Part shown: positions 1 to 64,000 of the stretch, piece after piece
Numbering within the stretch: position 1 is the first letter of the stretch
How the letters are laid out: every line of letters begins with the position of its first letter
Position numbers and translations under genes: made by a program
The notes under the pieces: model-generated
The model's database searches: none
What the model was told of the DNA's origin: nothing
What the model saw: only the letters and a program-made list of their open reading frames with translations
Source: Candidatus Doudnabacteria bacterium
GTDB taxonomy: Bacteria; Patescibacteriota; Doudnabacteria; UBA920
Length of the DNA stretch: 64,000 bases
Reading direction: 5' to 3'
Assembly (NCBI GenBank): GCA_016218585.1
Contig: JACRDK010000030.1
Span: forward strand, 24,277-88,276

Positions 1-10
1 ATCTTCAGCT

Positions 11-1105
11 TTGGTAAAAGTTTTAAAAAGCGCAATTCCTTACGTTGCGGTGTTTGTAGTCGGTTTGTTTTTGTACTATTTCTTTTTTAGCAGCGTAAAT
101 TTTTCTTCCCTTTTGAGCTTTAAAAATAATACGCCGGCAACTCCAAAAGAAACCGCGTTGCAACAGTTGGAAAAGCAGGACTTAACCGCCTATAACAAAT
201 GGATTAGCGGTTTCTACTATGACGTTTCCGACGCAAAGGTTTTAGACCCGGAAACCGACAACTCCGGCAACGGCCTTTCTAACTTTCAAAAATATCTGTT
301 AAAACTCAATCCGAAATCTTACGATACTTTAGGTTTGGGTATGGCAGATAGCCAAGCCCTGGCTATGAATATTAGCCCGGTCTCCGGCGGCCAAATAACC
401 GATGCGCAAAAAGACATTATGTCCAAGTATGTTGATATGGAAGTGGTTATGAACCGCTTGGCCTTGTCTAATATGCAGAATCAGGGACGCGTAGCCGGCG
501 CCGCGGTTGGCAACAACACCTACTATAACGGCAGCACAAGCAGCAATAGCAACATTAACAATAATAACTATAACGGCAACTATAACAATAACAGCAATAG
601 CAATAATAACGGTTATAGCATCACCCCAACATCGGGCAGCGATGACATAGAAGTGAATACTTCTGTTGCGGGACGTTTGGAAATTCCGGACTTGAAAATT
701 TCCGTGCCGATTATGTGGACCTCCGACCCAAAAAACTTTGACAAAGATTTGCAATCCGGCGTTGTCCATTATCCGGGCACAGCTATGCCGGGACAGATTG
801 GCACTACTTATATTTCCGGACACTCCAGCAATTATGTTTGGGCGAAAGGAAGTTACAATAAAATTTTCTCCACCTTAGGAGATTTAGCGGACAACACATC
901 CTTTAAGATTACCGTGGTGCATAAAAACGGCAAAGTCGCCATATTCCATTACGTTGTTACTTCCAGGAAAGAATATTCTCCGACCGATCAGGAGCAGTTT
1001 AAAAATACCGGCAAGTCTATTGTGGCTTTGTCGACCTGCTGGCCGGTTGGTTCTACCGCCAAACGCTTAGTGGTTTTTGGCACCTTAACACAAGTAGAAA
1101 AATAA
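11..1105 (+). CDS. Sortase-family transpeptidase (membrane-anchored; Asn-rich low-complexity linker); possibly 5'-partial since the frame is open to position 2
   Basis: N-terminal TM segment IPYVAVFVVGLFLYYFFF. Sortase hallmarks: conserved His in ISGHSSNYVW, catalytic Cys in the TLxTC-type motif ALSTCWP, downstream Arg (AKRLVVFGTL). Asn/Tyr-rich tract NNNNYNGNYNNNSNSNNNGY between anchor and catalytic domain. TTG start at position 11. Confidence 0.7.
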   Translation: MVKVLKSAIPYVAVFVVGLFLYYFFFSSVNFSSLLSFKNNTPATPKETALQQLEKQDLTAYNKWISGFYYDVSDAKVLDPETDNSGNGLSNFQKYLLKLNPKSYDTLGLGMADSQALAMNISPVSGGQITDAQKDIMSKYVDMEVVMNRLALSNMQNQGRVAGAAVGNNTYYNGSTSSNSNINNNNYNGNYNNNSNSNNNGYSITPTSGSDDIEVNTSVAGRLEIPDLKISVPIMWTSDPKNFDKDLQSGVVHYPGTAMPGQIGTTYISGHSSNYVWAKGSYNKIFSTLGDLADNTSFKITVVHKNGKVAIFHYVVTSRKEYSPTDQEQFKNTGKSIVALSTCWPVGSTAKRLVVFGTLTQVEK

Positions 1106-1115
1106 TTTTTTATCT

Positions 1116-1155
1116 CCCTGACATAAATTACGCGGCCGCGTAATTTATGTCAGGG
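1116..1155. repeat. 40-bp perfect palindrome (ccctgacataaattacgc ggcc gcgtaatttatgtcaggg) centred on GCGGCCGC, at the junction between the sortase gene and a GC-rich island
   Basis: Read directly; the reverse complement of the left arm equals the right arm. No U-tract follows on either strand, so it is not a canonical intrinsic terminator. Confidence 0.6.
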
Positions 1156-1306
1156 ATGAGTTGATTTAAATAATATAGAGCGGGCGCGCCCGTGTTTATA
1201 ATCTGATTGTAAAAGGGTATTGTAAACATCGCGTGCTCGGCTCTCGGCCGACACATTCGTCGGCTCAGGCCGAGAACAATACAACAAAAGAAGAGGGGAT
1301 AAGACA

Positions 1307-2668
1307 GTGAATTTTGGACAACTGATTGCGATTCTGATGACCGTTCTGCTAATCGGCGGGGCTTTTCCCGTCGCGGCGCAGAGCCAACCGGTATCCACAC
1401 AAACCGCCCAGCCCCACCCGGGTGTCCGGGTGAGCGTGGAGAAGTTTCCGCTCATTCCGCCGGTACCGGGCCAGCGGCCGATTTATACGATCGGCCAGAT
1501 CGTATTCGCCGCCGAAGAAATATACAAAAGCGGCGTCAACGGCTCGTTTGTGAAGGCTTTTGGCCAGGCCAAGAGCCACGTTGAGCAGGCACAGGCAATC
1601 ATCTCCTTTGCCTCCAAAGAGTTGCTCGCGCAGCTCGAGGAGATGAAGAAGTCACCCGAAGGGCCGTTGCCGGAACCGGAGCAATATCAAGCGCTCAAGG
1701 ACCCGAAAGTGGCTTTGGACTACGCCGCTGTCAAACAATCGTTTGTGCCTTTTTCCGAATGGGGTGAAAGTCCTTTCGGAGAGGAAGTAACGGACTGGAA
1801 AGGTCTCTGTGAGACCTATCAGGATACCATGGCCGCGATGATCCAACGCACTAACTATTCACCTGCAATGAAGGTGGAATGGGCAGACGCGTTGGCTCAT
1901 GTGTGTGCCAACGGCCTTGACGGTCGCTACTCCAAGGTGGTGGATTTGGTTGACTGGCCGCTCTGGCAATGGACTACTGGTCGTACTGTTGGGACATCTC
2001 ATTCTGGAAACAGAATACCTGGTGTCAACGTGATGTACGTCGGTGGCCATGCTTCCGCCCTCTATCTCTACCTGCCCAAGTCGGCTACGGTAGTGATGCA
2101 CGGGTTCAAGTGCAAGGGGAATCCGATTGTTCCTTTCGTCATCGGTTCATTCCAGGTGACGAAGGAGACGACGAGGATTCCTGCCTGTTTGGGGCTTAAT
2201 GGCGATTCAGGCTTTGTCCAAACGGGCAAGACTGTTCGTTTCAGCGCTCACTTTGACAACCCTGCCGGAGTGCCTTTTGACTTCCGCTTCATCCTCACGG
2301 ACAAGCGGACCAGCAAAACCAAAGTGCTTGGTGAAAACCAGCCTGAGGTGACGTTGGAGCAGAAGGAGGCCGGCGAGTACGAGGTAAGTGTAACTGGCGA
2401 ATTCGAAGGGAAGCCAATACCAGCCTTGGGCTGTGTAATGGCTATCACCTTCGTTAAGCCCATTCCGCCGCCTCCGCCGACGTTTGTCACTACCACGCCT
2501 CCGCCGACAAGGCCCGCAATCGTTCCGCCGCCGCCCAAGAAGGGTGGGCACGGATGGATCTGGGTTCTTGTAGCGGCAGGTGCTGGCGCTGGCATTGGTC
2601 TGGCACTGATGGGTGGTGGAATTCGCAAGGATCCGGCAACTGCCGCTGGCACCGGCTGGAGACCGTAA
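1307..2668 (+). CDS. Hypothetical secreted, membrane-anchored protein: signal peptide, about 380-aa unknown domain, Pro-rich stalk (PPPPPTFVTTTPPPTRPAIVPPPP) and C-terminal TM helix; encoded in a roughly 58% GC island
   Basis: Long ORF with GTG start. N-terminal hydrophobic signal LIAILMTVLLIGGAFPVAAQ. C-terminal WIWVLVAAGAGAGIGLALMGG TM segment. Base composition is markedly higher in GC than all flanking genes. The 5' leader (1160-1300) contains several GC hairpins, and a T-tract hairpin follows at about 2680-2735. Confidence 0.6.
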   Translation: MNFGQLIAILMTVLLIGGAFPVAAQSQPVSTQTAQPHPGVRVSVEKFPLIPPVPGQRPIYTIGQIVFAAEEIYKSGVNGSFVKAFGQAKSHVEQAQAIISFASKELLAQLEEMKKSPEGPLPEPEQYQALKDPKVALDYAAVKQSFVPFSEWGESPFGEEVTDWKGLCETYQDTMAAMIQRTNYSPAMKVEWADALAHVCANGLDGRYSKVVDLVDWPLWQWTTGRTVGTSHSGNRIPGVNVMYVGGHASALYLYLPKSATVVMHGFKCKGNPIVPFVIGSFQVTKETTRIPACLGLNGDSGFVQTGKTVRFSAHFDNPAGVPFDFRFILTDKRTSKTKVLGENQPEVTLEQKEAGEYEVSVTGEFEGKPIPALGCVMAITFVKPIPPPPPTFVTTTPPPTRPAIVPPPPKKGGHGWIWVLVAAGAGAGIGLALMGGGIRKDPATAAGTGWRP

Positions 2669-2849
2669 TTCACTGTTCGTAAAAGCATTGGTGGTCGGGG
2701 AGAGGAGCAATCCTCTTTCCGACCTACCATTCATCAATTTTTAACTTTTTGGCTTAATTAAGGCAAGTAGTTAAAAACGGAAGAATAGTAGGTATTAAGA
2801 CAATTAAAAAAATAAACCTCTTATTTATAAGGTAAATCAATAAAAATTA

Positions 2850-2878
2850 TTGACAAACTTATAAAAAAAGTGTATAAT
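2850..2878 (+). promoter_or_regulatory. Consensus sigma-70-type promoter (TTGACA-N17-TATAAT) upstream of the giant surface protein gene
   Basis: ttgaca at 2850-2855, a 17-nt spacer, tataat at 2873-2878, within an extremely AT-rich 250-bp intergenic region. Confidence 0.55.
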
Positions 2879-2957
2879 TATAGGTTAATATAATAATAAG
2901 TAAATTTGTAATAATTAATTGGATAATTTAGAATTAGCTAATTAATAAGGCAAACAT

Positions 2958-5900
2958 ATGAACAACATTTTTTCTAAGTTAAGCATAAAGGTCTCTGGCG
3001 CAATTGGCGTTTCAATTTTTTTGGTTGCCATCGCCGTAATCGGTTTGGCTCCTAGACAAGCCACCATTAGCCGTGCTGATGGTTGCAGTCCGGTTTACAC
3101 CTCGCCGGTTTTTAACCCGTACCCTGTTACCTGGGAAGATTCCGCAGGTTATAACTGTACGGATTTTGCCGTTCTTTCCGGTAATGTCCAAGGCGCAGGT
3201 TTTTGGACTGATAATTTTCAGGCCCAGCCAGGCGACAGTATTAGCATGAGAATTTACGTGCACAACGGCGCGGGCAGCAATTCCGGCGCAGTTATGTACG
3301 GTGTTAATGTTAATACCAATATAGATACCACAACCGGAACCAGCCACGTAATTACTACTACTTTAAGCGCCAGCAATGCCGCTTCTAAAAGCGGTAGTGT
3401 GACTATTAATACTCCGGCCGGCAGCCACTTGGAATTAGTTTCCGGTGATACCAGCTTTGCGGTTGGCGATATGCAGCCGTGCTTTGAGTATTCGAAAGCT
3501 TTTCGGTTTACTTTGAAAGTCGTTGCTGATACTGTTGTTACTCCTCCTCCGGCAGAAACTGTAAGCGGGCAAATTTCCTCTTCTTTGGGAATTTGTAAAG
3601 CCAATGGCTTATACGATGCTAATGTTTCCTGGAATACTAACGCTTCCCAGGCCTTAGTCACTGTTTCCGATCCGAATTTAAACTCCGGCAACTATTACGA
3701 CAATGACAAAGTTTATAGCTACAGCAAAACTAGCAATGAAACCGCAAGTTGGTTAGCTCCTAATACCGCTTACCGTTTTACTTTGTGGTCAATTGACCCA
3801 AGCGGTACAGACCATAGCTTCCGCGACTTAAGCAATAACATTGTTAATGTTAAAGCTGTAAGACTTTATGAAACTTGGGTAACCGCCGGCGCTTCTTGCA
3901 GCCAGGTTACGCCTCCTCCGGCTAATGTTACCGGAACTATTTCCACTTCTCTTGGTATTTGTAAAGCCAATGGTTTATACAATGCCAACGTTTCCTGGAA
4001 TACCAATGCCACTCAAGGTTTGGTTACTGTTTCTGATCCTAACTTAAAATCCGGAGACTACTACGATAACGATAAAATTTATAGCACAGCCGAAACCAGC
4101 AACGAAACTGCTGATTGGTTAGCTCCGTTAACAGCATATCGCTTTACTTTGTGGTCAATTGACCCAAATGGCGTTAGCCACACTTTCCGCGATATGAGCA
4201 ACAATGTTGTAACTTACAAAGTTACCCGTTTGCAGGAATCTTGGGTAACCGCCGGCGCTTCTTGCGACCAGGTTACTCCTCCTCCGGCTAACATTACAGG
4301 AACTATTAATTCTTCTCTTGGCATTTGTAAAGCCAATGGTTTGTACAATGCCAACGTTTCCTGGAATACCAACGCGACTCAGCCGCTTGTTACCGTAAGC
4401 AACCCGCCTGCTAATTCCAATAATAACTACGACAACGATAAATTTTATAGCACCACTAAAACCGGTAATGAAACTGCTGATTGGTTAACCCCAAATACAG
4501 CTTATCGCTTTACTTTGTGGGCTATTGACCCAAATGGCGTAAACCACACTTTCCGTGATTTGAACAATAACGTTGTAACTTACAAAGTTACTCGTTTGCA
4601 GGAAACTTGGGTTACAGCCGGAAATACTTGTATAGATAACCCGCCGACTTATGAAAATGTTGTTTGTAGCGTAAGCCCATCTAACTTAAATGTTGGCCAG
4701 AGCGCTACCTTTACCGCAGACAAAGGCAATGGTACTTATGCTTGGTCTGTTACTGGAGGCTCAGTAACTTCCAGCAATCAAAAAACATTTATTAGCACCT
4801 TCAACAACGCCGGGGCATATATTGCCACCGTGTCCAGCAACGGCAAAACCGCCAGCTGTACTGTTCAGGTAGTTAATGACAATGTTTGTGTAGCAAACAC
4901 CAACTATTATTTAAACGCCACCGCTCCTGCAAAACAAGGAACGGGGTATACTGTAAAATTATCTTGGGGTTTTGATGGTAATCATCAAATTAAATTAACC
5001 CAGGTAAGCTCGGACGGTAGCGAATTAACTTTGGCTACCAGCCCGGACAAAACCGGAAGTTTAAATGTCTTTAATTTACAAGCAGGTAAAACTTATACAT
5101 TTAAAATGTATGATATTGACCCGACTTGTGGAAAGTTTTTAACTTCAACTCAGGTTGTAGTTCAGTCAAATCCGGATCAGTTAGTCTGTACATCCGATAG
5201 CTCTTCCTATAGAGTCGGCGACACCGCTGTCTTTAGAGCCAATGGCGGCAGCGGCAGTTATTCCTGGTCCGGCACCGGCAACCCGGTTTCCGGCACCGGT
5301 TCAGTATTTAATACTTCTTACAACACCGCTGGTAATAAGACTGTTACTGTAACCAGCGCCGACGGGCAAACCGCTCAGTGTAGCACAGTTGTTAATACTG
5401 TTGTTACTGAAAACGGCCAGGTTCGCTTAACCAAAGAAGTAAGAAACATCACCAACAGCGAAACTGCTTTTGCCCACGCGACCTCCGCCAAGCAAAACGA
5501 CACTGTTGAATATCGCATTAAAGTTTGGGCCGGCACTTCCGTAACCTTAACTAATGTTATAGTCAACGACAGCTTTGCTTCCGGTCTTTCTTACATAGAT
5601 AACTCTTTATTTGTAGACGGCACATCTCACGCGGCTGGTTTAACTTCCGGCGGCCTTACCTTTACTTCCGTTGGCCAAACGCCGTTGGTAATTATTTACC
5701 GCGCTAAAGTTACCGCCACTATGGGAACTATTGTAAACACCGCCCAGGCTGTAGCTTCCAACGCTACCAACACTGCTGTTGACCAGGCTTTGGTAAATGT
5801 TGCTTATGTTAATCCGGGACAGCCTTCCTTGTCTATTATTAAACAAGTGAAGAATGTTACCCAGAACACCAACTATGATACTTCGGTTTTGGCTAATAAA

Positions 5901-7289
5901 AATGACGTTGTTAAATACCAGGTCATTATAAAAAATGTCGGCCAAGCTACCGCCAAGAATGTTTTCTTTAACGACAGCAATCCAGCCCAGGTCCAGCCGT
6001 TAACCGGCCTTACTGTCTCCATTGCTTACACCGGCGGCATTCCTGCCGGAGTTGCTTTGGGTGATTTAGCCGCAGGCGCTACCGTGACTATTACTTATCA
6101 GGGAACTGTGAAAGTTGACAGCGGCACTATATTAAACGTAGCCACCGCTTCTTCCGACAACGCAACCAGCCAGAATGCTTCCGCAACAGTAGTTGTTAAT
6201 ACTCAAAACAACAACGGCGGCAACAGCAACTACAACTATTGCGTTAACTATTCCTGCAATACCACAATCAACAACACTACAAACACAACCAACACCACAA
6301 CCACAAATAATAACTACACTTACAACAACTACAGCTACGTTTACATTAACAGCACCGGCAATACTGTACCGGCTAATCAATATAGCCAGTTAAGCATTAC
6401 CAAATCTGTTAGAACTGTAAATAATGGTACTTACCAAAACAGCGTAAACGTAAACAATGGCGATACCGTTGAGTTCGAAATTGTGGTTACTAACTCCGGC
6501 AATCAAAACATAAACAATGTCCGCTTAACCGACAATTTGCCGAGCGGCTTGAATCTGGTAAACGGCAGCGTGCGCGTAGACGGATCTTACGTCTCCAGCA
6601 GCAACCTTTACAGCGGAATGTATTTGGGCAGTTTGTCTACCGGCCAGCAAAAGCGCATTAACTTCCAGGCCACAGTAAACAATTCTAATTCCAGCATTCA
6701 AAATATTGCTATGGTTTCCGGCGACAACGCTTCTTCCGTTCAGGATGATGCCTGGGTGTTTACAAATACGGGTTCTGTCCAGGGCGGCAATGTAAGCCTT
6801 ACTTACAGCAAGCGCGCCATTAACGAAACCAAGAGCCAGGACGCGACTTCTGTAGTTGCCTCCAAGGAAGATTACATTACCTACACCTTAACCGCTTCCA
6901 ACAACGGCAACACTCCGGCCAACAACTTCATTATTACCGATGATTTGTCCCAGGTCTTGCCATATGCCGACATTGTCGACAACGGCGGCGGCAGCGTGAA
7001 CGGAAATGTAATTTCCTTCCCGGGCCTTACTGTTCCGGCTTACGGATCTGTTTCCAGAAGCTTTAAAGTTAGAGTTAAATATTCTTTGGCTGATAACTTG
7101 GCCTATGTTATGACTAATACTTACGGCAACACCTTAAATATTAGAATTAATAACCCGCAGGTTTTGGGAGCCTTTGTTGCTCCGAAGACCGGTGCGGAAA
7201 CCGGCGCCTTTGCTTTCTCCGGATTGTTAACCGCCGCCGCAGCCTTGTTTAAGCGCAGAAAAGAAATTCTAAAGTTAATCTTCACCTAA
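2958..7289 (+). CDS. Giant cell-surface protein (1443 aa): signal anchor, three tandem roughly 120-aa repeats, multiple DUF11-like conserved-repeat domains, Asn/Thr-rich low-complexity region, C-terminal tripartite sorting signal (APKTG/AETG motif, hydrophobic stretch, KRRKE tail)
   Basis: N-terminal TM IGVSIFLVAIAVIGLA. Three near-identical repeats TPPPA..SLGICKANGLY.ANVSWNTNA...AYRFTLWSIDP. DUF11-like units such as VEYRIKVWAGTSVTLTNVIVNDSF, VKYQVIIKNVGQATAKNVFFND and VEFEIVVTNSGNQNINNVRLTDNLP. C-terminus FVAPKTGAETGAFAFSGLLTAAAALFKRRKEILK resembles LPXTG/LAXTG-type cell-wall sorting signals. Confidence 0.85.
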   Translation: MNNIFSKLSIKVSGAIGVSIFLVAIAVIGLAPRQATISRADGCSPVYTSPVFNPYPVTWEDSAGYNCTDFAVLSGNVQGAGFWTDNFQAQPGDSISMRIYVHNGAGSNSGAVMYGVNVNTNIDTTTGTSHVITTTLSASNAASKSGSVTINTPAGSHLELVSGDTSFAVGDMQPCFEYSKAFRFTLKVVADTVVTPPPAETVSGQISSSLGICKANGLYDANVSWNTNASQALVTVSDPNLNSGNYYDNDKVYSYSKTSNETASWLAPNTAYRFTLWSIDPSGTDHSFRDLSNNIVNVKAVRLYETWVTAGASCSQVTPPPANVTGTISTSLGICKANGLYNANVSWNTNATQGLVTVSDPNLKSGDYYDNDKIYSTAETSNETADWLAPLTAYRFTLWSIDPNGVSHTFRDMSNNVVTYKVTRLQESWVTAGASCDQVTPPPANITGTINSSLGICKANGLYNANVSWNTNATQPLVTVSNPPANSNNNYDNDKFYSTTKTGNETADWLTPNTAYRFTLWAIDPNGVNHTFRDLNNNVVTYKVTRLQETWVTAGNTCIDNPPTYENVVCSVSPSNLNVGQSATFTADKGNGTYAWSVTGGSVTSSNQKTFISTFNNAGAYIATVSSNGKTASCTVQVVNDNVCVANTNYYLNATAPAKQGTGYTVKLSWGFDGNHQIKLTQVSSDGSELTLATSPDKTGSLNVFNLQAGKTYTFKMYDIDPTCGKFLTSTQVVVQSNPDQLVCTSDSSSYRVGDTAVFRANGGSGSYSWSGTGNPVSGTGSVFNTSYNTAGNKTVTVTSADGQTAQCSTVVNTVVTENGQVRLTKEVRNITNSETAFAHATSAKQNDTVEYRIKVWAGTSVTLTNVIVNDSFASGLSYIDNSLFVDGTSHAAGLTSGGLTFTSVGQTPLVIIYRAKVTATMGTIVNTAQAVASNATNTAVDQALVNVAYVNPGQPSLSIIKQVKNVTQNTNYDTSVLANKNDVVKYQVIIKNVGQATAKNVFFNDSNPAQVQPLTGLTVSIAYTGGIPAGVALGDLAAGATVTITYQGTVKVDSGTILNVATASSDNATSQNASATVVVNTQNNNGGNSNYNYCVNYSCNTTINNTTNTTNTTTTNNNYTYNNYSYVYINSTGNTVPANQYSQLSITKSVRTVNNGTYQNSVNVNNGDTVEFEIVVTNSGNQNINNVRLTDNLPSGLNLVNGSVRVDGSYVSSSNLYSGMYLGSLSTGQQKRINFQATVNNSNSSIQNIAMVSGDNASSVQDDAWVFTNTGSVQGGNVSLTYSKRAINETKSQDATSVVASKEDYITYTLTASNNGNTPANNFIITDDLSQVLPYADIVDNGGGSVNGNVISFPGLTVPAYGSVSRSFKVRVKYSLADNLAYVMTNTYGNTLNIRINNPQVLGAFVAPKTGAETGAFAFSGLLTAAAALFKRRKEILKLIFT
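3540..4620 (+). repeat. Three tandem roughly 360-bp direct repeats, highly similar at nucleotide level, inside the giant surface protein gene
   Basis: Repeat starts at about 3540, 3900 and 4260 all read gttac(t/g)cctcctccggc...ggaactatt...tctcttgg(t/c)atttgtaaagccaatgg(t/c)ttatacaatgc; the protein units are about 120 aa each. Confidence 0.8.
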
Positions 7290-7299
7290 ACAAAATTGT

Positions 7300-7340
7300 A
7301 AAAACCCCGCCTTTGACTTGCTCAGGGCGGGGTTTTTGTT
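7300..7340 (+). terminator. Rho-independent terminator after the giant surface protein gene
   Basis: aaaaaccccgcc tttgacttgctca gggcggggtttttgttt: a 7-8 bp GC stem followed by a T-run. Confidence 0.8.
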
Positions 7341-7540
7341 TGGGCGCTTGTCAGATGAGTGTAATAACCCTGCCGGTGTCGCCCCGGAATTTTTAGCCTG
7401 CCCGCCGAAGCCTTGGCGAAGTTGGGGGTTGTAAAAATATTCGGGATCCGGAACTTGGCTTAAATACTGGATCCCGGCTCGGGAGCCGGGATGACACCAG
7501 GCTTAGGTTATTGGACTTACGTCTTGCCTGCTTGCATATT
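7341..7540. ncRNA. Candidate structured non-coding RNA of unknown family (GC-rich, multi-hairpin element between a terminator and the next promoter)
   Basis: A roughly 200-nt GC-rich block in an AT-rich intergenic region. Nested helices: cgggatcc...ggatcccg; cccggctc g gagccggg; caggc..gcctg; long-range pairing aataacc/ggttatt and ggtgtc/gacacc enclosing a multi-stem junction. The only ORF (7393-7587 minus) is low-complexity and improbable. No match to SRP RNA, tmRNA, RNase P or tRNA motifs that I could recognise. Confidence 0.35.
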
Positions 7541-7670
7541 TTTTTCCAGATGTTATGATATATACAAATCAAAAAACAAATGAACAAGCGGCAAAATATG
7601 TGCCGTTTTTATTATAAGTAGGATTTTTTTATACCTAGCATCTGTTATCTAATATCTAACATCTAAATTT

Positions 7671-8846
7671 ATGGACAACACATACTTGCAGGAGCTAATA
7701 AACGAAACCAAACTTCGGGGCGGCGGGTTATTGCTTAATTATGAAGATAAGCCGGCTGTGGTTGTTTTAACCGTGGATAAATATAACAGCTTGCTAGAGG
7801 GCCAAGAGTTAGGAATTAAGAATCAAGCGGTTGAAATTCAAACAAGCCCCAAGGCAGAACTAGCCAGTACCCAATCTGTAAAAAAAGTTTTGGTTACCGG
7901 GGGAGCCGGATATATTGGCGGGCATTTGGTTCGGGAGTTAATTAAGCAGAATTATGAAGTGGTGGTTTTAGACAATCTTTCCACCGGCCGCAGGGAGAAT
8001 ATTGATCCGAAGGCAATTTTTGTGGAAGGAGATTTAGCCGATGTAAATTTGCTCCGCGATATTTTTGCCAATAACAACATATCCGCGGTTTTTCATATGG
8101 CCGCCAGCCTGGAAGTGGAAGAGTCTGTTAGGGAACCGGAAAAATATTTTAAAAATAATACCCAAAACACTATCGGACTTTTAGAAGTTATGAAAGAGTT
8201 GGGGATTAACAAAATAATTTTTTCCTCAACCGCCGCGGTTTATGGCGAAAATGCCAAAGTTCCGATTAACGAAAACTCCCCGCTGCATCCCAATAATCCG
8301 TACGGCTCCAGCAAGCTGCTCACCGAAAGGAATATTAAATATTTTTGCGAGTACCTTGGTTTTAAGGCCGTAATTTTCCGCTATTTTAACGCCTGCGGTT
8401 TTGACGAAGAAGCCAATATTTTGCCGACCCACCAGTCTCACTTAATTTACAAAGTTATGCAGGTTGCCAAAGGAGCCGAACCGATTTTAAAAATTTTTGG
8501 CAACGACTACGAAACATTTGACGGTACCTGCATTCGCGATTATGTCCATGTGCTGGATATTGTCTTGCCGCATATTTTGGCTTTGGAAAAGTTAAATGGA
8601 GATTTGAAATTTGAAATTATAAACATTGGCACCGGCACAGGCTTAAGCGTTGCCCAAATTGTCAACGGAGCTTCAGAAATCATCGGCCGCATTATTCCCA
8701 TGGAAACCGCGCCGCGCCGCGCCGGGGACGCGCCGGCAACGGTTGCCGACAACTCCAAACTGGTTAACTTGCTGGGCTATGAGCCTAAATTTAGCAGCCT
8801 AAATAACATACTTACCAGCAGCTGGGAAGTTCTGAAAAAAGATTAA
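7671..8846 (+). CDS. galE: UDP-glucose 4-epimerase / NAD-dependent epimerase-dehydratase with a roughly 70-aa N-terminal extension resembling a Phd/YefM antitoxin fold
   Basis: Rossmann motif VLVTGGAGYIGGHLV, catalytic YGSSKLLTE (YxxxK), C-terminal epimerase domain. N-terminal KPAVVVLTVDKYNSLLEGQEL resembles YefM [20 protein letters not shown]. No in-frame stop or alternative start between extension and epimerase core. Confidence 0.85.
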   Translation: MDNTYLQELINETKLRGGGLLLNYEDKPAVVVLTVDKYNSLLEGQELGIKNQAVEIQTSPKAELASTQSVKKVLVTGGAGYIGGHLVRELIKQNYEVVVLDNLSTGRRENIDPKAIFVEGDLADVNLLRDIFANNNISAVFHMAASLEVEESVREPEKYFKNNTQNTIGLLEVMKELGINKIIFSSTAAVYGENAKVPINENSPLHPNNPYGSSKLLTERNIKYFCEYLGFKAVIFRYFNACGFDEEANILPTHQSHLIYKVMQVAKGAEPILKIFGNDYETFDGTCIRDYVHVLDIVLPHILALEKLNGDLKFEIINIGTGTGLSVAQIVNGASEIIGRIIPMETAPRRAGDAPATVADNSKLVNLLGYEPKFSSLNNILTSSWEVLKKD

Positions 8847-8856
8847 ATTCAAATTA

Positions 8857-8897
8857 AACACCCTTCATAACTATGAGGGGTGTTTAATTTTTTGAAA
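8857..8897 (+). terminator. Rho-independent terminator after galE
   Basis: taaacaccc ttcataactatga ggggtgttta followed by attttttg. Confidence 0.75.
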
Positions 8898-9026
8898 CAA
8901 ATTCACAAGGAAATCGTCATAATAGGAGCAGAGGTTTTTTCTATGTTATAATATATGCAAGGATTTCCTAAAATTTTGGGTAGCTTTGCCCGGGGTTTTA
9001 AGGGCTAGAATAATAAATATAACAAA

Positions 9027-9749
9027 ATGAAAAAACTTTCGGTTATTATACCGGCGTATAATGAAGAACATCGCATAGGCTCCACTTTGGGAGCAATTCA
9101 TAATTATCTTTCCAAGCAAAATTATGAATATGAAATTATCGTTGTTATTGATGGAGCCAAGGACAAGACCGCGGAAGTAGTTTCGGGCATGCAGAGCCAG
9201 ATAAAAAATTTAACGGTTTTAAATAACAAACAAAACCACGGCAAGGGCTGGGTGGTGCGCCAGGGGATGCTTCAGGCTGTTGGCGAGTATAGACTGTTTA
9301 CGGACGCCGACAATTCCACTTCCATTGAGCAAGTAGAAAAGTTTTTTCCGTTTATGAGCCAGGGTTATGATATTGTAATCGGTTCCATAGAAGTTGAGGG
9401 CGCGCAAATAAATGAACACGCCCAGTGGTATAGAAGGTTTTTAGGCCATTGGTCAAAGTTGTTAATTCGCGTGGTTGCCGGAGTCTGGCAAATTCACGAC
9501 ACCCAGCGCGGCTTTAAATTATTTACCGCTAAAGCTGCGGAAAGAATTTTTTTCCAGGCTAAGATTGACCGTTTTGGTTTTGACATAGAAATTCTGGCCG
9601 CTGCCGTAAAGTGCGGCTATAAAATTAAGGAAGTTCCGGTAGTGTGGAATAACGCCGGGGAATCGACAGTTAGTTTAAAAAGTTACCTTGAAGTTTTTAA
9701 AGATTTGCTTCGCGTAAGATGGTACTTATGGACCGGCAAGTATAAATAA
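9027..9749 (+). CDS. Family 2 glycosyltransferase (dolichyl/polyprenyl-phosphate sugar transferase-like)
   Basis: LSVIIPAYNEEHRI at N-terminus, DxD-type motif FTDADNS, typical GT2 (DPM1-like) architecture of about 240 aa. Confidence 0.85.
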   Translation: MKKLSVIIPAYNEEHRIGSTLGAIHNYLSKQNYEYEIIVVIDGAKDKTAEVVSGMQSQIKNLTVLNNKQNHGKGWVVRQGMLQAVGEYRLFTDADNSTSIEQVEKFFPFMSQGYDIVIGSIEVEGAQINEHAQWYRRFLGHWSKLLIRVVAGVWQIHDTQRGFKLFTAKAAERIFFQAKIDRFGFDIEILAAAVKCGYKIKEVPVVWNNAGESTVSLKSYLEVFKDLLRVRWYLWTGKYK

Positions 9750-9753
9750 TTTT

Positions 9754-11640
9754 ATGAAGTTTTTTAGCACACAGCACCAGCATAGTTTCCTTTCAAATTT
9801 GTTAGAAAGTGCGGCAAAGATTTTAAGCTTTGCCGCAGTTTTTGCGTTTATTGCCTCGCCGATTTTTCCCGTAAACTACGCGCTGGCGCAAAAATCCGAA
9901 ACCACTTATATGGTCAAATTAAAAACAGGATTCGGCGAAAACTTGTTAAGCAAAGTCGGCTCAAACATTCGCCACCGTTTTGTTTCCGCCGAGTCGCCGG
10001 TTTTTTATAATATTTATAGTTTTAGTTCCGGTTATTCAGCGGCAGTTTTAACGGACTATTTAAAAAATAAAGCGGAATATTTGGAAGAGCAAAAACCTTT
10101 AGCAGCTTCTTCCGTTTATGTGAACGATCCCGGGTTTTCCACCGATCCGTTAAATATTGATAAACAATGGGCTTTAATAAAGGCGGGTTTTGATAAAGCC
10201 TGGGAAAAAACCACCGGAAGCAAAAGCAATGTTGTGGCGGTAATAGATACAGGAGTAGACGAAACCCACCAGGACTTATCGGCAATTAATTTTGTAAAAG
10301 GTTTTAATTTTATTTCCAACCAGGAAATTGCCACAAGCACCAATTCGGACGACAACGGCCACGGAACATTAGTTACCGGCGTTCTTGGCGCCACCGCAAA
10401 CAACGGTTTGGGAATAATTGGAACCAACTGGCAGATTTCCGTTATGCCTCTTAAAGCGCTTGACGCAAACGGCAAAGGCGAAGCGGCGGATGTGGCCGAA
10501 GCTATTGTTTGGGCCACTGACCACGGCGCGCAGTTTTTAAATATGAGCATTGGCGGCATTGGCTTTGGCCATGACACTACTTTGGCTAACGCCGTTACTT
10601 ACGCCTTTAATAAAAATGTTTTACTGGTGGCGGCCGCCGGAAATGACGTGGCGGCAACAGGCAGCAATTTGGACCAAAGCCCGGTGTTCCCAATTTGCGA
10701 TGATAATAATTTTAATATGGTAATTGGCGTTTCCGCCAGCGATCAAAATGATTTAAAGCCGGACTTTTCCAACTACGGCAGAAATTGCATAGATGTAACA
10801 GCCCCCGGAAAAAGAATTTTGTCCACAATAAATTATGACCCGCTTACAAAAAAAGCATCGCCTAGTTCTTATGCCTATGCTTCCGGAACCTCTTTGGCAG
10901 TGCCTTTTGTGGTCGGCCAAGCCGCTCTAATAAAGGCGCTGTATCCGTTTGCTACTAATATTCAAATACGCGACCGAATAATTACCACTGCAGACCCAAT
11001 TGATAATTTAAATCTTACTCAGTGCGCCGGCGGCCCTTGCCGCGGCCTTTTGGGAACCGGAAGAATTAATGTTTTAAATAGTTTGCAGACCGCGATAGCC
11101 CAGGGGTATGCGGAAGGCGACTTGGTAAAGGAAGAAAGCACCGGGGCAATGTATCAAATAATTGGCGGGCAAAAAAGATTAATTTCCCCATTTGTTTACA
11201 ACCAGCGTTTCAGCGGTTCTAAATTAAAAACTCTTAGCGCCGGGGAATTGGCCTCTTTGCCGGACGGAAGCTATGTTACGCCAAACGACGGCACTCTGGT
11301 AAAGCTGGACTCCGACCCCACGGTATATGTTATTGCCAACGGACAAAAACAGCCCGTGTCGTATCAGGTTTTTTTGCAAAGAAAAATGAATTTTGCCAGC
11401 GTAAACACTTTAAGCTTTTCGGAAGTTAATTCCTGGATTACCGGAAGCTTTTATCCGCCGGAAGAGGGAACCTTGATAAAATCAGATAAAGATAAAACCG
11501 TTTATTGGGTTGTTGGCCAAACCTTGCACCCGATTAACTATGGATTTTTTATGGAGCGGGGTTTGAATGTTTTTCCAATCTTGGTAGTTTCTGAAAAAGA
11601 TATTGTCAGTTTTGCAAAAGGGGAGAGTTATATAAGATAG
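9754..11640 (+). CDS. Secreted subtilisin-like serine protease (peptidase S8) with N-terminal propeptide and three C-terminal roughly 58-aa repeats
   Basis: Catalytic triad motifs VIDTGVDETHQDL (Asp), HGTLVTGVLGA (His), GTSLAVPFVVGQAAL (Ser). Signal peptide. C-terminal repeats GTLVKLDSDPTVYVIANGQKQPVSYQVF... repeated three times. Confidence 0.9.
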   Translation: MKFFSTQHQHSFLSNLLESAAKILSFAAVFAFIASPIFPVNYALAQKSETTYMVKLKTGFGENLLSKVGSNIRHRFVSAESPVFYNIYSFSSGYSAAVLTDYLKNKAEYLEEQKPLAASSVYVNDPGFSTDPLNIDKQWALIKAGFDKAWEKTTGSKSNVVAVIDTGVDETHQDLSAINFVKGFNFISNQEIATSTNSDDNGHGTLVTGVLGATANNGLGIIGTNWQISVMPLKALDANGKGEAADVAEAIVWATDHGAQFLNMSIGGIGFGHDTTLANAVTYAFNKNVLLVAAAGNDVAATGSNLDQSPVFPICDDNNFNMVIGVSASDQNDLKPDFSNYGRNCIDVTAPGKRILSTINYDPLTKKASPSSYAYASGTSLAVPFVVGQAALIKALYPFATNIQIRDRIITTADPIDNLNLTQCAGGPCRGLLGTGRINVLNSLQTAIAQGYAEGDLVKEESTGAMYQIIGGQKRLISPFVYNQRFSGSKLKTLSAGELASLPDGSYVTPNDGTLVKLDSDPTVYVIANGQKQPVSYQVFLQRKMNFASVNTLSFSEVNSWITGSFYPPEEGTLIKSDKDKTVYWVVGQTLHPINYGFFMERGLNVFPILVVSEKDIVSFAKGESYIR

Positions 11641-11712
11641 GGGAAATATTTAGCATATAGCATATAGTATTTAGAATATAGGAGAGAGAATTTAGAATTA
11701 AGAGAGGAGTTT

Positions 11713-13566
11713 ATGAAAAAACAAAAGTACATAAAAATTATTTCCGGACTATTTTTGGTCGTCTTTCCATTTTTGGCAATTGCCCAATCGCCGGACCCAA
11801 ATTTTAATCCAAGCAAGCTTATTGAAGACAAAACTTTTTCCGACACCAAGACTTTTGGCGGCGCTGATGGCATACAAAAATTTTTGGTTGCCAAAAATTC
11901 CGTTCTGGCCAATACCAGCCCGGATTTTTTAGCTAAGCTTAAAGAGCCGCAATCGGTTATGTTAAAAGAAGGTTTGGGAGACCCGCAGCCAAACTTAGGC
12001 CGTTTGCGCACCGCGGCAGAATTAATTTGGGACGCTTCCATTCAGAGCGGCCTTAACCCGCAAGTTATTTTGGTTACCTTAAACAAAGAGCAGGGGTTAA
12101 TAACTTCGGCTAACGATTACGACGCGGCGCGCCTGCAAAAAGCTTTAGATCACGCTATGGGTTTTGATTGTCCGGACTCCAGCGGTTGCGGCAATCTTTT
12201 CCCGGGTTTTTATTTTCAGATTTTTGGCAACTACGATTCGGAAAATAACCGCTATTTAGGCGCGGCAAAATCGTTAATGAAATCTTTTACCACTGTTGGC
12301 GGAAGAGGCCCGGTAGTGGAAGGCGCGGCCGCAAAAGTTGGCCAGGCGATTACTTTAGACAACACTATGGGCGGGTATGAAAATATTATGCCGCAGCAAA
12401 CTTTTATTATTTCCAACAATGCCACGGCCGCGTTGTATCGTTATACCCCGCACGTCTTTAACGGCAACTATAATTTTTGGAAATTTTTTCAAGGCTGGTT
12501 TAAGTATCCAAACGGCACTCTGTTAAAACTTGCCGGCGGCGCGGATTTATACATTATTGAAAATGGCGTTAAGCAGTTGGTGCCGCAATTTGTGGCCCAG
12601 GCCAGGGCGCTAGATGTAAATTCTACCATTACGGTATCGCCAACGGAGTATGACAGCTACACCACAGACAAGCCTTTGGGACCGGTTGATAATACCGTTG
12701 TTCAGGACGCCAGCGGAACAAAGTATGTTTTTATTAGCAACGTCAGGCACCAGGCCTCGGATTTAGTTATTAAACAAAGAGGCTTGGATCCGGCAAAAAC
12801 TTTGAGCATAACCCCGACGGAAGCGGCAATTTTTGACGCCGGTTCGGTCTTGCCGCCTAAAGATGGAACGGTTATTCGCGGCGTTGCAGACCAAAGCGTT
12901 TACTTAGTTGCTAACGGACAAATTAAAATGTTTAGCGCATACACCTTTGCGCAAAATAAAATTAAAGCCAAAGATATTTACACAGTGCCCGACGCGGAAA
13001 TTGCCACCTATAGTAAAAATGGTTTTGTAGCTCCGCTTGACGGCAGCTTGGTAAAGACCGCCTCAAATGGTACGGTTTACTTGGTGGAAAATTCCTTAAA
13101 GCGCCCAATTTTGGCAGACATATTTAAAATTAGAGGGTTTAGCTTTAAAAACGTGAGTGCTATTTCGGAAGATGAAATGAGTTCTTTGCCGATTGGCGCT
13201 TATGCCACGCCGAAGGACAGAACGTTCTTTGCGGTTGATTCCAAAACCGGCCCCTTATATATGTTTAAAGAAGGAACTAAACACAGCATCTCCAGTTTTG
13301 TGGCCAAGCAGCGCGGCATAACTCCGGATTATGTTTTCAGCAACAGCGTGGCAATAGAATGGTATGACGGCATTCCTGTTCCGCCGGCTAACAACACAAT
13401 TATAAAAGGCGATTCCGACCAGACTGTATTCTTGGTTGTTAATGGACAATTAAGGCCGCTCACTTATCAGGCCTTTAAGAATCGCAAAATTACCGCAAAG
13501 AAAATTGTAACTTTGCCTCAAATCGAAGTTGACGCTTACGCCAAAGGCGATACTTTGACCAAGTAG
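11713..13566 (+). CDS. Secreted protein with unknown N-terminal domain and six copies of the same roughly 58-aa repeat found in the upstream S8 protease
   Basis: Signal peptide IISGLFLVVFPFLAIAQS. Repeats begin GTLLKLAGGADLYIIENG, NTVVQDASGTKYVFISN, GTVIRGVADQSVYLVANG, GSLVKTASNGTVYLVENS, RTFFAVDSKTGPLYMFKEG, NTIIKGDSDQTVFLVVNG, each ending in a ...P/PP boundary. Confidence 0.75.
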   Translation: MKKQKYIKIISGLFLVVFPFLAIAQSPDPNFNPSKLIEDKTFSDTKTFGGADGIQKFLVAKNSVLANTSPDFLAKLKEPQSVMLKEGLGDPQPNLGRLRTAAELIWDASIQSGLNPQVILVTLNKEQGLITSANDYDAARLQKALDHAMGFDCPDSSGCGNLFPGFYFQIFGNYDSENNRYLGAAKSLMKSFTTVGGRGPVVEGAAAKVGQAITLDNTMGGYENIMPQQTFIISNNATAALYRYTPHVFNGNYNFWKFFQGWFKYPNGTLLKLAGGADLYIIENGVKQLVPQFVAQARALDVNSTITVSPTEYDSYTTDKPLGPVDNTVVQDASGTKYVFISNVRHQASDLVIKQRGLDPAKTLSITPTEAAIFDAGSVLPPKDGTVIRGVADQSVYLVANGQIKMFSAYTFAQNKIKAKDIYTVPDAEIATYSKNGFVAPLDGSLVKTASNGTVYLVENSLKRPILADIFKIRGFSFKNVSAISEDEMSSLPIGAYATPKDRTFFAVDSKTGPLYMFKEGTKHSISSFVAKQRGITPDYVFSNSVAIEWYDGIPVPPANNTIIKGDSDQTVFLVVNGQLRPLTYQAFKNRKITAKKIVTLPQIEVDAYAKGDTLTK

Positions 13567-13590
13567 ATTAACAAGAGTTGTGAATAAATA

Positions 13591-13624
13591 ACCCCCCCAA
13601 GACAAGTATGTCTTGGGGGGTTTG
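13591..13624 (+). terminator. Rho-independent terminator (12-bp stem) after the repeat-protein gene
   Basis: acccccccaagaca agta tgtcttggggggtttg. Confidence 0.8.
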
Positions 13625-13694
13625 CTTTGACTTTATTGAGGTTTTATAATAAGATTTTGCTACGTTTAGATTTTCAAAAAGGAGGTGTAATCGA

Positions 13695-14282
13695 ATGATT
13701 GCACTGATTAGTGTTACTGACAAAACCGGCATTCAGGAATTTGCCGCCACCCTTTCAGCATTGGGATTCGATCTGGTTTCTACCGGCGGGACAGCAGACA
13801 CTCTTCGCCTCGCCGGGCTTAAAGTAAAAGATGTTTCGGAGCTGACGGGCGTGCCCGCAATGATGGGCGGCAGAGTGAAGACCTTGGATTACCACATTCA
13901 CGCCGGAATCTTGGCGGATCGGGACAATCCGGAGCACATGGCCGATGCCGCAAAGTATGGCATCGAGATGATTGACCTGGTTGTGGTTAACCTCTATGAT
14001 TTTTTGGGTACAGCGGAAGATCCGGATGTTTCTTTGCCGGAACTTACCGAAAGCATCGACATTGGCGGACACACTCTGGTCCGTGCCGCGGCTAAGAACT
14101 GGAAGCATGTCGGTGTGGTGGTTAACCTGCAGGACTACGACCGGATTTCTGAAGAGCTGGTGCAGCGGGGTGGCTGGTTGAGCAGCGGCACCAAGTTAAG
14201 TTTGGCCATTGAGGCCCTCGATGCCGTCGCTTGTTATGACAGGTCTATTCCAGACGTTCTCAGGGACCGTGCCGGCTACTAG
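13695..14282 (+). CDS. purH: Stand-alone IMP cyclohydrolase / MGS-like domain corresponding to the N-terminal half of PurH (AICAR transformylase domain absent); GC-rich, with degenerate conserved motifs, so a possible decaying horizontally acquired fragment
   Basis: ALISVTDKTGIQEFAATLSALGFDLVSTGGTADTL, GRVKTLDYHIHAGILADRDNPEH, VVVNLYDF, IDIGGHTLVRAAAKNWKHVGVVVNLQDY align to the PurH IMPCH domain (actinobacterial-type HAGLLAD). The conserved KTLHP and NLYPF motifs are altered to KTLDY and NLYDF. About 55% GC against about 40% in neighbours. Own promoter-like TTGACT/TATAAT and a strong SD aaggaggtg 7 nt before ATG. Confidence 0.8.
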   Translation: MIALISVTDKTGIQEFAATLSALGFDLVSTGGTADTLRLAGLKVKDVSELTGVPAMMGGRVKTLDYHIHAGILADRDNPEHMADAAKYGIEMIDLVVVNLYDFLGTAEDPDVSLPELTESIDIGGHTLVRAAAKNWKHVGVVVNLQDYDRISEELVQRGGWLSSGTKLSLAIEALDAVACYDRSIPDVLRDRAGY

Positions 14283-14305
14283 CAAATCACAGCAGTCTAT
14301 CTAAC

Positions 14306-14345
14306 AAAGCGGTTCCCGGAAATAGTGTTCGGGAACCGCTTTTGC
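14306..14345 (+). terminator. Rho-independent terminator after the purH-fragment cassette
   Basis: aaagcggttcccg gaaatagtgtt cgggaaccgcttttgc. Confidence 0.8.
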
Positions 14346-14385
14346 TATGTATTAGATTCACTAAAGGTGTGGTAAAATAAATGGT

Positions 14386-15825
14386 ATGAGTACACATATT
14401 AGTAAAAATATTTTTTGGCTGACGGCTTCGCGCTTGTTGGCTTTGGTTTTTTTGTTTGTCGCGTACACGAGGCTATTTCGTTATTTAGGGCCTTACTTTT
14501 CCGGACAGTACCAGTTTGTTTTGTCTTATGTCTTAATTTTTGCGACCATTGTCGACTTTGGCATCCAGCAGTTTATTACAAAAAAAATTAGCGAGGAACC
14601 GCAAAATACAAAAAAATATTTTCAGGATTTCTTCAGCTTTGAAGTTTTGGCCGCGGCAGGGCTGTATATAATTTTGGTGTCTTTGGCTTACTTTAAGGCC
14701 TACGACAGGGAAGTCTTTTACGCAATTTGCGTTGCGGGTTTGGGACTGGTGGCAAATGCCTTAACTTATCCGTACTTAGCGGTAATGGCCGCATTTCAGG
14801 ATATGCGCAAAGTGGCTTTAATAAACTTTTTAAATTCTCTGGTCAATATTGCCGTAATTTTTTCCGCTATAATTTTTCATAAGCATATTGTTTTTTTGGC
14901 CAGCGTGCAGCTGGTTTTTGGCCTGTTAGACTTAATTTTATATAGATTTTTTGTTACTAAACACTTGCCTGAGCCGGAAGTGCTTAAAGCCGTATTTAGC
15001 TTTAACTTAAAACCTATTTGGGAAATTCTGCGGCAGGGCTGGCCATTTGCTTTATTGGTTGGCTTTAGTGCGATATATAACCGCATCGATGTTTTGTTAA
15101 TTACCTTTTTAAAAGGTTTTGAACAAACGGGTTATTATACCGCGGCTTACAAAATTTTTGATCTGTTGGGCTTTTTTCCTTCCGTTGTATCTTATACTTT
15201 ATTTCCTTTCTTTGCCGGCTTAATGTCTAAAAAAGCATTGGGCGAAGTTAAAATTAATTTAGAAAAATATTTAAAGTTAATGATTCTGGCAGCGCTGCCA
15301 ATGGCGGTGGGCGGCAGCGTGCTTTCGGCTAAGTTAATTGCCTTAGTTGCCGGTCCGGAATACGCGCCGGCGGCTTCTGTGTTGGCAATTTTAATTTGGG
15401 CTCCGGCGATTCTGTTTATTTACATTCCCGCTAATTCTTTGGTCATTTCCCAACTGACCAAAAAAGCTTTAATGGTAACAGGGGCTAATGTGGTAATAAA
15501 TACAATCGGCAATTTGCTGCTCTTGCCCCATTACGGAATAAAAGCGGCGGCTATTATGACTGTTGTTTCCGAAGCCTTGCAGGGGATATTTTATTTTTAT
15601 TTCATTAGAAAAAATATTACACACTTCAGCTTTAAAGGTTTGTGGGCAAAACCATTGCTGGCCGCCGCGGTAATGGGAGCTTGTTTGTGGCCGCTAAGGC
15701 AATTGCCCCTGGTTTACACCATACCGGTCGGGGGAGCGGTTTATTTAATCATGTTATTGCTTACCGGATTTGTCGGCAAAGCCGATTTGGCCATGGCAAA
15801 AAATTTAGTTAAGCCGGCAAATTAA
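14386..15825 (+). CDS. Polysaccharide biosynthesis flippase (Wzx / MOP superfamily), multi-pass membrane protein
   Basis: 479 aa with about 12-14 predicted TM helices; N-terminal SRLLALVFLFVAYTRLFRYLGPYFSGQYQFV typical of the Polysacc_synt family. Confidence 0.8.
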   Translation: MSTHISKNIFWLTASRLLALVFLFVAYTRLFRYLGPYFSGQYQFVLSYVLIFATIVDFGIQQFITKKISEEPQNTKKYFQDFFSFEVLAAAGLYIILVSLAYFKAYDREVFYAICVAGLGLVANALTYPYLAVMAAFQDMRKVALINFLNSLVNIAVIFSAIIFHKHIVFLASVQLVFGLLDLILYRFFVTKHLPEPEVLKAVFSFNLKPIWEILRQGWPFALLVGFSAIYNRIDVLLITFLKGFEQTGYYTAAYKIFDLLGFFPSVVSYTLFPFFAGLMSKKALGEVKINLEKYLKLMILAALPMAVGGSVLSAKLIALVAGPEYAPAASVLAILIWAPAILFIYIPANSLVISQLTKKALMVTGANVVINTIGNLLLLPHYGIKAAAIMTVVSEALQGIFYFYFIRKNITHFSFKGLWAKPLLAAAVMGACLWPLRQLPLVYTIPVGGAVYLIMLLLTGFVGKADLAMAKNLVKPAN

Positions 15826-15830
15826 ACTCT

Positions 15831-16286
15831 ATGCAAAAGAAAAATAATTCACAAACTCGCATTCTGGTTTTTGGCACCTTTGACGTTATGCACCCGGGAC
15901 ATATAAATTTTTTTAAACAGGCCAGAAAGCTGGCAAAAAATCCTTACCTAATAGTTTCGGTAGCCAGAGACGCCAATGTAAAAAGAATAAAAGGGAAAAA
16001 GCCTTTTATGAAAGAAAGCCGAAGGCTGGAACATTTGAAAAAAAATAAATTAGTGGATTTGGCGGTATTGGGAGGCAAAAATCAGCACCTGCCACATATT
16101 GTTAAACTTAAGCCCGACTTAATTGCTTTGGGTTATGACCAGAAAGCTTATGTGGATAATTTGCGGGAGGATTTGCTTAAGCTTGGCTTAAAAGTAAGAA
16201 TTAGGCGTATGAAAGCCTACAAACCGAACTTTCATAAGAGCAGCTTGCTTAAATTGAGAAAGCCTAGTAATTATGTTATTCTTTAG
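15831..16286 (+). CDS. Cytidylyltransferase-like nucleotidyltransferase (HxGH-motif family; FAD synthetase / glycerol-3-P cytidylyltransferase-like)
   Basis: ILVFGTFDVMHPGHINFF carries the (H/T)xGH signature; small alpha/beta protein of about 150 aa; located inside a glycan-synthesis cluster. Confidence 0.7.
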   Translation: MQKKNNSQTRILVFGTFDVMHPGHINFFKQARKLAKNPYLIVSVARDANVKRIKGKKPFMKESRRLEHLKKNKLVDLAVLGGKNQHLPHIVKLKPDLIALGYDQKAYVDNLREDLLKLGLKVRIRRMKAYKPNFHKSSLLKLRKPSNYVIL

Positions 16287-16408
16287 ACAGGTGAATTAAA
16301 ATAGACAATATGCCCAGTCTGAAGTGCTGTGGCTAAATATAATAAGTCTTAATTAAAAACAAATAATATAGGAGCATCCCAGTTTTTTTCGGGGATGATG
16401 TACTGCGT

Positions 16409-16648
16409 ATGGACAATATAAAAAATGGCGAAAAAGCCAAATGGAGCAAAAGTTTTTGGCCATTGGCAATAATTGTTATTGTAAGCATGATAGCCGGCGG
16501 TGTAATTTACTCCTTTGCTTACCAAAGCATGCTAAATGACGATATTAGTTCCATGCAATTTTTAATCCATCGTGATCGCCAGGAAAAACCAACTACAACC
16601 CCCGCCGCCAAGTCTGATGTAATGACAGCAAAGAAACCTGCCAAATAA
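16409..16648 (+). CDS. Small hypothetical single-pass membrane protein
   Basis: 79-aa ORF with one TM segment (PLAIIVIVSMIAGGVIYSF); preceded by a hairpin (catccc...ggggatg) abutting the start codon. Confidence 0.4.
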   Translation: MDNIKNGEKAKWSKSFWPLAIIVIVSMIAGGVIYSFAYQSMLNDDISSMQFLIHRDRQEKPTTTPAAKSDVMTAKKPAK

Positions 16649-16656
16649 ACTACCTT

Positions 16657-16700
16657 ATCCGCCCCGCCCTTTACTTTAAAAGAGCGGGGCGGATTTAATT
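16657..16700 (+). terminator. Rho-independent terminator
   Basis: atccgccccgccc tttactttaaaag agcggggcggatttaatt. Confidence 0.8.
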
Positions 16701-16737
16701 TGGTTAACCGGCAAGTTTTAGATATAATATAAGTAGT

Positions 16738-17823
16738 ATGACTATTGGAATTGAAGCAGAGCGAGCCAATAATCCCTTTAAAACCGGCGTGGAGCATTAT
16801 GCCAAACAGTTAATTCTCCACTTAGCCGAGTTAGATAAGGAAAATAATTATATTCTGTATTTGCGCACCAGACCCGAAACCTGGTTTTTTGAGTTGCCTA
16901 AAAACTTTACGGTAAAAGTTTTGCCTTTTCCTCTGTTTTGGACGCAGCTCCGGCTGAGTTGGGAAATGTTTTGGCACCCCGTTGATGTATTATTTATTCC
17001 CGCTTCCGCTATGCCGTTAATCCATCCAAAAAATTCCATTACCACAATTCATGATTTAGCCTGGAAGTTTTACCCGGAAAGTTTTACCTGGTTTAATAGA
17101 AATTTTTTGGAATTTTCCACCAGATTTGCGGTTAAAACCGCCAAGAACATTATTGCCGTTTCTCAGAGCACAAAGAACGATCTGGTAAAATTTTATAAAA
17201 TTCCGCCTGAGAAGATAACCGTAGTTTTGCACGGTTATGAAGAAAGCAAACATCACGAAGTATTTAGCGGAGAAGGCGAGATAAAAAATTTGCCGGAAAA
17301 GTACGTTTTGTTTCTATCCACGCTGCAGCCGAGAAAAAATTTGGAAGGATTAATAGATGCCTTTGCGCTGCTTAAGCAGGAACACCCGGAATTGCCGCAC
17401 AAGCTGGTTGTGGTTGGGCGGCCGGGGTGGAAGTTTGAAAGCATTCTGGATAAAATTAACCGGCACAAAGATTTCGTCGTTTATTTAAATTATTTGTCGG
17501 ACAGTGATCGCCTGGAAGTTTTAGCTAAAGCGGAGATTTTGGTCCAGCCTTCTTTTTACGAGGGCTTTGGCATGCAGATACTGGAAGCTTTTTCTCTCCG
17601 TGTTCCTGTGGCAACATCTAATGTTTCAAGCATGCCGGAAGTTGCCGCCGAGGCCGCTATGTATTTTGATCCGCATAATCCAAAGGATATAAAAAATTCC
17701 CTGAAAATGATGTTGATGGATAAAAGCCTTCGGGATTCGCTGATTGCCAAAGGAAGCGAAAGGCTAAAAGGTTTTAGCTGGAGGAAATGCGCCCAGGAAA
17801 CCCTTGCTGTTTTAAAAAAATAA
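16738..17823 (+). CDS. Family 4 (GT-B) glycosyltransferase
   Basis: EGFGMQILEAFSLRVPVATSNVSSMPEV, a classic GT4 EX7E-region motif; about 360 aa. Confidence 0.85.
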   Translation: MTIGIEAERANNPFKTGVEHYAKQLILHLAELDKENNYILYLRTRPETWFFELPKNFTVKVLPFPLFWTQLRLSWEMFWHPVDVLFIPASAMPLIHPKNSITTIHDLAWKFYPESFTWFNRNFLEFSTRFAVKTAKNIIAVSQSTKNDLVKFYKIPPEKITVVLHGYEESKHHEVFSGEGEIKNLPEKYVLFLSTLQPRKNLEGLIDAFALLKQEHPELPHKLVVVGRPGWKFESILDKINRHKDFVVYLNYLSDSDRLEVLAKAEILVQPSFYEGFGMQILEAFSLRVPVATSNVSSMPEVAAEAAMYFDPHNPKDIKNSLKMMLMDKSLRDSLIAKGSERLKGFSWRKCAQETLAVLKK

Positions 17824-17834
17824 TTACATAAAAA

Positions 17835-19418
17835 ATGAACGAAGAATTTTTAAAAAGATTAAAAGCCTTGCCCAGGCTTAAGCTGTTAATAATTGTTTTT
17901 GTCGTGTGGCAGTATGTAAGTATTTTGGGAATGGCAATTCTAAATTGGTCTACGGCTTTAGTTTGGTTAAATTTGGGTTTGCTGTTAGCTTTTATTTTAC
18001 TTGCGCCAATTTATGAATCTTTGCTGCTGTTAGTTTTATCTATTCCTTTTTTTGTGGCAGTGCCTAACTCGAAATTTGACGCCCTGTCTATGTGGCGAAT
18101 TTTATATTTAGCCTTATTTGCGGTTTGGTTGGTGCGCGAGAAAAAATTAAAAATCCAGGGGATTATTTTTTTACCCTGGGACAAATATCTTGCCTGGTTT
18201 GCTTCGCTAGGCTTGGTGCTGGCTTTAATTTTTGGCAGCTTCCGCCTGGAAGCGGTAAAACAGGTTCTGTTTTGGCTGAATATTTATTTTTTGTATATCG
18301 TTTTAATTAATACCTTAAAAAGCAAACAGCAAATTTTTGAATTTATCCGCTACGCAATTTGGTCGCTGGCAATTATTGTGACCTTGGGGTTCACGCAGCT
18401 GTTCGGCACTTTTTTAACCAACCTAGATGTGTTTTGGGTGTATTGGGCGAATAATATTACCAAGCTATATTATGGCCAAAATTTTTCTTTAGTAGCTTTG
18501 TATTCTAATTCCTGGTTTTCTTATTATGGCGGCAGGGATTTAAGAATGTTCTCCATTATGCCGGACTCCCAGTCCTTCGCTTATATTTGTATTATTGCCC
18601 TGTGTATGGGAACCGCCTTAACCCGCAGCGTCTTTACGCATATTAAAAAATGGCTGTGGTCCGGCATTCGCTTTGCCGGGTTAGCCTTAATTCTTTCCGG
18701 CACCAGAGCCGTCTGGGTGGGGATGGCATTGCCATTTTTGGCTGTTGTTGCGGCTTATGCCAAAGGCATTCAAAAACACCTGGTAAAAAAATATATGTGG
18801 CCGTTTGCCATAATTTTCATCCTGTTTATTATTTCCCCATTTATTAACAAAGCTTTGGGATATTTGCGGGTTGAAAGATTTCAGGAAAATTTTCTGGAGC
18901 GCGCCCAAAGCATTTATAACATTAACGAAACTTCAAATCGCGGCAGAATTGAAATGTGGCAAAATAGTTCGCTGTTCTTTTTAACCCACCCCTGGGGTGT
19001 AGGCTTTAGTAATTTTATTGTGTCATTTAACGAAGTGCAGGATGGCCAAAATTATAACCAGGTCGGCGAAAAATTGAACACCGCTTATAATTTACCGGCT
19101 AAATATATTTCCGCGCATAGTTTGTATCTGCAAATTTTAGTGGAAACCGGAATTGTCGGGTTTTTAATTTTTGCCGCATTTTGGACTTCGGTATTGCAGT
19201 ATCTCTGGCGTTTTATACGCCATTATGAAAAGACTGAAGATTTTTTGGTGTATTTTGTGGCCCAGGCCTTCTTAATGGTGTTGTGGATTTTAGCTTCCGC
19301 AGTTTTTGACATAACTTTATTAAATGACAAAGTGTTAATGTATTTTTTAATTAACCTAGGGCTAGCCGGCTTAATTGTTAAACGCTATCAGGAATACAAA
19401 GAAGAAGGCGAAGTCTAA
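17835..19418 (+). CDS. O-antigen ligase / polymerase-like (Wzy_C-type) polytopic membrane protein
   Basis: 527 aa with about 10-12 TM helices and a large loop containing GTRAVWVGMALPFLAV, similar to the O-antigen ligase family. Confidence 0.6.
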   Translation: MNEEFLKRLKALPRLKLLIIVFVVWQYVSILGMAILNWSTALVWLNLGLLLAFILLAPIYESLLLLVLSIPFFVAVPNSKFDALSMWRILYLALFAVWLVREKKLKIQGIIFLPWDKYLAWFASLGLVLALIFGSFRLEAVKQVLFWLNIYFLYIVLINTLKSKQQIFEFIRYAIWSLAIIVTLGFTQLFGTFLTNLDVFWVYWANNITKLYYGQNFSLVALYSNSWFSYYGGRDLRMFSIMPDSQSFAYICIIALCMGTALTRSVFTHIKKWLWSGIRFAGLALILSGTRAVWVGMALPFLAVVAAYAKGIQKHLVKKYMWPFAIIFILFIISPFINKALGYLRVERFQENFLERAQSIYNINETSNRGRIEMWQNSSLFFLTHPWGVGFSNFIVSFNEVQDGQNYNQVGEKLNTAYNLPAKYISAHSLYLQILVETGIVGFLIFAAFWTSVLQYLWRFIRHYEKTEDFLVYFVAQAFLMVLWILASAVFDITLLNDKVLMYFLINLGLAGLIVKRYQEYKEEGEV

Positions 19419-19438
19419 TCTTTAATATCTATCAGAGA

Positions 19439-20425
19439 ATGCCAAAAGTTGTTATTGTTCAGGTAATATATAATACAAAGAAATTTATTGAGCCGGTGTT
19501 CGGCGCAATTTTTAACCAAACGCACAAAAATTTTGAAGTTGTGGCTGTAATTTCCGGCAACGATGACGGCGGTAAAGAATTGCTCATGCAAAAGTTTCCG
19601 CAGGTAAAGATAATCGATCCCGGCTATAATATAGGTTTTGCCAAGGGCCATAATTTGGTTTTTTCCCAATTTAGCGCGGACTTCTATCAGTTGGTAAATC
19701 CGGATTTTATTATGGAACCGGATTATGTTGAACAGATATTAAAAGTTTTTCAAGATGAAAAAATTGGAGCGGCAACCGGAAAACTGTACCAATTTAAAGA
19801 TTTAAGATTTAAGATTGAAGATTTTAGAAGCAATAAAATTTTAGACACAACTGGGGTCACTATTGGCAAATCAGGAAGAGCAAGGGATAGGGGGCAGCAC
19901 GAAGAAGACAGGGGGCAATATGATAAGAGTACAAATATACAAGCTGTCTCAGCGGCCGGCGCAATGTATCGCGCCTCCGCCCTACAAGCTACAAGCTACA
20001 AGCTACAAACTAGAGTAGAATTTTTTGACGAAGACTTCCATTCTTATTGGGAAGATGTGGATTTGGCCTGGCGGATGAGCAATGCCGGTTGGCAGTGCAA
20101 GTTTGCGCCCTTGGCTGTTGGTTATCATGGCAGGGGAGCAGGGTCTTCCAAAAACGGTTATATGGATGTTGCGGGGTTTGTTAAACACCACAAGACATTG
20201 TCGCCAAGGATCAGGCAGTTAAATTATCAAAACCACATTTTAATGTATGTAAAAAACAGTCCGTGGTTTTATCCGCAGTTTTTTGTCAGGGAATTTTTTA
20301 TGCTTGGCTATATTTTACTTTTTGAAATTAGCACATTAAAAGTTTTGCCGCAGATGCTCCGGCTGCTGCCAAGAATTTGGGAAAAAAGAAAGCTAATAAT
20401 TGATTCCACTCATTCACGGCCGTGA
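19439..20425 (+). CDS. Family 2 glycosyltransferase
   Basis: N-terminal VVIVQVIYNTKKFIEPVFGAIFNQTHKNFEVVAV and D..D motifs; contains an in-frame (tacaagc)x3 microsatellite at about 19983-20006. Confidence 0.8.
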   Translation: MPKVVIVQVIYNTKKFIEPVFGAIFNQTHKNFEVVAVISGNDDGGKELLMQKFPQVKIIDPGYNIGFAKGHNLVFSQFSADFYQLVNPDFIMEPDYVEQILKVFQDEKIGAATGKLYQFKDLRFKIEDFRSNKILDTTGVTIGKSGRARDRGQHEEDRGQYDKSTNIQAVSAAGAMYRASALQATSYKLQTRVEFFDEDFHSYWEDVDLAWRMSNAGWQCKFAPLAVGYHGRGAGSSKNGYMDVAGFVKHHKTLSPRIRQLNYQNHILMYVKNSPWFYPQFFVREFFMLGYILLFEISTLKVLPQMLRLLPRIWEKRKLIIDSTHSRP

Positions 20426-20436
20426 ATGAGTGGAAT
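20401..20436. repeat. 36-bp perfect palindrome gattccactcattcacgg/ccgtgaatgagtggaatc overlapping the stop codon of the GT2 gene
   Basis: Read directly; the reverse complement of the left arm equals the right arm; the TGA stop at 20423-20425 lies inside it. Confidence 0.7.
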
Positions 20437-20457
20437 CAGGGTTAAAAGTTATAAATT

Positions 20458-21363
20458 ATGGATTTATCAATTGTAATTTTATCTTATCGGTCAAAAAAAG
20501 ATTTAGAACGGCTTTTGCCTTCTGTTTTTGCATCGCAGACCAAATATTCATTTGAAGTTATTGTTGTTGATAACGGCTCAAACGACGGAACGTATGAGTG
20601 GGTGCAAGCATATAGCAACCAGCATCTAGCATATAGTATCAAGCTAATTCGAAATACAAACACGGGGTTTTCAGCGGGTAATAACTTAGGGATTAAGCAG
20701 GCTAGCGGAAAATACATTCTGTTGCTTAACCCGGATACTGAAATAGAGAGCAATACTTTTGAGGTTATGCTGGATTTTATGGAAAGCCATCCCGATGTTG
20801 GCATAAGCGGTTGTAAAGTATTAAAGCCTGACGGCAGTTTGGATTTAGCCTGCCGCAGAAAATTTCCAAATCCATGGAATAGTTTTAAAAGATTATTTTT
20901 ACTTTCCAATTCAGACTATAATTTAACCGGGAAAGATGTAAATCAAGAAATGGAAATTGATTCGGTAATGGGAGCATTTTTGTTAATTCGGAATTTTGGA
21001 AAATCAGAAAATCAGAGAGTTGGAGAGACGGACTTCCGACTTCCGAGTGGTGATTATCTAGATGAAGAGTTCTTTATGTATGGCGAGGATTTAGATTTAT
21101 GCTGGCGCTGCAAGGAGGCTGGCTGGAAAGTTTGGTATTATCCAAAAACTTCCATTACCCACTATAAGGGCTCGTCTTCCGCTAAAATTGCCTTTCGCGC
21201 CTTAAAGTGGTTTCATGACGCGATGTGGATTTTTTATCGCAAGCACTATAAAAATAAATATCCTTTTTTCTTCAATTGGCTGGTCTTTTTGGGGATTTAC
21301 GCAAGGCTTGGGGTGTTGTGGGCAATAAACTCTTTAAAAAGCAAACCGCGGGTAAGCAGCTAA
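20458..21363 (+). CDS. Family 2 glycosyltransferase
   Basis: LSIVILSYRSKKDLERLL...VIVVDNGSNDGT, a typical GT2 N-terminus; DxD. Confidence 0.85.
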   Translation: MDLSIVILSYRSKKDLERLLPSVFASQTKYSFEVIVVDNGSNDGTYEWVQAYSNQHLAYSIKLIRNTNTGFSAGNNLGIKQASGKYILLLNPDTEIESNTFEVMLDFMESHPDVGISGCKVLKPDGSLDLACRRKFPNPWNSFKRLFLLSNSDYNLTGKDVNQEMEIDSVMGAFLLIRNFGKSENQRVGETDFRLPSGDYLDEEFFMYGEDLDLCWRCKEAGWKVWYYPKTSITHYKGSSSAKIAFRALKWFHDAMWIFYRKHYKNKYPFFFNWLVFLGIYARLGVLWAINSLKSKPRVSS

Positions 21364-21421
21364 TTTCACATTTTAGGCAAAACTTTGTTATAATAATAGA
21401 ACTAAAAATTATCAAAATATA

Positions 21422-22693
21422 ATGGATTTACAAGAAAATCAAACAGAAGAAAAACAGCAGCTCGCAGGACATAAAGCGGCAGGGCTTGCTTTGCGCTGGT
21501 TAATTATTTTATTGGTTGTTTGCGGAGCGTACTTTTCCGGTTTTCAGAGCGGCAAAAAGGGTTTTAGCTTTGACCCAAAAGAATTTAAAGTTATTAATCA
21601 GAGCGAAGCTCCGGCCACGGTAGACTACAGTTTGCTATGGAAAGCGCTGGACGTGGTTCAGGCAAAATATATTGAAAAGAATTCCATAAATCAGCAGAAA
21701 GTTTTATATGGTGCAATTAAAGGGGCGGTGGAATCTTTGGGAGATCCTTACACAACTTTCTTTGAGCCAAAAACTTTGGAGAGTTTTAAAACAGACTTGA
21801 AAGGAAGTTTTGGCGGCATAGGCGCGGAGGTGGGGAAGAAAGATAACAATATTGTGATTGTCGCCCCGCTCGACGACACTCCGGCAAAAAAAGCCGGGCT
21901 GCAGGCTAAAGATATAATTGTTTCGGTGGATGGGCAGTCTACCGCTGACTGGTCGGTAGACCAGGCGGTAGATAAAATTCGCGGAGAAAAAGGCACGGCT
22001 GTTACCTTAAGCATTTATCGGCAAGGCAAAGACAAGCCTTTTGATGTAAAAATCGTCCGCGATATTATTGCGGTAAAAAGCGTAAAGCTTAGTTACAAAG
22101 AAACCGAAGTTAACGGGCAAAAGAAGACCGTGGCCGTTATTACCTTAAGCCGTTTTGGCGATGATACTTTAAATTTATTTACAAAAGCGGTCAATGAAAT
22201 TTTAAGCAAGAATGTCTCCGGCATTGTTTTGGATTTAAGAAATGATCCGGGCGGATATTTGCAAACCGCGGTAGACGTTGCTTCCAGCTGGTTAAATTCC
22301 GGCGACCTAGTGGTTTCCGAAGCTAAGAGCGACGGCACTTCCAACAAATACAATGCTGAAGGGAATAATCGGCTTAAAGGAATTAAAACTGTTGTCTTAA
22401 TTAATGGCGGTTCCGCCTCTGCCGCGGAAATTTTATCCGGCGCGCTCCACGACCATAATATTGCGAAACTTATTGGAGAAAAATCTTTTGGTAAGGGAAG
22501 CGTGCAGGAATTGGTGGACTTGCCCGGCGGCAGCGCTGTTAAGGTTACAGTGGCCAAGTGGATTACCCCAGGCGGCAAGAATTTGAACCATGACGGCTTA
22601 GAACCGGATATCCCGGTTAAACTTACGGACGAAGATTTTACCGCCGGCAAAGACCCGCAAATGGACAAAGCGGTGGAAGAGTTAAGTAAATAA
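21422..22693 (+). CDS. ctpA: Carboxyl-terminal processing protease (S41 family) with PDZ domain
   Basis: PDZ segment (GLQAKDIIVSVDGQS), catalytic region NGGSASAAEI...GKGSVQE, N-terminal TM anchor. Confidence 0.9.
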   Translation: MDLQENQTEEKQQLAGHKAAGLALRWLIILLVVCGAYFSGFQSGKKGFSFDPKEFKVINQSEAPATVDYSLLWKALDVVQAKYIEKNSINQQKVLYGAIKGAVESLGDPYTTFFEPKTLESFKTDLKGSFGGIGAEVGKKDNNIVIVAPLDDTPAKKAGLQAKDIIVSVDGQSTADWSVDQAVDKIRGEKGTAVTLSIYRQGKDKPFDVKIVRDIIAVKSVKLSYKETEVNGQKKTVAVITLSRFGDDTLNLFTKAVNEILSKNVSGIVLDLRNDPGGYLQTAVDVASSWLNSGDLVVSEAKSDGTSNKYNAEGNNRLKGIKTVVLINGGSASAAEILSGALHDHNIAKLIGEKSFGKGSVQELVDLPGGSAVKVTVAKWITPGGKNLNHDGLEPDIPVKLTDEDFTAGKDPQMDKAVEELSK

Positions 22694-22833
22694 ATTTCTA
22701 ATTACCTAATTTACCTAAGTGCTCTAAAAAAACCCAAAAGTTATGGCTAAGCACAGAAGTATGCCAGTATTGAGTATTAAATTATTAGATATTATTTAGG
22801 TTAATTAGAAATTAGAATAATTAGAAATTATCA

Positions 22834-24630
22834 ATGCCAAATATCACAGCGCAAGAATTAAGAAATAAATACCTTAATTTCTTCAAATCAAAAAACCATA
22901 CCATCATTCCTTCGGCGTCTTTGGTGCCAGAAAATGATTCCAGCGTGCTGTTTACAACCGCAGGAATGCATCCACTGGTTCCATATCTTTTAGGACAACA
23001 GCATCCGGGCGGAACCCGTGTAACCGACGTGCAAAAATGCATACGCACCGGCGACATTGAAGAAGTTGGCGACAACACCCATTTAACATTCTTTGAAATG
23101 TTGGGCAATTGGAGTTTTGGCGACTACTTTAAAAAAGAAGCGATTACCTGGAGCTTTGAATTTTTAACCGGCAAAGAAAATTTAAACATTCCGCTTGAAC
23201 GTTTGGCGGTATCAGTTTTTGCCGGAGACAATGATGCTCCGCGCGACGAAGAAGCCGCGGCAATTTGGAAATCTTTAGGCGTGGCGGAAGATCGCATTGC
23301 TTATTTGCCAAAAGCAGATAACTGGTGGATTGCCGGCACAACCGGACCATGCGGGCCGGATACAGAAATGTTTTATTGGATAGACGACGGGACTCCGGCG
23401 CCAAAAAATTTCCAGGAAACCAAGGAAGATAAGCGTTGGGTGGAAATCTGGAATGACGTGTTTATGCAATTTGAAAAGCATGAAGACGGCACGCTTACCC
23501 CTTTGCCAAAACCAAATGTGGATACCGGAATGGGCTTAGACAGAACTTTGGCAGTTTTAAACGGCCAAACCTCGGTTTATGACACTGAACTATTCAAACC
23601 AATGTTTGATGTTTTAGCGATGGACCAGGAAATAATGACTAATGACGAAGTTAAAAAAGCCAGAATTATTTTGGACCATATTCGCGCCGCGGTATTTATT
23701 GTGAGCGACGGAGTTGAGCCTTCAAATAAAGATCGCGGGTATGTTCTAAGAAGGCTTCTAAGGCGCGCGATGGTAATGGGCAGGCTTTTAAATTTAAAAC
23801 TCCACTGGCTTAAAGCTTTGGTTGGCCAGGTTATTTTTGCCTATGCTGAAAGTTATCCGGACCTAACCGCAAAGTCAGAACAAATTTTTGCAACAATTGA
23901 AGGTGAGCAAAAGAAGTTTGAAAGCACATTGGAAAAGGGATTAAAACAATTGGAGTCAAGAATCAAGAGTCAGGAATCAGGAATTAGTGGCACGGATGCC
24001 TTCGATTTGTATCAAACCTATGGTTTTCCGAAAGAGTTAACCAAAGAGCTGGCTGTTCAATCGGGGCAAGTTTTTGATGCGGAAAAAGAAAAAGAGTATG
24101 AAACGGAATTCAAAAAGCATCAGGAACTTTCCCGTACGGCTTCTGCCGGACAGTTTAAGGGCGGGCTAGCGAGCCACTCTGACAAGATTGTGCGCTTGCA
24201 TACCGCCACCCACTTAATGAACGCGGCTTTGAGAAAAGTTTTAGGAACAGACGTTTGGCAAAAGGGGAGTAACATTACCGAAGAGCGCACCAGGTTTGAT
24301 TTTACCCACAATCAGAAAATGACAGACGAAGAAAAGAAGCAAGTGGAAGATTTGGTTAATGGCTGGGTGCAGCGCGATTTAACCGTCAAAAAAGAAATTA
24401 TGCCTTACGAAGAAGCCCGCAAGCTTGAAGCCATTGGCGTGTTCGGAGAAAAGTATGCGGAAACCGTTTCTGTTTATACGGTGTTTGACCCCAATACAAA
24501 TGAAGTTGTTTCCCGCGAATTTTGCGGCGGTCCGCATGTTGAACATACCGGGGTAATCGGCAAATTTAAAATCCAAAAGGAAGAAGCTTCTTCCGCCGGG
24601 GTTCGAAGGATCAAAGCGGTGATAGAATAG
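22834..24630 (+). CDS. alaS: Alanine--tRNA ligase, short form lacking the C-terminal C-Ala domain
   Basis: N-terminal class II core FFKSKNHTIIPSASLVP...FTTAGMHPLVPY, WSFGDYFK, editing-domain HTATHLMNAAL and CGGPHVEHTG motifs; ends ...GVRRIKAVIE. Confidence 0.9.
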   Translation: MPNITAQELRNKYLNFFKSKNHTIIPSASLVPENDSSVLFTTAGMHPLVPYLLGQQHPGGTRVTDVQKCIRTGDIEEVGDNTHLTFFEMLGNWSFGDYFKKEAITWSFEFLTGKENLNIPLERLAVSVFAGDNDAPRDEEAAAIWKSLGVAEDRIAYLPKADNWWIAGTTGPCGPDTEMFYWIDDGTPAPKNFQETKEDKRWVEIWNDVFMQFEKHEDGTLTPLPKPNVDTGMGLDRTLAVLNGQTSVYDTELFKPMFDVLAMDQEIMTNDEVKKARIILDHIRAAVFIVSDGVEPSNKDRGYVLRRLLRRAMVMGRLLNLKLHWLKALVGQVIFAYAESYPDLTAKSEQIFATIEGEQKKFESTLEKGLKQLESRIKSQESGISGTDAFDLYQTYGFPKELTKELAVQSGQVFDAEKEKEYETEFKKHQELSRTASAGQFKGGLASHSDKIVRLHTATHLMNAALRKVLGTDVWQKGSNITEERTRFDFTHNQKMTDEEKKQVEDLVNGWVQRDLTVKKEIMPYEEARKLEAIGVFGEKYAETVSVYTVFDPNTNEVVSREFCGGPHVEHTGVIGKFKIQKEEASSAGVRRIKAVIE

Positions 24631-24677
24631 CTTCTAGTTAGTTGGGGGTAGTTTGTAGTTAGTAGAAGGGAGCCAAA

Positions 24678-25043
24678 ATGCAAATCAAAAGTTATAAAGA
24701 CTTAATTGTCTGGCAAAAATCAATGGATTTGGTAGTGGATATATATAAAATTTCTGAAAAGTTTCCTAAGGAAGAACTGTATGGGCTTACTTCGCAAATT
24801 CGAAGATGTGCAGTTTCAATCCCGTCAAATATCGCCGAAGGAAACAGAAGAGGTAGTAAAAAAGATTTTAGTCATTTCTTAACAGTTTCGTTTGGTTCGG
24901 GGTCTGAACTAGAAACGCAGATAGAAATTGTAAAGCGTTTACCATTTGGAAGTAATCTAGATTTTACAAAGATTGACGCATTATTATTAGAAATAATGAA
25001 AATGCTAAATAAGTTAATTGCAAGCCTACAACCTACTAACTAA
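24678..25043 (+). CDS. Four-helix-bundle protein of the 23S-rRNA intervening-sequence (TIGR02436-like) family, flanked by imperfect inverted repeats
   Basis: YKDLIVWQKSMDLVVDIYKISEKFPKEELYGLTSQIRRCAVSIPSNIAEG matches the four-helix-bundle family. The left flank gtagtttgtagttagtag (about 24646-24664) is inverted relative to the right flank ctactaactaattactac (about 25033-25052). Confidence 0.8.
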   Translation: MQIKSYKDLIVWQKSMDLVVDIYKISEKFPKEELYGLTSQIRRCAVSIPSNIAEGNRRGSKKDFSHFLTVSFGSGSELETQIEIVKRLPFGSNLDFTKIDALLLEIMKMLNKLIASLQPTN

Positions 25044-25060
25044 TTACTACAACCTAGCAA

Positions 25061-26293
25061 ATGAAACTTGAATTTTACAATTGCCCTAAGCCGGAAGAAA
25101 TGCCATCGGTTGGCAACCTCTCCCCATCCCTCTCCCTGCCTACCGGGCAGGCAGGCTCAAAAGGAGAGGGGGCTTTGGTACTGCCGGAGGCTCCGGAGTT
25201 TGTTAAGTATGTTCCGGATTTTGCGCAAATGGAAAAATTGGCGCAGGAATATAAAGACATAAAAAATATTTTAGTCATTGGCCATGGCGGGAGTATTACC
25301 AGTTTTTACGGAATTTATGGGGCGCTAAAAGAGTATGCTACCAAGAAAGCTTATTTTTTAAGCACCGTAGACGCGGATTATATTTATGAGCTTAAAAAAA
25401 CTTTAAGCCCGCAGGATACTTTGGTTATTGCCATTAGCAAGTCCGGCGAGACAATGACGCAAATAGAAATGCTTGCGCAGTTTTTGGAATTTCCGCTTCT
25501 GTTTATTACCGGCAAAAGCAGCCCGCTCCGCGCTATGGCGGATAAATTAAAAGCAAAAATTATAATGCATCCGCCAATCGGCGGACGCTATACTGCCATG
25601 ACAGAGGTTGGCTTGCTTCCCGCGGCGATTGTTGGCCTAGACGTAAAGAATTTGTACGAAGGCGCGAAGCTGTTTTATTATCGCTACGACAAAGATAATT
25701 TGGCTTTTAAAGCAGCCTCTGTATTATATAAGCTGGAAGCGCAAGGTTATGTAGATGTCTTTATGCCTTTTTATACTTCTAGGGTTTTTCCGCTTAGCAA
25801 TGTAATTGTCCAGCTGTGCCATGAAAGCTTTGGCAAGAACGGCAAAGGCCAAACTTATTTTGCCCACGAAGCCCCGGAAAGCCAGCATCATACTAACCAA
25901 AGGTTTTTTGGCGGCATAAAAAATATTTGCGGTTTCTTTACTTCTGTGGATAATTTTGACCACAAATTGGTCTCCGTATTTCCGCCTCAGCTGCATAGCG
26001 TACAGTTAAAAGGCCATGCGCTTTTTGACGTAAATAAAATTCCTCTCCAGGCGGCAATGGAGTATGAATTGCTCGGCACAATGGAAGACGCCCGCATTCA
26101 GGGCATTCCAATGCTTCATATGTCGCTTGCCTCGGTTACCCCGTTTGAAATTGGCGGACTTCTGGCTTTTTGGCAGCTTTATGCGGTTTATGCGTCAGTT
26201 TTGCGCGGCGTTGACCCTTTTGACCAGCCTCAAGTGGAAAGCAGTAAAAAAATTAGCTTTAATAAGAGGTTGGCTTTTAAAGGGTTGCTATAA
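25061..26293 (+). CDS. pgi: Glucose-6-phosphate isomerase, short (about 410 aa) form
   Basis: ILVIGHGGSITSF (GxGGS region) and C-terminal VDPFDQPQVESSKK (the PGI FDQxGVE signature). The N-terminal 45 aa is non-conserved and partly GC-rich. Confidence 0.8.
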   Translation: MKLEFYNCPKPEEMPSVGNLSPSLSLPTGQAGSKGEGALVLPEAPEFVKYVPDFAQMEKLAQEYKDIKNILVIGHGGSITSFYGIYGALKEYATKKAYFLSTVDADYIYELKKTLSPQDTLVIAISKSGETMTQIEMLAQFLEFPLLFITGKSSPLRAMADKLKAKIIMHPPIGGRYTAMTEVGLLPAAIVGLDVKNLYEGAKLFYYRYDKDNLAFKAASVLYKLEAQGYVDVFMPFYTSRVFPLSNVIVQLCHESFGKNGKGQTYFAHEAPESQHHTNQRFFGGIKNICGFFTSVDNFDHKLVSVFPPQLHSVQLKGHALFDVNKIPLQAAMEYELLGTMEDARIQGIPMLHMSLASVTPFEIGGLLAFWQLYAVYASVLRGVDPFDQPQVESSKKISFNKRLAFKGLL

Positions 26294-26451
26294 TTCAAAC
26301 TTTTTGTTTTGATTTAAGACTGTTTTGGAAATTGGGTCTTAGAAATTGTTTAGGTAAATTAGAAATTAGCATAATTTGGTTAATTTAATAGTAGGTTGAT
26401 AAATATCACTTTTTGGCTTAGAATGCCATTGTAACAGTCTATCGTTATTTA

Positions 26452-28131
26452 ATGTCCACCCCCAGCGTTTATATAAATTTAGAGGACGATGTCTCAAAAA
26501 TCGTTACCCGCCTCAAACATCAGTCTGCCAAGCAGATAGTTTTGGTTTGTCCAAAACGTTGTTTCCTTTTTAATGACAGCATAAATCTACGGCTGCTTAA
26601 AAAGCAGACCGATATGCTGGGCAAGGAAATTTTTATTTTAACAATGGACGAACGGGGACAGTTATATGCCAAAGAAGCCGGGTTTGGCTTAAAGTTTTTA
26701 CCAAAGAGCCATGGCTCTTCTGCCTTTTCCGATGTAAAAATTTCCAAAAAACAGCCATTAACCCAGCAGGAGCCGGAAGAAGCCGAAACAAAGGCTAATC
26801 CGATTACTGAAGTTGTTGGCGAGATAAAACATTTTGCCCAAAATATTTTACCGGAGAAACAACCGGTAAAACGTTCGGCTATTGTAAAATCTCCGGTTCC
26901 AAAAGTTGCAACTTTAGATAGAATTTTTGAAAATGAAGATTTTGCCCAAAATACAGATCCAAAAGCTGCTAAAAGCAAAGTATATAAAAGTTTGGTTGGC
27001 TTGTTGGTAATTTCCGTGATGGTTATTTTAGTTGTTTACTTTTTAGTTTTACCAAAGGCCACCGTTGTGGTTTATCCCAAAAGCGAACCTGTAACAAGGG
27101 ATATGGAAATTAGCCTAAGCAGCAACATAAAAGAACTGGACCCAAGCAAATTAGTCTTGCCGGCAACGGCAGTTTCAGAGACGGTAAATGTCAGCCACAA
27201 GTACGAAAGCCAAGGGAAAAAGCAAATGGGAAATAAGGCTTCGGGTATGGTAAAAATTTACAATTTTACCAAGTTGCCGATTAATTTAAAAACTTCAACC
27301 ACAATTTTAACAGTGGGCAGCAAGACTTATAGCCTGGTTAATGACGTGTCGGGCATAAAGCCAACTTCATACTCCAATGCAAAAACTAAGGAAATAGACC
27401 AATCAAGTTTGGGAGAGCCGGTGGAAATTGTGGCAACAAGCGGCGGCGATGATTTTAACTTACCGGCCGGCACCCGCGTTGAAATTACTAACCAGGTTTT
27501 TGGCAGCAACCCCCAGCTGCTTTATGCAAAAACTGAAACTGAAATTAGCGGCGGCACTACCAGGTACTTGTCGGTAATTTCCCAGGATGATGTGGATAAA
27601 AGCAAGGAAGAATTGCTGGCGGAAGCAATGGATGATATAAAAACTAAATTGGCAGGCTCAGGACAGAGCTTGGCCGATAAATCTTATACCTTGGAGGTTT
27701 TACAATTTACCACGGACAACCAGGTCGGGACCGAAACCCCAAGTTTCCAGGCATCTATGCAAATAAAAGTTACCGGGCTGGCTTATGCCACCAAGGATTT
27801 AAAGGATTTAATTACCCAAAGAATCGGCCAAACTTTGGCTTCAAACAAGAGTTTGGTGTACAAAGACCCGGAAAGCACCACTGTTAAAATAAAGAGCTAT
27901 GACGCAACCGCTCAGTTGGCTGTTTTAAACGTTCATTTTGAAGGCCAGGCTGTCTTTAATATTGAATTGCCATACTTAGCTCCGGAACTGGTAGGGAAGA
28001 GTAAAACCGAGGTTTATGAGATCTTAAAATCCAAAGCGGAAATAGACCGGGTAGATATGACTTTGGCTCCGTCTTGGCAAAAGAAATTTCCATATTTGGC
28101 AAGTAAAATTAAAGTAACTGTCGGAGAATAG
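26452..28131 (+). CDS. Hypothetical bitopic membrane protein (cytoplasmic N-domain, one TM, about 360-aa extracytoplasmic domain)
   Basis: 559-aa ORF with normal local codon usage; TM LVGLLVISVMVILVVYFLVL at about residue 180; no recognisable catalytic motifs. Confidence 0.6.
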   Translation: MSTPSVYINLEDDVSKIVTRLKHQSAKQIVLVCPKRCFLFNDSINLRLLKKQTDMLGKEIFILTMDERGQLYAKEAGFGLKFLPKSHGSSAFSDVKISKKQPLTQQEPEEAETKANPITEVVGEIKHFAQNILPEKQPVKRSAIVKSPVPKVATLDRIFENEDFAQNTDPKAAKSKVYKSLVGLLVISVMVILVVYFLVLPKATVVVYPKSEPVTRDMEISLSSNIKELDPSKLVLPATAVSETVNVSHKYESQGKKQMGNKASGMVKIYNFTKLPINLKTSTTILTVGSKTYSLVNDVSGIKPTSYSNAKTKEIDQSSLGEPVEIVATSGGDDFNLPAGTRVEITNQVFGSNPQLLYAKTETEISGGTTRYLSVISQDDVDKSKEELLAEAMDDIKTKLAGSGQSLADKSYTLEVLQFTTDNQVGTETPSFQASMQIKVTGLAYATKDLKDLITQRIGQTLASNKSLVYKDPESTTVKIKSYDATAQLAVLNVHFEGQAVFNIELPYLAPELVGKSKTEVYEILKSKAEIDRVDMTLAPSWQKKFPYLASKIKVTVGE

Positions 28132-28258
28132 GATTTTTACAACTAAAACCCCTTGTTTAAGCCATTTTTAAGTATTTAAATAACGGCTATATTTTTTAGT
28201 TGACACAGGGCCAAACCTTGTGTTAAAATAGCCGAAGATAAGTTAAATAATTAGTTAT

Positions 28259-28513
28259 TTGTCTACCAGTAATCAAGACTTTGGGAAGTCTGGAAAAAAC
28301 AATAAGGAAGTCATTGAACTCGAGGGCAAAGTGATAGAGAATTTGCCTAACGCTATTTTTCGCGTCCAATTGGACTCAGGCCAGGTTGTCACAGGACATT
28401 TGGCCGGAAAAATGAGAGTTAATATGATTCGTGTACTGCCGGGAGACCGTGTTGTCATCGAAATGACCCCTTATGACCTTACAAAAGGCCGGATTACCAG
28501 GAGAATGCGTTAA
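28259..28513 (+). CDS. infA: Translation initiation factor IF-1 (start codon uncertain; TTG per ORF track)
   Basis: [69 protein letters not shown] is the S1-like IF-1 fold sequence. Confidence 0.85.
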
Positions 28514-28619
28514 CCGCAGAAAATGCGGAATCTAACGCGGAAATTCGCAGAAAAATTAATAAATTTGTTGCAGTCTTTCCGCGGTCTTCCGCGTTAAGTT
28601 CAGCACCATTCAGCAATAT

Positions 28620-28733
28620 ATGAAAGTAAGAGCAAGCGTAAAACCAATGTGCAAAAAGTGTAAAGTGGTTCGCCGTTTTGGCAGAATTTACATTATTTGC
28701 GAAAACCCAAAGCATAAACAGAGACAGGGATAA
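28620..28733 (+). CDS. rpmJ: 50S ribosomal protein L36 (37 aa; absent from the ORF track because it is under 60 aa)
   Basis: Manual translation from ATG at 28620 gives [37 protein letters not shown], stop TAA at 28731-28733; canonical L36 with a C-x2-C...C zinc ribbon. Confidence 0.85.
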
Positions 28734-28829
28734 TAATTTTAACACTTGGTGAAAGTTATTAAGTTATCCAGCTCATCAAGTTTGTGCGTATTAACTTTAT
28801 AAACTTTATAAATTTTAAGAACTATTTTT

Positions 28830-29219
28830 ATGGCTCGTATCGCAGGAATTAACATACCAAACGAAAAACGCATCGAAGCGTCTTTGCCTTACATTTACGG
28901 AGTCGGCTTAAGCCTTTCCAAAAAAATTCTGGCCGCTGCAAAAGTTGATCCGAACAAGCGCACCAAAGATTTAAGCGAAGCAGAACTCGGACGCATTCGC
29001 GAATTTATTGAAAAGAGCTTCAAAGTCGAAGGTGAATTAAGACAGCAGGTTCTGTTAAACATCAAGCGCTTAAAAGAAATCGGCGCTTATCGCGGTATTC
29101 GCCACATTAGAGGTTTACCGGTAAGAGGACAGAGAACCAAGACCAATTCCCGCACCCGCCGCGGCAACGTTCGTAAGACCGCCGGATCCGGACGCAAGAA
29201 CGCATCGGAAAAGACCTAA
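28830..29219 (+). CDS. rpsM: 30S ribosomal protein S13
   Basis: [26 protein letters not shown]...[18 protein letters not shown]. Confidence 0.95.
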
Positions 29220-29253
29220 AGCTTTAGCAATTTCAATTTTAATTTAATTTTCA

Positions 29254-29718
29254 ATGCCCGAAGAAATTTTAACCAAAACTGAAGACCAAGCAGCAGCCTC
29301 GGATAAAACCGAAGGTCTTGCTGATATGTCCGCAAAAATTAAGACCAGCAAGAAAAAGAAAGCCAAGGCGAAGATTACCAAAGGAAAAATTTTCATTAAC
29401 TCGACTTACAACAATACAATTGTTGTGCTTACCGATTTAATTGGAAATGTTTTAATTTGGAGCAGCGCAGGAAAAATTGGTTTTAAGGGTTCTAAAAAAT
29501 CCACTCCATACGCCGGCCAGAGAACTATGGAAGACGTTTTGGCCAGATTAAAAGAACGCGGCGTTTCCGAAGTTGATGTTTTAATTAAAGGCATTGGCTC
29601 CGGCAGAGAATCCGCAGTCAGAGCTCTTCAGGGAAGCGGTTTGAATGTGCTTACTATAAAAGACAAGACCCCAATTCCTCATGGCGGAGTAAGGCCAAAG
29701 AAACCGAGAAGAGTATAA
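29254..29718 (+). CDS. rpsK: 30S ribosomal protein S11 (about 25-aa N-terminal extension)
   Basis: KGKIFINSTYNNTIVVLTDLIGNVLIWSSAGKIGFKGSKKSTPYAGQ. Confidence 0.95.
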   Translation: MPEEILTKTEDQAAASDKTEGLADMSAKIKTSKKKKAKAKITKGKIFINSTYNNTIVVLTDLIGNVLIWSSAGKIGFKGSKKSTPYAGQRTMEDVLARLKERGVSEVDVLIKGIGSGRESAVRALQGSGLNVLTIKDKTPIPHGGVRPKKPRRV

Positions 29719-29800
29719 ACTTCCAAGATTTAGGGTTTAAGATTGCAAATTTACCGCATAATAAATCTTAATTCATTATTCATAATTCTTAATTCTATTT

Positions 29801-30409
29801 ATGAGATATACAGGACCAAAAGCCAAAAAAGCCAGACGCCTTGGAATGGCATTCACTGCCAAAGATGCCAAGATTCTTCAAAAAAGAAACTTTGCTCCGG
29901 GACAGCACGGCCAAAACCGCGTTAGACTTTCTGAATACGGACTTCAGCTTCGCGAGAAGCAAAAAGCCAAAATTTCCTATGGCGTTTTGGAAAAGCAGTT
30001 TGAAAACTATTTCAAAAAAGCATTAAAGCAAGCCGGCGTTACCGGTGACAATTTGTTGAAAATGCTGGAAACCAGACTGGATAACATTGTTTACAGAATG
30101 GGTTTTGCGGAAACCAGAGCGCAGGCCAGACAGCTCGTCAACCATGGTTTTTTTGAAGTTAACGGTAAAAAAGTTGACATTCCTTCCTATCAGGTAAAAG
30201 TAGGCGATACAGTTGCCATAAGAGCGGTAAAGCAGAAGAAAGCCTATCTCGATAAGATTAAAGACAAATTAAAAGCTTTTCAGTCATTGGACTGGATTCA
30301 GGTTAATCCAAGCAGCTTCTCCGGCAAAGTTTTAAGTTCTCCGGTGGTAGACAGCTTAGGCACACAGATTAACACCCAGTTAATTGTTGAACACTACAGC
30401 CGCACTTAA
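29801..30409 (+). CDS. rpsD: 30S ribosomal protein S4
   Basis: MRYTGPKAKKARRLG...LETRLDNIVYRMGFAETRAQARQLVNHGFFEVNGKKVDIPSYQVKVGD. Confidence 0.95.
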   Translation: MRYTGPKAKKARRLGMAFTAKDAKILQKRNFAPGQHGQNRVRLSEYGLQLREKQKAKISYGVLEKQFENYFKKALKQAGVTGDNLLKMLETRLDNIVYRMGFAETRAQARQLVNHGFFEVNGKKVDIPSYQVKVGDTVAIRAVKQKKAYLDKIKDKLKAFQSLDWIQVNPSSFSGKVLSSPVVDSLGTQINTQLIVEHYSRT

Positions 30410-30517
30410 TTAGTCGGCAAATTAAAACAAAAATTTAAAAATTTATTTAATAATTTTTTCGGATCATTCGCCGCGAGGCGAATAAAGTCCGCATTTAATC
30501 CTTGGAGGTTAAATTTT

Positions 30518-31459
30518 ATGGAAGCAATCTCTCTGCCAAATCGTGCTAAAGTTACAGATTTAGGCAATAACAAATATAGCCTAACATTAGAGCCTCTTTA
30601 TCCTGGTTATGGTGTTACCATTGGCAACGCTATGCGCAGGGTCTTGTTGTCTTCTATGCCGGGTGCCGCGGTTACTTCGGTTAAGATTAAATTTGTTGAC
30701 CACGAATTTTCAACTATCCCGAATGTTAAGGAAGATGTTATCCAAATTATTTTGGCTTTAAAACAGCTTCGCGTTAAAAGCTTTAGCGCTGAGCCGGTAA
30801 AATTGAGCGTAAAAGTTAAGGGTGAAAAGGTTGTTACCGCCGCTGATATTAAAGAAACCGACCAGGTCCAGGTAATTAACAAAGACCTCCACATTGCTAC
30901 CTTAGACAACAAAAATTCCGAATTCGATATGGAATTAACAGTTGAACAAGGCCGCGGTTATGTTCCGGTAGAAGCTCGCGAAAATTTGAAGCCGGAAGTC
31001 GGAGTAATTGCCATAGACGCAATTTTTACCCCGGTAAAATCCGTTCACTTTGATGTTTCTAACGTCCGCGTTGGTCAGTTAACCAACTTTGATAAGCTGG
31101 AAATTGTAATGGAAACCGACGGCAGCTTAGGCGGCCAGGAAGCAGTAGATATTTCCGCTCATATTTTGGTAGACCACTTTGCAATGATGTTCTCCAACGA
31201 ATTTACCAAAGAAGAAGCGGTAATTGCTCCGGAAATCCCAAGCATGGATGATTCTATGGAAGCTGAAGAAGCAGTTGCTTCAGGCGAAGAAAACGAAATC
31301 CAGGCCTCCACTCTTTCCACCCGCGCCAAGAACGCGCTGGTAAAAAATGATATAACCACTATGGCCGCTTTGGAAGCATTGTCCAACGAACAGATTAACA
31401 CTATGGCGGGTTTGGGCGATAAAACTATTAAAGAAATTCTTGAATTTTTGAAAAGATAA
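30518..31459 (+). CDS. rpoA: DNA-directed RNA polymerase alpha subunit
   Basis: LEPLYPGYGVTIGNAMRRVLLSSMPGAAVTSVKI; C-terminal alpha-CTD (LSTRAKNALVKNDITTMAAL). Confidence 0.95.
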   Translation: MEAISLPNRAKVTDLGNNKYSLTLEPLYPGYGVTIGNAMRRVLLSSMPGAAVTSVKIKFVDHEFSTIPNVKEDVIQIILALKQLRVKSFSAEPVKLSVKVKGEKVVTAADIKETDQVQVINKDLHIATLDNKNSEFDMELTVEQGRGYVPVEARENLKPEVGVIAIDAIFTPVKSVHFDVSNVRVGQLTNFDKLEIVMETDGSLGGQEAVDISAHILVDHFAMMFSNEFTKEEAVIAPEIPSMDDSMEAEEAVASGEENEIQASTLSTRAKNALVKNDITTMAALEALSNEQINTMAGLGDKTIKEILEFLKR

Positions 31460-31477
31460 TTAGAAGTTTTTAATTTT

Positions 31478-31822
31478 ATGAGGCATCAAAAGAAGAAAAA
31501 AATCGGCAAAGGAATGGATCACAGAAGAAAGCTGCTTAGAACATTGGCTTCCTCTCTGATTTTGTATGAAAAAATCGAAACCTCTTACGCCAACGCGCGT
31601 GGAGCTAAAAGCTATGTGGAAAAGGCAATTACCAGAGCCAAAGAAAACACATTGCATAACCACAGAATTTTGCTGAGCCTTCTTTCCCCGATGGCCGTTA
31701 AAAAAGCCCTGGAAGTTGTCGGACCGAAGTATAAAGAAAGAAAAGGCGGCTATACCAGACTTACTAAGTTAAACAATCCGAAAGCCGGAGCCTCTAAAGC
31801 CTTATTAGAATTAGTCGACTAA
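31478..31822 (+). CDS. rplQ: 50S ribosomal protein L17
   Basis: MRHQKKKKIGKGMDHRRKLLRTLASSLILYEKIETSYANARGAKSYVEKAIT. Confidence 0.95.
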   Translation: MRHQKKKKIGKGMDHRRKLLRTLASSLILYEKIETSYANARGAKSYVEKAITRAKENTLHNHRILLSLLSPMAVKKALEVVGPKYKERKGGYTRLTKLNNPKAGASKALLELVD

Positions 31823-31846
31823 ATTTACGGGAGTTAACATAATTTT

Positions 31847-32254
31847 ATGAAATCTCAAACACTCACATTACCAAAGAAAGTCCAGCGCAAATGGCACGAA
31901 GTTGATTTGTCCAAGAAACCCTTGGGCAGAGCAGCTACCGAAATTGCTAATTTTTTGCGCGGCAAACACAAGAGAGATTTTGTCCCTCACGTGGATATGG
32001 GCGACTATGTTGTTGCTATTAACGCCGACAACCTGCAGCTTTCCGGACGCAAAGTCCAGCAAAAACTTTATTTCCGCCACTCCGGTTACCTGGGAGGCAT
32101 AAAGCAGACAGCGCTGAAAGATTTAATCCAAACCAATCCAGAAGAAGTTGTTAAAAAAGCAGTCTTTAGCATGATCGACGACCTAAAATTCCGCAAGAAG
32201 ATTATGTCCCGTTTGAAAATTGTTAAAGGTTCTAAACACGAATATAAAGTTTAA
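31847..32254 (+). CDS. rplM: 50S ribosomal protein L13
   Basis: KWHEVDLSKKPLGRAATEIANFLRGKHKRDFVPHVDMGDYVVAINAD. Confidence 0.95.
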   Translation: MKSQTLTLPKKVQRKWHEVDLSKKPLGRAATEIANFLRGKHKRDFVPHVDMGDYVVAINADNLQLSGRKVQQKLYFRHSGYLGGIKQTALKDLIQTNPEEVVKKAVFSMIDDLKFRKKIMSRLKIVKGSKHEYKV

Positions 32255-32268
32255 TTAATATCAGATTC

Positions 32269-32823
32269 ATGCCTACTAAGTCTACAACACCCAAAACAGC
32301 TACCAAGGCTGTAAAAAAGCCAAAAGCACCGGTTCATAAAAAACCGGCAGCAGTTGCTGAAAAAGCAGTTGCCGAAGAAGTCGTAACAACAGCACCGGCT
32401 GTTTTAGAGCTGGGCGAAAAGAAACATTTGGCCAAAGGTAAATATATTTTTGCCACCGGCAGAAGAAAGACCGCCATTGCCAATGTTCGCTTGTTCGAAG
32501 GAAAAGGGGACAGTATGGCTAACAAAAAGCCAGTTGAACAGTATTTCGGCTACGCTTTCTTTAATGAAGAAATTAAGAAACCATTTGAAGTTACAGGTTT
32601 GCTGAATAACTACCACTACGTTTCTCATTTAAACGGCGGCGGTATGCACTCTCAGGCCCAAGCTTTAAGACATGGAATTTCCATTGCTTTGAGCAAGTTG
32701 TCTGAAGAAGTCCGCAAAGTGTTAAAGAAGAATGGTTTGCTTACCCGCGATGACCGTAAAAAAGAAAGAAAGAAGCCAGGCTTGAAAAGAGCCCGCCGCT
32801 CCCCACAGTGGGCAAAACGTTAA
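32269..32823 (+). CDS. rpsI: 30S ribosomal protein S9 with about 55-aa Lys/Ala-rich N-terminal extension
   Basis: YFATGRRKTAIANVRL...GGGMHSQAQALRHGISIAL...RDDRKKERKKPGLKRARRSPQWAKR. Confidence 0.95.
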   Translation: MPTKSTTPKTATKAVKKPKAPVHKKPAAVAEKAVAEEVVTTAPAVLELGEKKHLAKGKYIFATGRRKTAIANVRLFEGKGDSMANKKPVEQYFGYAFFNEEIKKPFEVTGLLNNYHYVSHLNGGGMHSQAQALRHGISIALSKLSEEVRKVLKKNGLLTRDDRKKERKKPGLKRARRSPQWAKR

Positions 32824-32876
32824 TTTTGACCACCCTGAGCAGAGTCGAATGGATGGGCAAAACGTTAATCTACATT

Positions 32877-32908
32877 CAAAACCACCCGAGAAATCGGGTG
32901 GTTTTTTG
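32877..32908 (+). terminator. Rho-independent terminator closing the ribosomal-protein/rpoA operon
   Basis: aaaaccacccga gaaa tcgggtggttttttgg. Confidence 0.85.
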
Positions 32909-32992
32909 GCTTTACATTACTAGTTTTTAGTGATATCATTTAATGTCTTTCAAGATGTAAGCTTGAATGACCGTTTGGACAAGGAGTGGTAA

Positions 32993-33343
32993 ATGAAGAC
33001 TTGGCATATCGCGTTTTTTGTAATAGCCGCTTCGGTTGCTGTGCTTCTCTACTATCATCAACCGATGCATGCCAGACCCGTCAACCAAGAAGTTGCGGAA
33101 GAGCTCCGATCGCTGAACACTGGGGATCTTCTCGTCGACAATGTCGGGGAAGTTTCTGCTGTTATGGGTCATGTCGGCCACGACATGATTGAACTGCGGA
33201 ACACCCGCGATACTCGTTATGAGATGAACGTCGACACTCTGGCGATGTTGCCGGAGAGGATACAGATTGTCCGCCGGGGCACCGCCAGCTATGAAAACTG
33301 CGCCGCGGCCTATATCAAGAAGGAGCGGTGCAAAATCCAGTAG
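32993..33343 (+). CDS. Hypothetical small protein (116 aa) with N-terminal signal/TM segment, in a GC-rich cassette
   Basis: ORF with about 53% GC against an AT-rich background. Upstream TTTACA-N17-TATCAT promoter-like element and SD aaggag 8 nt before ATG. N-terminal IAFFVIAASVAVLLYY hydrophobic segment. Followed by a 9-bp GC-stem terminator. Confidence 0.5.
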   Translation: MKTWHIAFFVIAASVAVLLYYHQPMHARPVNQEVAEELRSLNTGDLLVDNVGEVSAVMGHVGHDMIELRNTRDTRYEMNVDTLAMLPERIQIVRRGTASYENCAAAYIKKERCKIQ

Positions 33344-33373
33344 TCCGGCGCTTTACGCCAGCTGTCTCGCTTT

Positions 33374-33415
33374 AACACCCCCTTTGCCGCAAGGCTCTGG
33401 GGGTGTTACTTTTTG
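33374..33415 (+). terminator. Rho-independent terminator after the GC-rich small ORF
   Basis: aacaccccc tttgccgcaaggctct gggggtgtt actttttg. Confidence 0.8.
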
Positions 33416-33475
33416 CTCAAATTTGAGTATGATATAATGTAGATAATAATTAAAAAACTAAAAACAACAAAATCT

Positions 33476-34246
33476 ATGGAAAATGTCTTGCCAAAATGGC
33501 TGGTTACAGGCTTGGGCGGTTTGCTTATCGCCTTTGTCGCTTTACTAGTCATCCAACAGTCTTACAATGTTAAGACTTTAGTCAAAAATCAAAAGCCAAC
33601 CAATACCATCTCAGTTTCCGCTGAGGGTAAAATAAAAGCAGTGCCGGATTTGGCCACTGTAAGCATTGGTGTTATGTCGCAGGGCGCAACAGCCGCTGCG
33701 GTTAAAGATTCCAACAATGGAAAAATCAACAAAATTATAGACTTTATAAAAGCGCAAGGAATACCAGCCGAAGACATTACCACTTCCCAGTTCAGCTTTT
33801 ATCCGCAGCAGGATTGGCAGAACGGCAAGGGGACTATTATTGGCTACCAAAGCGACCAGACTGTTTCTGTAAAAGTAAAAGGCGTAGATAAAACCCAGGA
33901 CGTTTTAGAAAAAGTTTTGGATGGCGCGGTAAATAACGGCGCAAACCAAATCCAGGGTGTTTCTTTCAGCTTTGAGAAGCCGGAAGATGTGCAGCAGGAA
34001 GCCAGAAAACAGGCTATAGACAACGCAAAAACCAAAGCTCAAGGATTGGCTCAGGAAGCCGGCTTAACTCTTGGAAAAGTTGTGAGCATTTCCGAAACCA
34101 ACTCCGCTATGGGTTCTCCTGTTATGTATAATGCGGTTGCCAGCGGCTTAGGCGGCGGCGGAATGGACAAATCCATTGCTCCTAATGTTGAACCTGGAAG
34201 CCAGGACATTACTGAAAGCATGACTGTGGTGTTTGAAGTCAAATAA
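33476..34246 (+). CDS. SIMPL-domain (DUF541) periplasmic / immunogenic protein family
   Basis: N-terminal TM; KIKAVPDLATVSIGVMSQGATAAAVKDSNNGKINKIIDFIKAQGIPAEDITTSQFSFYPQ and the C-terminal region are typical of the SIMPL family. Confidence 0.8.
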   Translation: MENVLPKWLVTGLGGLLIAFVALLVIQQSYNVKTLVKNQKPTNTISVSAEGKIKAVPDLATVSIGVMSQGATAAAVKDSNNGKINKIIDFIKAQGIPAEDITTSQFSFYPQQDWQNGKGTIIGYQSDQTVSVKVKGVDKTQDVLEKVLDGAVNNGANQIQGVSFSFEKPEDVQQEARKQAIDNAKTKAQGLAQEAGLTLGKVVSISETNSAMGSPVMYNAVASGLGGGGMDKSIAPNVEPGSQDITESMTVVFEVK

Positions 34247-34287
34247 AAAACAGATTTACAGATACCTACAGATAAAAACTACCACCC

Positions 34288-34650
34288 TTTTGGGGTGGTA
34301 GTTTTTATTGCGCCAAGCAAACTCATAAGCCGAATTCTGTTTTAAAATAATCATCTATCTTGTCCCGATGTTGCCATCGGGATCGAGCAGCCTACCAAAT
34401 TTGGCCTTGCACTCAAGTAAGGATTTGGCCGTTTCACTCCCGCATTGCTGCGGGAACAGTCCAGCTCTTTTTTGCAAAAGGGTTGGACTACTTAGCCTTT
34501 CGGCATCAGTCGTTTCTGTTCGCACCTCTAGGATTACTCCCGACGGGAATTACCCGCTACCATTCTTGATAACTCTATAGAGGTTATCAAATAAGTGTTC
34601 GGACTTTCCTCCCCGCCCTTTGGATTGCATTAAAGACAATTTTGAATGCG
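34288..34650 (-). ncRNA. rnpB: RNase P RNA (bacterial type), minus strand; exact ends approximate
   Basis: The reverse complement contains the universally conserved P4 strand GGGCGGGGAGGAAAGUCCGAAC, GGGAGUGAAACGGCC, GCAAGGCCAAAU...GGUAGGCUGCUCGAUCC and the 3' P4 partner ACAGAAUUCGGCUUAU, in canonical order. GC-rich relative to its surroundings. The track ORFs at 34360-34580 lie within it and are non-coding artefacts. Confidence 0.8.
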
Positions 34651-34941
34651 CTTGCGTAAGTGCCCCCACGAGCTACCATATTGCTTAAGCTTAATTTCTC
34701 TTATTAGCGCATCCTTTTTATTAGCGTACGCTTCGTAATAAACTAATTTAAACGGAGCGTAAGCTTTTGTCGCTGTTTCTTTAGAAGCATTATGTTGAGA
34801 AAATCTTGCTTTTAAATCACCGGTTTGACCGATGTAAATAAAATCAGACTTTATACTCTTAATTATGTAAACATAATGCATATGCAATCCAAAGAGCGGG
34901 GCGATTATTCGGTTTGCTTGGAGCAACCAGTATAATAGCAT
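34630..34941 (-). CDS. GIY-YIG nuclease-domain small protein
   Basis: YVYIIKSIKSDFIYIGQTGDLKARFSQHN (GIY..YIG..R..H.N core); 103 aa; its 3' end abuts or overlaps the 5' end of rnpB on the same strand. Confidence 0.7.
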   Translation of the reverse strand: MLLYWLLQANRIIAPLFGLHMHYVYIIKSIKSDFIYIGQTGDLKARFSQHNASKETATKAYAPFKLVYYEAYANKKDALIREIKLKQYGSSWGHLRKRIQNCL

Positions 34942-35016
34942 TATTTGACATTAATGTCAATATATAGTGTAATATAACCCTTTTTCTTAAGAAAAAGACG
35001 TGGTATAATAAGGAGT

Positions 35017-36450
35017 ATGAAAAAGACCGAACTTCTTTTTAACTTAATTTCCATTCCGGTGGACGCTATTTCCTTGCTTTGTGCGGGAATTGCGTCTTTT
35101 TATTTGCGCCAAAAAACCACCACCATTGTCGGGCCAATTATTTACCAATTGGAAATAAACAGTTTCCTGTCCGTGGTCTACAAAATAATTTTGTTTTTAA
35201 TTATCCTGTTTGCGCTGCTTGGTTTGTATAACTTAAAGGGCACCCGCAAATTTATTTCTGAGTTGGGCAGGATTGTCGTCGGCGAGTCGCTCGGGCTTTT
35301 GCTAGTTATATTATTATTCTTTTTTAATCAAAATATTTTCCCATCCAGGTTCATAATTTTGGCTACTTGGGGTTTAGGGATAGTTTTTGTTATTTGCGGC
35401 CGTTTAATTTTAAAACTTTTCCAGACATTTTTGTTTGCTAAAAATATCGGCCTGCATAAATTAATTGTTATAAAAGGCGGCGTGGAGCAGCCGGTTATTG
35501 AGAGCGTTTATAAAAACAGGCGCAATGGCTACGAAATTGTAGCCGAATTGCCGGTCAATGAAAAACTTTTGGAAAAACTGGAAGAGTTTTACAACCGCGG
35601 ACAAATAGACGAAATTCTCCAAACTAACGCCGGATTGGGTGACGCTGATAATTTAAAATTGGTTCAGTTTGCCCGCGGCAAAGGGCTAAAGTTTAGTTTT
35701 GTTCCAAATTTGTTCGAGGTGCAGCGCAACATTATTGAAACAGAAAGCGTGAATGGCTTGCCGGTAATTAGTTTAAAAAATACCCCGTTGGACGGCTGGG
35801 GAAAAGTTATAAAAAGAATTTTGGATGTTGTTGTGAGTTTTGTTTGCCTGTTGTTAACCTCGCCGCTTTTTTTAATAATTACAATTGCAATTAAACTTGA
35901 TTCCAAAGGCAAAGCAATATACTCCGCCTTGCGCGGAGGCCGCGGAAAAGATTTTCGGTTTTACAAATTCCGCAGCATGTATCAGCACTTAAGCGTTGGA
36001 AAAGAATATGGCGGGGAAAACGCGGAAAAAATCAGGCAGGAGCTGTGGCATAAAAATGACCGCGGCGGGGAAAATGGCCCGTTCTTAAAAATTAAGGACG
36101 ACCCCAGGGTTACTAAAGTTGGGAAGTTTTTGCGCCGCAGCAAGTTAGACGAAATTCCGCAGTTTTGGAATGTATTAAAAGGGGATATGAGCATGGTTGG
36201 TCCCAGGGCTCATGTTTTGGACGAAGTTGAACGTTATAGGAACCGCTATCCAAGAATGTTTAGCATTAAGCCGGGAATTTTTGGGCTTTCCCAAATTGCC
36301 CAGGTATCCTGGCCGGACTTGCCGTTTGAAGAAGAAATTCGCCTAAATACTTTTTACATAGAAAATTGGTCCGTCTGGCTGGACATAAAAATTTTGGCAA
36401 AGACTTTTTGGCTGTTATTTTTTGCCAAAAAACCAAAAACCGATTATTAA
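35017..36450 (+). CDS. Polyprenyl-phosphate sugar phosphotransferase (initiating glycosyltransferase, WbaP/WcaJ-like)
   Basis: N-terminal TM bundle, CoA-binding-like central region, C-terminal bacterial sugar transferase domain (MSMVGPRAHVLDE..., PGIFGLSQIAQVSWPDLPFEEEIRLN...YIENWSVWLDIKIL). Confidence 0.85.
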   Translation: MKKTELLFNLISIPVDAISLLCAGIASFYLRQKTTTIVGPIIYQLEINSFLSVVYKIILFLIILFALLGLYNLKGTRKFISELGRIVVGESLGLLLVILLFFFNQNIFPSRFIILATWGLGIVFVICGRLILKLFQTFLFAKNIGLHKLIVIKGGVEQPVIESVYKNRRNGYEIVAELPVNEKLLEKLEEFYNRGQIDEILQTNAGLGDADNLKLVQFARGKGLKFSFVPNLFEVQRNIIETESVNGLPVISLKNTPLDGWGKVIKRILDVVVSFVCLLLTSPLFLIITIAIKLDSKGKAIYSALRGGRGKDFRFYKFRSMYQHLSVGKEYGGENAEKIRQELWHKNDRGGENGPFLKIKDDPRVTKVGKFLRRSKLDEIPQFWNVLKGDMSMVGPRAHVLDEVERYRNRYPRMFSIKPGIFGLSQIAQVSWPDLPFEEEIRLNTFYIENWSVWLDIKILAKTFWLLFFAKKPKTDY

Positions 36451-36459
36451 ATTTTAAAC

Positions 36460-37617
36460 ATGAATGTTGCCTTAGCTCATGATAGTTTAACGCAGTTGGG
36501 GGGTGCTGAGCGCGTGCTGGATGCTTTGCACGAAGTTTATCCAGACTCTCCGGTTTTTGTTTTAGTGATGGACAAAAAGCTTAAGCAAAAATATCAGGCC
36601 TGGGATATTCGCACTTCGTGGCTGCAGGTTATTTATAATTTTTTGCCAAAACTGCAGTATTTGTTGCCGTTAATTCCTTTGGCTGTTTCCTCTTTAGATT
36701 TTAGCGGCTACGACGTGGTAATTTCTTCCAGCTCAGGGTTTATTAAAAATATAAAAACCCCCAAAAATAGCATTCATATAAATTATTGCCATACTCCTAC
36801 CAGATTTTTGTGGAGCGAACCGGAATATGTTGACCAGGAAGTGCCAAAAATTTTAAGGCCGCTGGCAAAATTATTTTTAGCCTGGATGAAAAAATGGGAC
36901 TTTAAGGGCGCGCAAAGAGTAAATTATTTTTTAGCCAATTCCAAAGAAGTGCAAAAAAGAATTACTCAATATTATAAACGCGGAAGCGAAGTAATTTATC
37001 CATTTGTTGATACAGCTTTCTGGAAGCCAAGTAAGTGGCGTCATTCTGAGGGATTGCAGCCGACCGAAGAATCCCAAAATGGAAATCCAACGAATCTCGT
37101 TCAAAATGCCGCAGCAGGCAAAAGCAACTATTTTTTGTTAGCCGGACGGCTGCAAGCGCACAAAATGAATGAATTGATAATAAATATTTTTAATAAACTA
37201 AAACTGCCGCTCCATGTAGTTGGAACCGGCAGGCAGGAAGAATATTTAAAATCAATTGCCGGCCCCAATATTACTTTTTTAGGCCGGGTTACCGATGAGC
37301 AGTTAAGAAGTGAATACAGCTCGGCATTGGCTTTTATTTACCCCCAGGTGGAAGATTTTGGCCTTATGCCGCTGGAAGCTGCCGCTTGTGGGACCGCAAC
37401 GATTGCTTACGGCAAAGGTGGCGCGCTTGAGACAGTTATGCAGAATGCCACAGGAGAGTTTTTTTATTCATATAATCCGGAAGAGATTTCCAAACTAATA
37501 ATTTCCTTTAATCCGGAAAAATATTCTCAAGAAGTCTTCCGCCGCCAGGCAGAAAAATTTAGTAAGGATAAATTTAAAAGCGAAATTGTAAATTTTATTA
37601 ATTCTTTAAATTTATAA
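36460..37617 (+). CDS. Family 4 glycosyltransferase
   Basis: FIYPQVEDFGLMPLEAAACGTATIAYGKGGALETV. Confidence 0.85.
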   Translation: MNVALAHDSLTQLGGAERVLDALHEVYPDSPVFVLVMDKKLKQKYQAWDIRTSWLQVIYNFLPKLQYLLPLIPLAVSSLDFSGYDVVISSSSGFIKNIKTPKNSIHINYCHTPTRFLWSEPEYVDQEVPKILRPLAKLFLAWMKKWDFKGAQRVNYFLANSKEVQKRITQYYKRGSEVIYPFVDTAFWKPSKWRHSEGLQPTEESQNGNPTNLVQNAAAGKSNYFLLAGRLQAHKMNELIINIFNKLKLPLHVVGTGRQEEYLKSIAGPNITFLGRVTDEQLRSEYSSALAFIYPQVEDFGLMPLEAAACGTATIAYGKGGALETVMQNATGEFFYSYNPEEISKLIISFNPEKYSQEVFRRQAEKFSKDKFKSEIVNFINSLNL

Positions 37618-37618
37618 T

Positions 37619-38311
37619 ATGGAACTTAAAAATAAAGTAATTGTTATAACTGGTTCTAGTAAAGGCTTAGGTAAGGGTTTGGCTAAGGCATTTATTCAAC
37701 ATGGTTCCATTGTTGTTTTAAATGGCAGAAATAAAACCGAGTTAGATTCAGCCGCTAAAGAGCTTAATTGCTTTGCGCTAGTTGGTGATGTCTCCAAAGA
37801 GCAGGAGCTTGAAAGTTTAAAAGATAAAGTGTTAGAGAAATATGGAAAAATTGACGTATGGATTAACAATGCGGGCTTTTGGATTCCGCGTTCTACGGTG
37901 GAAGATACTGACTGGGCCGGGGTTGCTCACAAATTGTTTGAGGTTAATTTTTTCGGAACAGTTTTTGGCTCTAAAGTTGCCCTAACACAAATGAGGCGTC
38001 AAGGTTCCGGCGTTATTATAAATATTTTATCAACTGGGGCATTGGATGGCAGAGAAAAATCTTCGGCTTATCGTTCAAGTAAATTTGCTGCTGCTGGCTT
38101 TACCAAGTGTTTAAGGAGAGAGCTTGCTGGCAGCGGAATATCAGCGCTTTCAATTTATCCCGGTGGAATGAAAACTAATTTATTTGATGCAGAGATTCCA
38201 GAAGACTTTGATAAATATATGGAAGTCGATTTTGTAGCAGACAAGATTCTAAATAATCTTTTGAGTGACAAATCGGAAGAAGAATTAATTATTGCCAGGC
38301 CAAATAGATAA
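37619..38311 (+). CDS. Short-chain dehydrogenase/reductase (SDR) family oxidoreductase
   Basis: KVIVITGSSKGLGKGLAKAF (TGxxxGxG), NNAG, catalytic YRSSKFAAAGF (YxxxK). Confidence 0.85.
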   Translation: MELKNKVIVITGSSKGLGKGLAKAFIQHGSIVVLNGRNKTELDSAAKELNCFALVGDVSKEQELESLKDKVLEKYGKIDVWINNAGFWIPRSTVEDTDWAGVAHKLFEVNFFGTVFGSKVALTQMRRQGSGVIINILSTGALDGREKSSAYRSSKFAAAGFTKCLRRELAGSGISALSIYPGGMKTNLFDAEIPEDFDKYMEVDFVADKILNNLLSDKSEEELIIARPNR

Positions 38312-38317
38312 TTTATT

Positions 38318-39439
38318 ATGAAAATCGCGATTGATTTAAGAAGCTTGTCCAGCGGCAGCATATCGGGCGTAGAAAATTACTGTATAAACCTGGTAGACAG
38401 CCTGCTAAAACTGGATAAGGAAAACCAATACATACTATTTTACAATGCTTTTTCCAAAAAACTTTTGGGTGATTTTCACTTTGTAAATTCGCAAGTTAAA
38501 CACTCCAAGCTGCCAAATAAAGTTTTAAACTTGCTATTTAAAACAGGCATGATTAATGTGGAAAAATTGGCAGGGGAGTTTGACTTGTTTTTTATGCCAA
38601 ACTTAAATCAGTACAACATTTTGCCCGGCGCCAAGCTGGCAATAACCGTGCACGACCTGTCCCCGGTAATCACCCCGGAATTTTATGATGCGAAAAGGCG
38701 GCTCTGGCATAAATTTTTAAATTATAAAAAAGCATTTAACCGCGCCGATAAATTATTCGCGGTTTCCGAATACACCAAGAATGATCTTATAAAAGTTTTT
38801 GGCATAAATGAGGAAAAAATTAAAGTAATCTACCCTGGGCTAGACCACGGCTTATTTAACGAAAATATATCCGAAGAAAAACAAAGACAGGTTCGCAACG
38901 AATACGGCTTGCCGGGAAATTTCTTTTTGTTTTTAAGCACCGTTGAACCAAGGAAAAACCTTGCCGGATTAATTAAAGCGTTTGAGCAGGTTAAAAGCCC
39001 TGCCTCTTTGGTTGTGGCCGGGCGCTTGGGGTGGAAATACAGAAAAGATTTTGAGTTAATTAAACACAGCAAAAAAAGTGCAAAAATTAAGTATATTGGC
39101 TATATTAAAGAGAGCGACAAGCCGGCGCTAATAAAGTTAAGCAAGGCTTTGGTCTACCCGAGTTTCTACGAAGGGTTTGGCTTCCAACCCTTAGAAGCAA
39201 TGGCCATAGGCACTCCGGTTGTAGCTAGCCAGGTCACCTCTTTGCCCGAAGTTAGCAACGGCGCGGCTTTTTTGGTTAATCCATATAATGTTGGCGATTT
39301 AACTGCGGCTTTAGAAGCTGTCTCTGAAAACGAAAGTCTAAGGCAGTCTTTAATTTCAAAAGGCCTGGACAGAGCCCAAAAGTTTACTTGGCAAAAAGCG
39401 GCCGCAGAGGTTTTGGAAAATTTTAAATCTATAAAATAA
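38318..39439 (+). CDS. Family 4 glycosyltransferase
   Basis: EGFGFQPLEAMAIGTPVVASQVTSLPEV. Confidence 0.85.
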   Translation: MKIAIDLRSLSSGSISGVENYCINLVDSLLKLDKENQYILFYNAFSKKLLGDFHFVNSQVKHSKLPNKVLNLLFKTGMINVEKLAGEFDLFFMPNLNQYNILPGAKLAITVHDLSPVITPEFYDAKRRLWHKFLNYKKAFNRADKLFAVSEYTKNDLIKVFGINEEKIKVIYPGLDHGLFNENISEEKQRQVRNEYGLPGNFFLFLSTVEPRKNLAGLIKAFEQVKSPASLVVAGRLGWKYRKDFELIKHSKKSAKIKYIGYIKESDKPALIKLSKALVYPSFYEGFGFQPLEAMAIGTPVVASQVTSLPEVSNGAAFLVNPYNVGDLTAALEAVSENESLRQSLISKGLDRAQKFTWQKAAAEVLENFKSIK

Positions 39440-40566
39440 TGGCGAAAAGAATTGGTCTAGACATTAGAATATTTGGCAGCATGAATGGCGGAATTGGCCG
39501 CTATGCTTTTGAATTATTTACCAGAATTTTGGAGCTGGATAAAGAGAATCGCTACTTTTTATTTTACAACAAGAAAAATGTTGACTTTAAAGATTTGGAA
39601 AGTTTTAAGAAATTTCCAAACGCCGAGCCGGTGGAAACTTCGGTGCGCCATTACTCAATAGCCGAACAAAGTTTATTTGTAAAAACATTGAATGATTTAA
39701 ATTTAGATTTGGTTCATTTTCCAAATTTTAATGTCCCGTTTTTTTATAAAAAACCTTATGTGGTAACTATTCACGATATGGTTCACCATAAAATCAGCGG
39801 CAATAAAAAAAGCCATTTATTGCATTTTTATGCCTATAAAAAAATTATAGAAAACGCGGCAATAAAAGCTAAAAAAATTATTACCATTTCGGATTTTTCC
39901 AAGCAGGAAATAATTAAGTATTTAAACGCGGACCCGCAAAAAATAAGCGTTATTTATGAAGGAACGTCATTGGGGACTAATGTGGAAGAGTCTTTTGTGG
40001 CGGAAGTAAAAAAACGCTATTTGCTTAGCCGTCCTTATTTTTTGTTTGTCGGAGTTTTAGAGAGAAAAAAGAATATTATAAATTTAACCAGAGGGTTTGA
40101 TTATTTTTTACAGAAATATAAATTAAACGTTGATCTGGTTATTGCGGGAAAAATAGACAAACACTATCCGGAAATTAAGCATAAAGCAATGGACATTAAG
40201 CATCAAAACCATTTGGTTTTTACCGGCTACGTGGATGACGACGAACTGCGCGCTCTATATAAAGGGGCATATGCCTATGCCTCGGCTTCGCTGCATGAGG
40301 GTTTTGGTTTGCCCGGAGTGGAAGCCTTGTCTTTTGGCTTGCCCTTGCTTGTCTCCAACTTGCCGGTTTTTAATGAAGTTTATGACAACGCGGCTCTTTA
40401 CTTTAATCCGCTTGACCCAAAAGATATTGGTGAAAAAATGAATTTGCTTGTAAGAGACAATCAATTTTATTCCCAGGTTCAGGAAAAAAGCCATTCAAGA
40501 AGTTTGTTCTTTGACTGGAACAAAACCGCGCGCGAAACTTTGGCAATTTATAAACAAAATTTATGA
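39439..40566 (+). CDS. Family 4 glycosyltransferase
   Basis: EGFGLPGVEALSFGLPLLVSNLPVFNEV. Confidence 0.85.
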   Translation: MAKRIGLDIRIFGSMNGGIGRYAFELFTRILELDKENRYFLFYNKKNVDFKDLESFKKFPNAEPVETSVRHYSIAEQSLFVKTLNDLNLDLVHFPNFNVPFFYKKPYVVTIHDMVHHKISGNKKSHLLHFYAYKKIIENAAIKAKKIITISDFSKQEIIKYLNADPQKISVIYEGTSLGTNVEESFVAEVKKRYLLSRPYFLFVGVLERKKNIINLTRGFDYFLQKYKLNVDLVIAGKIDKHYPEIKHKAMDIKHQNHLVFTGYVDDDELRALYKGAYAYASASLHEGFGLPGVEALSFGLPLLVSNLPVFNEVYDNAALYFNPLDPKDIGEKMNLLVRDNQFYSQVQEKSHSRSLFFDWNKTARETLAIYKQNL

Positions 40567-41669
40567 GAATATTGTTGGTTGGCGGCGGCAGCGGCGGGCC
40601 GGTTTCACCGCTTCTGGCGGTCGCCGAAAAAATTAAATTAACGCACAGCCAGGCAAAATTTTTGCTGGTCGGCACTAAGACTGGCCCGGAAAAGGGGATG
40701 GCGGAAAACTACCGCATCCCGTTTTTGGCAATTCATAGCGGTAAGCTGCGGCGCTATTTTTCCTGGCAAAATTTTCTTTCCCCGGTTTTTATTATTGCCG
40801 GATTTTTCCAGTCCATAAAAATAATAAAAGATTTTAAGCCCGATTGTGTTTTTGGGGCCGGCAGTTTTGTCCAGGTGCCAATGGTTTGGGCGGCTTGGTT
40901 TTTGCGCGTGCCGGTTGTTATCCATCAACAGGATGTTTTTCCCAGCTTGGCAAATAAGCTTTGCCAATTGGCCGCAAGTAAAATTACCGTAACATTTTCC
41001 TCAAGCCTGTCCGCCTTTGCCAGCAACTTAGGGTTTTTTTATAAAAAAAAGCAGGACAAAGTAGTTCTTACCGGCAATCCATTTCGGCAGGAATTAGACC
41101 AGGGCTTAAAACTTCAAGCTTTAAAAGAGTTTAACTTAAAACCCGATATGCCAACCCTGCTGGTTTTAGGCGGAGGCACGGGAGCGGAATTCTTTACCAA
41201 GCTAATGTCGGAAGCTATGCCTATTTTGGGAAAAACCGCCCAGGTTATTCATTCTACCGGCAAGGGGAAAATGCCCAAAGAAAATTTTGAAAACTATTAT
41301 AAAACTGAATTTCTAAACTCAGGCCAGCTGGCTAACGCCTACGCGGCCGCGGATATTGTGCTTTCCCGGGCAGGGCTCGCGACTATTACCGAGTTGTCAT
41401 TTTTGGAAAAATTAAGTATAATTGTCCCCATGCCGCAGAGCCATCAGGAAATAAACGGAGCATATTTGTTAGGCAAAGAAGCGGCTATAGTTTTGCCCCA
41501 GGAAAAAATAAATGCGCGGAATTTTACTAATTTAATACGCAAATTAATTTTTGACGTAGAAGCGCAGAAGTTTTTTCAGAAAAATATGGGCAAACTAATG
41601 CCAAAAGAAGGCGCAAAAAAAATTGCGGAGATTATAATTAAAATTGCGGAAACTAACAATGCAGATTAA
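40563..41669 (+). CDS. murG: Undecaprenyldiphospho-muramoylpentapeptide beta-N-acetylglucosaminyltransferase
   Basis: MRILLVGGGSGGPVSPLLAVAEKI (the G-loop of MurG); a roughly 370-aa GT28 architecture; overlaps the upstream GT4 stop by 4 nt. Confidence 0.85.
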   Translation: MRILLVGGGSGGPVSPLLAVAEKIKLTHSQAKFLLVGTKTGPEKGMAENYRIPFLAIHSGKLRRYFSWQNFLSPVFIIAGFFQSIKIIKDFKPDCVFGAGSFVQVPMVWAAWFLRVPVVIHQQDVFPSLANKLCQLAASKITVTFSSSLSAFASNLGFFYKKKQDKVVLTGNPFRQELDQGLKLQALKEFNLKPDMPTLLVLGGGTGAEFFTKLMSEAMPILGKTAQVIHSTGKGKMPKENFENYYKTEFLNSGQLANAYAAADIVLSRAGLATITELSFLEKLSIIVPMPQSHQEINGAYLLGKEAAIVLPQEKINARNFTNLIRKLIFDVEAQKFFQKNMGKLMPKEGAKKIAEIIIKIAETNNAD

Positions 41670-42588
41670 TACAGCAAAACCGACTTTAGGACTGGCTTTT
41701 TCCGGCAGCGGCAACCGCAGTTCGTTTTATGTTGGATTTTTGGAAGTATTGGATGAGCACAGCATCACGGTTGACCATATTGCAGCCTGCAGCGGAGGGG
41801 CACTGGCAGCCGCGGCTTATGCTTGCGGCACATTGCCGGAATTTAAAGAGAAAATATTTAGCCTTACCAGAGATTCTTTGAAAAGCTATTTGGTTAGAAC
41901 GTCCAATAATGGGGGATTGTATAATATAGATTTATTTGAAGAGCTTATGAGGGAGTTCACCAAAGGCCAAAATTTTGAAGATGTCCGCCCATTAATGTCG
42001 TTCGTGGCTATTGATATTGAAACCGGAGAGAAAGTGGTTTTGTGCATGGGTGACATAGCAAAAGCCGCCAGGATTTCCTGCACCTTACCCGGGGTATTTG
42101 AACCGGTAAAGTGGGGAGGAAAAACTTTGGTAGACGGCGGTCTTCTCACAATGGTTCCCGGTTTTGCTTTAAAACGGGCTGGAGTGGATGTAAGTGTTGG
42201 AATAAATATGCGAGGCACTAAACATATTTTTACCGAATCGCAAATTAACGCAAAAAAAGTTTTAAACTTTTTCAAAAAAATATTGTTTATAAACGAACTG
42301 GAAGAACTGTTTGGAAATTTGTTAAAATTAGAAGAATTGGACTTTGAAAAAAACCCAAATTTTTTCCAGGTAGTGGGCAAGAGCTTGGATTTAGCCATTA
42401 AGGCAAATAAAAATCCAAAACCGGAAGACGAAGAATGCACGCTGGTAATTGAGCCAAAACTTCCAAGGCTAAAACAAAGCGAATTTAGCCCGGAAGCGGT
42501 TAAATATTATTATGAAATGGGGCGTGAAGTAGCGCTGCAGTATGTGCCAAAAATTAACGAATTATTAAAGGTAGGGGTAAAACAATGA
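41644..42588 (+). CDS. Patatin-like phospholipase
   Basis: GLAFSGSGNRSSFYVGFLEVL (oxyanion G-G-x-R/K), ACSGGALAAAAYA (GxSxG nucleophile), VDGGLL (catalytic Asp, DGG). Overlaps murG by 26 nt and murC by 4 nt. Confidence 0.8.
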   Translation: MRKLTMQINTAKPTLGLAFSGSGNRSSFYVGFLEVLDEHSITVDHIAACSGGALAAAAYACGTLPEFKEKIFSLTRDSLKSYLVRTSNNGGLYNIDLFEELMREFTKGQNFEDVRPLMSFVAIDIETGEKVVLCMGDIAKAARISCTLPGVFEPVKWGGKTLVDGGLLTMVPGFALKRAGVDVSVGINMRGTKHIFTESQINAKKVLNFFKKILFINELEELFGNLLKLEELDFEKNPNFFQVVGKSLDLAIKANKNPKPEDEECTLVIEPKLPRLKQSEFSPEAVKYYYEMGREVALQYVPKINELLKVGVKQ

Positions 42589-44054
42589 ACGAACTTATAA
42601 ATTTGGAAGAAATTTTACAGCCCGGAGGAAAAATTTATTTTGTGGGAATTGGCGGCATTGCAATGTCTGCCGTTGCCGGTATGGCTGCCAAGCTTGGGTT
42701 TGAAGTGGCGGGGTCAGACAGTAAAGAGCTTTACTCGCCCTCAAAGGAGATTTTGGCCGAGCATAAAATAAATTGTTTTCTTGGTTATAAAGCGGAGCAG
42801 GTTGCGGAGGCAAAAGCTAATGTTTATGTTTTGTCGGCCGGGGAGAATGAAAATAATCCGGAAGTGGACTACATAATAAAAAACAATTTGCCTCGGGTGT
42901 CCTTTGCCGAGCTGCTCTATTTTTTTAGCAAAGACAGCTTAAGAGTTGTTGTTGCAGGCACGCACGGCAAATCCACCACTACCGGCCTGTTAGGGCATTT
43001 ATTTAAAAATTTGGACAACAGTTCCTTTTTAGCCGGAGGAGTTTTGCAAAATTACCAAAGCAATTTTTATTTGGGAGACGGCCACTATTTTGTTTTTGAG
43101 GGAGATGAATACAAGGCTCAGTTCGACGATCCGAGCCCGAAGTTCCATTATTACAAACCGGATATTTTAGTGCTTACCAATTTGGAGTATGACCACCCGG
43201 ATTTGTTCCCGAACTTTGAAAGTTTGCAAAGCGAGTTTAGGCTGCTAATTGAAAAAATGCCGGAAGACGGGCTGATTGTTTATAATGCGGATGACGCCGA
43301 ACTAAGCAAACTCGTTCACGAGTCCAATATTTCTACTGTGAGTTTTGGCATAGATAATGAGGCGGATGTAAAAACAGAGCAGATTCAGTTTGGCTCCGAT
43401 TTTACAACTATTGAAGTGCTAAATAAATTTTCAAAAAATGTCGCCACGCATTTAATGGGGCAAACCGAGCAGTATAAAATTCAGCTCCCAGGTAAAATAA
43501 ATGTTTATAATGCCTTGGCGGGAATTGCCCTGCTGCGTTCTTTAGGTTTTGCCCAGGAGCAAATTGCGTTGGAACTTTTAAGCTACCTAGGAATTAAAAG
43601 AAGATTTGAAGTCGTTTCTAAAAAGGGCGGCATTACCATTATTGACGACTACGCGCACCACCCAACCGCGGTAAGCGAAACGCTAAAAGCCGCTAAATTA
43701 AAGTACCCTGATTCTAAAATTTGGGCTGTATTTGAGCCTCACACCTTTAGCCGCACCAAAGCAACAATAAACGAGCTGGCGGCAAGTTTTGACCAGGCAA
43801 ATGAAGTGCTGTTGTCCGAAATTTATCCGGCCAGAGAAAAAGCCAGTACGGGCGGAATAACTTCCGGAGATGTAATAAATGCAATTAAGGAGCATAATAC
43901 AAAACACAAAATACATAATACAATAAGGCATGTTGCCGACAAAGAGCAGGCACTAAATATTTTGCGAGAAGAATTAAAATCCGGAGATGTTGTCATTATT
44001 ATGGCCGTTGGCGCCTTTAACCGCCTGGCCTATGAATTAAAGGAGATTATATGA
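42585..44054 (+). CDS. murC: UDP-N-acetylmuramate--L-alanine ligase (MurC; Mpl-type ligase not excluded)
   Basis: IYFVGIGGIAMSAVAGMAAKLGFEVAGSD, GTHGKSTTTGLL (P-loop), YNADDAEL; position between murG and murB. Confidence 0.8.
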   Translation: MNELINLEEILQPGGKIYFVGIGGIAMSAVAGMAAKLGFEVAGSDSKELYSPSKEILAEHKINCFLGYKAEQVAEAKANVYVLSAGENENNPEVDYIIKNNLPRVSFAELLYFFSKDSLRVVVAGTHGKSTTTGLLGHLFKNLDNSSFLAGGVLQNYQSNFYLGDGHYFVFEGDEYKAQFDDPSPKFHYYKPDILVLTNLEYDHPDLFPNFESLQSEFRLLIEKMPEDGLIVYNADDAELSKLVHESNISTVSFGIDNEADVKTEQIQFGSDFTTIEVLNKFSKNVATHLMGQTEQYKIQLPGKINVYNALAGIALLRSLGFAQEQIALELLSYLGIKRRFEVVSKKGGITIIDDYAHHPTAVSETLKAAKLKYPDSKIWAVFEPHTFSRTKATINELAASFDQANEVLLSEIYPAREKASTGGITSGDVINAIKEHNTKHKIHNTIRHVADKEQALNILREELKSGDVVIIMAVGAFNRLAYELKEII

Positions 44055-44542
44055 ACGAATTTGGTGGAACCATAAATGAAGAAAATATCAAAAACAATAA
44101 GCCAGCAAATAGAGCTGAGGAGCTGTATTCGGAGATGTTTACTGGAGAAGAGGATAAATTCCTCAAAAGCTACAAAACTTTAAGCAGAGAAGTTCCAGAA
44201 AAAATACAAAATGATAAACTAAAATATAATAGATTATCAAATGCGATATCCATTTTTGAGGAAAAATATTCTCACGACAAAGAAAAAACAATTAGAGATT
44301 TTGAAGATCATCTTTCAATAGAGTTAAGCGGGTTACTTACCTCAACCCCTGCTGGCAAGAGAGATAGTGATTATTTTAAATTAGTTGAAGTTATAAAATC
44401 AATAATTGATTCAACAAAAGACTTTAATGAGTTTGGCCTTAATGATTCCGACCATCTCTCTAAGGCAAAAGAAGAACTTAAAAGGCATCTGGAGGATATT
44501 GATAGAGATTTGAATCTGATAAACAAAAAGCAAAATAAATAA
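44051..44542 (+). CDS. Hypothetical acidic coiled-coil protein inserted between murC and murB (translationally coupled on both sides)
   Basis: 163-aa ORF, Lys/Glu/Asp-rich, no recognisable motif; ATGA overlap with murC and its stop immediately precedes the murB ATG. Confidence 0.5.
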   Translation: MNEFGGTINEENIKNNKPANRAEELYSEMFTGEEDKFLKSYKTLSREVPEKIQNDKLKYNRLSNAISIFEEKYSHDKEKTIRDFEDHLSIELSGLLTSTPAGKRDSDYFKLVEVIKSIIDSTKDFNEFGLNDSDHLSKAKEELKRHLEDIDRDLNLINKKQNK

Positions 44543-45601
44543 ATGCAAATCCAGGAAAATGTTATTTTAGCCCCATATACAACATTTAAAATTGGCGGAC
44601 CGGCCAGGTATTTTTGCATTGTAAAAGACCAGTTCGACGCCCTGGAAGCCTATGAATTTGCAAAAGAAAAAAAGTTGAAAACTTTTGTGTTAGGCGGCGG
44701 CAGTAATTTGCTTATTAGCGACGAAGGTTTTGACGGTTTGGTAATAAAAGTAGTTAATAAAGGCATTGAGGTGCTCAAAGAAGACGAATCTCGCGTTTTA
44801 TTGCGCGTAGCAAGCGGCGAAGTTTGGGACGAAGTGGTGCGTTTTGCCGTTACCAATAATTGGTGGGGAATAGAAAACTTGTCCCATATTCCGGGTTCCA
44901 GCGGAGCCATTGCCGTGCAGAATGTTGGAGCTTACGGACAGGAAGCCAGCAGGGTAATTGAATCTGTTACGGTTTTTAATAAAGACACCCACCAAATAAT
45001 TTCCATTAATAATCAGGATTGCAAATTTGCATATCGTAAAAGTATTTTTAACAGCGAGGAAAAAGGAAAGTATATTATTTTTAATATAGATTTTAACTTA
45101 TCAAAAATACCGGCTCCGGTTTTATCGTATCGCGATTTAAGCCAAAAATTTACAAACAGCATTCCTTCCTTGTCGGAAATTAGGAGCGCAGTTATAGAAA
45201 TTAGAAATAAAAAATTCCCGTTTCCGGTGGAAGCAAAAAATGGCAATGCCGGATCGTTTTTTAAAAATCCAATTTTAGAAGGCAGAAGTTATCAGGAGTT
45301 AAAAAATAAATTAGCCAATTCGTTTGGCGCCTCGGCCGTGGAAGCTTTGGAAAAAAAGAAATTTGAGGAAGGGAACGTAATTAAAGTCCCCGCAGCTTAT
45401 TTAATAGATATTTGCGGACTTAAAGAACTTAAAAATGGCGGCGCGGCAATAAATAAAAATCAGCCTCTGGTTATTATTAACCACAGCGGCAAAGCTACGG
45501 CAAAAGACGTGCTTGGCCTTGCGGAAAAAGTTAAAGAAGAGGTTTATTCTAAAACCGGAATAAGTTTATTTTTTGAACCGGAGTTAATAGGCTTTAACTA
45601 A
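44543..45601 (+). CDS. murB: UDP-N-acetylenolpyruvoylglucosamine reductase
   Basis: ILAPYTTFKIGGPARYF, FAD-binding PCMH domain (FVLGGGSNLLISDEGFDGLVIK), C-terminal MurB domain. Confidence 0.9.
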   Translation: MQIQENVILAPYTTFKIGGPARYFCIVKDQFDALEAYEFAKEKKLKTFVLGGGSNLLISDEGFDGLVIKVVNKGIEVLKEDESRVLLRVASGEVWDEVVRFAVTNNWWGIENLSHIPGSSGAIAVQNVGAYGQEASRVIESVTVFNKDTHQIISINNQDCKFAYRKSIFNSEEKGKYIIFNIDFNLSKIPAPVLSYRDLSQKFTNSIPSLSEIRSAVIEIRNKKFPFPVEAKNGNAGSFFKNPILEGRSYQELKNKLANSFGASAVEALEKKKFEEGNVIKVPAAYLIDICGLKELKNGGAAINKNQPLVIINHSGKATAKDVLGLAEKVKEEVYSKTGISLFFEPELIGFN

Positions 45602-45705
45602 AGGGGTATTTATTTTAGTCCTTATAAATAGGTTATTTAACCCCAGGGCAATTATTATCTCATGCTATAATAAAGAAGTAGATATTTAAGCAAAAAACTA
45701 AAATT

Positions 45706-46026
45706 ATGAAATTCAACCTAAAGGCCACCAATACCACCGCCACGCCGGCAATTAAAAATTTTATTGACGAAAAACTCCAGTCAATAGAAAAATTTATTAA
45801 ATCGGAAGACAAGATTAGGGTAGAAATTGAAGTTGATAAAAAAAGAAGCAAAGAGCCGCCATTTCGCGCGGAAATTGATATTCAGCCAAAAGGACACTAC
45901 GCGGAAGCCAGGGGTATGGACGTTTATGCGGCATTTGACCTTGTTTTGCCAAAAATCAAGGAACAGCTTACCAGAAACAAGGACAAGCAGGTAAGTATGC
46001 GCCGAAGACGCGCTAAGGTTATGTAG
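45706..46026 (+). CDS. hpf: Ribosome hibernation-promoting factor / RaiA family
   Basis: [31 protein letters not shown]...[43 protein letters not shown]. Confidence 0.85.
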
Positions 46027-46045
46027 TTGAACAAAAATTGATATT

Positions 46046-46084
46046 TCTGTCCGCCAGTTAACATTTGACTGGCGGGCTTTTCAG
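46046..46084 (+). terminator. Rho-independent terminator after hpf
   Basis: ctgtccgccagt taacatttg actggcgggcttttcag. Confidence 0.75.
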
Positions 46085-46162
46085 ATTCGTGGATTTTTGG
46101 TATAATTTAACCACTGTTTTGTGGGGAAATTCAAGAATTTTAGCATAAAAGAAAGGATATTA

Positions 46163-48901
46163 ATGTCATTTTTAACCAAACTTTTTACCGGAGAAACCAG
46201 TCCTTTAGAGAAGTATGCCAAAGAATTGCAGGAAGCAAACTCCTATAAAGAAGAAATTGCTGCGCTTACCCAGGATCAGATTAAGGCAGAAATTGAAAAA
46301 TTTAAGCAAGAACTTAAAAAGCTTGAGTCTGATAAAGAAGTTTTTGCTCATTTAACAAAAATTTCACCGCGGGTATTTGCAATAACCAGAGAAGCATCTA
46401 AAAGAAGCATTGGCCAATTCCATTACGACGTACAAATGGTTGGCGGCTTTGCTTTGGCCAGCAGCAAAATTGCTGAAATGAAAACCGGTGAAGGTAAAAC
46501 CCTTACCGCGACTTTGCCATTAGTGCTTTATGCCTTAGCAGGACGCGGCGCTCATTTGGTTACAGTTAACGATTATTTGGCCAGGTGGCAGGCTTCTTTA
46601 ATGGGGCCAATTTATAAGTACTTAGGCATGTCCGTAGCTTCCATTCAGCATGAAGCGTCTTTTATGTTTGACGACGGCTACCAGCCGGAAGCGGAAGAAA
46701 TAGAAAGGCTGGAAGGGGAGACGCAAGGATTGGTGCTGGACGTAAAACATATGCGCCCCATATCCAGGCGCGAAGCTTATGCCGCGGATATTACTTACGG
46801 CACGAACAACGAATTTGGTTTTGATTATTTGCGCGACAATATGGTGCAGAGCGTTCAGCAGCTGGTGCAGCGCGAATTATTTTTCTCTATTGTGGACGAA
46901 GTCGACAGTATTTTAATTGACGAGGCCAGAACCCCGTTAATTATTTCTATGCCGGACTCAGAGCCAACCAGCAAATATTATGAATTTGCTAAATTAGTTG
47001 ACCGCCTGCAGGAAGAAACAGATTACACGGTAGATGAAAAACATAAAGCCGCCTCTTTAACCGACGCCGGCATAAACAAAATTGAAGGTATTTTAAAAGT
47101 GCCTAATATTTATGACACCTCCAAGGGCGTAACCACTATTCACCACATTGAGCAGGCTTTGCGCGCCAGGACTTTGTTTAAAAAAGATCGCGACTACGTG
47201 GTTAGCGAAGGTGAAATTATTATTGTAGATGAATTTACCGGCAGATTAATGTTTGGCCGTCGTTATAGCGAAGGTTTGCACCAGGCAATAGAAGCTAAAG
47301 AAAATGTGCAAATTCAGCAGGAAAGCAAAACCTTAGCCACAATTACCTTCCAAAACTTATTCCGTTTGTATAAAAAACTTTCCGGTATGACCGGTACCGC
47401 TAAAACGGAAGAAGAGGAATTCTTTAAAATTTATCAGCTTACTGTAGAACAGATTCCAACCAATAAGCCAAATGTCAGGCAAGATTTGTCCGACGCGGTT
47501 TATAAAACGGAAACCGCCAAATTTAAAGCTATTGCCCAGGAAGTAAAGGCTCGCTACAAAAAAGGCCAGCCAGTGTTAATTGGTACAGTTAGTATTGCTA
47601 AAAATGAAATTTTGGCAGACTTCTTAAAACAGGAAGGCTTGCCCTTTGAAATTTTAAACGCCAAAAACCACGAACGTGAAGCGCATATTATTTCCCAAGC
47701 AGGACGCCCGGGGCAAATAACGCTTGCCACCAACATTGCCGGACGCGGGGTAGACATTTTGCTTGGCGGCAACCCGGTAGACCAGGAAGAGGCCGCAAAA
47801 GTCAGGGAAGCCGGCGGTTTGCATATTTTAGGAACAGAGCGCCATGAGTCGCGCCGTATAGACAACCAGTTGCGCGGACGCGCCGGACGCCAAGGCGACC
47901 CCGGAAGTTCTCAGTTCTTTGTGTCTATGGAAGACGACCTAATGAGGCTATTCGGCGGCGACCGGATGAAGAGCTTAATGAATACTTTGGGTTTGCCCGA
48001 TGACCAGCCGGTAGAAGCTAAAATGGTTTCCAGAAGCATTGAACAGGCGCAAAAGAAGATTGAAGGATTGAACTTTGATACCAGAAAACATGTTTTGGAA
48101 TTTGACGATGTTTTAAACCATCAACGCAATATAATTTATAAAAAGCGCCGCGGTTTTTTGGTTGGCACCGAAGAGAGCAAGAAGACAGATTTGAAACAGG
48201 AAATTCTAGGGATGGCCAAGGACGAACTGGTTGAAGTCGCTGAATTTAACTTAAACCAGTTAGACGAGCACGGAGGGAAAAAAGAAGACTGGGCGAATTT
48301 GTTTAAGACTGTTGGCACAATGGTGCCGGTTGATCAAAAATTGATAGATAAGGTTAAGGAAGCCGCTAAGGACGCGGCAGACAGAGAATTTGCGGTTGCC
48401 GATACCTTCTACAAAGCGGTAGAAGAAAACTGGGAAGCCAAAGAAAAAGAAATGGGCAAAGAAGTGTTTGAGGGAGCACAGAGATTTGTTGCCCTGCAAT
48501 CTTTAGACAATCTTTGGATGGAACATTTGGACACAATGGATCATTTGCGCGACAGCGTCCGCCTTCGCGGTTATGGGCAACGCGATCCGTTGGTGGAATA
48601 TAAAAAAGAAGGCTATGTAATGTTCCAGAATTTGGTAAAGGAAATGAATAAACAAATTGTTTATACCATTTTCCATATTACCGTTCAGGTAAACCAGCAG
48701 CCAAACCAGCAAAAACCGCTTAAGGATTTGGTAACCAGTTCAGCGAGTGGCTCAATGCAAACCGGCGGGCAAACAGATCCAAAATACGAAGGCGTAGGCC
48801 GCAACGACCCCTGCCCATGTGGAGCGATAAATCCTGAAACAGGCAAGCCATATAAGTTCAAGCGTTGTGGGATGATAAACGCTAGCTACCATAAAAAATA
48901 G
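46163..48901 (+). CDS. secA: Preprotein translocase ATPase SecA (start placed at MSFLTKLF; the ORF track gives an upstream ATG at 46121)
   Basis: MSFLTKLFTGE... N-terminus typical of SecA, DEAD-like motor (MKTGEGKTLTATLP, VDEVDSILIDEARTPLIIS), C-terminal Zn finger CPCGAINPETGKPYKFKRCG. Confidence 0.95.
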   Translation: MSFLTKLFTGETSPLEKYAKELQEANSYKEEIAALTQDQIKAEIEKFKQELKKLESDKEVFAHLTKISPRVFAITREASKRSIGQFHYDVQMVGGFALASSKIAEMKTGEGKTLTATLPLVLYALAGRGAHLVTVNDYLARWQASLMGPIYKYLGMSVASIQHEASFMFDDGYQPEAEEIERLEGETQGLVLDVKHMRPISRREAYAADITYGTNNEFGFDYLRDNMVQSVQQLVQRELFFSIVDEVDSILIDEARTPLIISMPDSEPTSKYYEFAKLVDRLQEETDYTVDEKHKAASLTDAGINKIEGILKVPNIYDTSKGVTTIHHIEQALRARTLFKKDRDYVVSEGEIIIVDEFTGRLMFGRRYSEGLHQAIEAKENVQIQQESKTLATITFQNLFRLYKKLSGMTGTAKTEEEEFFKIYQLTVEQIPTNKPNVRQDLSDAVYKTETAKFKAIAQEVKARYKKGQPVLIGTVSIAKNEILADFLKQEGLPFEILNAKNHEREAHIISQAGRPGQITLATNIAGRGVDILLGGNPVDQEEAAKVREAGGLHILGTERHESRRIDNQLRGRAGRQGDPGSSQFFVSMEDDLMRLFGGDRMKSLMNTLGLPDDQPVEAKMVSRSIEQAQKKIEGLNFDTRKHVLEFDDVLNHQRNIIYKKRRGFLVGTEESKKTDLKQEILGMAKDELVEVAEFNLNQLDEHGGKKEDWANLFKTVGTMVPVDQKLIDKVKEAAKDAADREFAVADTFYKAVEENWEAKEKEMGKEVFEGAQRFVALQSLDNLWMEHLDTMDHLRDSVRLRGYGQRDPLVEYKKEGYVMFQNLVKEMNKQIVYTIFHITVQVNQQPNQQKPLKDLVTSSASGSMQTGGQTDPKYEGVGRNDPCPCGAINPETGKPYKFKRCGMINASYHKK

Positions 48902-49035
48902 AGTGAAATCGGCCGGAGCTTTAGCGAAGGTGGACGGCAGCGGAAAAAAGTTTAAGAAATGCCACGGGAAGTAGGAGACAGGTAAAATGGTAAAATGAAA
49001 GAGAGGTCAGACGACTGTCCAACCTCCCCAGTTTT

Positions 49036-49215
49036 CTACCGATGTTCGGTTATGGCGACACACGTGTGTTCACCTATGAGTTTCGAGTAATACATCGCCG
49101 TTACCCGTAACTCCGCGTGTTTGCCGCAAAATTGCGACATCGCTTCGGCGAGAGTTTTACCGCTCCATCTAACTTCCCACACGCCATTACCGTAGTCCTT
49201 CTCGATATAATCCAT
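49036..49215 (-). CDS. Hypothetical 59-aa protein encoded on the minus strand inside a GC-rich cassette with a perfect sigma-70 consensus promoter
   Basis: Manual translation: MDYIEKDYGNGVWEVRWSGKTLAEAMSQFCGKHAELRVTAMYYSKLIGEHTCVAITEHR. Upstream on the minus strand: TTGACA-N17-TATAAT and SD aaaggag 7 nt before ATG. About 55% GC. Preferred over the overlapping + strand track ORF 49117-49359. Confidence 0.45.
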   Translation of the reverse strand: MDYIEKDYGNGVWEVRWSGKTLAEAMSQFCGKHAELRVTAMYYSKLIGEHTCVAITEHR

Positions 49216-49334
49216 TTCCCGCTCCTTTTAGATTTTCATATAATTATAGCATATAATTATAAATCTGTCAATATGAGGGAAAAGCCCCTTAAAAAATGGG
49301 TAAATCGTGTGTTTAAGGAAAAAATGGAAAAAAT

Positions 49335-49886
49335 ATGCAATTTAATGAAGATAAGCTAATTGAAATAGCAAAACCCTACTTTAATAGAGCCAGGGCAGGT
49401 GATTGGAATCATGCTGTTAGAGTGGTAAAATGGGTAAAAGAACTTGGAAAAGGCAGGGCAGACTTGGATACTTTGGTTACCGCCGCCTATCTTCATGATG
49501 TTGGTTGGTCGAGCGTTGCCCCCAAAGATAAGCTGAACTTAGATGAAATGTTGTTGCTGGAAAATCAGGCAAATAAAAATTCGAGTATAAAAGTAAAAGA
49601 AGTGCTAGGGCAATGTGCTTTTGCGAGCATAGATATTAATTCTGTAATTAGGCTAATTGGAGCGGCTGATAAACACTCATCTGAAAAGGAAGACGAAGCC
49701 ATTATTGTTGATGCTGATAGTTTAAGCAAATTATGCATAGAACATCTTCAAGAAAAGTATCAAAAAAACAGCTTCATAAAAGTGCTAAAACTGTGGGATG
49801 ATGAACTAAAAACCAGAGTAAAGACAGAAAAGGCCAAAGAGTTGTTTCCAAAATTGCTAATTGATTTGAAAGGTAAGTTAATTTAA
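49335..49886 (+). CDS. HD-domain metal-dependent phosphohydrolase
   Basis: NHAVRVVKWVKELGK...LVTAAYLHDVGW (H...HD motif); 183 aa. Confidence 0.8.
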   Translation: MQFNEDKLIEIAKPYFNRARAGDWNHAVRVVKWVKELGKGRADLDTLVTAAYLHDVGWSSVAPKDKLNLDEMLLLENQANKNSSIKVKEVLGQCAFASIDINSVIRLIGAADKHSSEKEDEAIIVDADSLSKLCIEHLQEKYQKNSFIKVLKLWDDELKTRVKTEKAKELFPKLLIDLKGKLI

Positions 49887-49933
49887 TATCGTATAAGCCT
49901 AATATGAAAGTTTTTTGACTTCGAGTCATAAAT

Positions 49934-50329
49934 ATGTCAAATGTAATGGAAAAAATAGGTAATGCAGACAATTTAATAAAAGAAGCTAAATCAATTATTG
50001 ATTTGAGGTATAAAAAAGGTGCGCATTCAGTGGGTGCAGCCTTAAGAACAAAATCGGGAAAGATTTACACAGGCATAAGCATAAAAGGTTTAAAGTTGGA
50101 TTTGTGCTCAGAATGGACTGCAATAGGCAGAGCATTTGTTGAAGGAGAAACGGAAATTGAATCTATCGTTGCGGTTCACAGAAAAGAAGATGGAACTTTT
50201 GAATTTTTCCCGCCTTGCGGATTATGCAGAGAGCTGTTAACTAAATATTGTCCCGATGCTTTGGTCATATTTTCAGAAAATGAATTTAAAAAAGCATCAG
50301 ACTTATTGCCGTCAGCCTGGAAAAGATAA
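49934..50329 (+). CDS. cdd: Cytidine deaminase (small tetrameric CDA-type zinc deaminase)
   Basis: CSEWTAIG (the C/H-A-E motif equivalent) and PPCGLCRELL (PCxxC zinc ligands); 131 aa. Confidence 0.75.
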   Translation: MSNVMEKIGNADNLIKEAKSIIDLRYKKGAHSVGAALRTKSGKIYTGISIKGLKLDLCSEWTAIGRAFVEGETEIESIVAVHRKEDGTFEFFPPCGLCRELLTKYCPDALVIFSENEFKKASDLLPSAWKR

Positions 50330-50331
50330 AT

Positions 50332-50979
50332 ATGAATAACATACCAGTTGAACAACTAGCAAAAAAGATATGGGAGTATCATCATCTTAATCACAAACTT
50401 TCAAAGGCAGATTGCATACTAGTTTTGGGGAGTCATGATATTAGGGTTGCTGTTCGGGCCGCAGAATTATTTTTAGAAGGGTATGCGCCATTAATGGTAT
50501 TTTCTGGAGGTTATGGACGACTAACTCAAGGTTTGTGGAATGAACCGGAAGCAATTGTTTTCTCAAAGATTGCTATTGAAATGGGGGTGCCAAAAGATCA
50601 AATAATTATTGAGGATAAATCTACAAACACGGGAGAGAATATAGTATTTACAAAAAAGTTGTTAGAAGAGAAAGGCATAAATCCCAAAACAATCATCTTG
50701 GTTCAAAAGCCGTATATGGAGCGAAGAGCTTACGCAACGTTTAAGAAATTTTGGCCGGAAAAAGATTGCATTGCAACTTCCCAGCAAGTTTCGTTTGATG
50801 ATTATCCGACAAAAGATATTAGTAAGGATGATTTAATTAGCATTTTGGTTGGCGATTTACAGCGAATCAAAACGTATCCGGAAAAAGGTTTTCAAATTCA
50901 TCAGGAAATTCCGGATGACGTATGGAGTGCATATGAACTATTAGTTAAAGCAGGTTACAATAAATACTTAACAAATTAA
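50332..50979 (+). CDS. DUF218 / YdcF-SanA family protein
   Basis: CILVLGSHDIRVAVRAAELFLEGYAPLMVFSGGYG... matches the YdcF-like Rossmann fold family. Confidence 0.7.
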   Translation: MNNIPVEQLAKKIWEYHHLNHKLSKADCILVLGSHDIRVAVRAAELFLEGYAPLMVFSGGYGRLTQGLWNEPEAIVFSKIAIEMGVPKDQIIIEDKSTNTGENIVFTKKLLEEKGINPKTIILVQKPYMERRAYATFKKFWPEKDCIATSQQVSFDDYPTKDISKDDLISILVGDLQRIKTYPEKGFQIHQEIPDDVWSAYELLVKAGYNKYLTN

Positions 50980-50999
50980 TTAATTTATAAAGGAAAAAT

Positions 51000-51299
51000 A
51001 TGGGAAACGATTATTTGAAGAGAGAACCAAGCAAAACAGAAAAAATGATTTACGAGCTTGTAATGGCGCAGAACTCTATGGAAAAGGGTTTGTGGTCTAC
51101 TTCCAGCTTAGTTATGGTTTTAGCAATTTTAACCAAGCAAGATCCAAAAGCTATTGCTGAATTAATGGTAAATGGCGACGAAAAATTAAGAGAATTTAGC
51201 GGGAAAATTAACGAAGAAATTAAAAAGTTAGAAGAAGAAAAGCATAAAGGCCACGATCACGCTAAAGAAGAAAAACCAGCCGAAGAAGCCAAGGCCTAA
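51000..51299 (+). CDS. Hypothetical small protein (Lys/Glu-rich C-terminus)
   Basis: 99-aa ORF, no motif recognised. Confidence 0.45.
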   Translation: MGNDYLKREPSKTEKMIYELVMAQNSMEKGLWSTSSLVMVLAILTKQDPKAIAELMVNGDEKLREFSGKINEEIKKLEEEKHKGHDHAKEEKPAEEAKA

Positions 51300-51313
51300 C
51301 CAAAAATTAAACC

Positions 51314-51401
51314 CACTATATTACTATATTGTAATATAGTGAAAATAAAAAAATTCACAACAAAATTAACAGGCACTCTATTACTCCAGTGTAATAGACT
51401 G
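51314..51401. promoter_or_regulatory. Pair of related palindromic operator-like sites (CAC-T[A/C]TATTAC-N6-GTAATA[T/G]A[G/C]-TG), centres 60 bp apart, immediately upstream of the NUDIX gene
   Basis: Site 1 at 51314-51341 cactatattac tatatt gtaatatagtg is perfect. Site 2 at 51374-51401 cactctattac tccagt gtaatagactg has one mismatch. Both are 11-6-11 inverted repeats. Confidence 0.55.
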
Positions 51402-51411
51402 ATAAGAAAAT

Positions 51412-51840
51412 ATGGAGCAAGGAAATCAGCAAAGACCAATAGTCGGTATAGGCGTGATGCTTTTTAAAGATGGAAAAATTTTATTGGGTAAAAGAAAGGG
51501 TCATGTTGGTTTTGGCACGTATGGCTGGCCAGGTGGCAAGCAAGAGTTTAAGGAATCTTTTGCAGCTTGTGCCAAGCGAGAGGTTATGGAAGAAGCCGGA
51601 ATCGAAATTAGCGATATAAAATTTTTAAGGCTGATGAACTACATTTCTGAAAACGGAACTCATTTTTGCGATATTCAATTAACTGCTCAATGGTTTTCCG
51701 GAGAGCCTAAAACATTAGAATCAGACAAATGCGAAGGCTGGCAATGGTATAATATAAATAATTTACCCGAGCCGATGTTTGAACCGACGATAACCGCCAT
51801 CGAAGCGTATAAAACAGGAAAAAACTTTTTTGACAACTAA
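51412..51840 (+). CDS. NUDIX hydrolase
   Basis: Nudix box GWPGGKQEFKESFAACAKREVMEEAGIEI (Gx5Ex7REUxEExGU). Confidence 0.85.
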   Translation: MEQGNQQRPIVGIGVMLFKDGKILLGKRKGHVGFGTYGWPGGKQEFKESFAACAKREVMEEAGIEISDIKFLRLMNYISENGTHFCDIQLTAQWFSGEPKTLESDKCEGWQWYNINNLPEPMFEPTITAIEAYKTGKNFFDN

Positions 51841-51842
51841 TT

Positions 51843-52421
51843 ATGAAATACATAATTTTTTCAGGGACAACAGGCTCGGGAAAAGATACTATAATTAACA
51901 GGTTGCATGAAGATTTAAAAAACCTTCAAATTGAGCCAGTTAAAAGAGCTTGGTATTATACAACAAGAAAGGTTGACCGAAAGGGTGAAAACCCTAATAG
52001 GAAAGACAAAATTAGCGATGAGGAATTCAATGAAAAAGTATCAAAGGGTGAAATTATTTTAGATCATAAAAATTCAAATTATCAAGTTGGTTATCCGTCA
52101 GAAATTCTAAACGAAAAGTCAGGAATTATTATATTTAATATAGCTGTGTGGGCGGCAAAGCAACTTCAGGATTATGCTTTACAAAATGATGGACGTGCCG
52201 TAACTATTTTTTTAGATGCTCCTAAGGAACAGCGGATTGGTAGAATTAAACATCGGGATGGGTTGAGCGCTGACGAGTCCGTGATTTTTAAGGTTGAAAA
52301 CGATATAACAAAATCTGAACATGCAACAGGATATAATTTAGTAGTTCAAAATAAAGATGGCGATTTGGAAAAAAATTACGAGATTATTTTAAGTAAGGTT
52401 AAAGAATTTTTAAATGCTTAA
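51843..52421 (+). CDS. Guanylate-kinase-like P-loop nucleoside monophosphate kinase (paralog 1)
   Basis: P-loop FSGTTGSGKDT; YTTRKVDRKGENPNRKDKISDEEFNEKVSKGEIILDH...NYQVGYP parallels the guanylate kinase TTR.pR.gE..G.dY.F.s.eeF...GeflE.a...gn.YGT region. Confidence 0.65.
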   Translation: MKYIIFSGTTGSGKDTIINRLHEDLKNLQIEPVKRAWYYTTRKVDRKGENPNRKDKISDEEFNEKVSKGEIILDHKNSNYQVGYPSEILNEKSGIIIFNIAVWAAKQLQDYALQNDGRAVTIFLDAPKEQRIGRIKHRDGLSADESVIFKVENDITKSEHATGYNLVVQNKDGDLEKNYEIILSKVKEFLNA

Positions 52422-52959
52422 ATTTATTACCGGAAATAAAACAAAGTTTAATGAGGTGCAAGCGGCTCTCGCGCCTATTAAGGTTGAACAAATTAATATA
52501 GATTTACACGAAATTCAAGAAGTTGATCCTAAAAAGATAATTGAACACAAGCTAAAAGAAGCCTTTAATCATTATAAGGGCGAATTTATTATAGATGACA
52601 GCTCTTTATTTTTAAGCTGTTTTAATTACAAGCTTCCCGGCCCGTTGATAAAATGGTTTAATGATTCTATTGGCACAAAAAAGATTTATGAAATGTGCAA
52701 AAAAATGGGTGACCAAAAAGCCAGAGCCACAACCTTTATTGGGTACGCAAAAAGTCCTAAAGAAATTGAATTTTTTGAAGGAACGATGAATGGCAAAATT
52801 ATAAAACCAAAAGGTAAATATAATTTTGGCTACGACCCGATTTTTGTGCCAAACGGCAAAAAAGAAACCCTCTCGCAAATGAAAGCGTCTGGAAATTTTT
52901 TTAGTAGCCCCCGCGGGTTAGCGGTATTAAAGTTGAAAAAATATTTAAGTGTTAAATAG
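52414..52959 (+). CDS. rdgB: Ham1/RdgB-family non-canonical purine NTP pyrophosphatase (ITPase)
   Basis: FGYDPIFVPNGKKETLSQMKASGNFFSSPRGLAVLKL matches the ITPase C-terminal signature (FGYDP.F.P.G...T.AEM....K...SHRG.A); N-terminal ITGNKTKF. Confidence 0.8.
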   Translation: MLKFITGNKTKFNEVQAALAPIKVEQINIDLHEIQEVDPKKIIEHKLKEAFNHYKGEFIIDDSSLFLSCFNYKLPGPLIKWFNDSIGTKKIYEMCKKMGDQKARATTFIGYAKSPKEIEFFEGTMNGKIIKPKGKYNFGYDPIFVPNGKKETLSQMKASGNFFSSPRGLAVLKLKKYLSVK

Positions 52960-52962
52960 AAT

Positions 52963-53562
52963 ATGAAGATTATTATTATTTGTGGTCCTACAGCCTCGGG
53001 CAAAGATTCTGTAATAGATGAAATGTATAGGGAACTAAATCAAGAGTATCCTGGAAAAGTATCACAGGCAACTTACTTTAAAACAAGGGCTGCCAGACCA
53101 CAGGAGAAAATAGACAAATATTTTATTTCTGAAGAAGAGTTTGAGAAAAAAAGAGGTTCAGGGGAAATTCCAGATGAATTTTGGGGAGAGGTAAGTAATT
53201 ATCGCGTGGGGTATTCAATTAATGAGTTTACAAAATCAGAAATTGTTTTAGTAAATATTGATGACAAAAAAGCTAGAAATTTAAAAGAAGTTGCCCAACA
53301 AAGCAACAACGAAGTTCTTTCTATATTTTTACATGCCCCGGAGGAAGTAAGAAAACAAAGATTTATGTCCCGTGAAGGATGGCTAATTTACGAACCTGCT
53401 GAATATAGGTTAAGTCATGATGTCACAGACCCTAATCCTGAAAATCACAAAGATTTTGATCTGATTGTGGAAAATAAAGAAGGTGCGTTGGCGGAAACAA
53501 TGAAGGAAATTATGCCCGCGGTAAAAGAGTTTGTTGAATCAAATAAAACAATTAAAAATTGA
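52963..53562 (+). CDS. Guanylate-kinase-like P-loop nucleoside monophosphate kinase (paralog 2)
   Basis: P-loop CGPTASGKDS; FKTRAARPQEKIDKYFISEEEFEKKRGSGEIPDEFWGEVSNYRVGYS; divergent paralog of 51843-52421. Confidence 0.65.
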   Translation: MKIIIICGPTASGKDSVIDEMYRELNQEYPGKVSQATYFKTRAARPQEKIDKYFISEEEFEKKRGSGEIPDEFWGEVSNYRVGYSINEFTKSEIVLVNIDDKKARNLKEVAQQSNNEVLSIFLHAPEEVRKQRFMSREGWLIYEPAEYRLSHDVTDPNPENHKDFDLIVENKEGALAETMKEIMPAVKEFVESNKTIKN

Positions 53563-53567
53563 GATAA

Positions 53568-56168
53568 ATGAAATCAGTTAGACTTTCAAGCCATATAAAG
53601 CCCGAACGATACCGATTGTTTATTAAACCAGATTTAAAGAGGTTTATTTTTGAGGGTGAAGAAACGATTTATCTTAATATTGAAAAACCGGTAAATGAGA
53701 TTACACTTCATACTAAAGAGCTTAAAATTTTGCAGGCAAAATTTAGAATCAAAAATTATGAATTAAGAATTAAGAATAGGGACATACGGTACAACGAGCA
53801 GAATCAAACCGTAACATTTAAGTTAAAACAAACAGTTAAAGCGGGGAAAGGGGAGTTGTCTTTAAAGTTTACCGGCATTTTAAACGATAAAATGAGAGGT
53901 TTTTACAGAAGCCAGTATAAGTCCAAAAACCAGCAAAAACACCTTGCTACAACGCAATTTGAGGCCACAGATGCACGCAGGGCTTTCCCATGCTTTGACG
54001 AGCCCAGCGCCAAGGCTATTTTTGACGTCACCTTAATGGTTCCAAAAAAGTTAGCTGTGGTTTCCAACACAATTGAATCTGAAGTTTTAGAGCACCAAGG
54101 TGAATATAAAACCGTTAAGTTCGCGCCAACGCCAAAAATGTCTACCTATTTATTAGCGTTCATTGTTGGCGACTTGGAATATATTGAAGGCAGAACGCGG
54201 AACAGCGCGGAAAAGGCCGGCAGCGCGGAACAGCGCGGAAAAAATACAAATTCCGGTACGCTAGTTAGAGTCTTTACCACGCCGGGCAAAAAGCACCAGG
54301 CAAAATTCGCGCTCGACACCGCAATCCGCTGCTTGGAATTTTATAACAGCTATTTTGATATTCCATATCCGCTGCCGGTTTTGGATTTAATTGCCATTCC
54401 GGATTTTAACAGCGCCGCTATGGAAAATTGGGGCGCGATAACTTACCGCGAGTCAGCCTTGCTGATTGACGAAAAGAATTCATCTCTGTCTTCTAAACAG
54501 TGGGTGGCAATTGTAATTGCCCACGAAATTGCGCACCAATGGTTTGGCAATTTGGTAACAATGGAGTGGTGGACGCATTTGTGGCTAAACGAAGGCTTTG
54601 CTTCCTATATGGAATATTTATGCACCGACAAATTATTCCCGCAATGGAATATGTGGGAGCAATATGTGGCGCAAAGATTCAACACCGCGCTGGAACTGGA
54701 CTCGCTTACCAACACCCATCCAATTGAAGTTGAGGTTCACCACCCGGAGGAGATTAGCGAAATTTTTGACGCGGTGTCTTATGCTAAAGGTTCGGTAGTT
54801 ATCCGCATGCTGGCAGAATATTTGGGCGAGAAAACTTTTCGCGACGGTTTAAGATATTATTTAAAAAAACATTCCTACCAAAATGCTTCAACCATACATT
54901 TGTGGGAAGCGTTTGAAAAAGTTTCCGGAAAACCGGTAAAAAAGTTAATGCTTAATTGGACTTCCGCGCCCGGATATCCGCTAGTTCGAGTTGTGGAAAA
55001 AGAAAAGCAGTTAGTATTAATGCAGTCTCGCTTTTATTCCAGCGCGATTTCCAAAGCATCGTCTACAGACAAAACCATTTGGCAAATTCCTGTTACCATT
55101 AAAAACGGCAAAAAAATTTCCAAACATTTATTGGGGGCGAAGTCAATTAAAATTCCTAAAACCTCCAAAACCTGGATTAAATTAAACGCCGGGGAAACTT
55201 CGTTTTTTAGAACCGATTATCCGGCGCAAATGCTTGGCGCTTTGAGCAATGGGTTGCCCCAGCTTTCAGCCATAGACAGGCTTGGCGTGGTAAGGGATGC
55301 GTTTACTTTGTCCGAGTCGGGAGATTTACCCGCCACGCAAGCTTTGGAGTTGGTTAAACATTTTAAAAATGAAAAAGACTACAATGCCTGGCTAATGATT
55401 TGTTTTGGCCTTGGGAACATTGGCGGCCTGGCCCGCAACTTAAAATCTTACCCGCTCTATGAAAAGTTCGCTTTAGGAATAATTCAAAATATTTTGCAGA
55501 CGGTCGGGGTCAAAGAGGCAAAAGGCGAAACCGGCGCCCAGGTGCTTTTGCGCAGCTTAATTTTGCAGCAAGCGGTAAAATGGGGCGATAAAAAAACAGT
55601 TGCCTGGGCTTTGGCGCAATTTAACAAAAACTCTCCGGTCCCCGTAAATTTGCGTTCTGTTGTTTATTTTGCCGCCGCCCAGTTTGGTTCAAGCAAGGAG
55701 CATGCAAAGTTAGTTAAAATGTACACCCAAGAGGAGATGCAGGAAGAAAAAGACCGAATAGGCAGAAGCCTGGCGCATTTTAAAAATCCGGAATTATTAA
55801 AAAAGACTTTGGCCTTTGCTTTAAGCAAACAGGTAAGAGACCAGGACGCGCCGTTTATTATTGCCGCGGTTTTCCGCAACTGGGCAGGAAGCGCCATTGC
55901 CTTGGATTTTGTTAAAAAGCATTGGGGTGAGCTGCTTAAGCGCTACGCTTCTGGCTTGAGCATGATTTCCAGAATAATCGGCACAATGGATAATTTTTAC
56001 TCGGAAGAAAAAGCAAAAGAAATAGAAAAGTTTTTTAAAGCACATAAAGCTCCAGGAGCGAAGCGTTCTATTAAACAAACCTTGGAAAAAATTCGCTCAC
56101 AGGCGGCCTGGCTTAAGCGCGACGGCAAACCATTGGACAACTGGTTATTAAAACAAAATGAAAAATAA
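53568..56168 (+). CDS. pepN: Aminopeptidase N (M1 family zinc metallopeptidase)
   Basis: GAMEN exopeptidase motif (AAMENWGAITY), HEIAHQWFGNLVTMEWWTHLWLNEGFASY (HExxH-x18-E), ERAP1-like C-terminal domain. Confidence 0.9.
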   Translation: MKSVRLSSHIKPERYRLFIKPDLKRFIFEGEETIYLNIEKPVNEITLHTKELKILQAKFRIKNYELRIKNRDIRYNEQNQTVTFKLKQTVKAGKGELSLKFTGILNDKMRGFYRSQYKSKNQQKHLATTQFEATDARRAFPCFDEPSAKAIFDVTLMVPKKLAVVSNTIESEVLEHQGEYKTVKFAPTPKMSTYLLAFIVGDLEYIEGRTRNSAEKAGSAEQRGKNTNSGTLVRVFTTPGKKHQAKFALDTAIRCLEFYNSYFDIPYPLPVLDLIAIPDFNSAAMENWGAITYRESALLIDEKNSSLSSKQWVAIVIAHEIAHQWFGNLVTMEWWTHLWLNEGFASYMEYLCTDKLFPQWNMWEQYVAQRFNTALELDSLTNTHPIEVEVHHPEEISEIFDAVSYAKGSVVIRMLAEYLGEKTFRDGLRYYLKKHSYQNASTIHLWEAFEKVSGKPVKKLMLNWTSAPGYPLVRVVEKEKQLVLMQSRFYSSAISKASSTDKTIWQIPVTIKNGKKISKHLLGAKSIKIPKTSKTWIKLNAGETSFFRTDYPAQMLGALSNGLPQLSAIDRLGVVRDAFTLSESGDLPATQALELVKHFKNEKDYNAWLMICFGLGNIGGLARNLKSYPLYEKFALGIIQNILQTVGVKEAKGETGAQVLLRSLILQQAVKWGDKKTVAWALAQFNKNSPVPVNLRSVVYFAAAQFGSSKEHAKLVKMYTQEEMQEEKDRIGRSLAHFKNPELLKKTLAFALSKQVRDQDAPFIIAAVFRNWAGSAIALDFVKKHWGELLKRYASGLSMISRIIGTMDNFYSEEKAKEIEKFFKAHKAPGAKRSIKQTLEKIRSQAAWLKRDGKPLDNWLLKQNEK

Positions 56169-56748
56169 GCTTACAATTTTTTTGCTGGTAATTTTTGGGG
56201 TTTTGCCGTCACTGGCTAAAGCCCAGGTTTCTGCCGCGGACTCAGACGGAGACGGTTTAACCGACGCGCAGGAAACAAATATTTATCACACCAATCCCCA
56301 AAATCCGGACACTGATAATGACGGTTTTTTAGACGGAGATGAAATAAAATATAATTACGATCCAAATAAAAATTCCGAAGACAAATTACAAAAGAAAATT
56401 TTTATAGCATTAGCCGATCAAAGCCTGAGCTATCGCCTCGGCGATTACATTGTTGGCAGCATAAAAATTTCCAGCGGTTTGCCGGCCACGCCGACGCCAA
56501 CGGGAAGTTTTGAAATTGAATCTAAGAAGCCTTTGGTGGATTACATTGGAGCTGATTACAATTTTAAAAACACCCGCTGGAATATGCTGTTTAAAAAACA
56601 CTCGCCTTTGAATTACTACATTCACGGGGCTTTTTGGCATAACAATTTTGGCCAGCCAATGAGCCATGGGTGCATTAATGTTTCTTATAAAGACATTGAG
56701 CCGCTGTATAACTGGGCGGATGTCGGAACTCAGGTAATCATCCAGTAA
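56158..56748 (+). CDS. L,D-transpeptidase (YkuD domain) with N-terminal thrombospondin-type-3-like Asp-rich calcium-binding repeats
   Basis: Catalytic HGAFWHNNFGQPMSHGCINVSYKD (H...SHGC); N-terminal DSDGDGLTDAQETNIYHTNPQNPDTDNDGFLDGDE. Confidence 0.85.
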   Translation: MKNKLTIFLLVIFGVLPSLAKAQVSAADSDGDGLTDAQETNIYHTNPQNPDTDNDGFLDGDEIKYNYDPNKNSEDKLQKKIFIALADQSLSYRLGDYIVGSIKISSGLPATPTPTGSFEIESKKPLVDYIGADYNFKNTRWNMLFKKHSPLNYYIHGAFWHNNFGQPMSHGCINVSYKDIEPLYNWADVGTQVIIQ

Positions 56749-56752
56749 TTAA

Positions 56753-57448
56753 ATGAATATTCAATTTAAAATTTTTAAAAACTTTCCCGAAGTTCGCTGC
56801 GGCTTGTCGCAAAAAGTAGACGGCAGTATGGGTTTGTCGTCCCAAAAAATGTCCGGCAATTTTAAAACCTTTTTTCGCAAGCAGGGGATTAGCCCCGACC
56901 AGGTTGTCCGCGCGGGGTTGGAGCATAAAGACCGGGTTGCTAAATCGGGCCCGGATAGCGCGGGAAAAACCATACCTCACTGCGACGCCCTTCATACAAC
57001 AGAAAAGAATCTTTGCCTTAGCGTAACCGTTGCCGATTGTTATCCAATTTATTTTTTTAATCCCGAAAACGGAAAAGTCGCCATTGCACACAGCGGTTGG
57101 AAAGGCTGCGTAAGCGGATTATTGCCGGCTTTGGTTAAAACTTTATCAACCAATCCGGAAAGGCTGCTTGTAGGAGTTGGCCCGGGAATCGGACCGTGTC
57201 ATTTTGAAATTCAAAATGATATTTTGTCGGAGTTTAATAACTTTTCCAGCGCGGTTAGTTTTAAAGACGGAAAAATATTTGTTGATTTGCCAAAAATTAT
57301 TAGAATTCAGTTAGAAAAAGCCGGCGTCTTGGCCGAAAATATTGAATTTTTTAACGAATGCACTGCTTGCTTGCCCGGAAGCTATTTTTCCTATCGCCGG
57401 GACAAACCAAAAGAGCTGGAAACCATGGTGGCATATATTTATCTTTAA
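56753..57448 (+). CDS. pgeF: Peptidoglycan editing factor PgeF / YfiH (DUF152, Cu-oxidase_4) family
   Basis: CDALHTTEKNLCLSVTVADCYPIYFF...VAIAHSGWKG (ADCxP and HxGWRG-like motifs), C-terminal Cys (ECTACLPGSYFSYRR). Confidence 0.85.
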   Translation: MNIQFKIFKNFPEVRCGLSQKVDGSMGLSSQKMSGNFKTFFRKQGISPDQVVRAGLEHKDRVAKSGPDSAGKTIPHCDALHTTEKNLCLSVTVADCYPIYFFNPENGKVAIAHSGWKGCVSGLLPALVKTLSTNPERLLVGVGPGIGPCHFEIQNDILSEFNNFSSAVSFKDGKIFVDLPKIIRIQLEKAGVLAENIEFFNECTACLPGSYFSYRRDKPKELETMVAYIYL

Positions 57449-57490
57449 TTTTTTGTTAAAATTAAATCAAAGTAATTTGATTTTAAAGCT

Positions 57491-59194
57491 ATGGTAGTTA
57501 ATAGAGAATCAGGGATTCTTTCCGGCTTAAAAGATGAACTCTCAGAAGCAAGTCGAAAGAGCAGGGAAGAGCTCCGGTCTAAAAAACAAAATATTGTTGG
57601 AGAACGCATGCAAGAGCTTGTCGAGGCGCAAAAAAACATGAATGCGCTGCTTGTTAAAATTTATGAAAAAGTATGCGGGAACACCGGCTCTAATAGCTCA
57701 GAAATTCTAATGGAACTAGCCAAAGAGCAAAAAGATAATGTTGCGGCTCTGGGTCCGGGAGCTTCAATCGCCCTTGAAAATGCGCTATTAGAATATTCCA
57801 AGCTACACGACAAGGTCGGGTTTTATTATAGGCAATATGAACAAAAGCCGGAAGAGCTTTTTGAAAAATGTTTTGGCAAAAAACCGGAGGGGAAGGTGCA
57901 ATTAATTTTAGGACCAATGACAATATGTTTTCGTTGTTTTAATGAGCAAGACTACATTTTTGCCTATACAAACTACAAACACGAAGACACAAGCATCAAC
58001 GATGTTGAAAAAGCTAAAAAAAGCCAAGGGGCAGCTTTCCCAACATGTAAAGTTAGTGATTTATCAAATTGTGTAATTATAGAAAAAGCGAGTAATAATT
58101 TTGGATTTGTTGACAAAATAAAACAAAATAAAATTGAAATTAAAAAAGGGTCAAAAACTAGGGTTGAATTTTCAGACTTAAATCTAAACGGGACAGTTTT
58201 TTGGTATGTTGAAGGCGAGATAATGTACCAACTAACTTTTCAAACAAAAAAAGGCAGGGTTAGCGGTGTAAATCTTTATGATCCAAAAAATGACAATTTT
58301 ATTTTTTTGGATAAGCAAATTGATTCGTCGCCCGACGAACGCATAGTTTTTCCGGCCGAGAAGTATAGGGAAACAGAGTACCTTGATATAGAATTTGATG
58401 ACAGAGGTTTTTCAATTGTTGATCATAGCAGGAAAAAGCAACTTTTAAACTATGAGGTTTTAAGCGGAAGAAAAATTGTTGTAAAGGATGAGTCGCTTTC
58501 AAAAAGGGTGAGAAGGCATGAAGAGCAGCATCAGTTTAATAAACTTTTTGTGCCTAAAGAACATTCAGAAATACCCCCAAGCTTAATTAAGAGCCTGAGC
58601 AAAACCGCGTTGATAAATATGGACAGGGCTGAAGCTCAAAGAGCAAAGGTTAAAATTATAGAAGCCTTAGTTAGGCATTACAGGAGAATGTACGTAGATT
58701 TTAGAGCGAGAGATGAAATAATTGCTTATTATAGGGATGGTAGTGATATTAAGGCTATTGAAGATCTGTTAAAAAATAGTTCATTATATGACTACAAATC
58801 TGCAGATATTACGTTAGAAAGTGGAAAAAAAATTCCAATACAGCAATGGTTGGAAAATTTACTTAAAAATGATTTAGGCGCCGGTCGGCTTGCCCGGTAC
58901 ACTGAGTATAGCAAGGACAAAAAGGATTTTGCTAAAAGAAGTAGCTTGAATTTTTACGCAGGTCATTTATTTTTTGAGCGGGAAATTAAAGACTCTCTTC
59001 AGTCAATTTTTGTTTCAGACTACAATCGGTCAATTGATGAGTGGTTAGAACAAATCAAAAATTTAGAAAAACTTGGCTATGGTCGCCAGCAAATTGTTGC
59101 TTTTTGTAACATGTTGCCTGCGAGAGCTTGGAAATCTTTTGTTTTGAGACTTAGCCGTCATGGGCAAAAGGCAAAGAAAGAGCAGGTAGCCTAA
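57491..59194 (+). CDS. Large hypothetical cytoplasmic protein (567 aa), no recognisable domain
   Basis: Long ORF with local codon usage and no TM segments. An isolated HEEQH (HExxH-like) pentad at about residue 350 is of doubtful significance. Confidence 0.55.
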   Translation: MVVNRESGILSGLKDELSEASRKSREELRSKKQNIVGERMQELVEAQKNMNALLVKIYEKVCGNTGSNSSEILMELAKEQKDNVAALGPGASIALENALLEYSKLHDKVGFYYRQYEQKPEELFEKCFGKKPEGKVQLILGPMTICFRCFNEQDYIFAYTNYKHEDTSINDVEKAKKSQGAAFPTCKVSDLSNCVIIEKASNNFGFVDKIKQNKIEIKKGSKTRVEFSDLNLNGTVFWYVEGEIMYQLTFQTKKGRVSGVNLYDPKNDNFIFLDKQIDSSPDERIVFPAEKYRETEYLDIEFDDRGFSIVDHSRKKQLLNYEVLSGRKIVVKDESLSKRVRRHEEQHQFNKLFVPKEHSEIPPSLIKSLSKTALINMDRAEAQRAKVKIIEALVRHYRRMYVDFRARDEIIAYYRDGSDIKAIEDLLKNSSLYDYKSADITLESGKKIPIQQWLENLLKNDLGAGRLARYTEYSKDKKDFAKRSSLNFYAGHLFFEREIKDSLQSIFVSDYNRSIDEWLEQIKNLEKLGYGRQQIVAFCNMLPARAWKSFVLRLSRHGQKAKKEQVA

Positions 59195-59270
59195 TATTGC
59201 CAAAAGCTCAGATTTTGCTATAATACTCCAAGCAGGTTTTTTTAGCCTATTTTTTATTGAAATTTAACAC

Positions 59271-60764
59271 ATGCACCCAAAATTAAAACTCTTTGGTTCC
59301 TTGGTGGCAATATTGCTTATTGCCGCAGCAGCGGTTTGGATTATTCTGCCAAGTGGCAGCAAAATTGACTTTAATAAGATTAAAATCCCTTATAGCCAGA
59401 CCTTTAAGGTTCATTTAGGTTTGGATTTACAGGGCGGAAGCCATTTGGTTTATCAGGCTGACTTTAAGGATATTAAGCAGCAGGACCAGGCAGACGCATT
59501 AAATTCTGTTCGCGACACCATAGAACGCCGCGTAAACAGCTTTGGCGTAAGCGAACCGCTGGTACAGGTTGCCGGATCCGACAGAATTATAGTTGAGCTT
59601 CCCGGTATTAAAGATATTAACCAGGCTATTGATCAGATCGGCCAAACTCCGTTTATGGAGTTTAAAACCGAAAATCCAAATGCTAATCAGCTTACCCCGG
59701 ACAAAAACGGCAATGTAACCGTTGACGCTTCTAAAGCCTGGTTGCCAACCGGACTCTCCGGCAAGCAGTTAAAAAAGGCCACTGTGGACTTTGAGCAGGG
59801 CAAGAGCTTGTCCAGCCAGGTTGTTGTTCGCTTGGAATTTAATGACGAAGGCAGAAAACTTTTCTCTGATATAACCTCGGCTAACATTGGCAAACCAATT
59901 GCAATTTTTCTGGACGGCCAAATTCTAAGCGCCCCAACAGTTCAAACCGCAATTACCGACGGTGTGGCTATTATTACCGGAGACTTTACCGTAGACCAAG
60001 CTAAAGCTTTGGCTACCAGGTTAAACAGCGGCGCTTTGCCTGTGCCGATTAGCTTAATTTCCCAGCAAAATGTTGGCGCGACATTGGGCAAAGAATCTGT
60101 GCAAAAGTCAGTGGTTGCCGGATTAATTGGCTTGTTGATGATTGCTTTTTTTATGATTGCTTACTATCGCTTTCCGGGCTTTTTGGCCACTATTGCCTTG
60201 TTAATTTACGCAGTTGTGTCCTTTGCAGTATTTAAAATTGGTATTTCATTTACCGCATTAGCTTTGGTGGGCGCATTTTTCTTCCTTGGCCTTACGGTAA
60301 GTTCCTGGTTTGGAATTTTAGCCTTCTTTAGTTACATTTTGTTAATCTTCTTAAAAGGGCTTTCCCCGGTCACTTTAACTTTAGCGGGCATTGCCGGATT
60401 TATTTTGTCCATTGGTATGGCTGTTGACGCCAACATTTTAATCTTTGAAAGATTAAAAGAAGAAATCCGCGCCGGCAAAGAAATTCACAAAGCCGTTGAG
60501 GATGGTTTTGCCAGAGCCTGGCTGTCTATTCGCGATTCTAACGTCTCCAGCTTAATTACCACAGTCATTCTTTATATTTTCGGCACGCCGTCAATTAAAG
60601 GTTTTGCCGTTACTTTGGGCGTTGGTATTTTAATTTCCATGTTTACCGCCATTACTGTTACCAGAACCTTCTTAAAAGTTTTTGTGGGCAACAATATTTT
60701 AACCCACCCTTGGTTATTTGGCGTAAGCAAAATTAAGACGTCTATTTCCTCTCAAGATAAATAA
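59271..60764 (+). CDS. secD: Protein-export membrane protein SecD
   Basis: LGLDLQGGSHLVYQADF (SecD periplasmic P1 head motif), C-terminal 6-TM RND-like domain. Confidence 0.9.
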   Translation: MHPKLKLFGSLVAILLIAAAAVWIILPSGSKIDFNKIKIPYSQTFKVHLGLDLQGGSHLVYQADFKDIKQQDQADALNSVRDTIERRVNSFGVSEPLVQVAGSDRIIVELPGIKDINQAIDQIGQTPFMEFKTENPNANQLTPDKNGNVTVDASKAWLPTGLSGKQLKKATVDFEQGKSLSSQVVVRLEFNDEGRKLFSDITSANIGKPIAIFLDGQILSAPTVQTAITDGVAIITGDFTVDQAKALATRLNSGALPVPISLISQQNVGATLGKESVQKSVVAGLIGLLMIAFFMIAYYRFPGFLATIALLIYAVVSFAVFKIGISFTALALVGAFFFLGLTVSSWFGILAFFSYILLIFLKGLSPVTLTLAGIAGFILSIGMAVDANILIFERLKEEIRAGKEIHKAVEDGFARAWLSIRDSNVSSLITTVILYIFGTPSIKGFAVTLGVGILISMFTAITVTRTFLKVFVGNNILTHPWLFGVSKIKTSISSQDK

Positions 60765-60777
60765 ACTTATCATTAAG

Positions 60778-60871
60778 ATACAAATATACAAATATACAAA
60801 TGCACAAATGATACAAATAATTACTAATGTCATTATTTGTAGGTATTAGTTCCATCCGTTTATTTGTAGAT
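60778..60871. repeat. Short repeat array in the secD-secF spacer: five direct (A/G)(T/C)ACAAAT units at 8-9-bp spacing followed by two inverted copies (TTATTTGTAG)
   Basis: gatacaaat atacaaat atacaaat gcacaaat gatacaaat ... cattatttgtagg ... gtttatttgtaga, read directly. Confidence 0.7.
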
Positions 60872-60895
60872 TAGTATAGCGTATTAGCACTCTTT

Positions 60896-61789
60896 ATGTT
60901 CAACACTTTAAAATATTATAAACTTTGGTTTGCAATCTCAGGAATTATTTTGCTTTTTGGCGTAATTTCTCTTTCCGTATACGGCTTGCGTTTAGGAATA
61001 GACTTTAAGGGCGGGACTTTTGTAGAGCTGCAATTTAACCAGCCGGTAGATCAGGCTAAAATTAAAACTGTTATTGACGAGCAGGGGATTAAAAACTACC
61101 AGTTGCAGGCTGCGGAAAATAACAGCCTAATTATCAAGACAGAAAATTTGGCAAAAGATAAACATGACAAACTTTTGTCGGAAATCCAAAAACAGGTTGG
61201 CGAGTTTAAAGAAACCCGCTTAGACTCTATTGGGCCGGTAATTGGCAAGGAATTGAAGCAGAATGCCATTTACCAGTTAATTCTTGTCTCTTTAGGCATT
61301 GTAATTTACCTGGGCTATGCCTTTAGAAAAGTTGCCAAGCCGGTTACTTCCTGGCGCTTTGGTTGGTCAGCAATTATTGCATTATTACACGACTTATTGT
61401 TCGTTTTGGGCTTCTTCTCGATTTTAGGACACTTTAGAGGCGTAGAAGTAGACAGCTTGTTTGTTACCGCCATGCTTACTGTTTTGGGCTTCTCAGTCCA
61501 CGATACAATTGTAGTCTTTGACCGTATTAGGGAAAACTTAAAACTTTATCCCGGCCAGAGCATAGAATACGTGGTAAATCACAGCATTTCTCAAACAATT
61601 GTCCGCTCTCTTAACACCAGCTTAACTGTTTTATTTGTTCTTTTGAGCTTATTGCTATTCGGCGGAGAAACAATTCGTTATTTTGTCTTAGCCTTGTTTG
61701 TGGGTATTATTGTAGGAACTTATTCCTCCATATTTATTGCCAGCCCGGTATTAGTTCAGTGGCAAAAGTGGAAAACTAAAAAAGCCTAA
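60896..61789 (+). CDS. secF: Protein-export membrane protein SecF
   Basis: LGIDFKGGTFVELQF (SecF N-terminal signature), 6-TM domain. Confidence 0.9.
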   Translation: MFNTLKYYKLWFAISGIILLFGVISLSVYGLRLGIDFKGGTFVELQFNQPVDQAKIKTVIDEQGIKNYQLQAAENNSLIIKTENLAKDKHDKLLSEIQKQVGEFKETRLDSIGPVIGKELKQNAIYQLILVSLGIVIYLGYAFRKVAKPVTSWRFGWSAIIALLHDLLFVLGFFSILGHFRGVEVDSLFVTAMLTVLGFSVHDTIVVFDRIRENLKLYPGQSIEYVVNHSISQTIVRSLNTSLTVLFVLLSLLLFGGETIRYFVLALFVGIIVGTYSSIFIASPVLVQWQKWKTKKA

Positions 61790-61793
61790 ATTT

Positions 61794-61827
61794 AAAAACC
61801 TCCCTTAATTAAGGGAGGTTTTTTTAT
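61794..61827 (+). terminator. Rho-independent terminator after secF
   Basis: aaaaacctccctta atta agggaggttttttta. Confidence 0.85.
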
Positions 61828-61896
61828 CACAAGTTATTTGACATCTACTATTCTTTATGCTATACTGAAAAAGTTAAAAACAACTCTTGAAAACAT

Positions 61897-62979
61897 ATGG
61901 GAATTTTAGACACAATAATCCATACCAAACAGACAGAGTCTCTTAATCAATTCAAGCCTTCAGAAATTGTGAAGGAAGTTTTGGAATTGCTTAAAGATCG
62001 CGATCGCCAAATTCTTAGCCATCGCTATGGTTTGGAAGGCAATGAAACTAAAACTTTGGCTTCAATTGGCCAGGAACAGAATCTTACCCGTGAAAGAGTT
62101 AGGCAAATTGAAAAAGATTTAATCCGCCACTTAAAGAAAACCAGCCTGCAAAAGGAAAATTTTTCCTCGGCAAAAGACTTTTTAATAAACATCATTACTG
62201 AACACGGCCGCATTATTGCCGAAGAAAATTTGCTAATGCATTTAAACATTTCTGACCCAAAGGAAAAGAACGCTTTGGTGTTTATTTTGCATTTAATTGA
62301 AGAATTAGACAACTTTATTCACGACAACTATAAGAAAAGCTGGGTTGGCGTGCTGTTTAAGCACGATTTGCTGCATGGTTTTATTTCCGAAAGCAAAAAA
62401 ATTATCAGCGGCAAGAATAGCCCGCTGGACGCAGCTGAATTTTTGGAAAACTTTAAGCAAACTCAATTCTACGACGAGAATAAGGCCGAATTGAGCGATA
62501 AAATTATTTTAAATTATTTAGAGCTCACGGTTGAAATTGAAAAAAATGTTTTTGGCCAGTGGGGTTTGGCTGTGTGGAAAGAAGTTAAGCCAAAAGATGT
62601 CGGCGACAAGGCTTATTTGGTTATGAAGCATCATAAAAAACCCGAGCATTATTCAGCTATTACGGAAATGATTAACAAAGCCAAGTTTGACGACCGCACC
62701 GCTTACAAAGAAACCGTACATAATGAACTTATTAAAGACCAACGCTTTATTTTAATTGGCCGAGGTATTTATGCTCTTTCTGAATGGGGTTATAAGCCGG
62801 GCGTTGTTGCCGATGTTATTGTTGAGATTTTAAAACAATCTCCCCAGCCGATGACTAAAGAAAAAATTATTGAAGAAGTTTTAAAGCGCAGAGTAGTTAA
62901 AAAGAACACAATTTTAGTCGGGCTTTCCAACAAAAAAATCTTTAAGAAAGTCGGCAAAAACGCATACGCTTTAGTATAA
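61897..62979 (+). CDS. Protein with N-terminal sigma-70 region-4-like helix-turn-helix fused to a roughly 270-aa uncharacterised domain
   Basis: LELLKDRDRQILSHRYGLEGNETKTLASIGQEQNLTRERVRQIEKDLIRHLKK matches the sigma-70 region 4 consensus (L..RE..VL..RYGL......TL.EIG....VTRERIRQIE.KALRKL). No sigma region 2 is present. Confidence 0.6.
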   Translation: MGILDTIIHTKQTESLNQFKPSEIVKEVLELLKDRDRQILSHRYGLEGNETKTLASIGQEQNLTRERVRQIEKDLIRHLKKTSLQKENFSSAKDFLINIITEHGRIIAEENLLMHLNISDPKEKNALVFILHLIEELDNFIHDNYKKSWVGVLFKHDLLHGFISESKKIISGKNSPLDAAEFLENFKQTQFYDENKAELSDKIILNYLELTVEIEKNVFGQWGLAVWKEVKPKDVGDKAYLVMKHHKKPEHYSAITEMINKAKFDDRTAYKETVHNELIKDQRFILIGRGIYALSEWGYKPGVVADVIVEILKQSPQPMTKEKIIEEVLKRRVVKKNTILVGLSNKKIFKKVGKNAYALV

Positions 62980-63024
62980 TTTTTTTTAATTTTTAGTTTA
63001 CTAACAAAACAAAAAGCCAAAAAA

Positions 63025-64000
63025 TGGAAGTAATAGTCAACCTTGTTCCAAATTTTGCAGTAATTTTTCAAATAGCCTTCCTCTTTATAACTAAAGGCGG
63101 GTGGGTGCTTTTTGTAATTGGTTTAATATATATGCTATGGCGCATGTACTATACGGAAATTCGCCATCAATATGTCCACAACCAGGAATGGATTTTTTTA
63201 AGCATCAAAGTCCCGCGGGAAAATTTAGTTAGCACAATGGCCGTAGACACTATTTTTACCCATATGCATGCCTTACATTCCAGCAAAACTTTTGCGGAAA
63301 CCTATATGGAAGGCCATGATCAGCTCTGGTATAGTTTGGAAATAGTAAGCTTGGGTGGAAAAATTAGCTTTGTTTTGCGCATCCCAAAGAACGCTAAAAA
63401 TTTAGTGGAAGCGGCGTTTTACTCTCATTACCCGCAGGCCGAGATTAATGTAGTTAACGACTATTTGGAAAATGTCCATTATGATCCGGAAACTTCCACG
63501 GATATAGATGTATTTGGCACGGAATGGAAACTGGAAGAAGATGACGTTTTTCCTCTGAAAACTTTTCGCGATTTTGAACATCCGGCCGCCGAAGAAACCA
63601 TTATCGACCCGCTGGCAAATTTATTCGAGAGTTTGACCAAAATAGAACCTCACGAACTTTTTGCCATACAAATAATTATTCAACCATTGGGCGACAACGA
63701 ATGGAAGCCCAGAGCGGAACGAAAAGTCAAAGAATTAATTGGCGAAGAGTTGCCGCACACGGTAGGCTTTTTGGATATTTTGTTGGCGCCATTTAATTGG
63801 TTTGCAAAATTTAGCTACAAAGATGCCTTGCTTGGTGGCGGCCACGGACACGGCCATGAAGAAGAAAAGGCTCAAAAAAATAACTGGATGAGCCTTACGG
63901 AAACCGAAAAAGAGCGGGTGACATTAGTGGAAAAGAAAATGAGCAAGCCAGGGTATAGAACCAAAATCCGTTTCTTGTATATTGCCCCTAAAAATAATTT
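63025..64000 (+). CDS. Hypothetical membrane-associated protein, 3'-partial (runs off the window end)
   Basis: ATG at 63025, open frame to the end of the window; N-terminal hydrophobic hairpin AVIFQIAFLFITKGGWVLFVIGLIYMLW; no recognisable catalytic motif. Confidence 0.5.

Follow-up and report, generated by a model that had tools for sequence, protein, structure and literature searches.

Two long palindromes lie in the short gap upstream of a NUDIX hydrolase gene in a Candidatus Doudnabacteria genome. The question raised by this locus is what these palindromes do and which factor, if any, recognizes them. How Patescibacteria (CPR) control transcription with their tiny genomes and few regulators is almost undescribed. 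An earlier note on this DNA took the palindromes for paired operators of a dimeric repressor. In the following, the window refers to the whole stretch of DNA that was analysed, 64 kb in length.

The Two Palindromes and Their Surroundings

Every gene around the sites is on the + strand. The features concerned are:

51000..51299, + strand: conserved ORF of 99 aa preceding the NUDIX gene; no Pfam or NCBIfam match
51300..51411, + strand: intergenic region of 112 nt with both sites
51314..51341: site 1, 28-bp dyad CACTATATTAC-TATATT-GTAATATAGTG; 11/11 complementary; begins 14 nt past the stop of the upstream ORF
51374..51401: site 2, 28-bp dyad CACTCTATTAC-TCCAGT-GTAATAGACTG; 10/11 complementary; its end is 10 nt from the NUDIX ATG (51412)
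51412..51840, + strand: NUDIX hydrolase (Pfam PF00293), first gene downstream of the sites
51843..52421, + strand: P-loop nucleotide kinase, guanylate-kinase-like (PF00625/PF13238); 2 nt after the NUDIX gene
52414..52959, + strand: Ham1/ITPase, non-canonical purine NTP pyrophosphatase (PF01725); overlaps the kinase gene by 8 nt
52963..53562, + strand: second P-loop kinase (Pfam)
53568-56168, + strand: M1 aminopeptidase; starts 5 nt after the second kinase gene

The M1 aminopeptidase gene may be co-transcribed with that of the second kinase. Farther upstream of the sites, HD, dCMP-deaminase-like, DUF218 and SecA genes are found. A protein identical (100%) to the NUDIX hydrolase is recorded as MBI5530913.1, from a Candidatus Doudnabacteria MAG. 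In the related loci L078, L081 and L084, the NUDIX gene also follows an ORF comparable in length to the 99-aa one (103–108 aa); similarity in sequence was read for L078 only.

The earlier note had described two 11-6-11 palindromes, one perfect and one with a single mismatch, with centres 60 bp apart and the second ending 10 nt before the NUDIX start. All of these coordinates and pairings were confirmed. Site 1 is nearly a 14-0-14 palindrome, and the single mismatch of site 2 is a C.C opposition at arm position 3. The two sites are identical at 22 of 28 positions and are separated by 32 nt. At arm position 5, the change from one to the other is symmetric (A-T to C-G). It had also been argued that the spacing, put at about six helical turns, is that of a phased pair on which a repressor forms a loop. 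This part did not hold: at 10.5 bp per turn, 60 bp amounts to 5.7 turns, the closest syntenic relative (L078, see below) has a single site, and pairs ~60 bp apart are not a feature of the site family.

When the full pattern was searched for with up to three mismatches, sites 1 and 2 were the sole matches in the 64 kb, with a mean of 0.02 in shuffled sequence. Relaxing the search to six mismatches from the consensus added one marginal match in the window, at position 35135 (six mismatches, 6/11 pairs). The short core TATTAC-N6-GTAATA by itself has no significance in the window. Each of the two sites is preceded by a AAAATTAA-like flank, which weakly hints that the pair may have arisen by local duplication of a ~60-bp unit; no 60-bp repeat was called by TRF at the sites, and the similarity is confined to the short flanks. 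The 112-nt gap showed no convincing sigma-70-like promoter on the + strand. It also showed no + strand terminator, and the lone match of the terminator scan is on the - strand, at a point at which no gene terminates.

Recurrence of the Motif in Patescibacteria

To date, the motif has been followed by scanning a genome collection with one genome per GTDB species, using the 19-base pattern CACTNTATTAC-N6-GTAATANANTG. The scan yielded 27 loci. The non-archaeal matches were all from Patescibacteria except two, and there were often several sites in a genome. The genomes concerned are MAGs labelled Saccharibacteria, Doudnabacteria or Patescibacteria, across which the motif CACTNTATTAC-N6-GTAATANAGTG is recurrent. 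The two other bacterial matches (Bacillus and Dysgonomonadaceae) are single and unconnected and were set aside. The matches in Methanosarcinales are likewise irrelevant, as they fall in the 3' end of a coding sequence for a protein that terminates in ...ALYYRYVIE*; judged by eye, we take this protein to be an RNA polymerase subunit H/Rpb5-like protein.

One of the sites found (L008) is a 28-mer identical to site 1 of the window and lies ~30 nt upstream of rplA in a related MAG; a site at this distance from rplA was seen in two genomes. A further site lies 10 nt upstream of thyA (thymidylate synthase), with a second copy 136 bp off. In three loci, the site belongs to a camelysin-like secreted-protein gene, and another secreted-protein gene has it as well. 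Most sites that do not bracket the regulator gene described below end 10–41 nt upstream of a start codon, including those of the NUDIX, rplA, thyA, camelysin-like and secreted-protein genes.

The closest available syntenic relative of the window is L078 (GCA_964520505.1), whose NUDIX protein is 69% identical to that of the window. The gene order S30AE-SecA-...-small ORF-NUDIX-Ham1-M1 peptidase-SecDF-sigma factor is common to both, with NUDIX, Ham1 and M1 peptidase genes contiguous in L078. This locus carries a single site, CACTGTATTAC-TTTCTT-GTAATACAGTA, located 5 nt past the stop of the small ORF and 12 nt before the NUDIX ATG, which is a placement equivalent to that of site 2. More distant NUDIX orthologues (61–65% identity) have no such site upstream, and control of the NUDIX gene would therefore be lineage-specific. 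Further occurrences of the motif, which the earlier note had proposed to look for, thus do exist in related Patescibacteria genomes; conservation upstream of orthologous operons holds for the closest syntenic relative and fails for the orthologues at 61–65% identity.

A TrpR/YerC-Like Gene Bracketed by the Palindrome

The L078 site is 27/28 identical, spacer included, to two copies found elsewhere in the same genome (L001), where they bracket a gene for a protein of 163 aa. In L001 and L011, this gene is flanked on both sides, at 0–7 nt, by identical copies of the palindrome. Its product matches PF01371 (Trp_repressor) with E = 6e-11, and its scores against NCBIfam TIGR02531 (YerC/YecD) of 39–44 bits are borderline, the cut-off being 42.2. 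Sequence matches in the PDB were 3FRW, 3G1C and 3KOR, all of them TrpR-like proteins of the YerC family. The AlphaFold2 model is all-helical, with a mean pLDDT of 84. In Foldseek, the first ~100 residues of this model superpose on the same three structures with TM scores of 0.82–0.90, and next on E. coli TrpR. Residues ~92–160 are modelled as two additional helices, a C-terminal extension of ~60 aa. The family is sizeable: a word-indexed search gave 182 close homologues of ~163 aa, and a library clustered at 50% identity gave 433 representatives at E <= 1e-10, many of them full-length at 150–165 aa. No paper that ties the TrpR family to Patescibacteria was found in the literature.

The association between gene and palindrome was assessed using a metagenome scan with the family alignment, which returned 50 loci. 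After removal of duplicates and addition of L001, L079 and L080, 41 loci were available. A palindrome was counted when at least 9/11 pairs formed around a 6-bp centre, either at most 95 nt upstream of the gene or at most ~60 nt after its stop. By this measure, an upstream palindrome accompanies the regulator gene in 35 of the 40 loci that could be evaluated, at a median of 16 nt from the ATG, and one follows its stop in 32 of 39. The same score is reached by 3.75% of random 95-nt segments from these loci. Most of the loci that fail hold recognizable imperfect or shifted palindromes, and L079 and L080, two more close homologues, show the same bracketing. In these relatives, the link between the site family and the regulator gene is tight and specific, and the repeat takes a form peculiar to each genome. 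In most 20-kb loci, the motif occurs nowhere but in the bracketing pair, so this is a low-copy site family and not a high-copy repeat.

The earlier note had stated that no regulator gene is adjacent to the window pair and had suggested searching for an autoregulated factor. The first statement was borne out: Pfam searches of the neighbouring genes found no regulator gene within ~7 kb of the sites, and tblastn found no homologue of the regulator in the 64-kb window. Among the named NCBI homologues, none falls within the accession series of the window's MAG. The search for the factor led to the TrpR/YerC-family gene described here, which the same palindrome brackets in most of the loci from relatives and which is the candidate for the window as well.

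Recognition as DNA or as RNA

Over 79 distinct sites, the consensus is yACT-NNNN-TAC-N6-GTA-NNNN-AGTr, 28 bp in length. The arms are conserved at positions 2–4 (ACT) and 9–11 (TAC). Positions 5–8 admit three to four types of Watson-Crick pair, with symmetry retained. Such co-variation of the arms is compatible both with a hairpin and with a dyad that a symmetric protein of drifting specificity recognizes. One alternative is therefore that the elements act as RNA stem-loops (intercistronic stabilizers, processing sites or terminator-like structures) in a transcript running from the 99-aa ORF to the NUDIX gene, the link to the TrpR-like gene being incidental or the protein binding RNA. Besides the arms, which keep their complementarity as they change, this would suit the stable folding of both window elements as hairpins (MFE of -24.2 kcal/mol over 125 nt, z = -4.8), the copies located directly after stop codons, and the site between convergent genes in L010, where A and T tracts flank the palindrome so that it resembles a bidirectional terminator. 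However, asymmetric spacers were found facing either way with respect to the regulator gene (AGTCGT/ACGACT; TATCTA/TAGATA) and to the transcribed strand, and ten of the 79 distinct spacers are self-palindromic, which makes these sites perfect 28-bp palindromes through the centre. Mismatches on the sense strand of imperfect copies show no wobble bias, with 14 of G-U type, 16 of A-C type and 26 others. Rfam gave no match for the site region, whether at the gathering threshold or in a search with a permissive E-value. In the window, the stems are AT-rich, and each is followed on the + strand by A-rich sequence with no T tract, whereas evident terminators elsewhere in the window have GC-rich stems with A/T tracts. 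For these reasons, an intrinsic terminator was rejected as the identity of either site.

Where promoters are recognizable, their position speaks against a stem in the transcript as well. Of 40 regions upstream of the regulator gene, 15 have promoter-like -10/-35 elements that overlap the site. Four loci (L033, L046, L052 and L062) have good -35/-10 elements, and the predicted start falls inside the palindrome, a position from which the RNA would be unable to form the stem. The clearest examples have a -10 element that abuts the left arm or lies within it (TTGACA-17-TATACT in L033; TTGTAA-17-TATAAT in L046 and L052).

It was further found that the type of arm tracks the recognition helix of the regulator: x-G-T goes with GATAC, x-R-T-I-T with TTCATAC and E/D-H-T-I-A with TGCAWTAC, a correlation that is confounded by phylogeny. 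A comparison of L038 with L041 is instructive in this respect. Their flanks are 90–97% identical and the 5' third of the regulator gene is in common; the HTH and C-terminal part of the gene and both bracketing palindromes differ jointly. Taken together, the orientation of spacers, the lack of a G-U bias, the symmetric arms that track the helix and the overlap with promoter-like elements point to an operator that would be read at the level of DNA rather than to an RNA hairpin, and we regard the RNA reading as improbable.

Unusual Placements and Other Explanations

Not every site is placed as an operator would be. The copy after the stop codon goes with the regulator gene and not with the next gene, as it persists in L045 and L051, in which the next gene has the convergent orientation. 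Further putative targets are the genes located after the regulator, among them PurN-like, GT4 glycosyltransferase, ribulose-phosphate epimerase and small lipoprotein genes. Convergent genes flank the site in some cases (L010, L020), and other sites lie within coding DNA, in GT4 (L004, L018) and hisS (L016) genes. In two Doudnabacteria GT4 orthologues with 71% protein identity, the palindrome occupies the same codons and is identical at 25 of 28 nt, with far less conservation in the flanking sequence than in the site; a compensatory A-T to C-G change in this site costs an I-to-L and an I-to-R substitution. Lastly, a toxin-antitoxin pair in L033 is bracketed, like the regulator gene, by copies with identical spacers. 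The sites between convergent genes, in coding DNA and after the regulator's stop make little sense for a classical operator. Because of these placements and that of the toxin-antitoxin pair, looping between the bracketing sites, a roadblock or insulator, and cassette or recombination functions have to be weighed here. Looping between the sites that bracket the regulator may perhaps be mediated by the C-terminal extension.

The geometry itself suggests recombination. The dif sites of Xer systems are 28 bp long with two 11-bp arms and a 6-bp centre, which is exactly the architecture found here, and the sites could be dif/pdif- or REP-like boundaries that delimit exchangeable modules, the window pair being a scar or an attachment point. 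The bracketing of the regulator gene and of the L033 toxin-antitoxin pair by copies with identical spacers, the swapping of the HTH part of the regulator together with both flanking sites between near-identical genomes, and the variants specific to each genome would all be accommodated. On the other hand, neither the window pair nor the sites of the examined loci have a recombinase or transposase gene next to them, the bracketed gene encodes an HTH protein that has no catalytic domain, the copy number is low and the arms track the recognition helix of that HTH protein. The NUDIX, rplA and GT4 sites are conserved in position between genomes, which would be unexpected for mobile scars. Cumulative GC skew climbs monotonically through the region, and no switch is seen in the window, unlike at a chromosomal dif. 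A role in recombination is thus quite unlikely in our estimate. As to the named candidates of this kind, an Xer/dif site was rejected in spite of its matching geometry, with two copies 60 bp apart here, several per related genome, no skew switch and no linked recombinase. REP/RAYT was rejected because the bracketed gene encodes an HTH protein and not a Y1 transposase, most 20-kb loci hold the bracketing pair only and some sites are coding.

A further explanation accepts that a protein binds the sites but assigns to it a role at the level of the chromosome, such as a roadblock or insulator, a domain boundary or a parS/matS-like function, instead of repression of the NUDIX operon. Maintenance of the GT4 coding sites (L004/L018) by compensatory changes at the cost of amino acids would be understandable on these terms, as would the sites between convergent genes, the bracketing of the regulator on both sides whatever its neighbours, and the fact that no promoter is recognizable at the window sites. 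Nevertheless, the position of most non-bracketing sites at 10–41 nt before start codons, the overlap of many upstream copies with promoter elements and the precedent of classical repression in the family leave a chromosome-level role with little probability. Lower still is that of a CRISPR remnant reduced to two degenerate repeats, or of two AT-rich palindromes paired by chance. Repeats of 28 bp with a spacer of 32 bp would match the geometry of CRISPR, but an array has at least three near-identical repeats along with cas genes or a leader, and there are just two copies with 22/28 identity here and no cas genes within ~7 kb on either side of the sites. Moreover, relatives have single copies of the motif upstream of genes, and the chance expectation is 0.02 per window. 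This last explanation is extremely improbable and in effect refuted by the shuffled sequence, the recurrence in the genome scan and the single site of L078.

A Putative Repressor-Operator System

On balance, it is likely, though well short of certain, that the window palindromes are operators for a Patescibacteria-specific HTH subfamily of ~163 aa within the TrpR/HisR (YerC/YecD) family. What stands of the operator reading in the earlier note stands on the recurrence of the motif, the copy in L078 and the candidate factor, with the argument from phasing and looping removed and with binding as a prediction from sequence comparison. We infer that the regulator would be encoded elsewhere in the window's genome and that a symmetric oligomer of it would bind each 28-bp dyad, either as a dimer or as a dimer of dimers. 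The latter is considered because the site is long and a C-terminal extension is present. With site 2 reaching to 10 nt from the NUDIX start and site 1 a further 32 nt upstream, occupied sites would be expected to block initiation at the NUDIX-kinase-Ham1-kinase genes (nucleotide house-cleaning/salvage), or read-through into them. Just as Trp serves TrpR and His serves HisR, a small molecule would probably act as co-repressor here.

If this inference holds, a concrete regulator-operator pair would be available for a family with 433 representatives, together with a motif that can be searched for to reconstruct regulons. The candidate targets would be genes for nucleotide house-cleaning and salvage, thyA, rplA, cell-envelope glycosyltransferase genes and secreted-protein genes. 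The predictions are testable in the few Saccharibacteria that are cultivable and genetically tractable.

Comparison with Known Systems

NrdR boxes were considered owing to the CACTATAT half-site and the nucleotide-metabolism context. These boxes are 16-bp palindromes, usually ~31–32 bp apart (about three turns), located upstream of nrd genes. The sites described here resemble them in being AT-rich palindromes with CACTATAT-like half-sites, in pairs, in the context of nucleotide metabolism. However, they are 28 bp long, are 60 bp apart and are tied to a TrpR-like gene and not to nrdR. NrdR boxes were rejected on these differences in length, spacing and associated gene.

Short genome-specific palindromes that bracket an associated gene or module are also known from REP/RAYT and from the pdif (XerC/D) sites of Acinetobacter plasmids. 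RAYT is a Y1 (IS200/IS605-like) transposase, and REP copies number tens to hundreds and are extragenic. The likeness lies in the bracketing of a gene by genome-specific palindromes and, for dif/pdif, in the 11-6-11, 28-bp geometry. The differences are the HTH regulator, the lack of a linked recombinase, the low copy number and the conserved positions upstream of orthologues. A more speculative proposal places the present system between an autoregulated repressor and REP/RAYT or pdif modules. According to this proposal, a TrpR-like gene enclosed by two of its own 28-bp sites would form a "self-bracketed" module that is spread across Patescibacteria as an exchangeable regulatory cassette or a selfish element. 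The helix and the sites would diversify and be exchanged together, giving rise to orthogonal classes of specificity, the coding copies would be under selection, and the window pair would be a dispersed target. This proposal is rather unlikely. The bracketing of the gene and the joint change of helix and sites would, in any case, provide a natural system for the evolution of repressor specificity.

The best description of the system is that of a putative repressor-operator pair of the TrpR/HisR family in Patescibacteria, with the longer 28-bp site, the extended protein and the bracketing of the regulator's own gene as new features. The nearest known system is YerC of B. subtilis, i.e. HisR, a TrpR-family repressor that binds 20-bp palindromes of the form cacTTTA-N6-TAAAgtg and controls its own gene in roughly half of the genomes (PMC9413887). 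The candidate regulator is its homologue in sequence and fold (PF01371, TIGR02531, PDB 3G1C/3FRW/3KOR). Both systems have a palindromic operator (CACT...AGTG as its outer bases, 6 bp at the centre), a copy of it ahead of the gene for the regulator itself and a consensus that depends on the lineage. In contrast to HisR, the site is 28 bp here instead of 20 bp and the published TrpR/HisR consensus is not matched; the protein has ~60 additional C-terminal residues, its gene is bracketed on both sides and the hosts are Patescibacteria. In addition, the putative targets here (NUDIX/Ham1, rplA, thyA, GT4 and secreted proteins) are not histidine genes.

TrpR, whose sites likewise typically measure 20 bp, binds TGTAcTnGTnnACnAgTACA (PMC9413887). 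The candidate regulator is more remote from E. coli TrpR, with 16–21% sequence identity and a ligand pocket that is not conserved, and the TrpR consensus TGTACTnGTnnACnAGTACA is unlike the sites found here. The fold is the same nonetheless (Foldseek TM of ~0.65–0.70 to the AlphaFold2 model), and a symmetric dimer, half-sites containing ACT and autoregulation would be shared, with binding in the present case a prediction. In the trp, aroH and trpR operators of E. coli, several TrpR dimers can occupy one operator in tandem.

Regulator Region and Arm Types

The regulator, a TrpR/YerC(HisR)-family HTH protein and candidate binder of the palindromes, was compared between two loci from related genomes:

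L038 8886-9912, regulator region
L041 3646-4920, regulator region

The genomic contexts of these loci are near-identical, yet the HTH and the C-terminal part of the regulator differ between them, as do both bracketing palindromes, which are GATAC/TATGGA in L038 and CATAC/AGGAGT in L041. A third palindrome, located before the camelysin-like gene that lies downstream, is of the GATAC type in both.

Arm types can also be mixed within one genome. In the Doudnabacteria locus L009, two different types were found, at sites within 778-941 and at 1307-1334: thyA is preceded by two copies of ACATTCATAC, at distances of 10 and 146 nt, and a CYTH-domain gene contains a single copy of CACTATATTAC. Arm types are also mixed in L041 and L044. 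Such mixing suggests that the regulator has paralogues within a single genome.

Bracketing was also observed around a toxin-antitoxin pair (L033 89-870), composed of a RelE/HigB-like toxin and an RHH antitoxin, with one palindrome copy on either side. Both copies are of that genome's own type, CACTATCATAC-ACTCCC/T-GTATGATAGTG, and the regulator gene, at a distance of 3.5 kb, is enclosed by palindromes in the same arrangement.

Palindromes within Coding Sequences

Orthologous GT4 glycosyltransferase genes of two Doudnabacteria carry an in-frame palindrome at the same codons (residues ~326–335):

L018 5145-5172, in-frame GT4 palindrome
L004 3409-3436, in-frame GT4 palindrome

The two are identical at 25 of 28 nt though their flanks diverge, and a compensatory arm change alters two amino acids.

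Matches to the strict motif were likewise obtained in Methanosarcinales (loci among L002–L027), where they fall at the 3′ end of a conserved protein-coding gene, the product of which ends ...ALYYRYVIE* and, read by eye, is a putative RNA polymerase subunit H/Rpb5-like protein. These matches were rejected as true sites and ascribed to coding coincidence, which would contaminate any naive census of the strict motif.

Other Features of the Window and Related Loci

In the window, as in three other Patescibacteria loci, the NUDIX gene has a small ORF of 99–108 aa directly 5′ of it:

window 51000-51299, small ORF
L078 9629-9955, small ORF
L081 3162-3473, small ORF
L084 9685-9996, small ORF

It has no Pfam or NCBIfam match. 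Its pairing with the NUDIX gene is conserved across all four, the similarity of the ORF sequence having been read for L078 alone.

Two further long perfect palindromes in the window share a CGGCCG centre:

1114-1153, CCCTGACATAAATTACG-CGGCCG-CGTAATTTATGTCAGGG, directly past a gene end
20400-20435, GATTCCACTCATTCA-CGGCCG-TGAATGAGTGGAATC, at a gene junction

The latter has an outer CACT...AGTG, as do the sites upstream of the NUDIX gene (51314-51341 and 51374-51401). These palindromes may represent another operator class or terminator-like stems. An Alpha operon ribosome-binding-site leader (RF00140) was matched by Rfam at 28754-28862, with 40.3 bits, barely over the gathering score.
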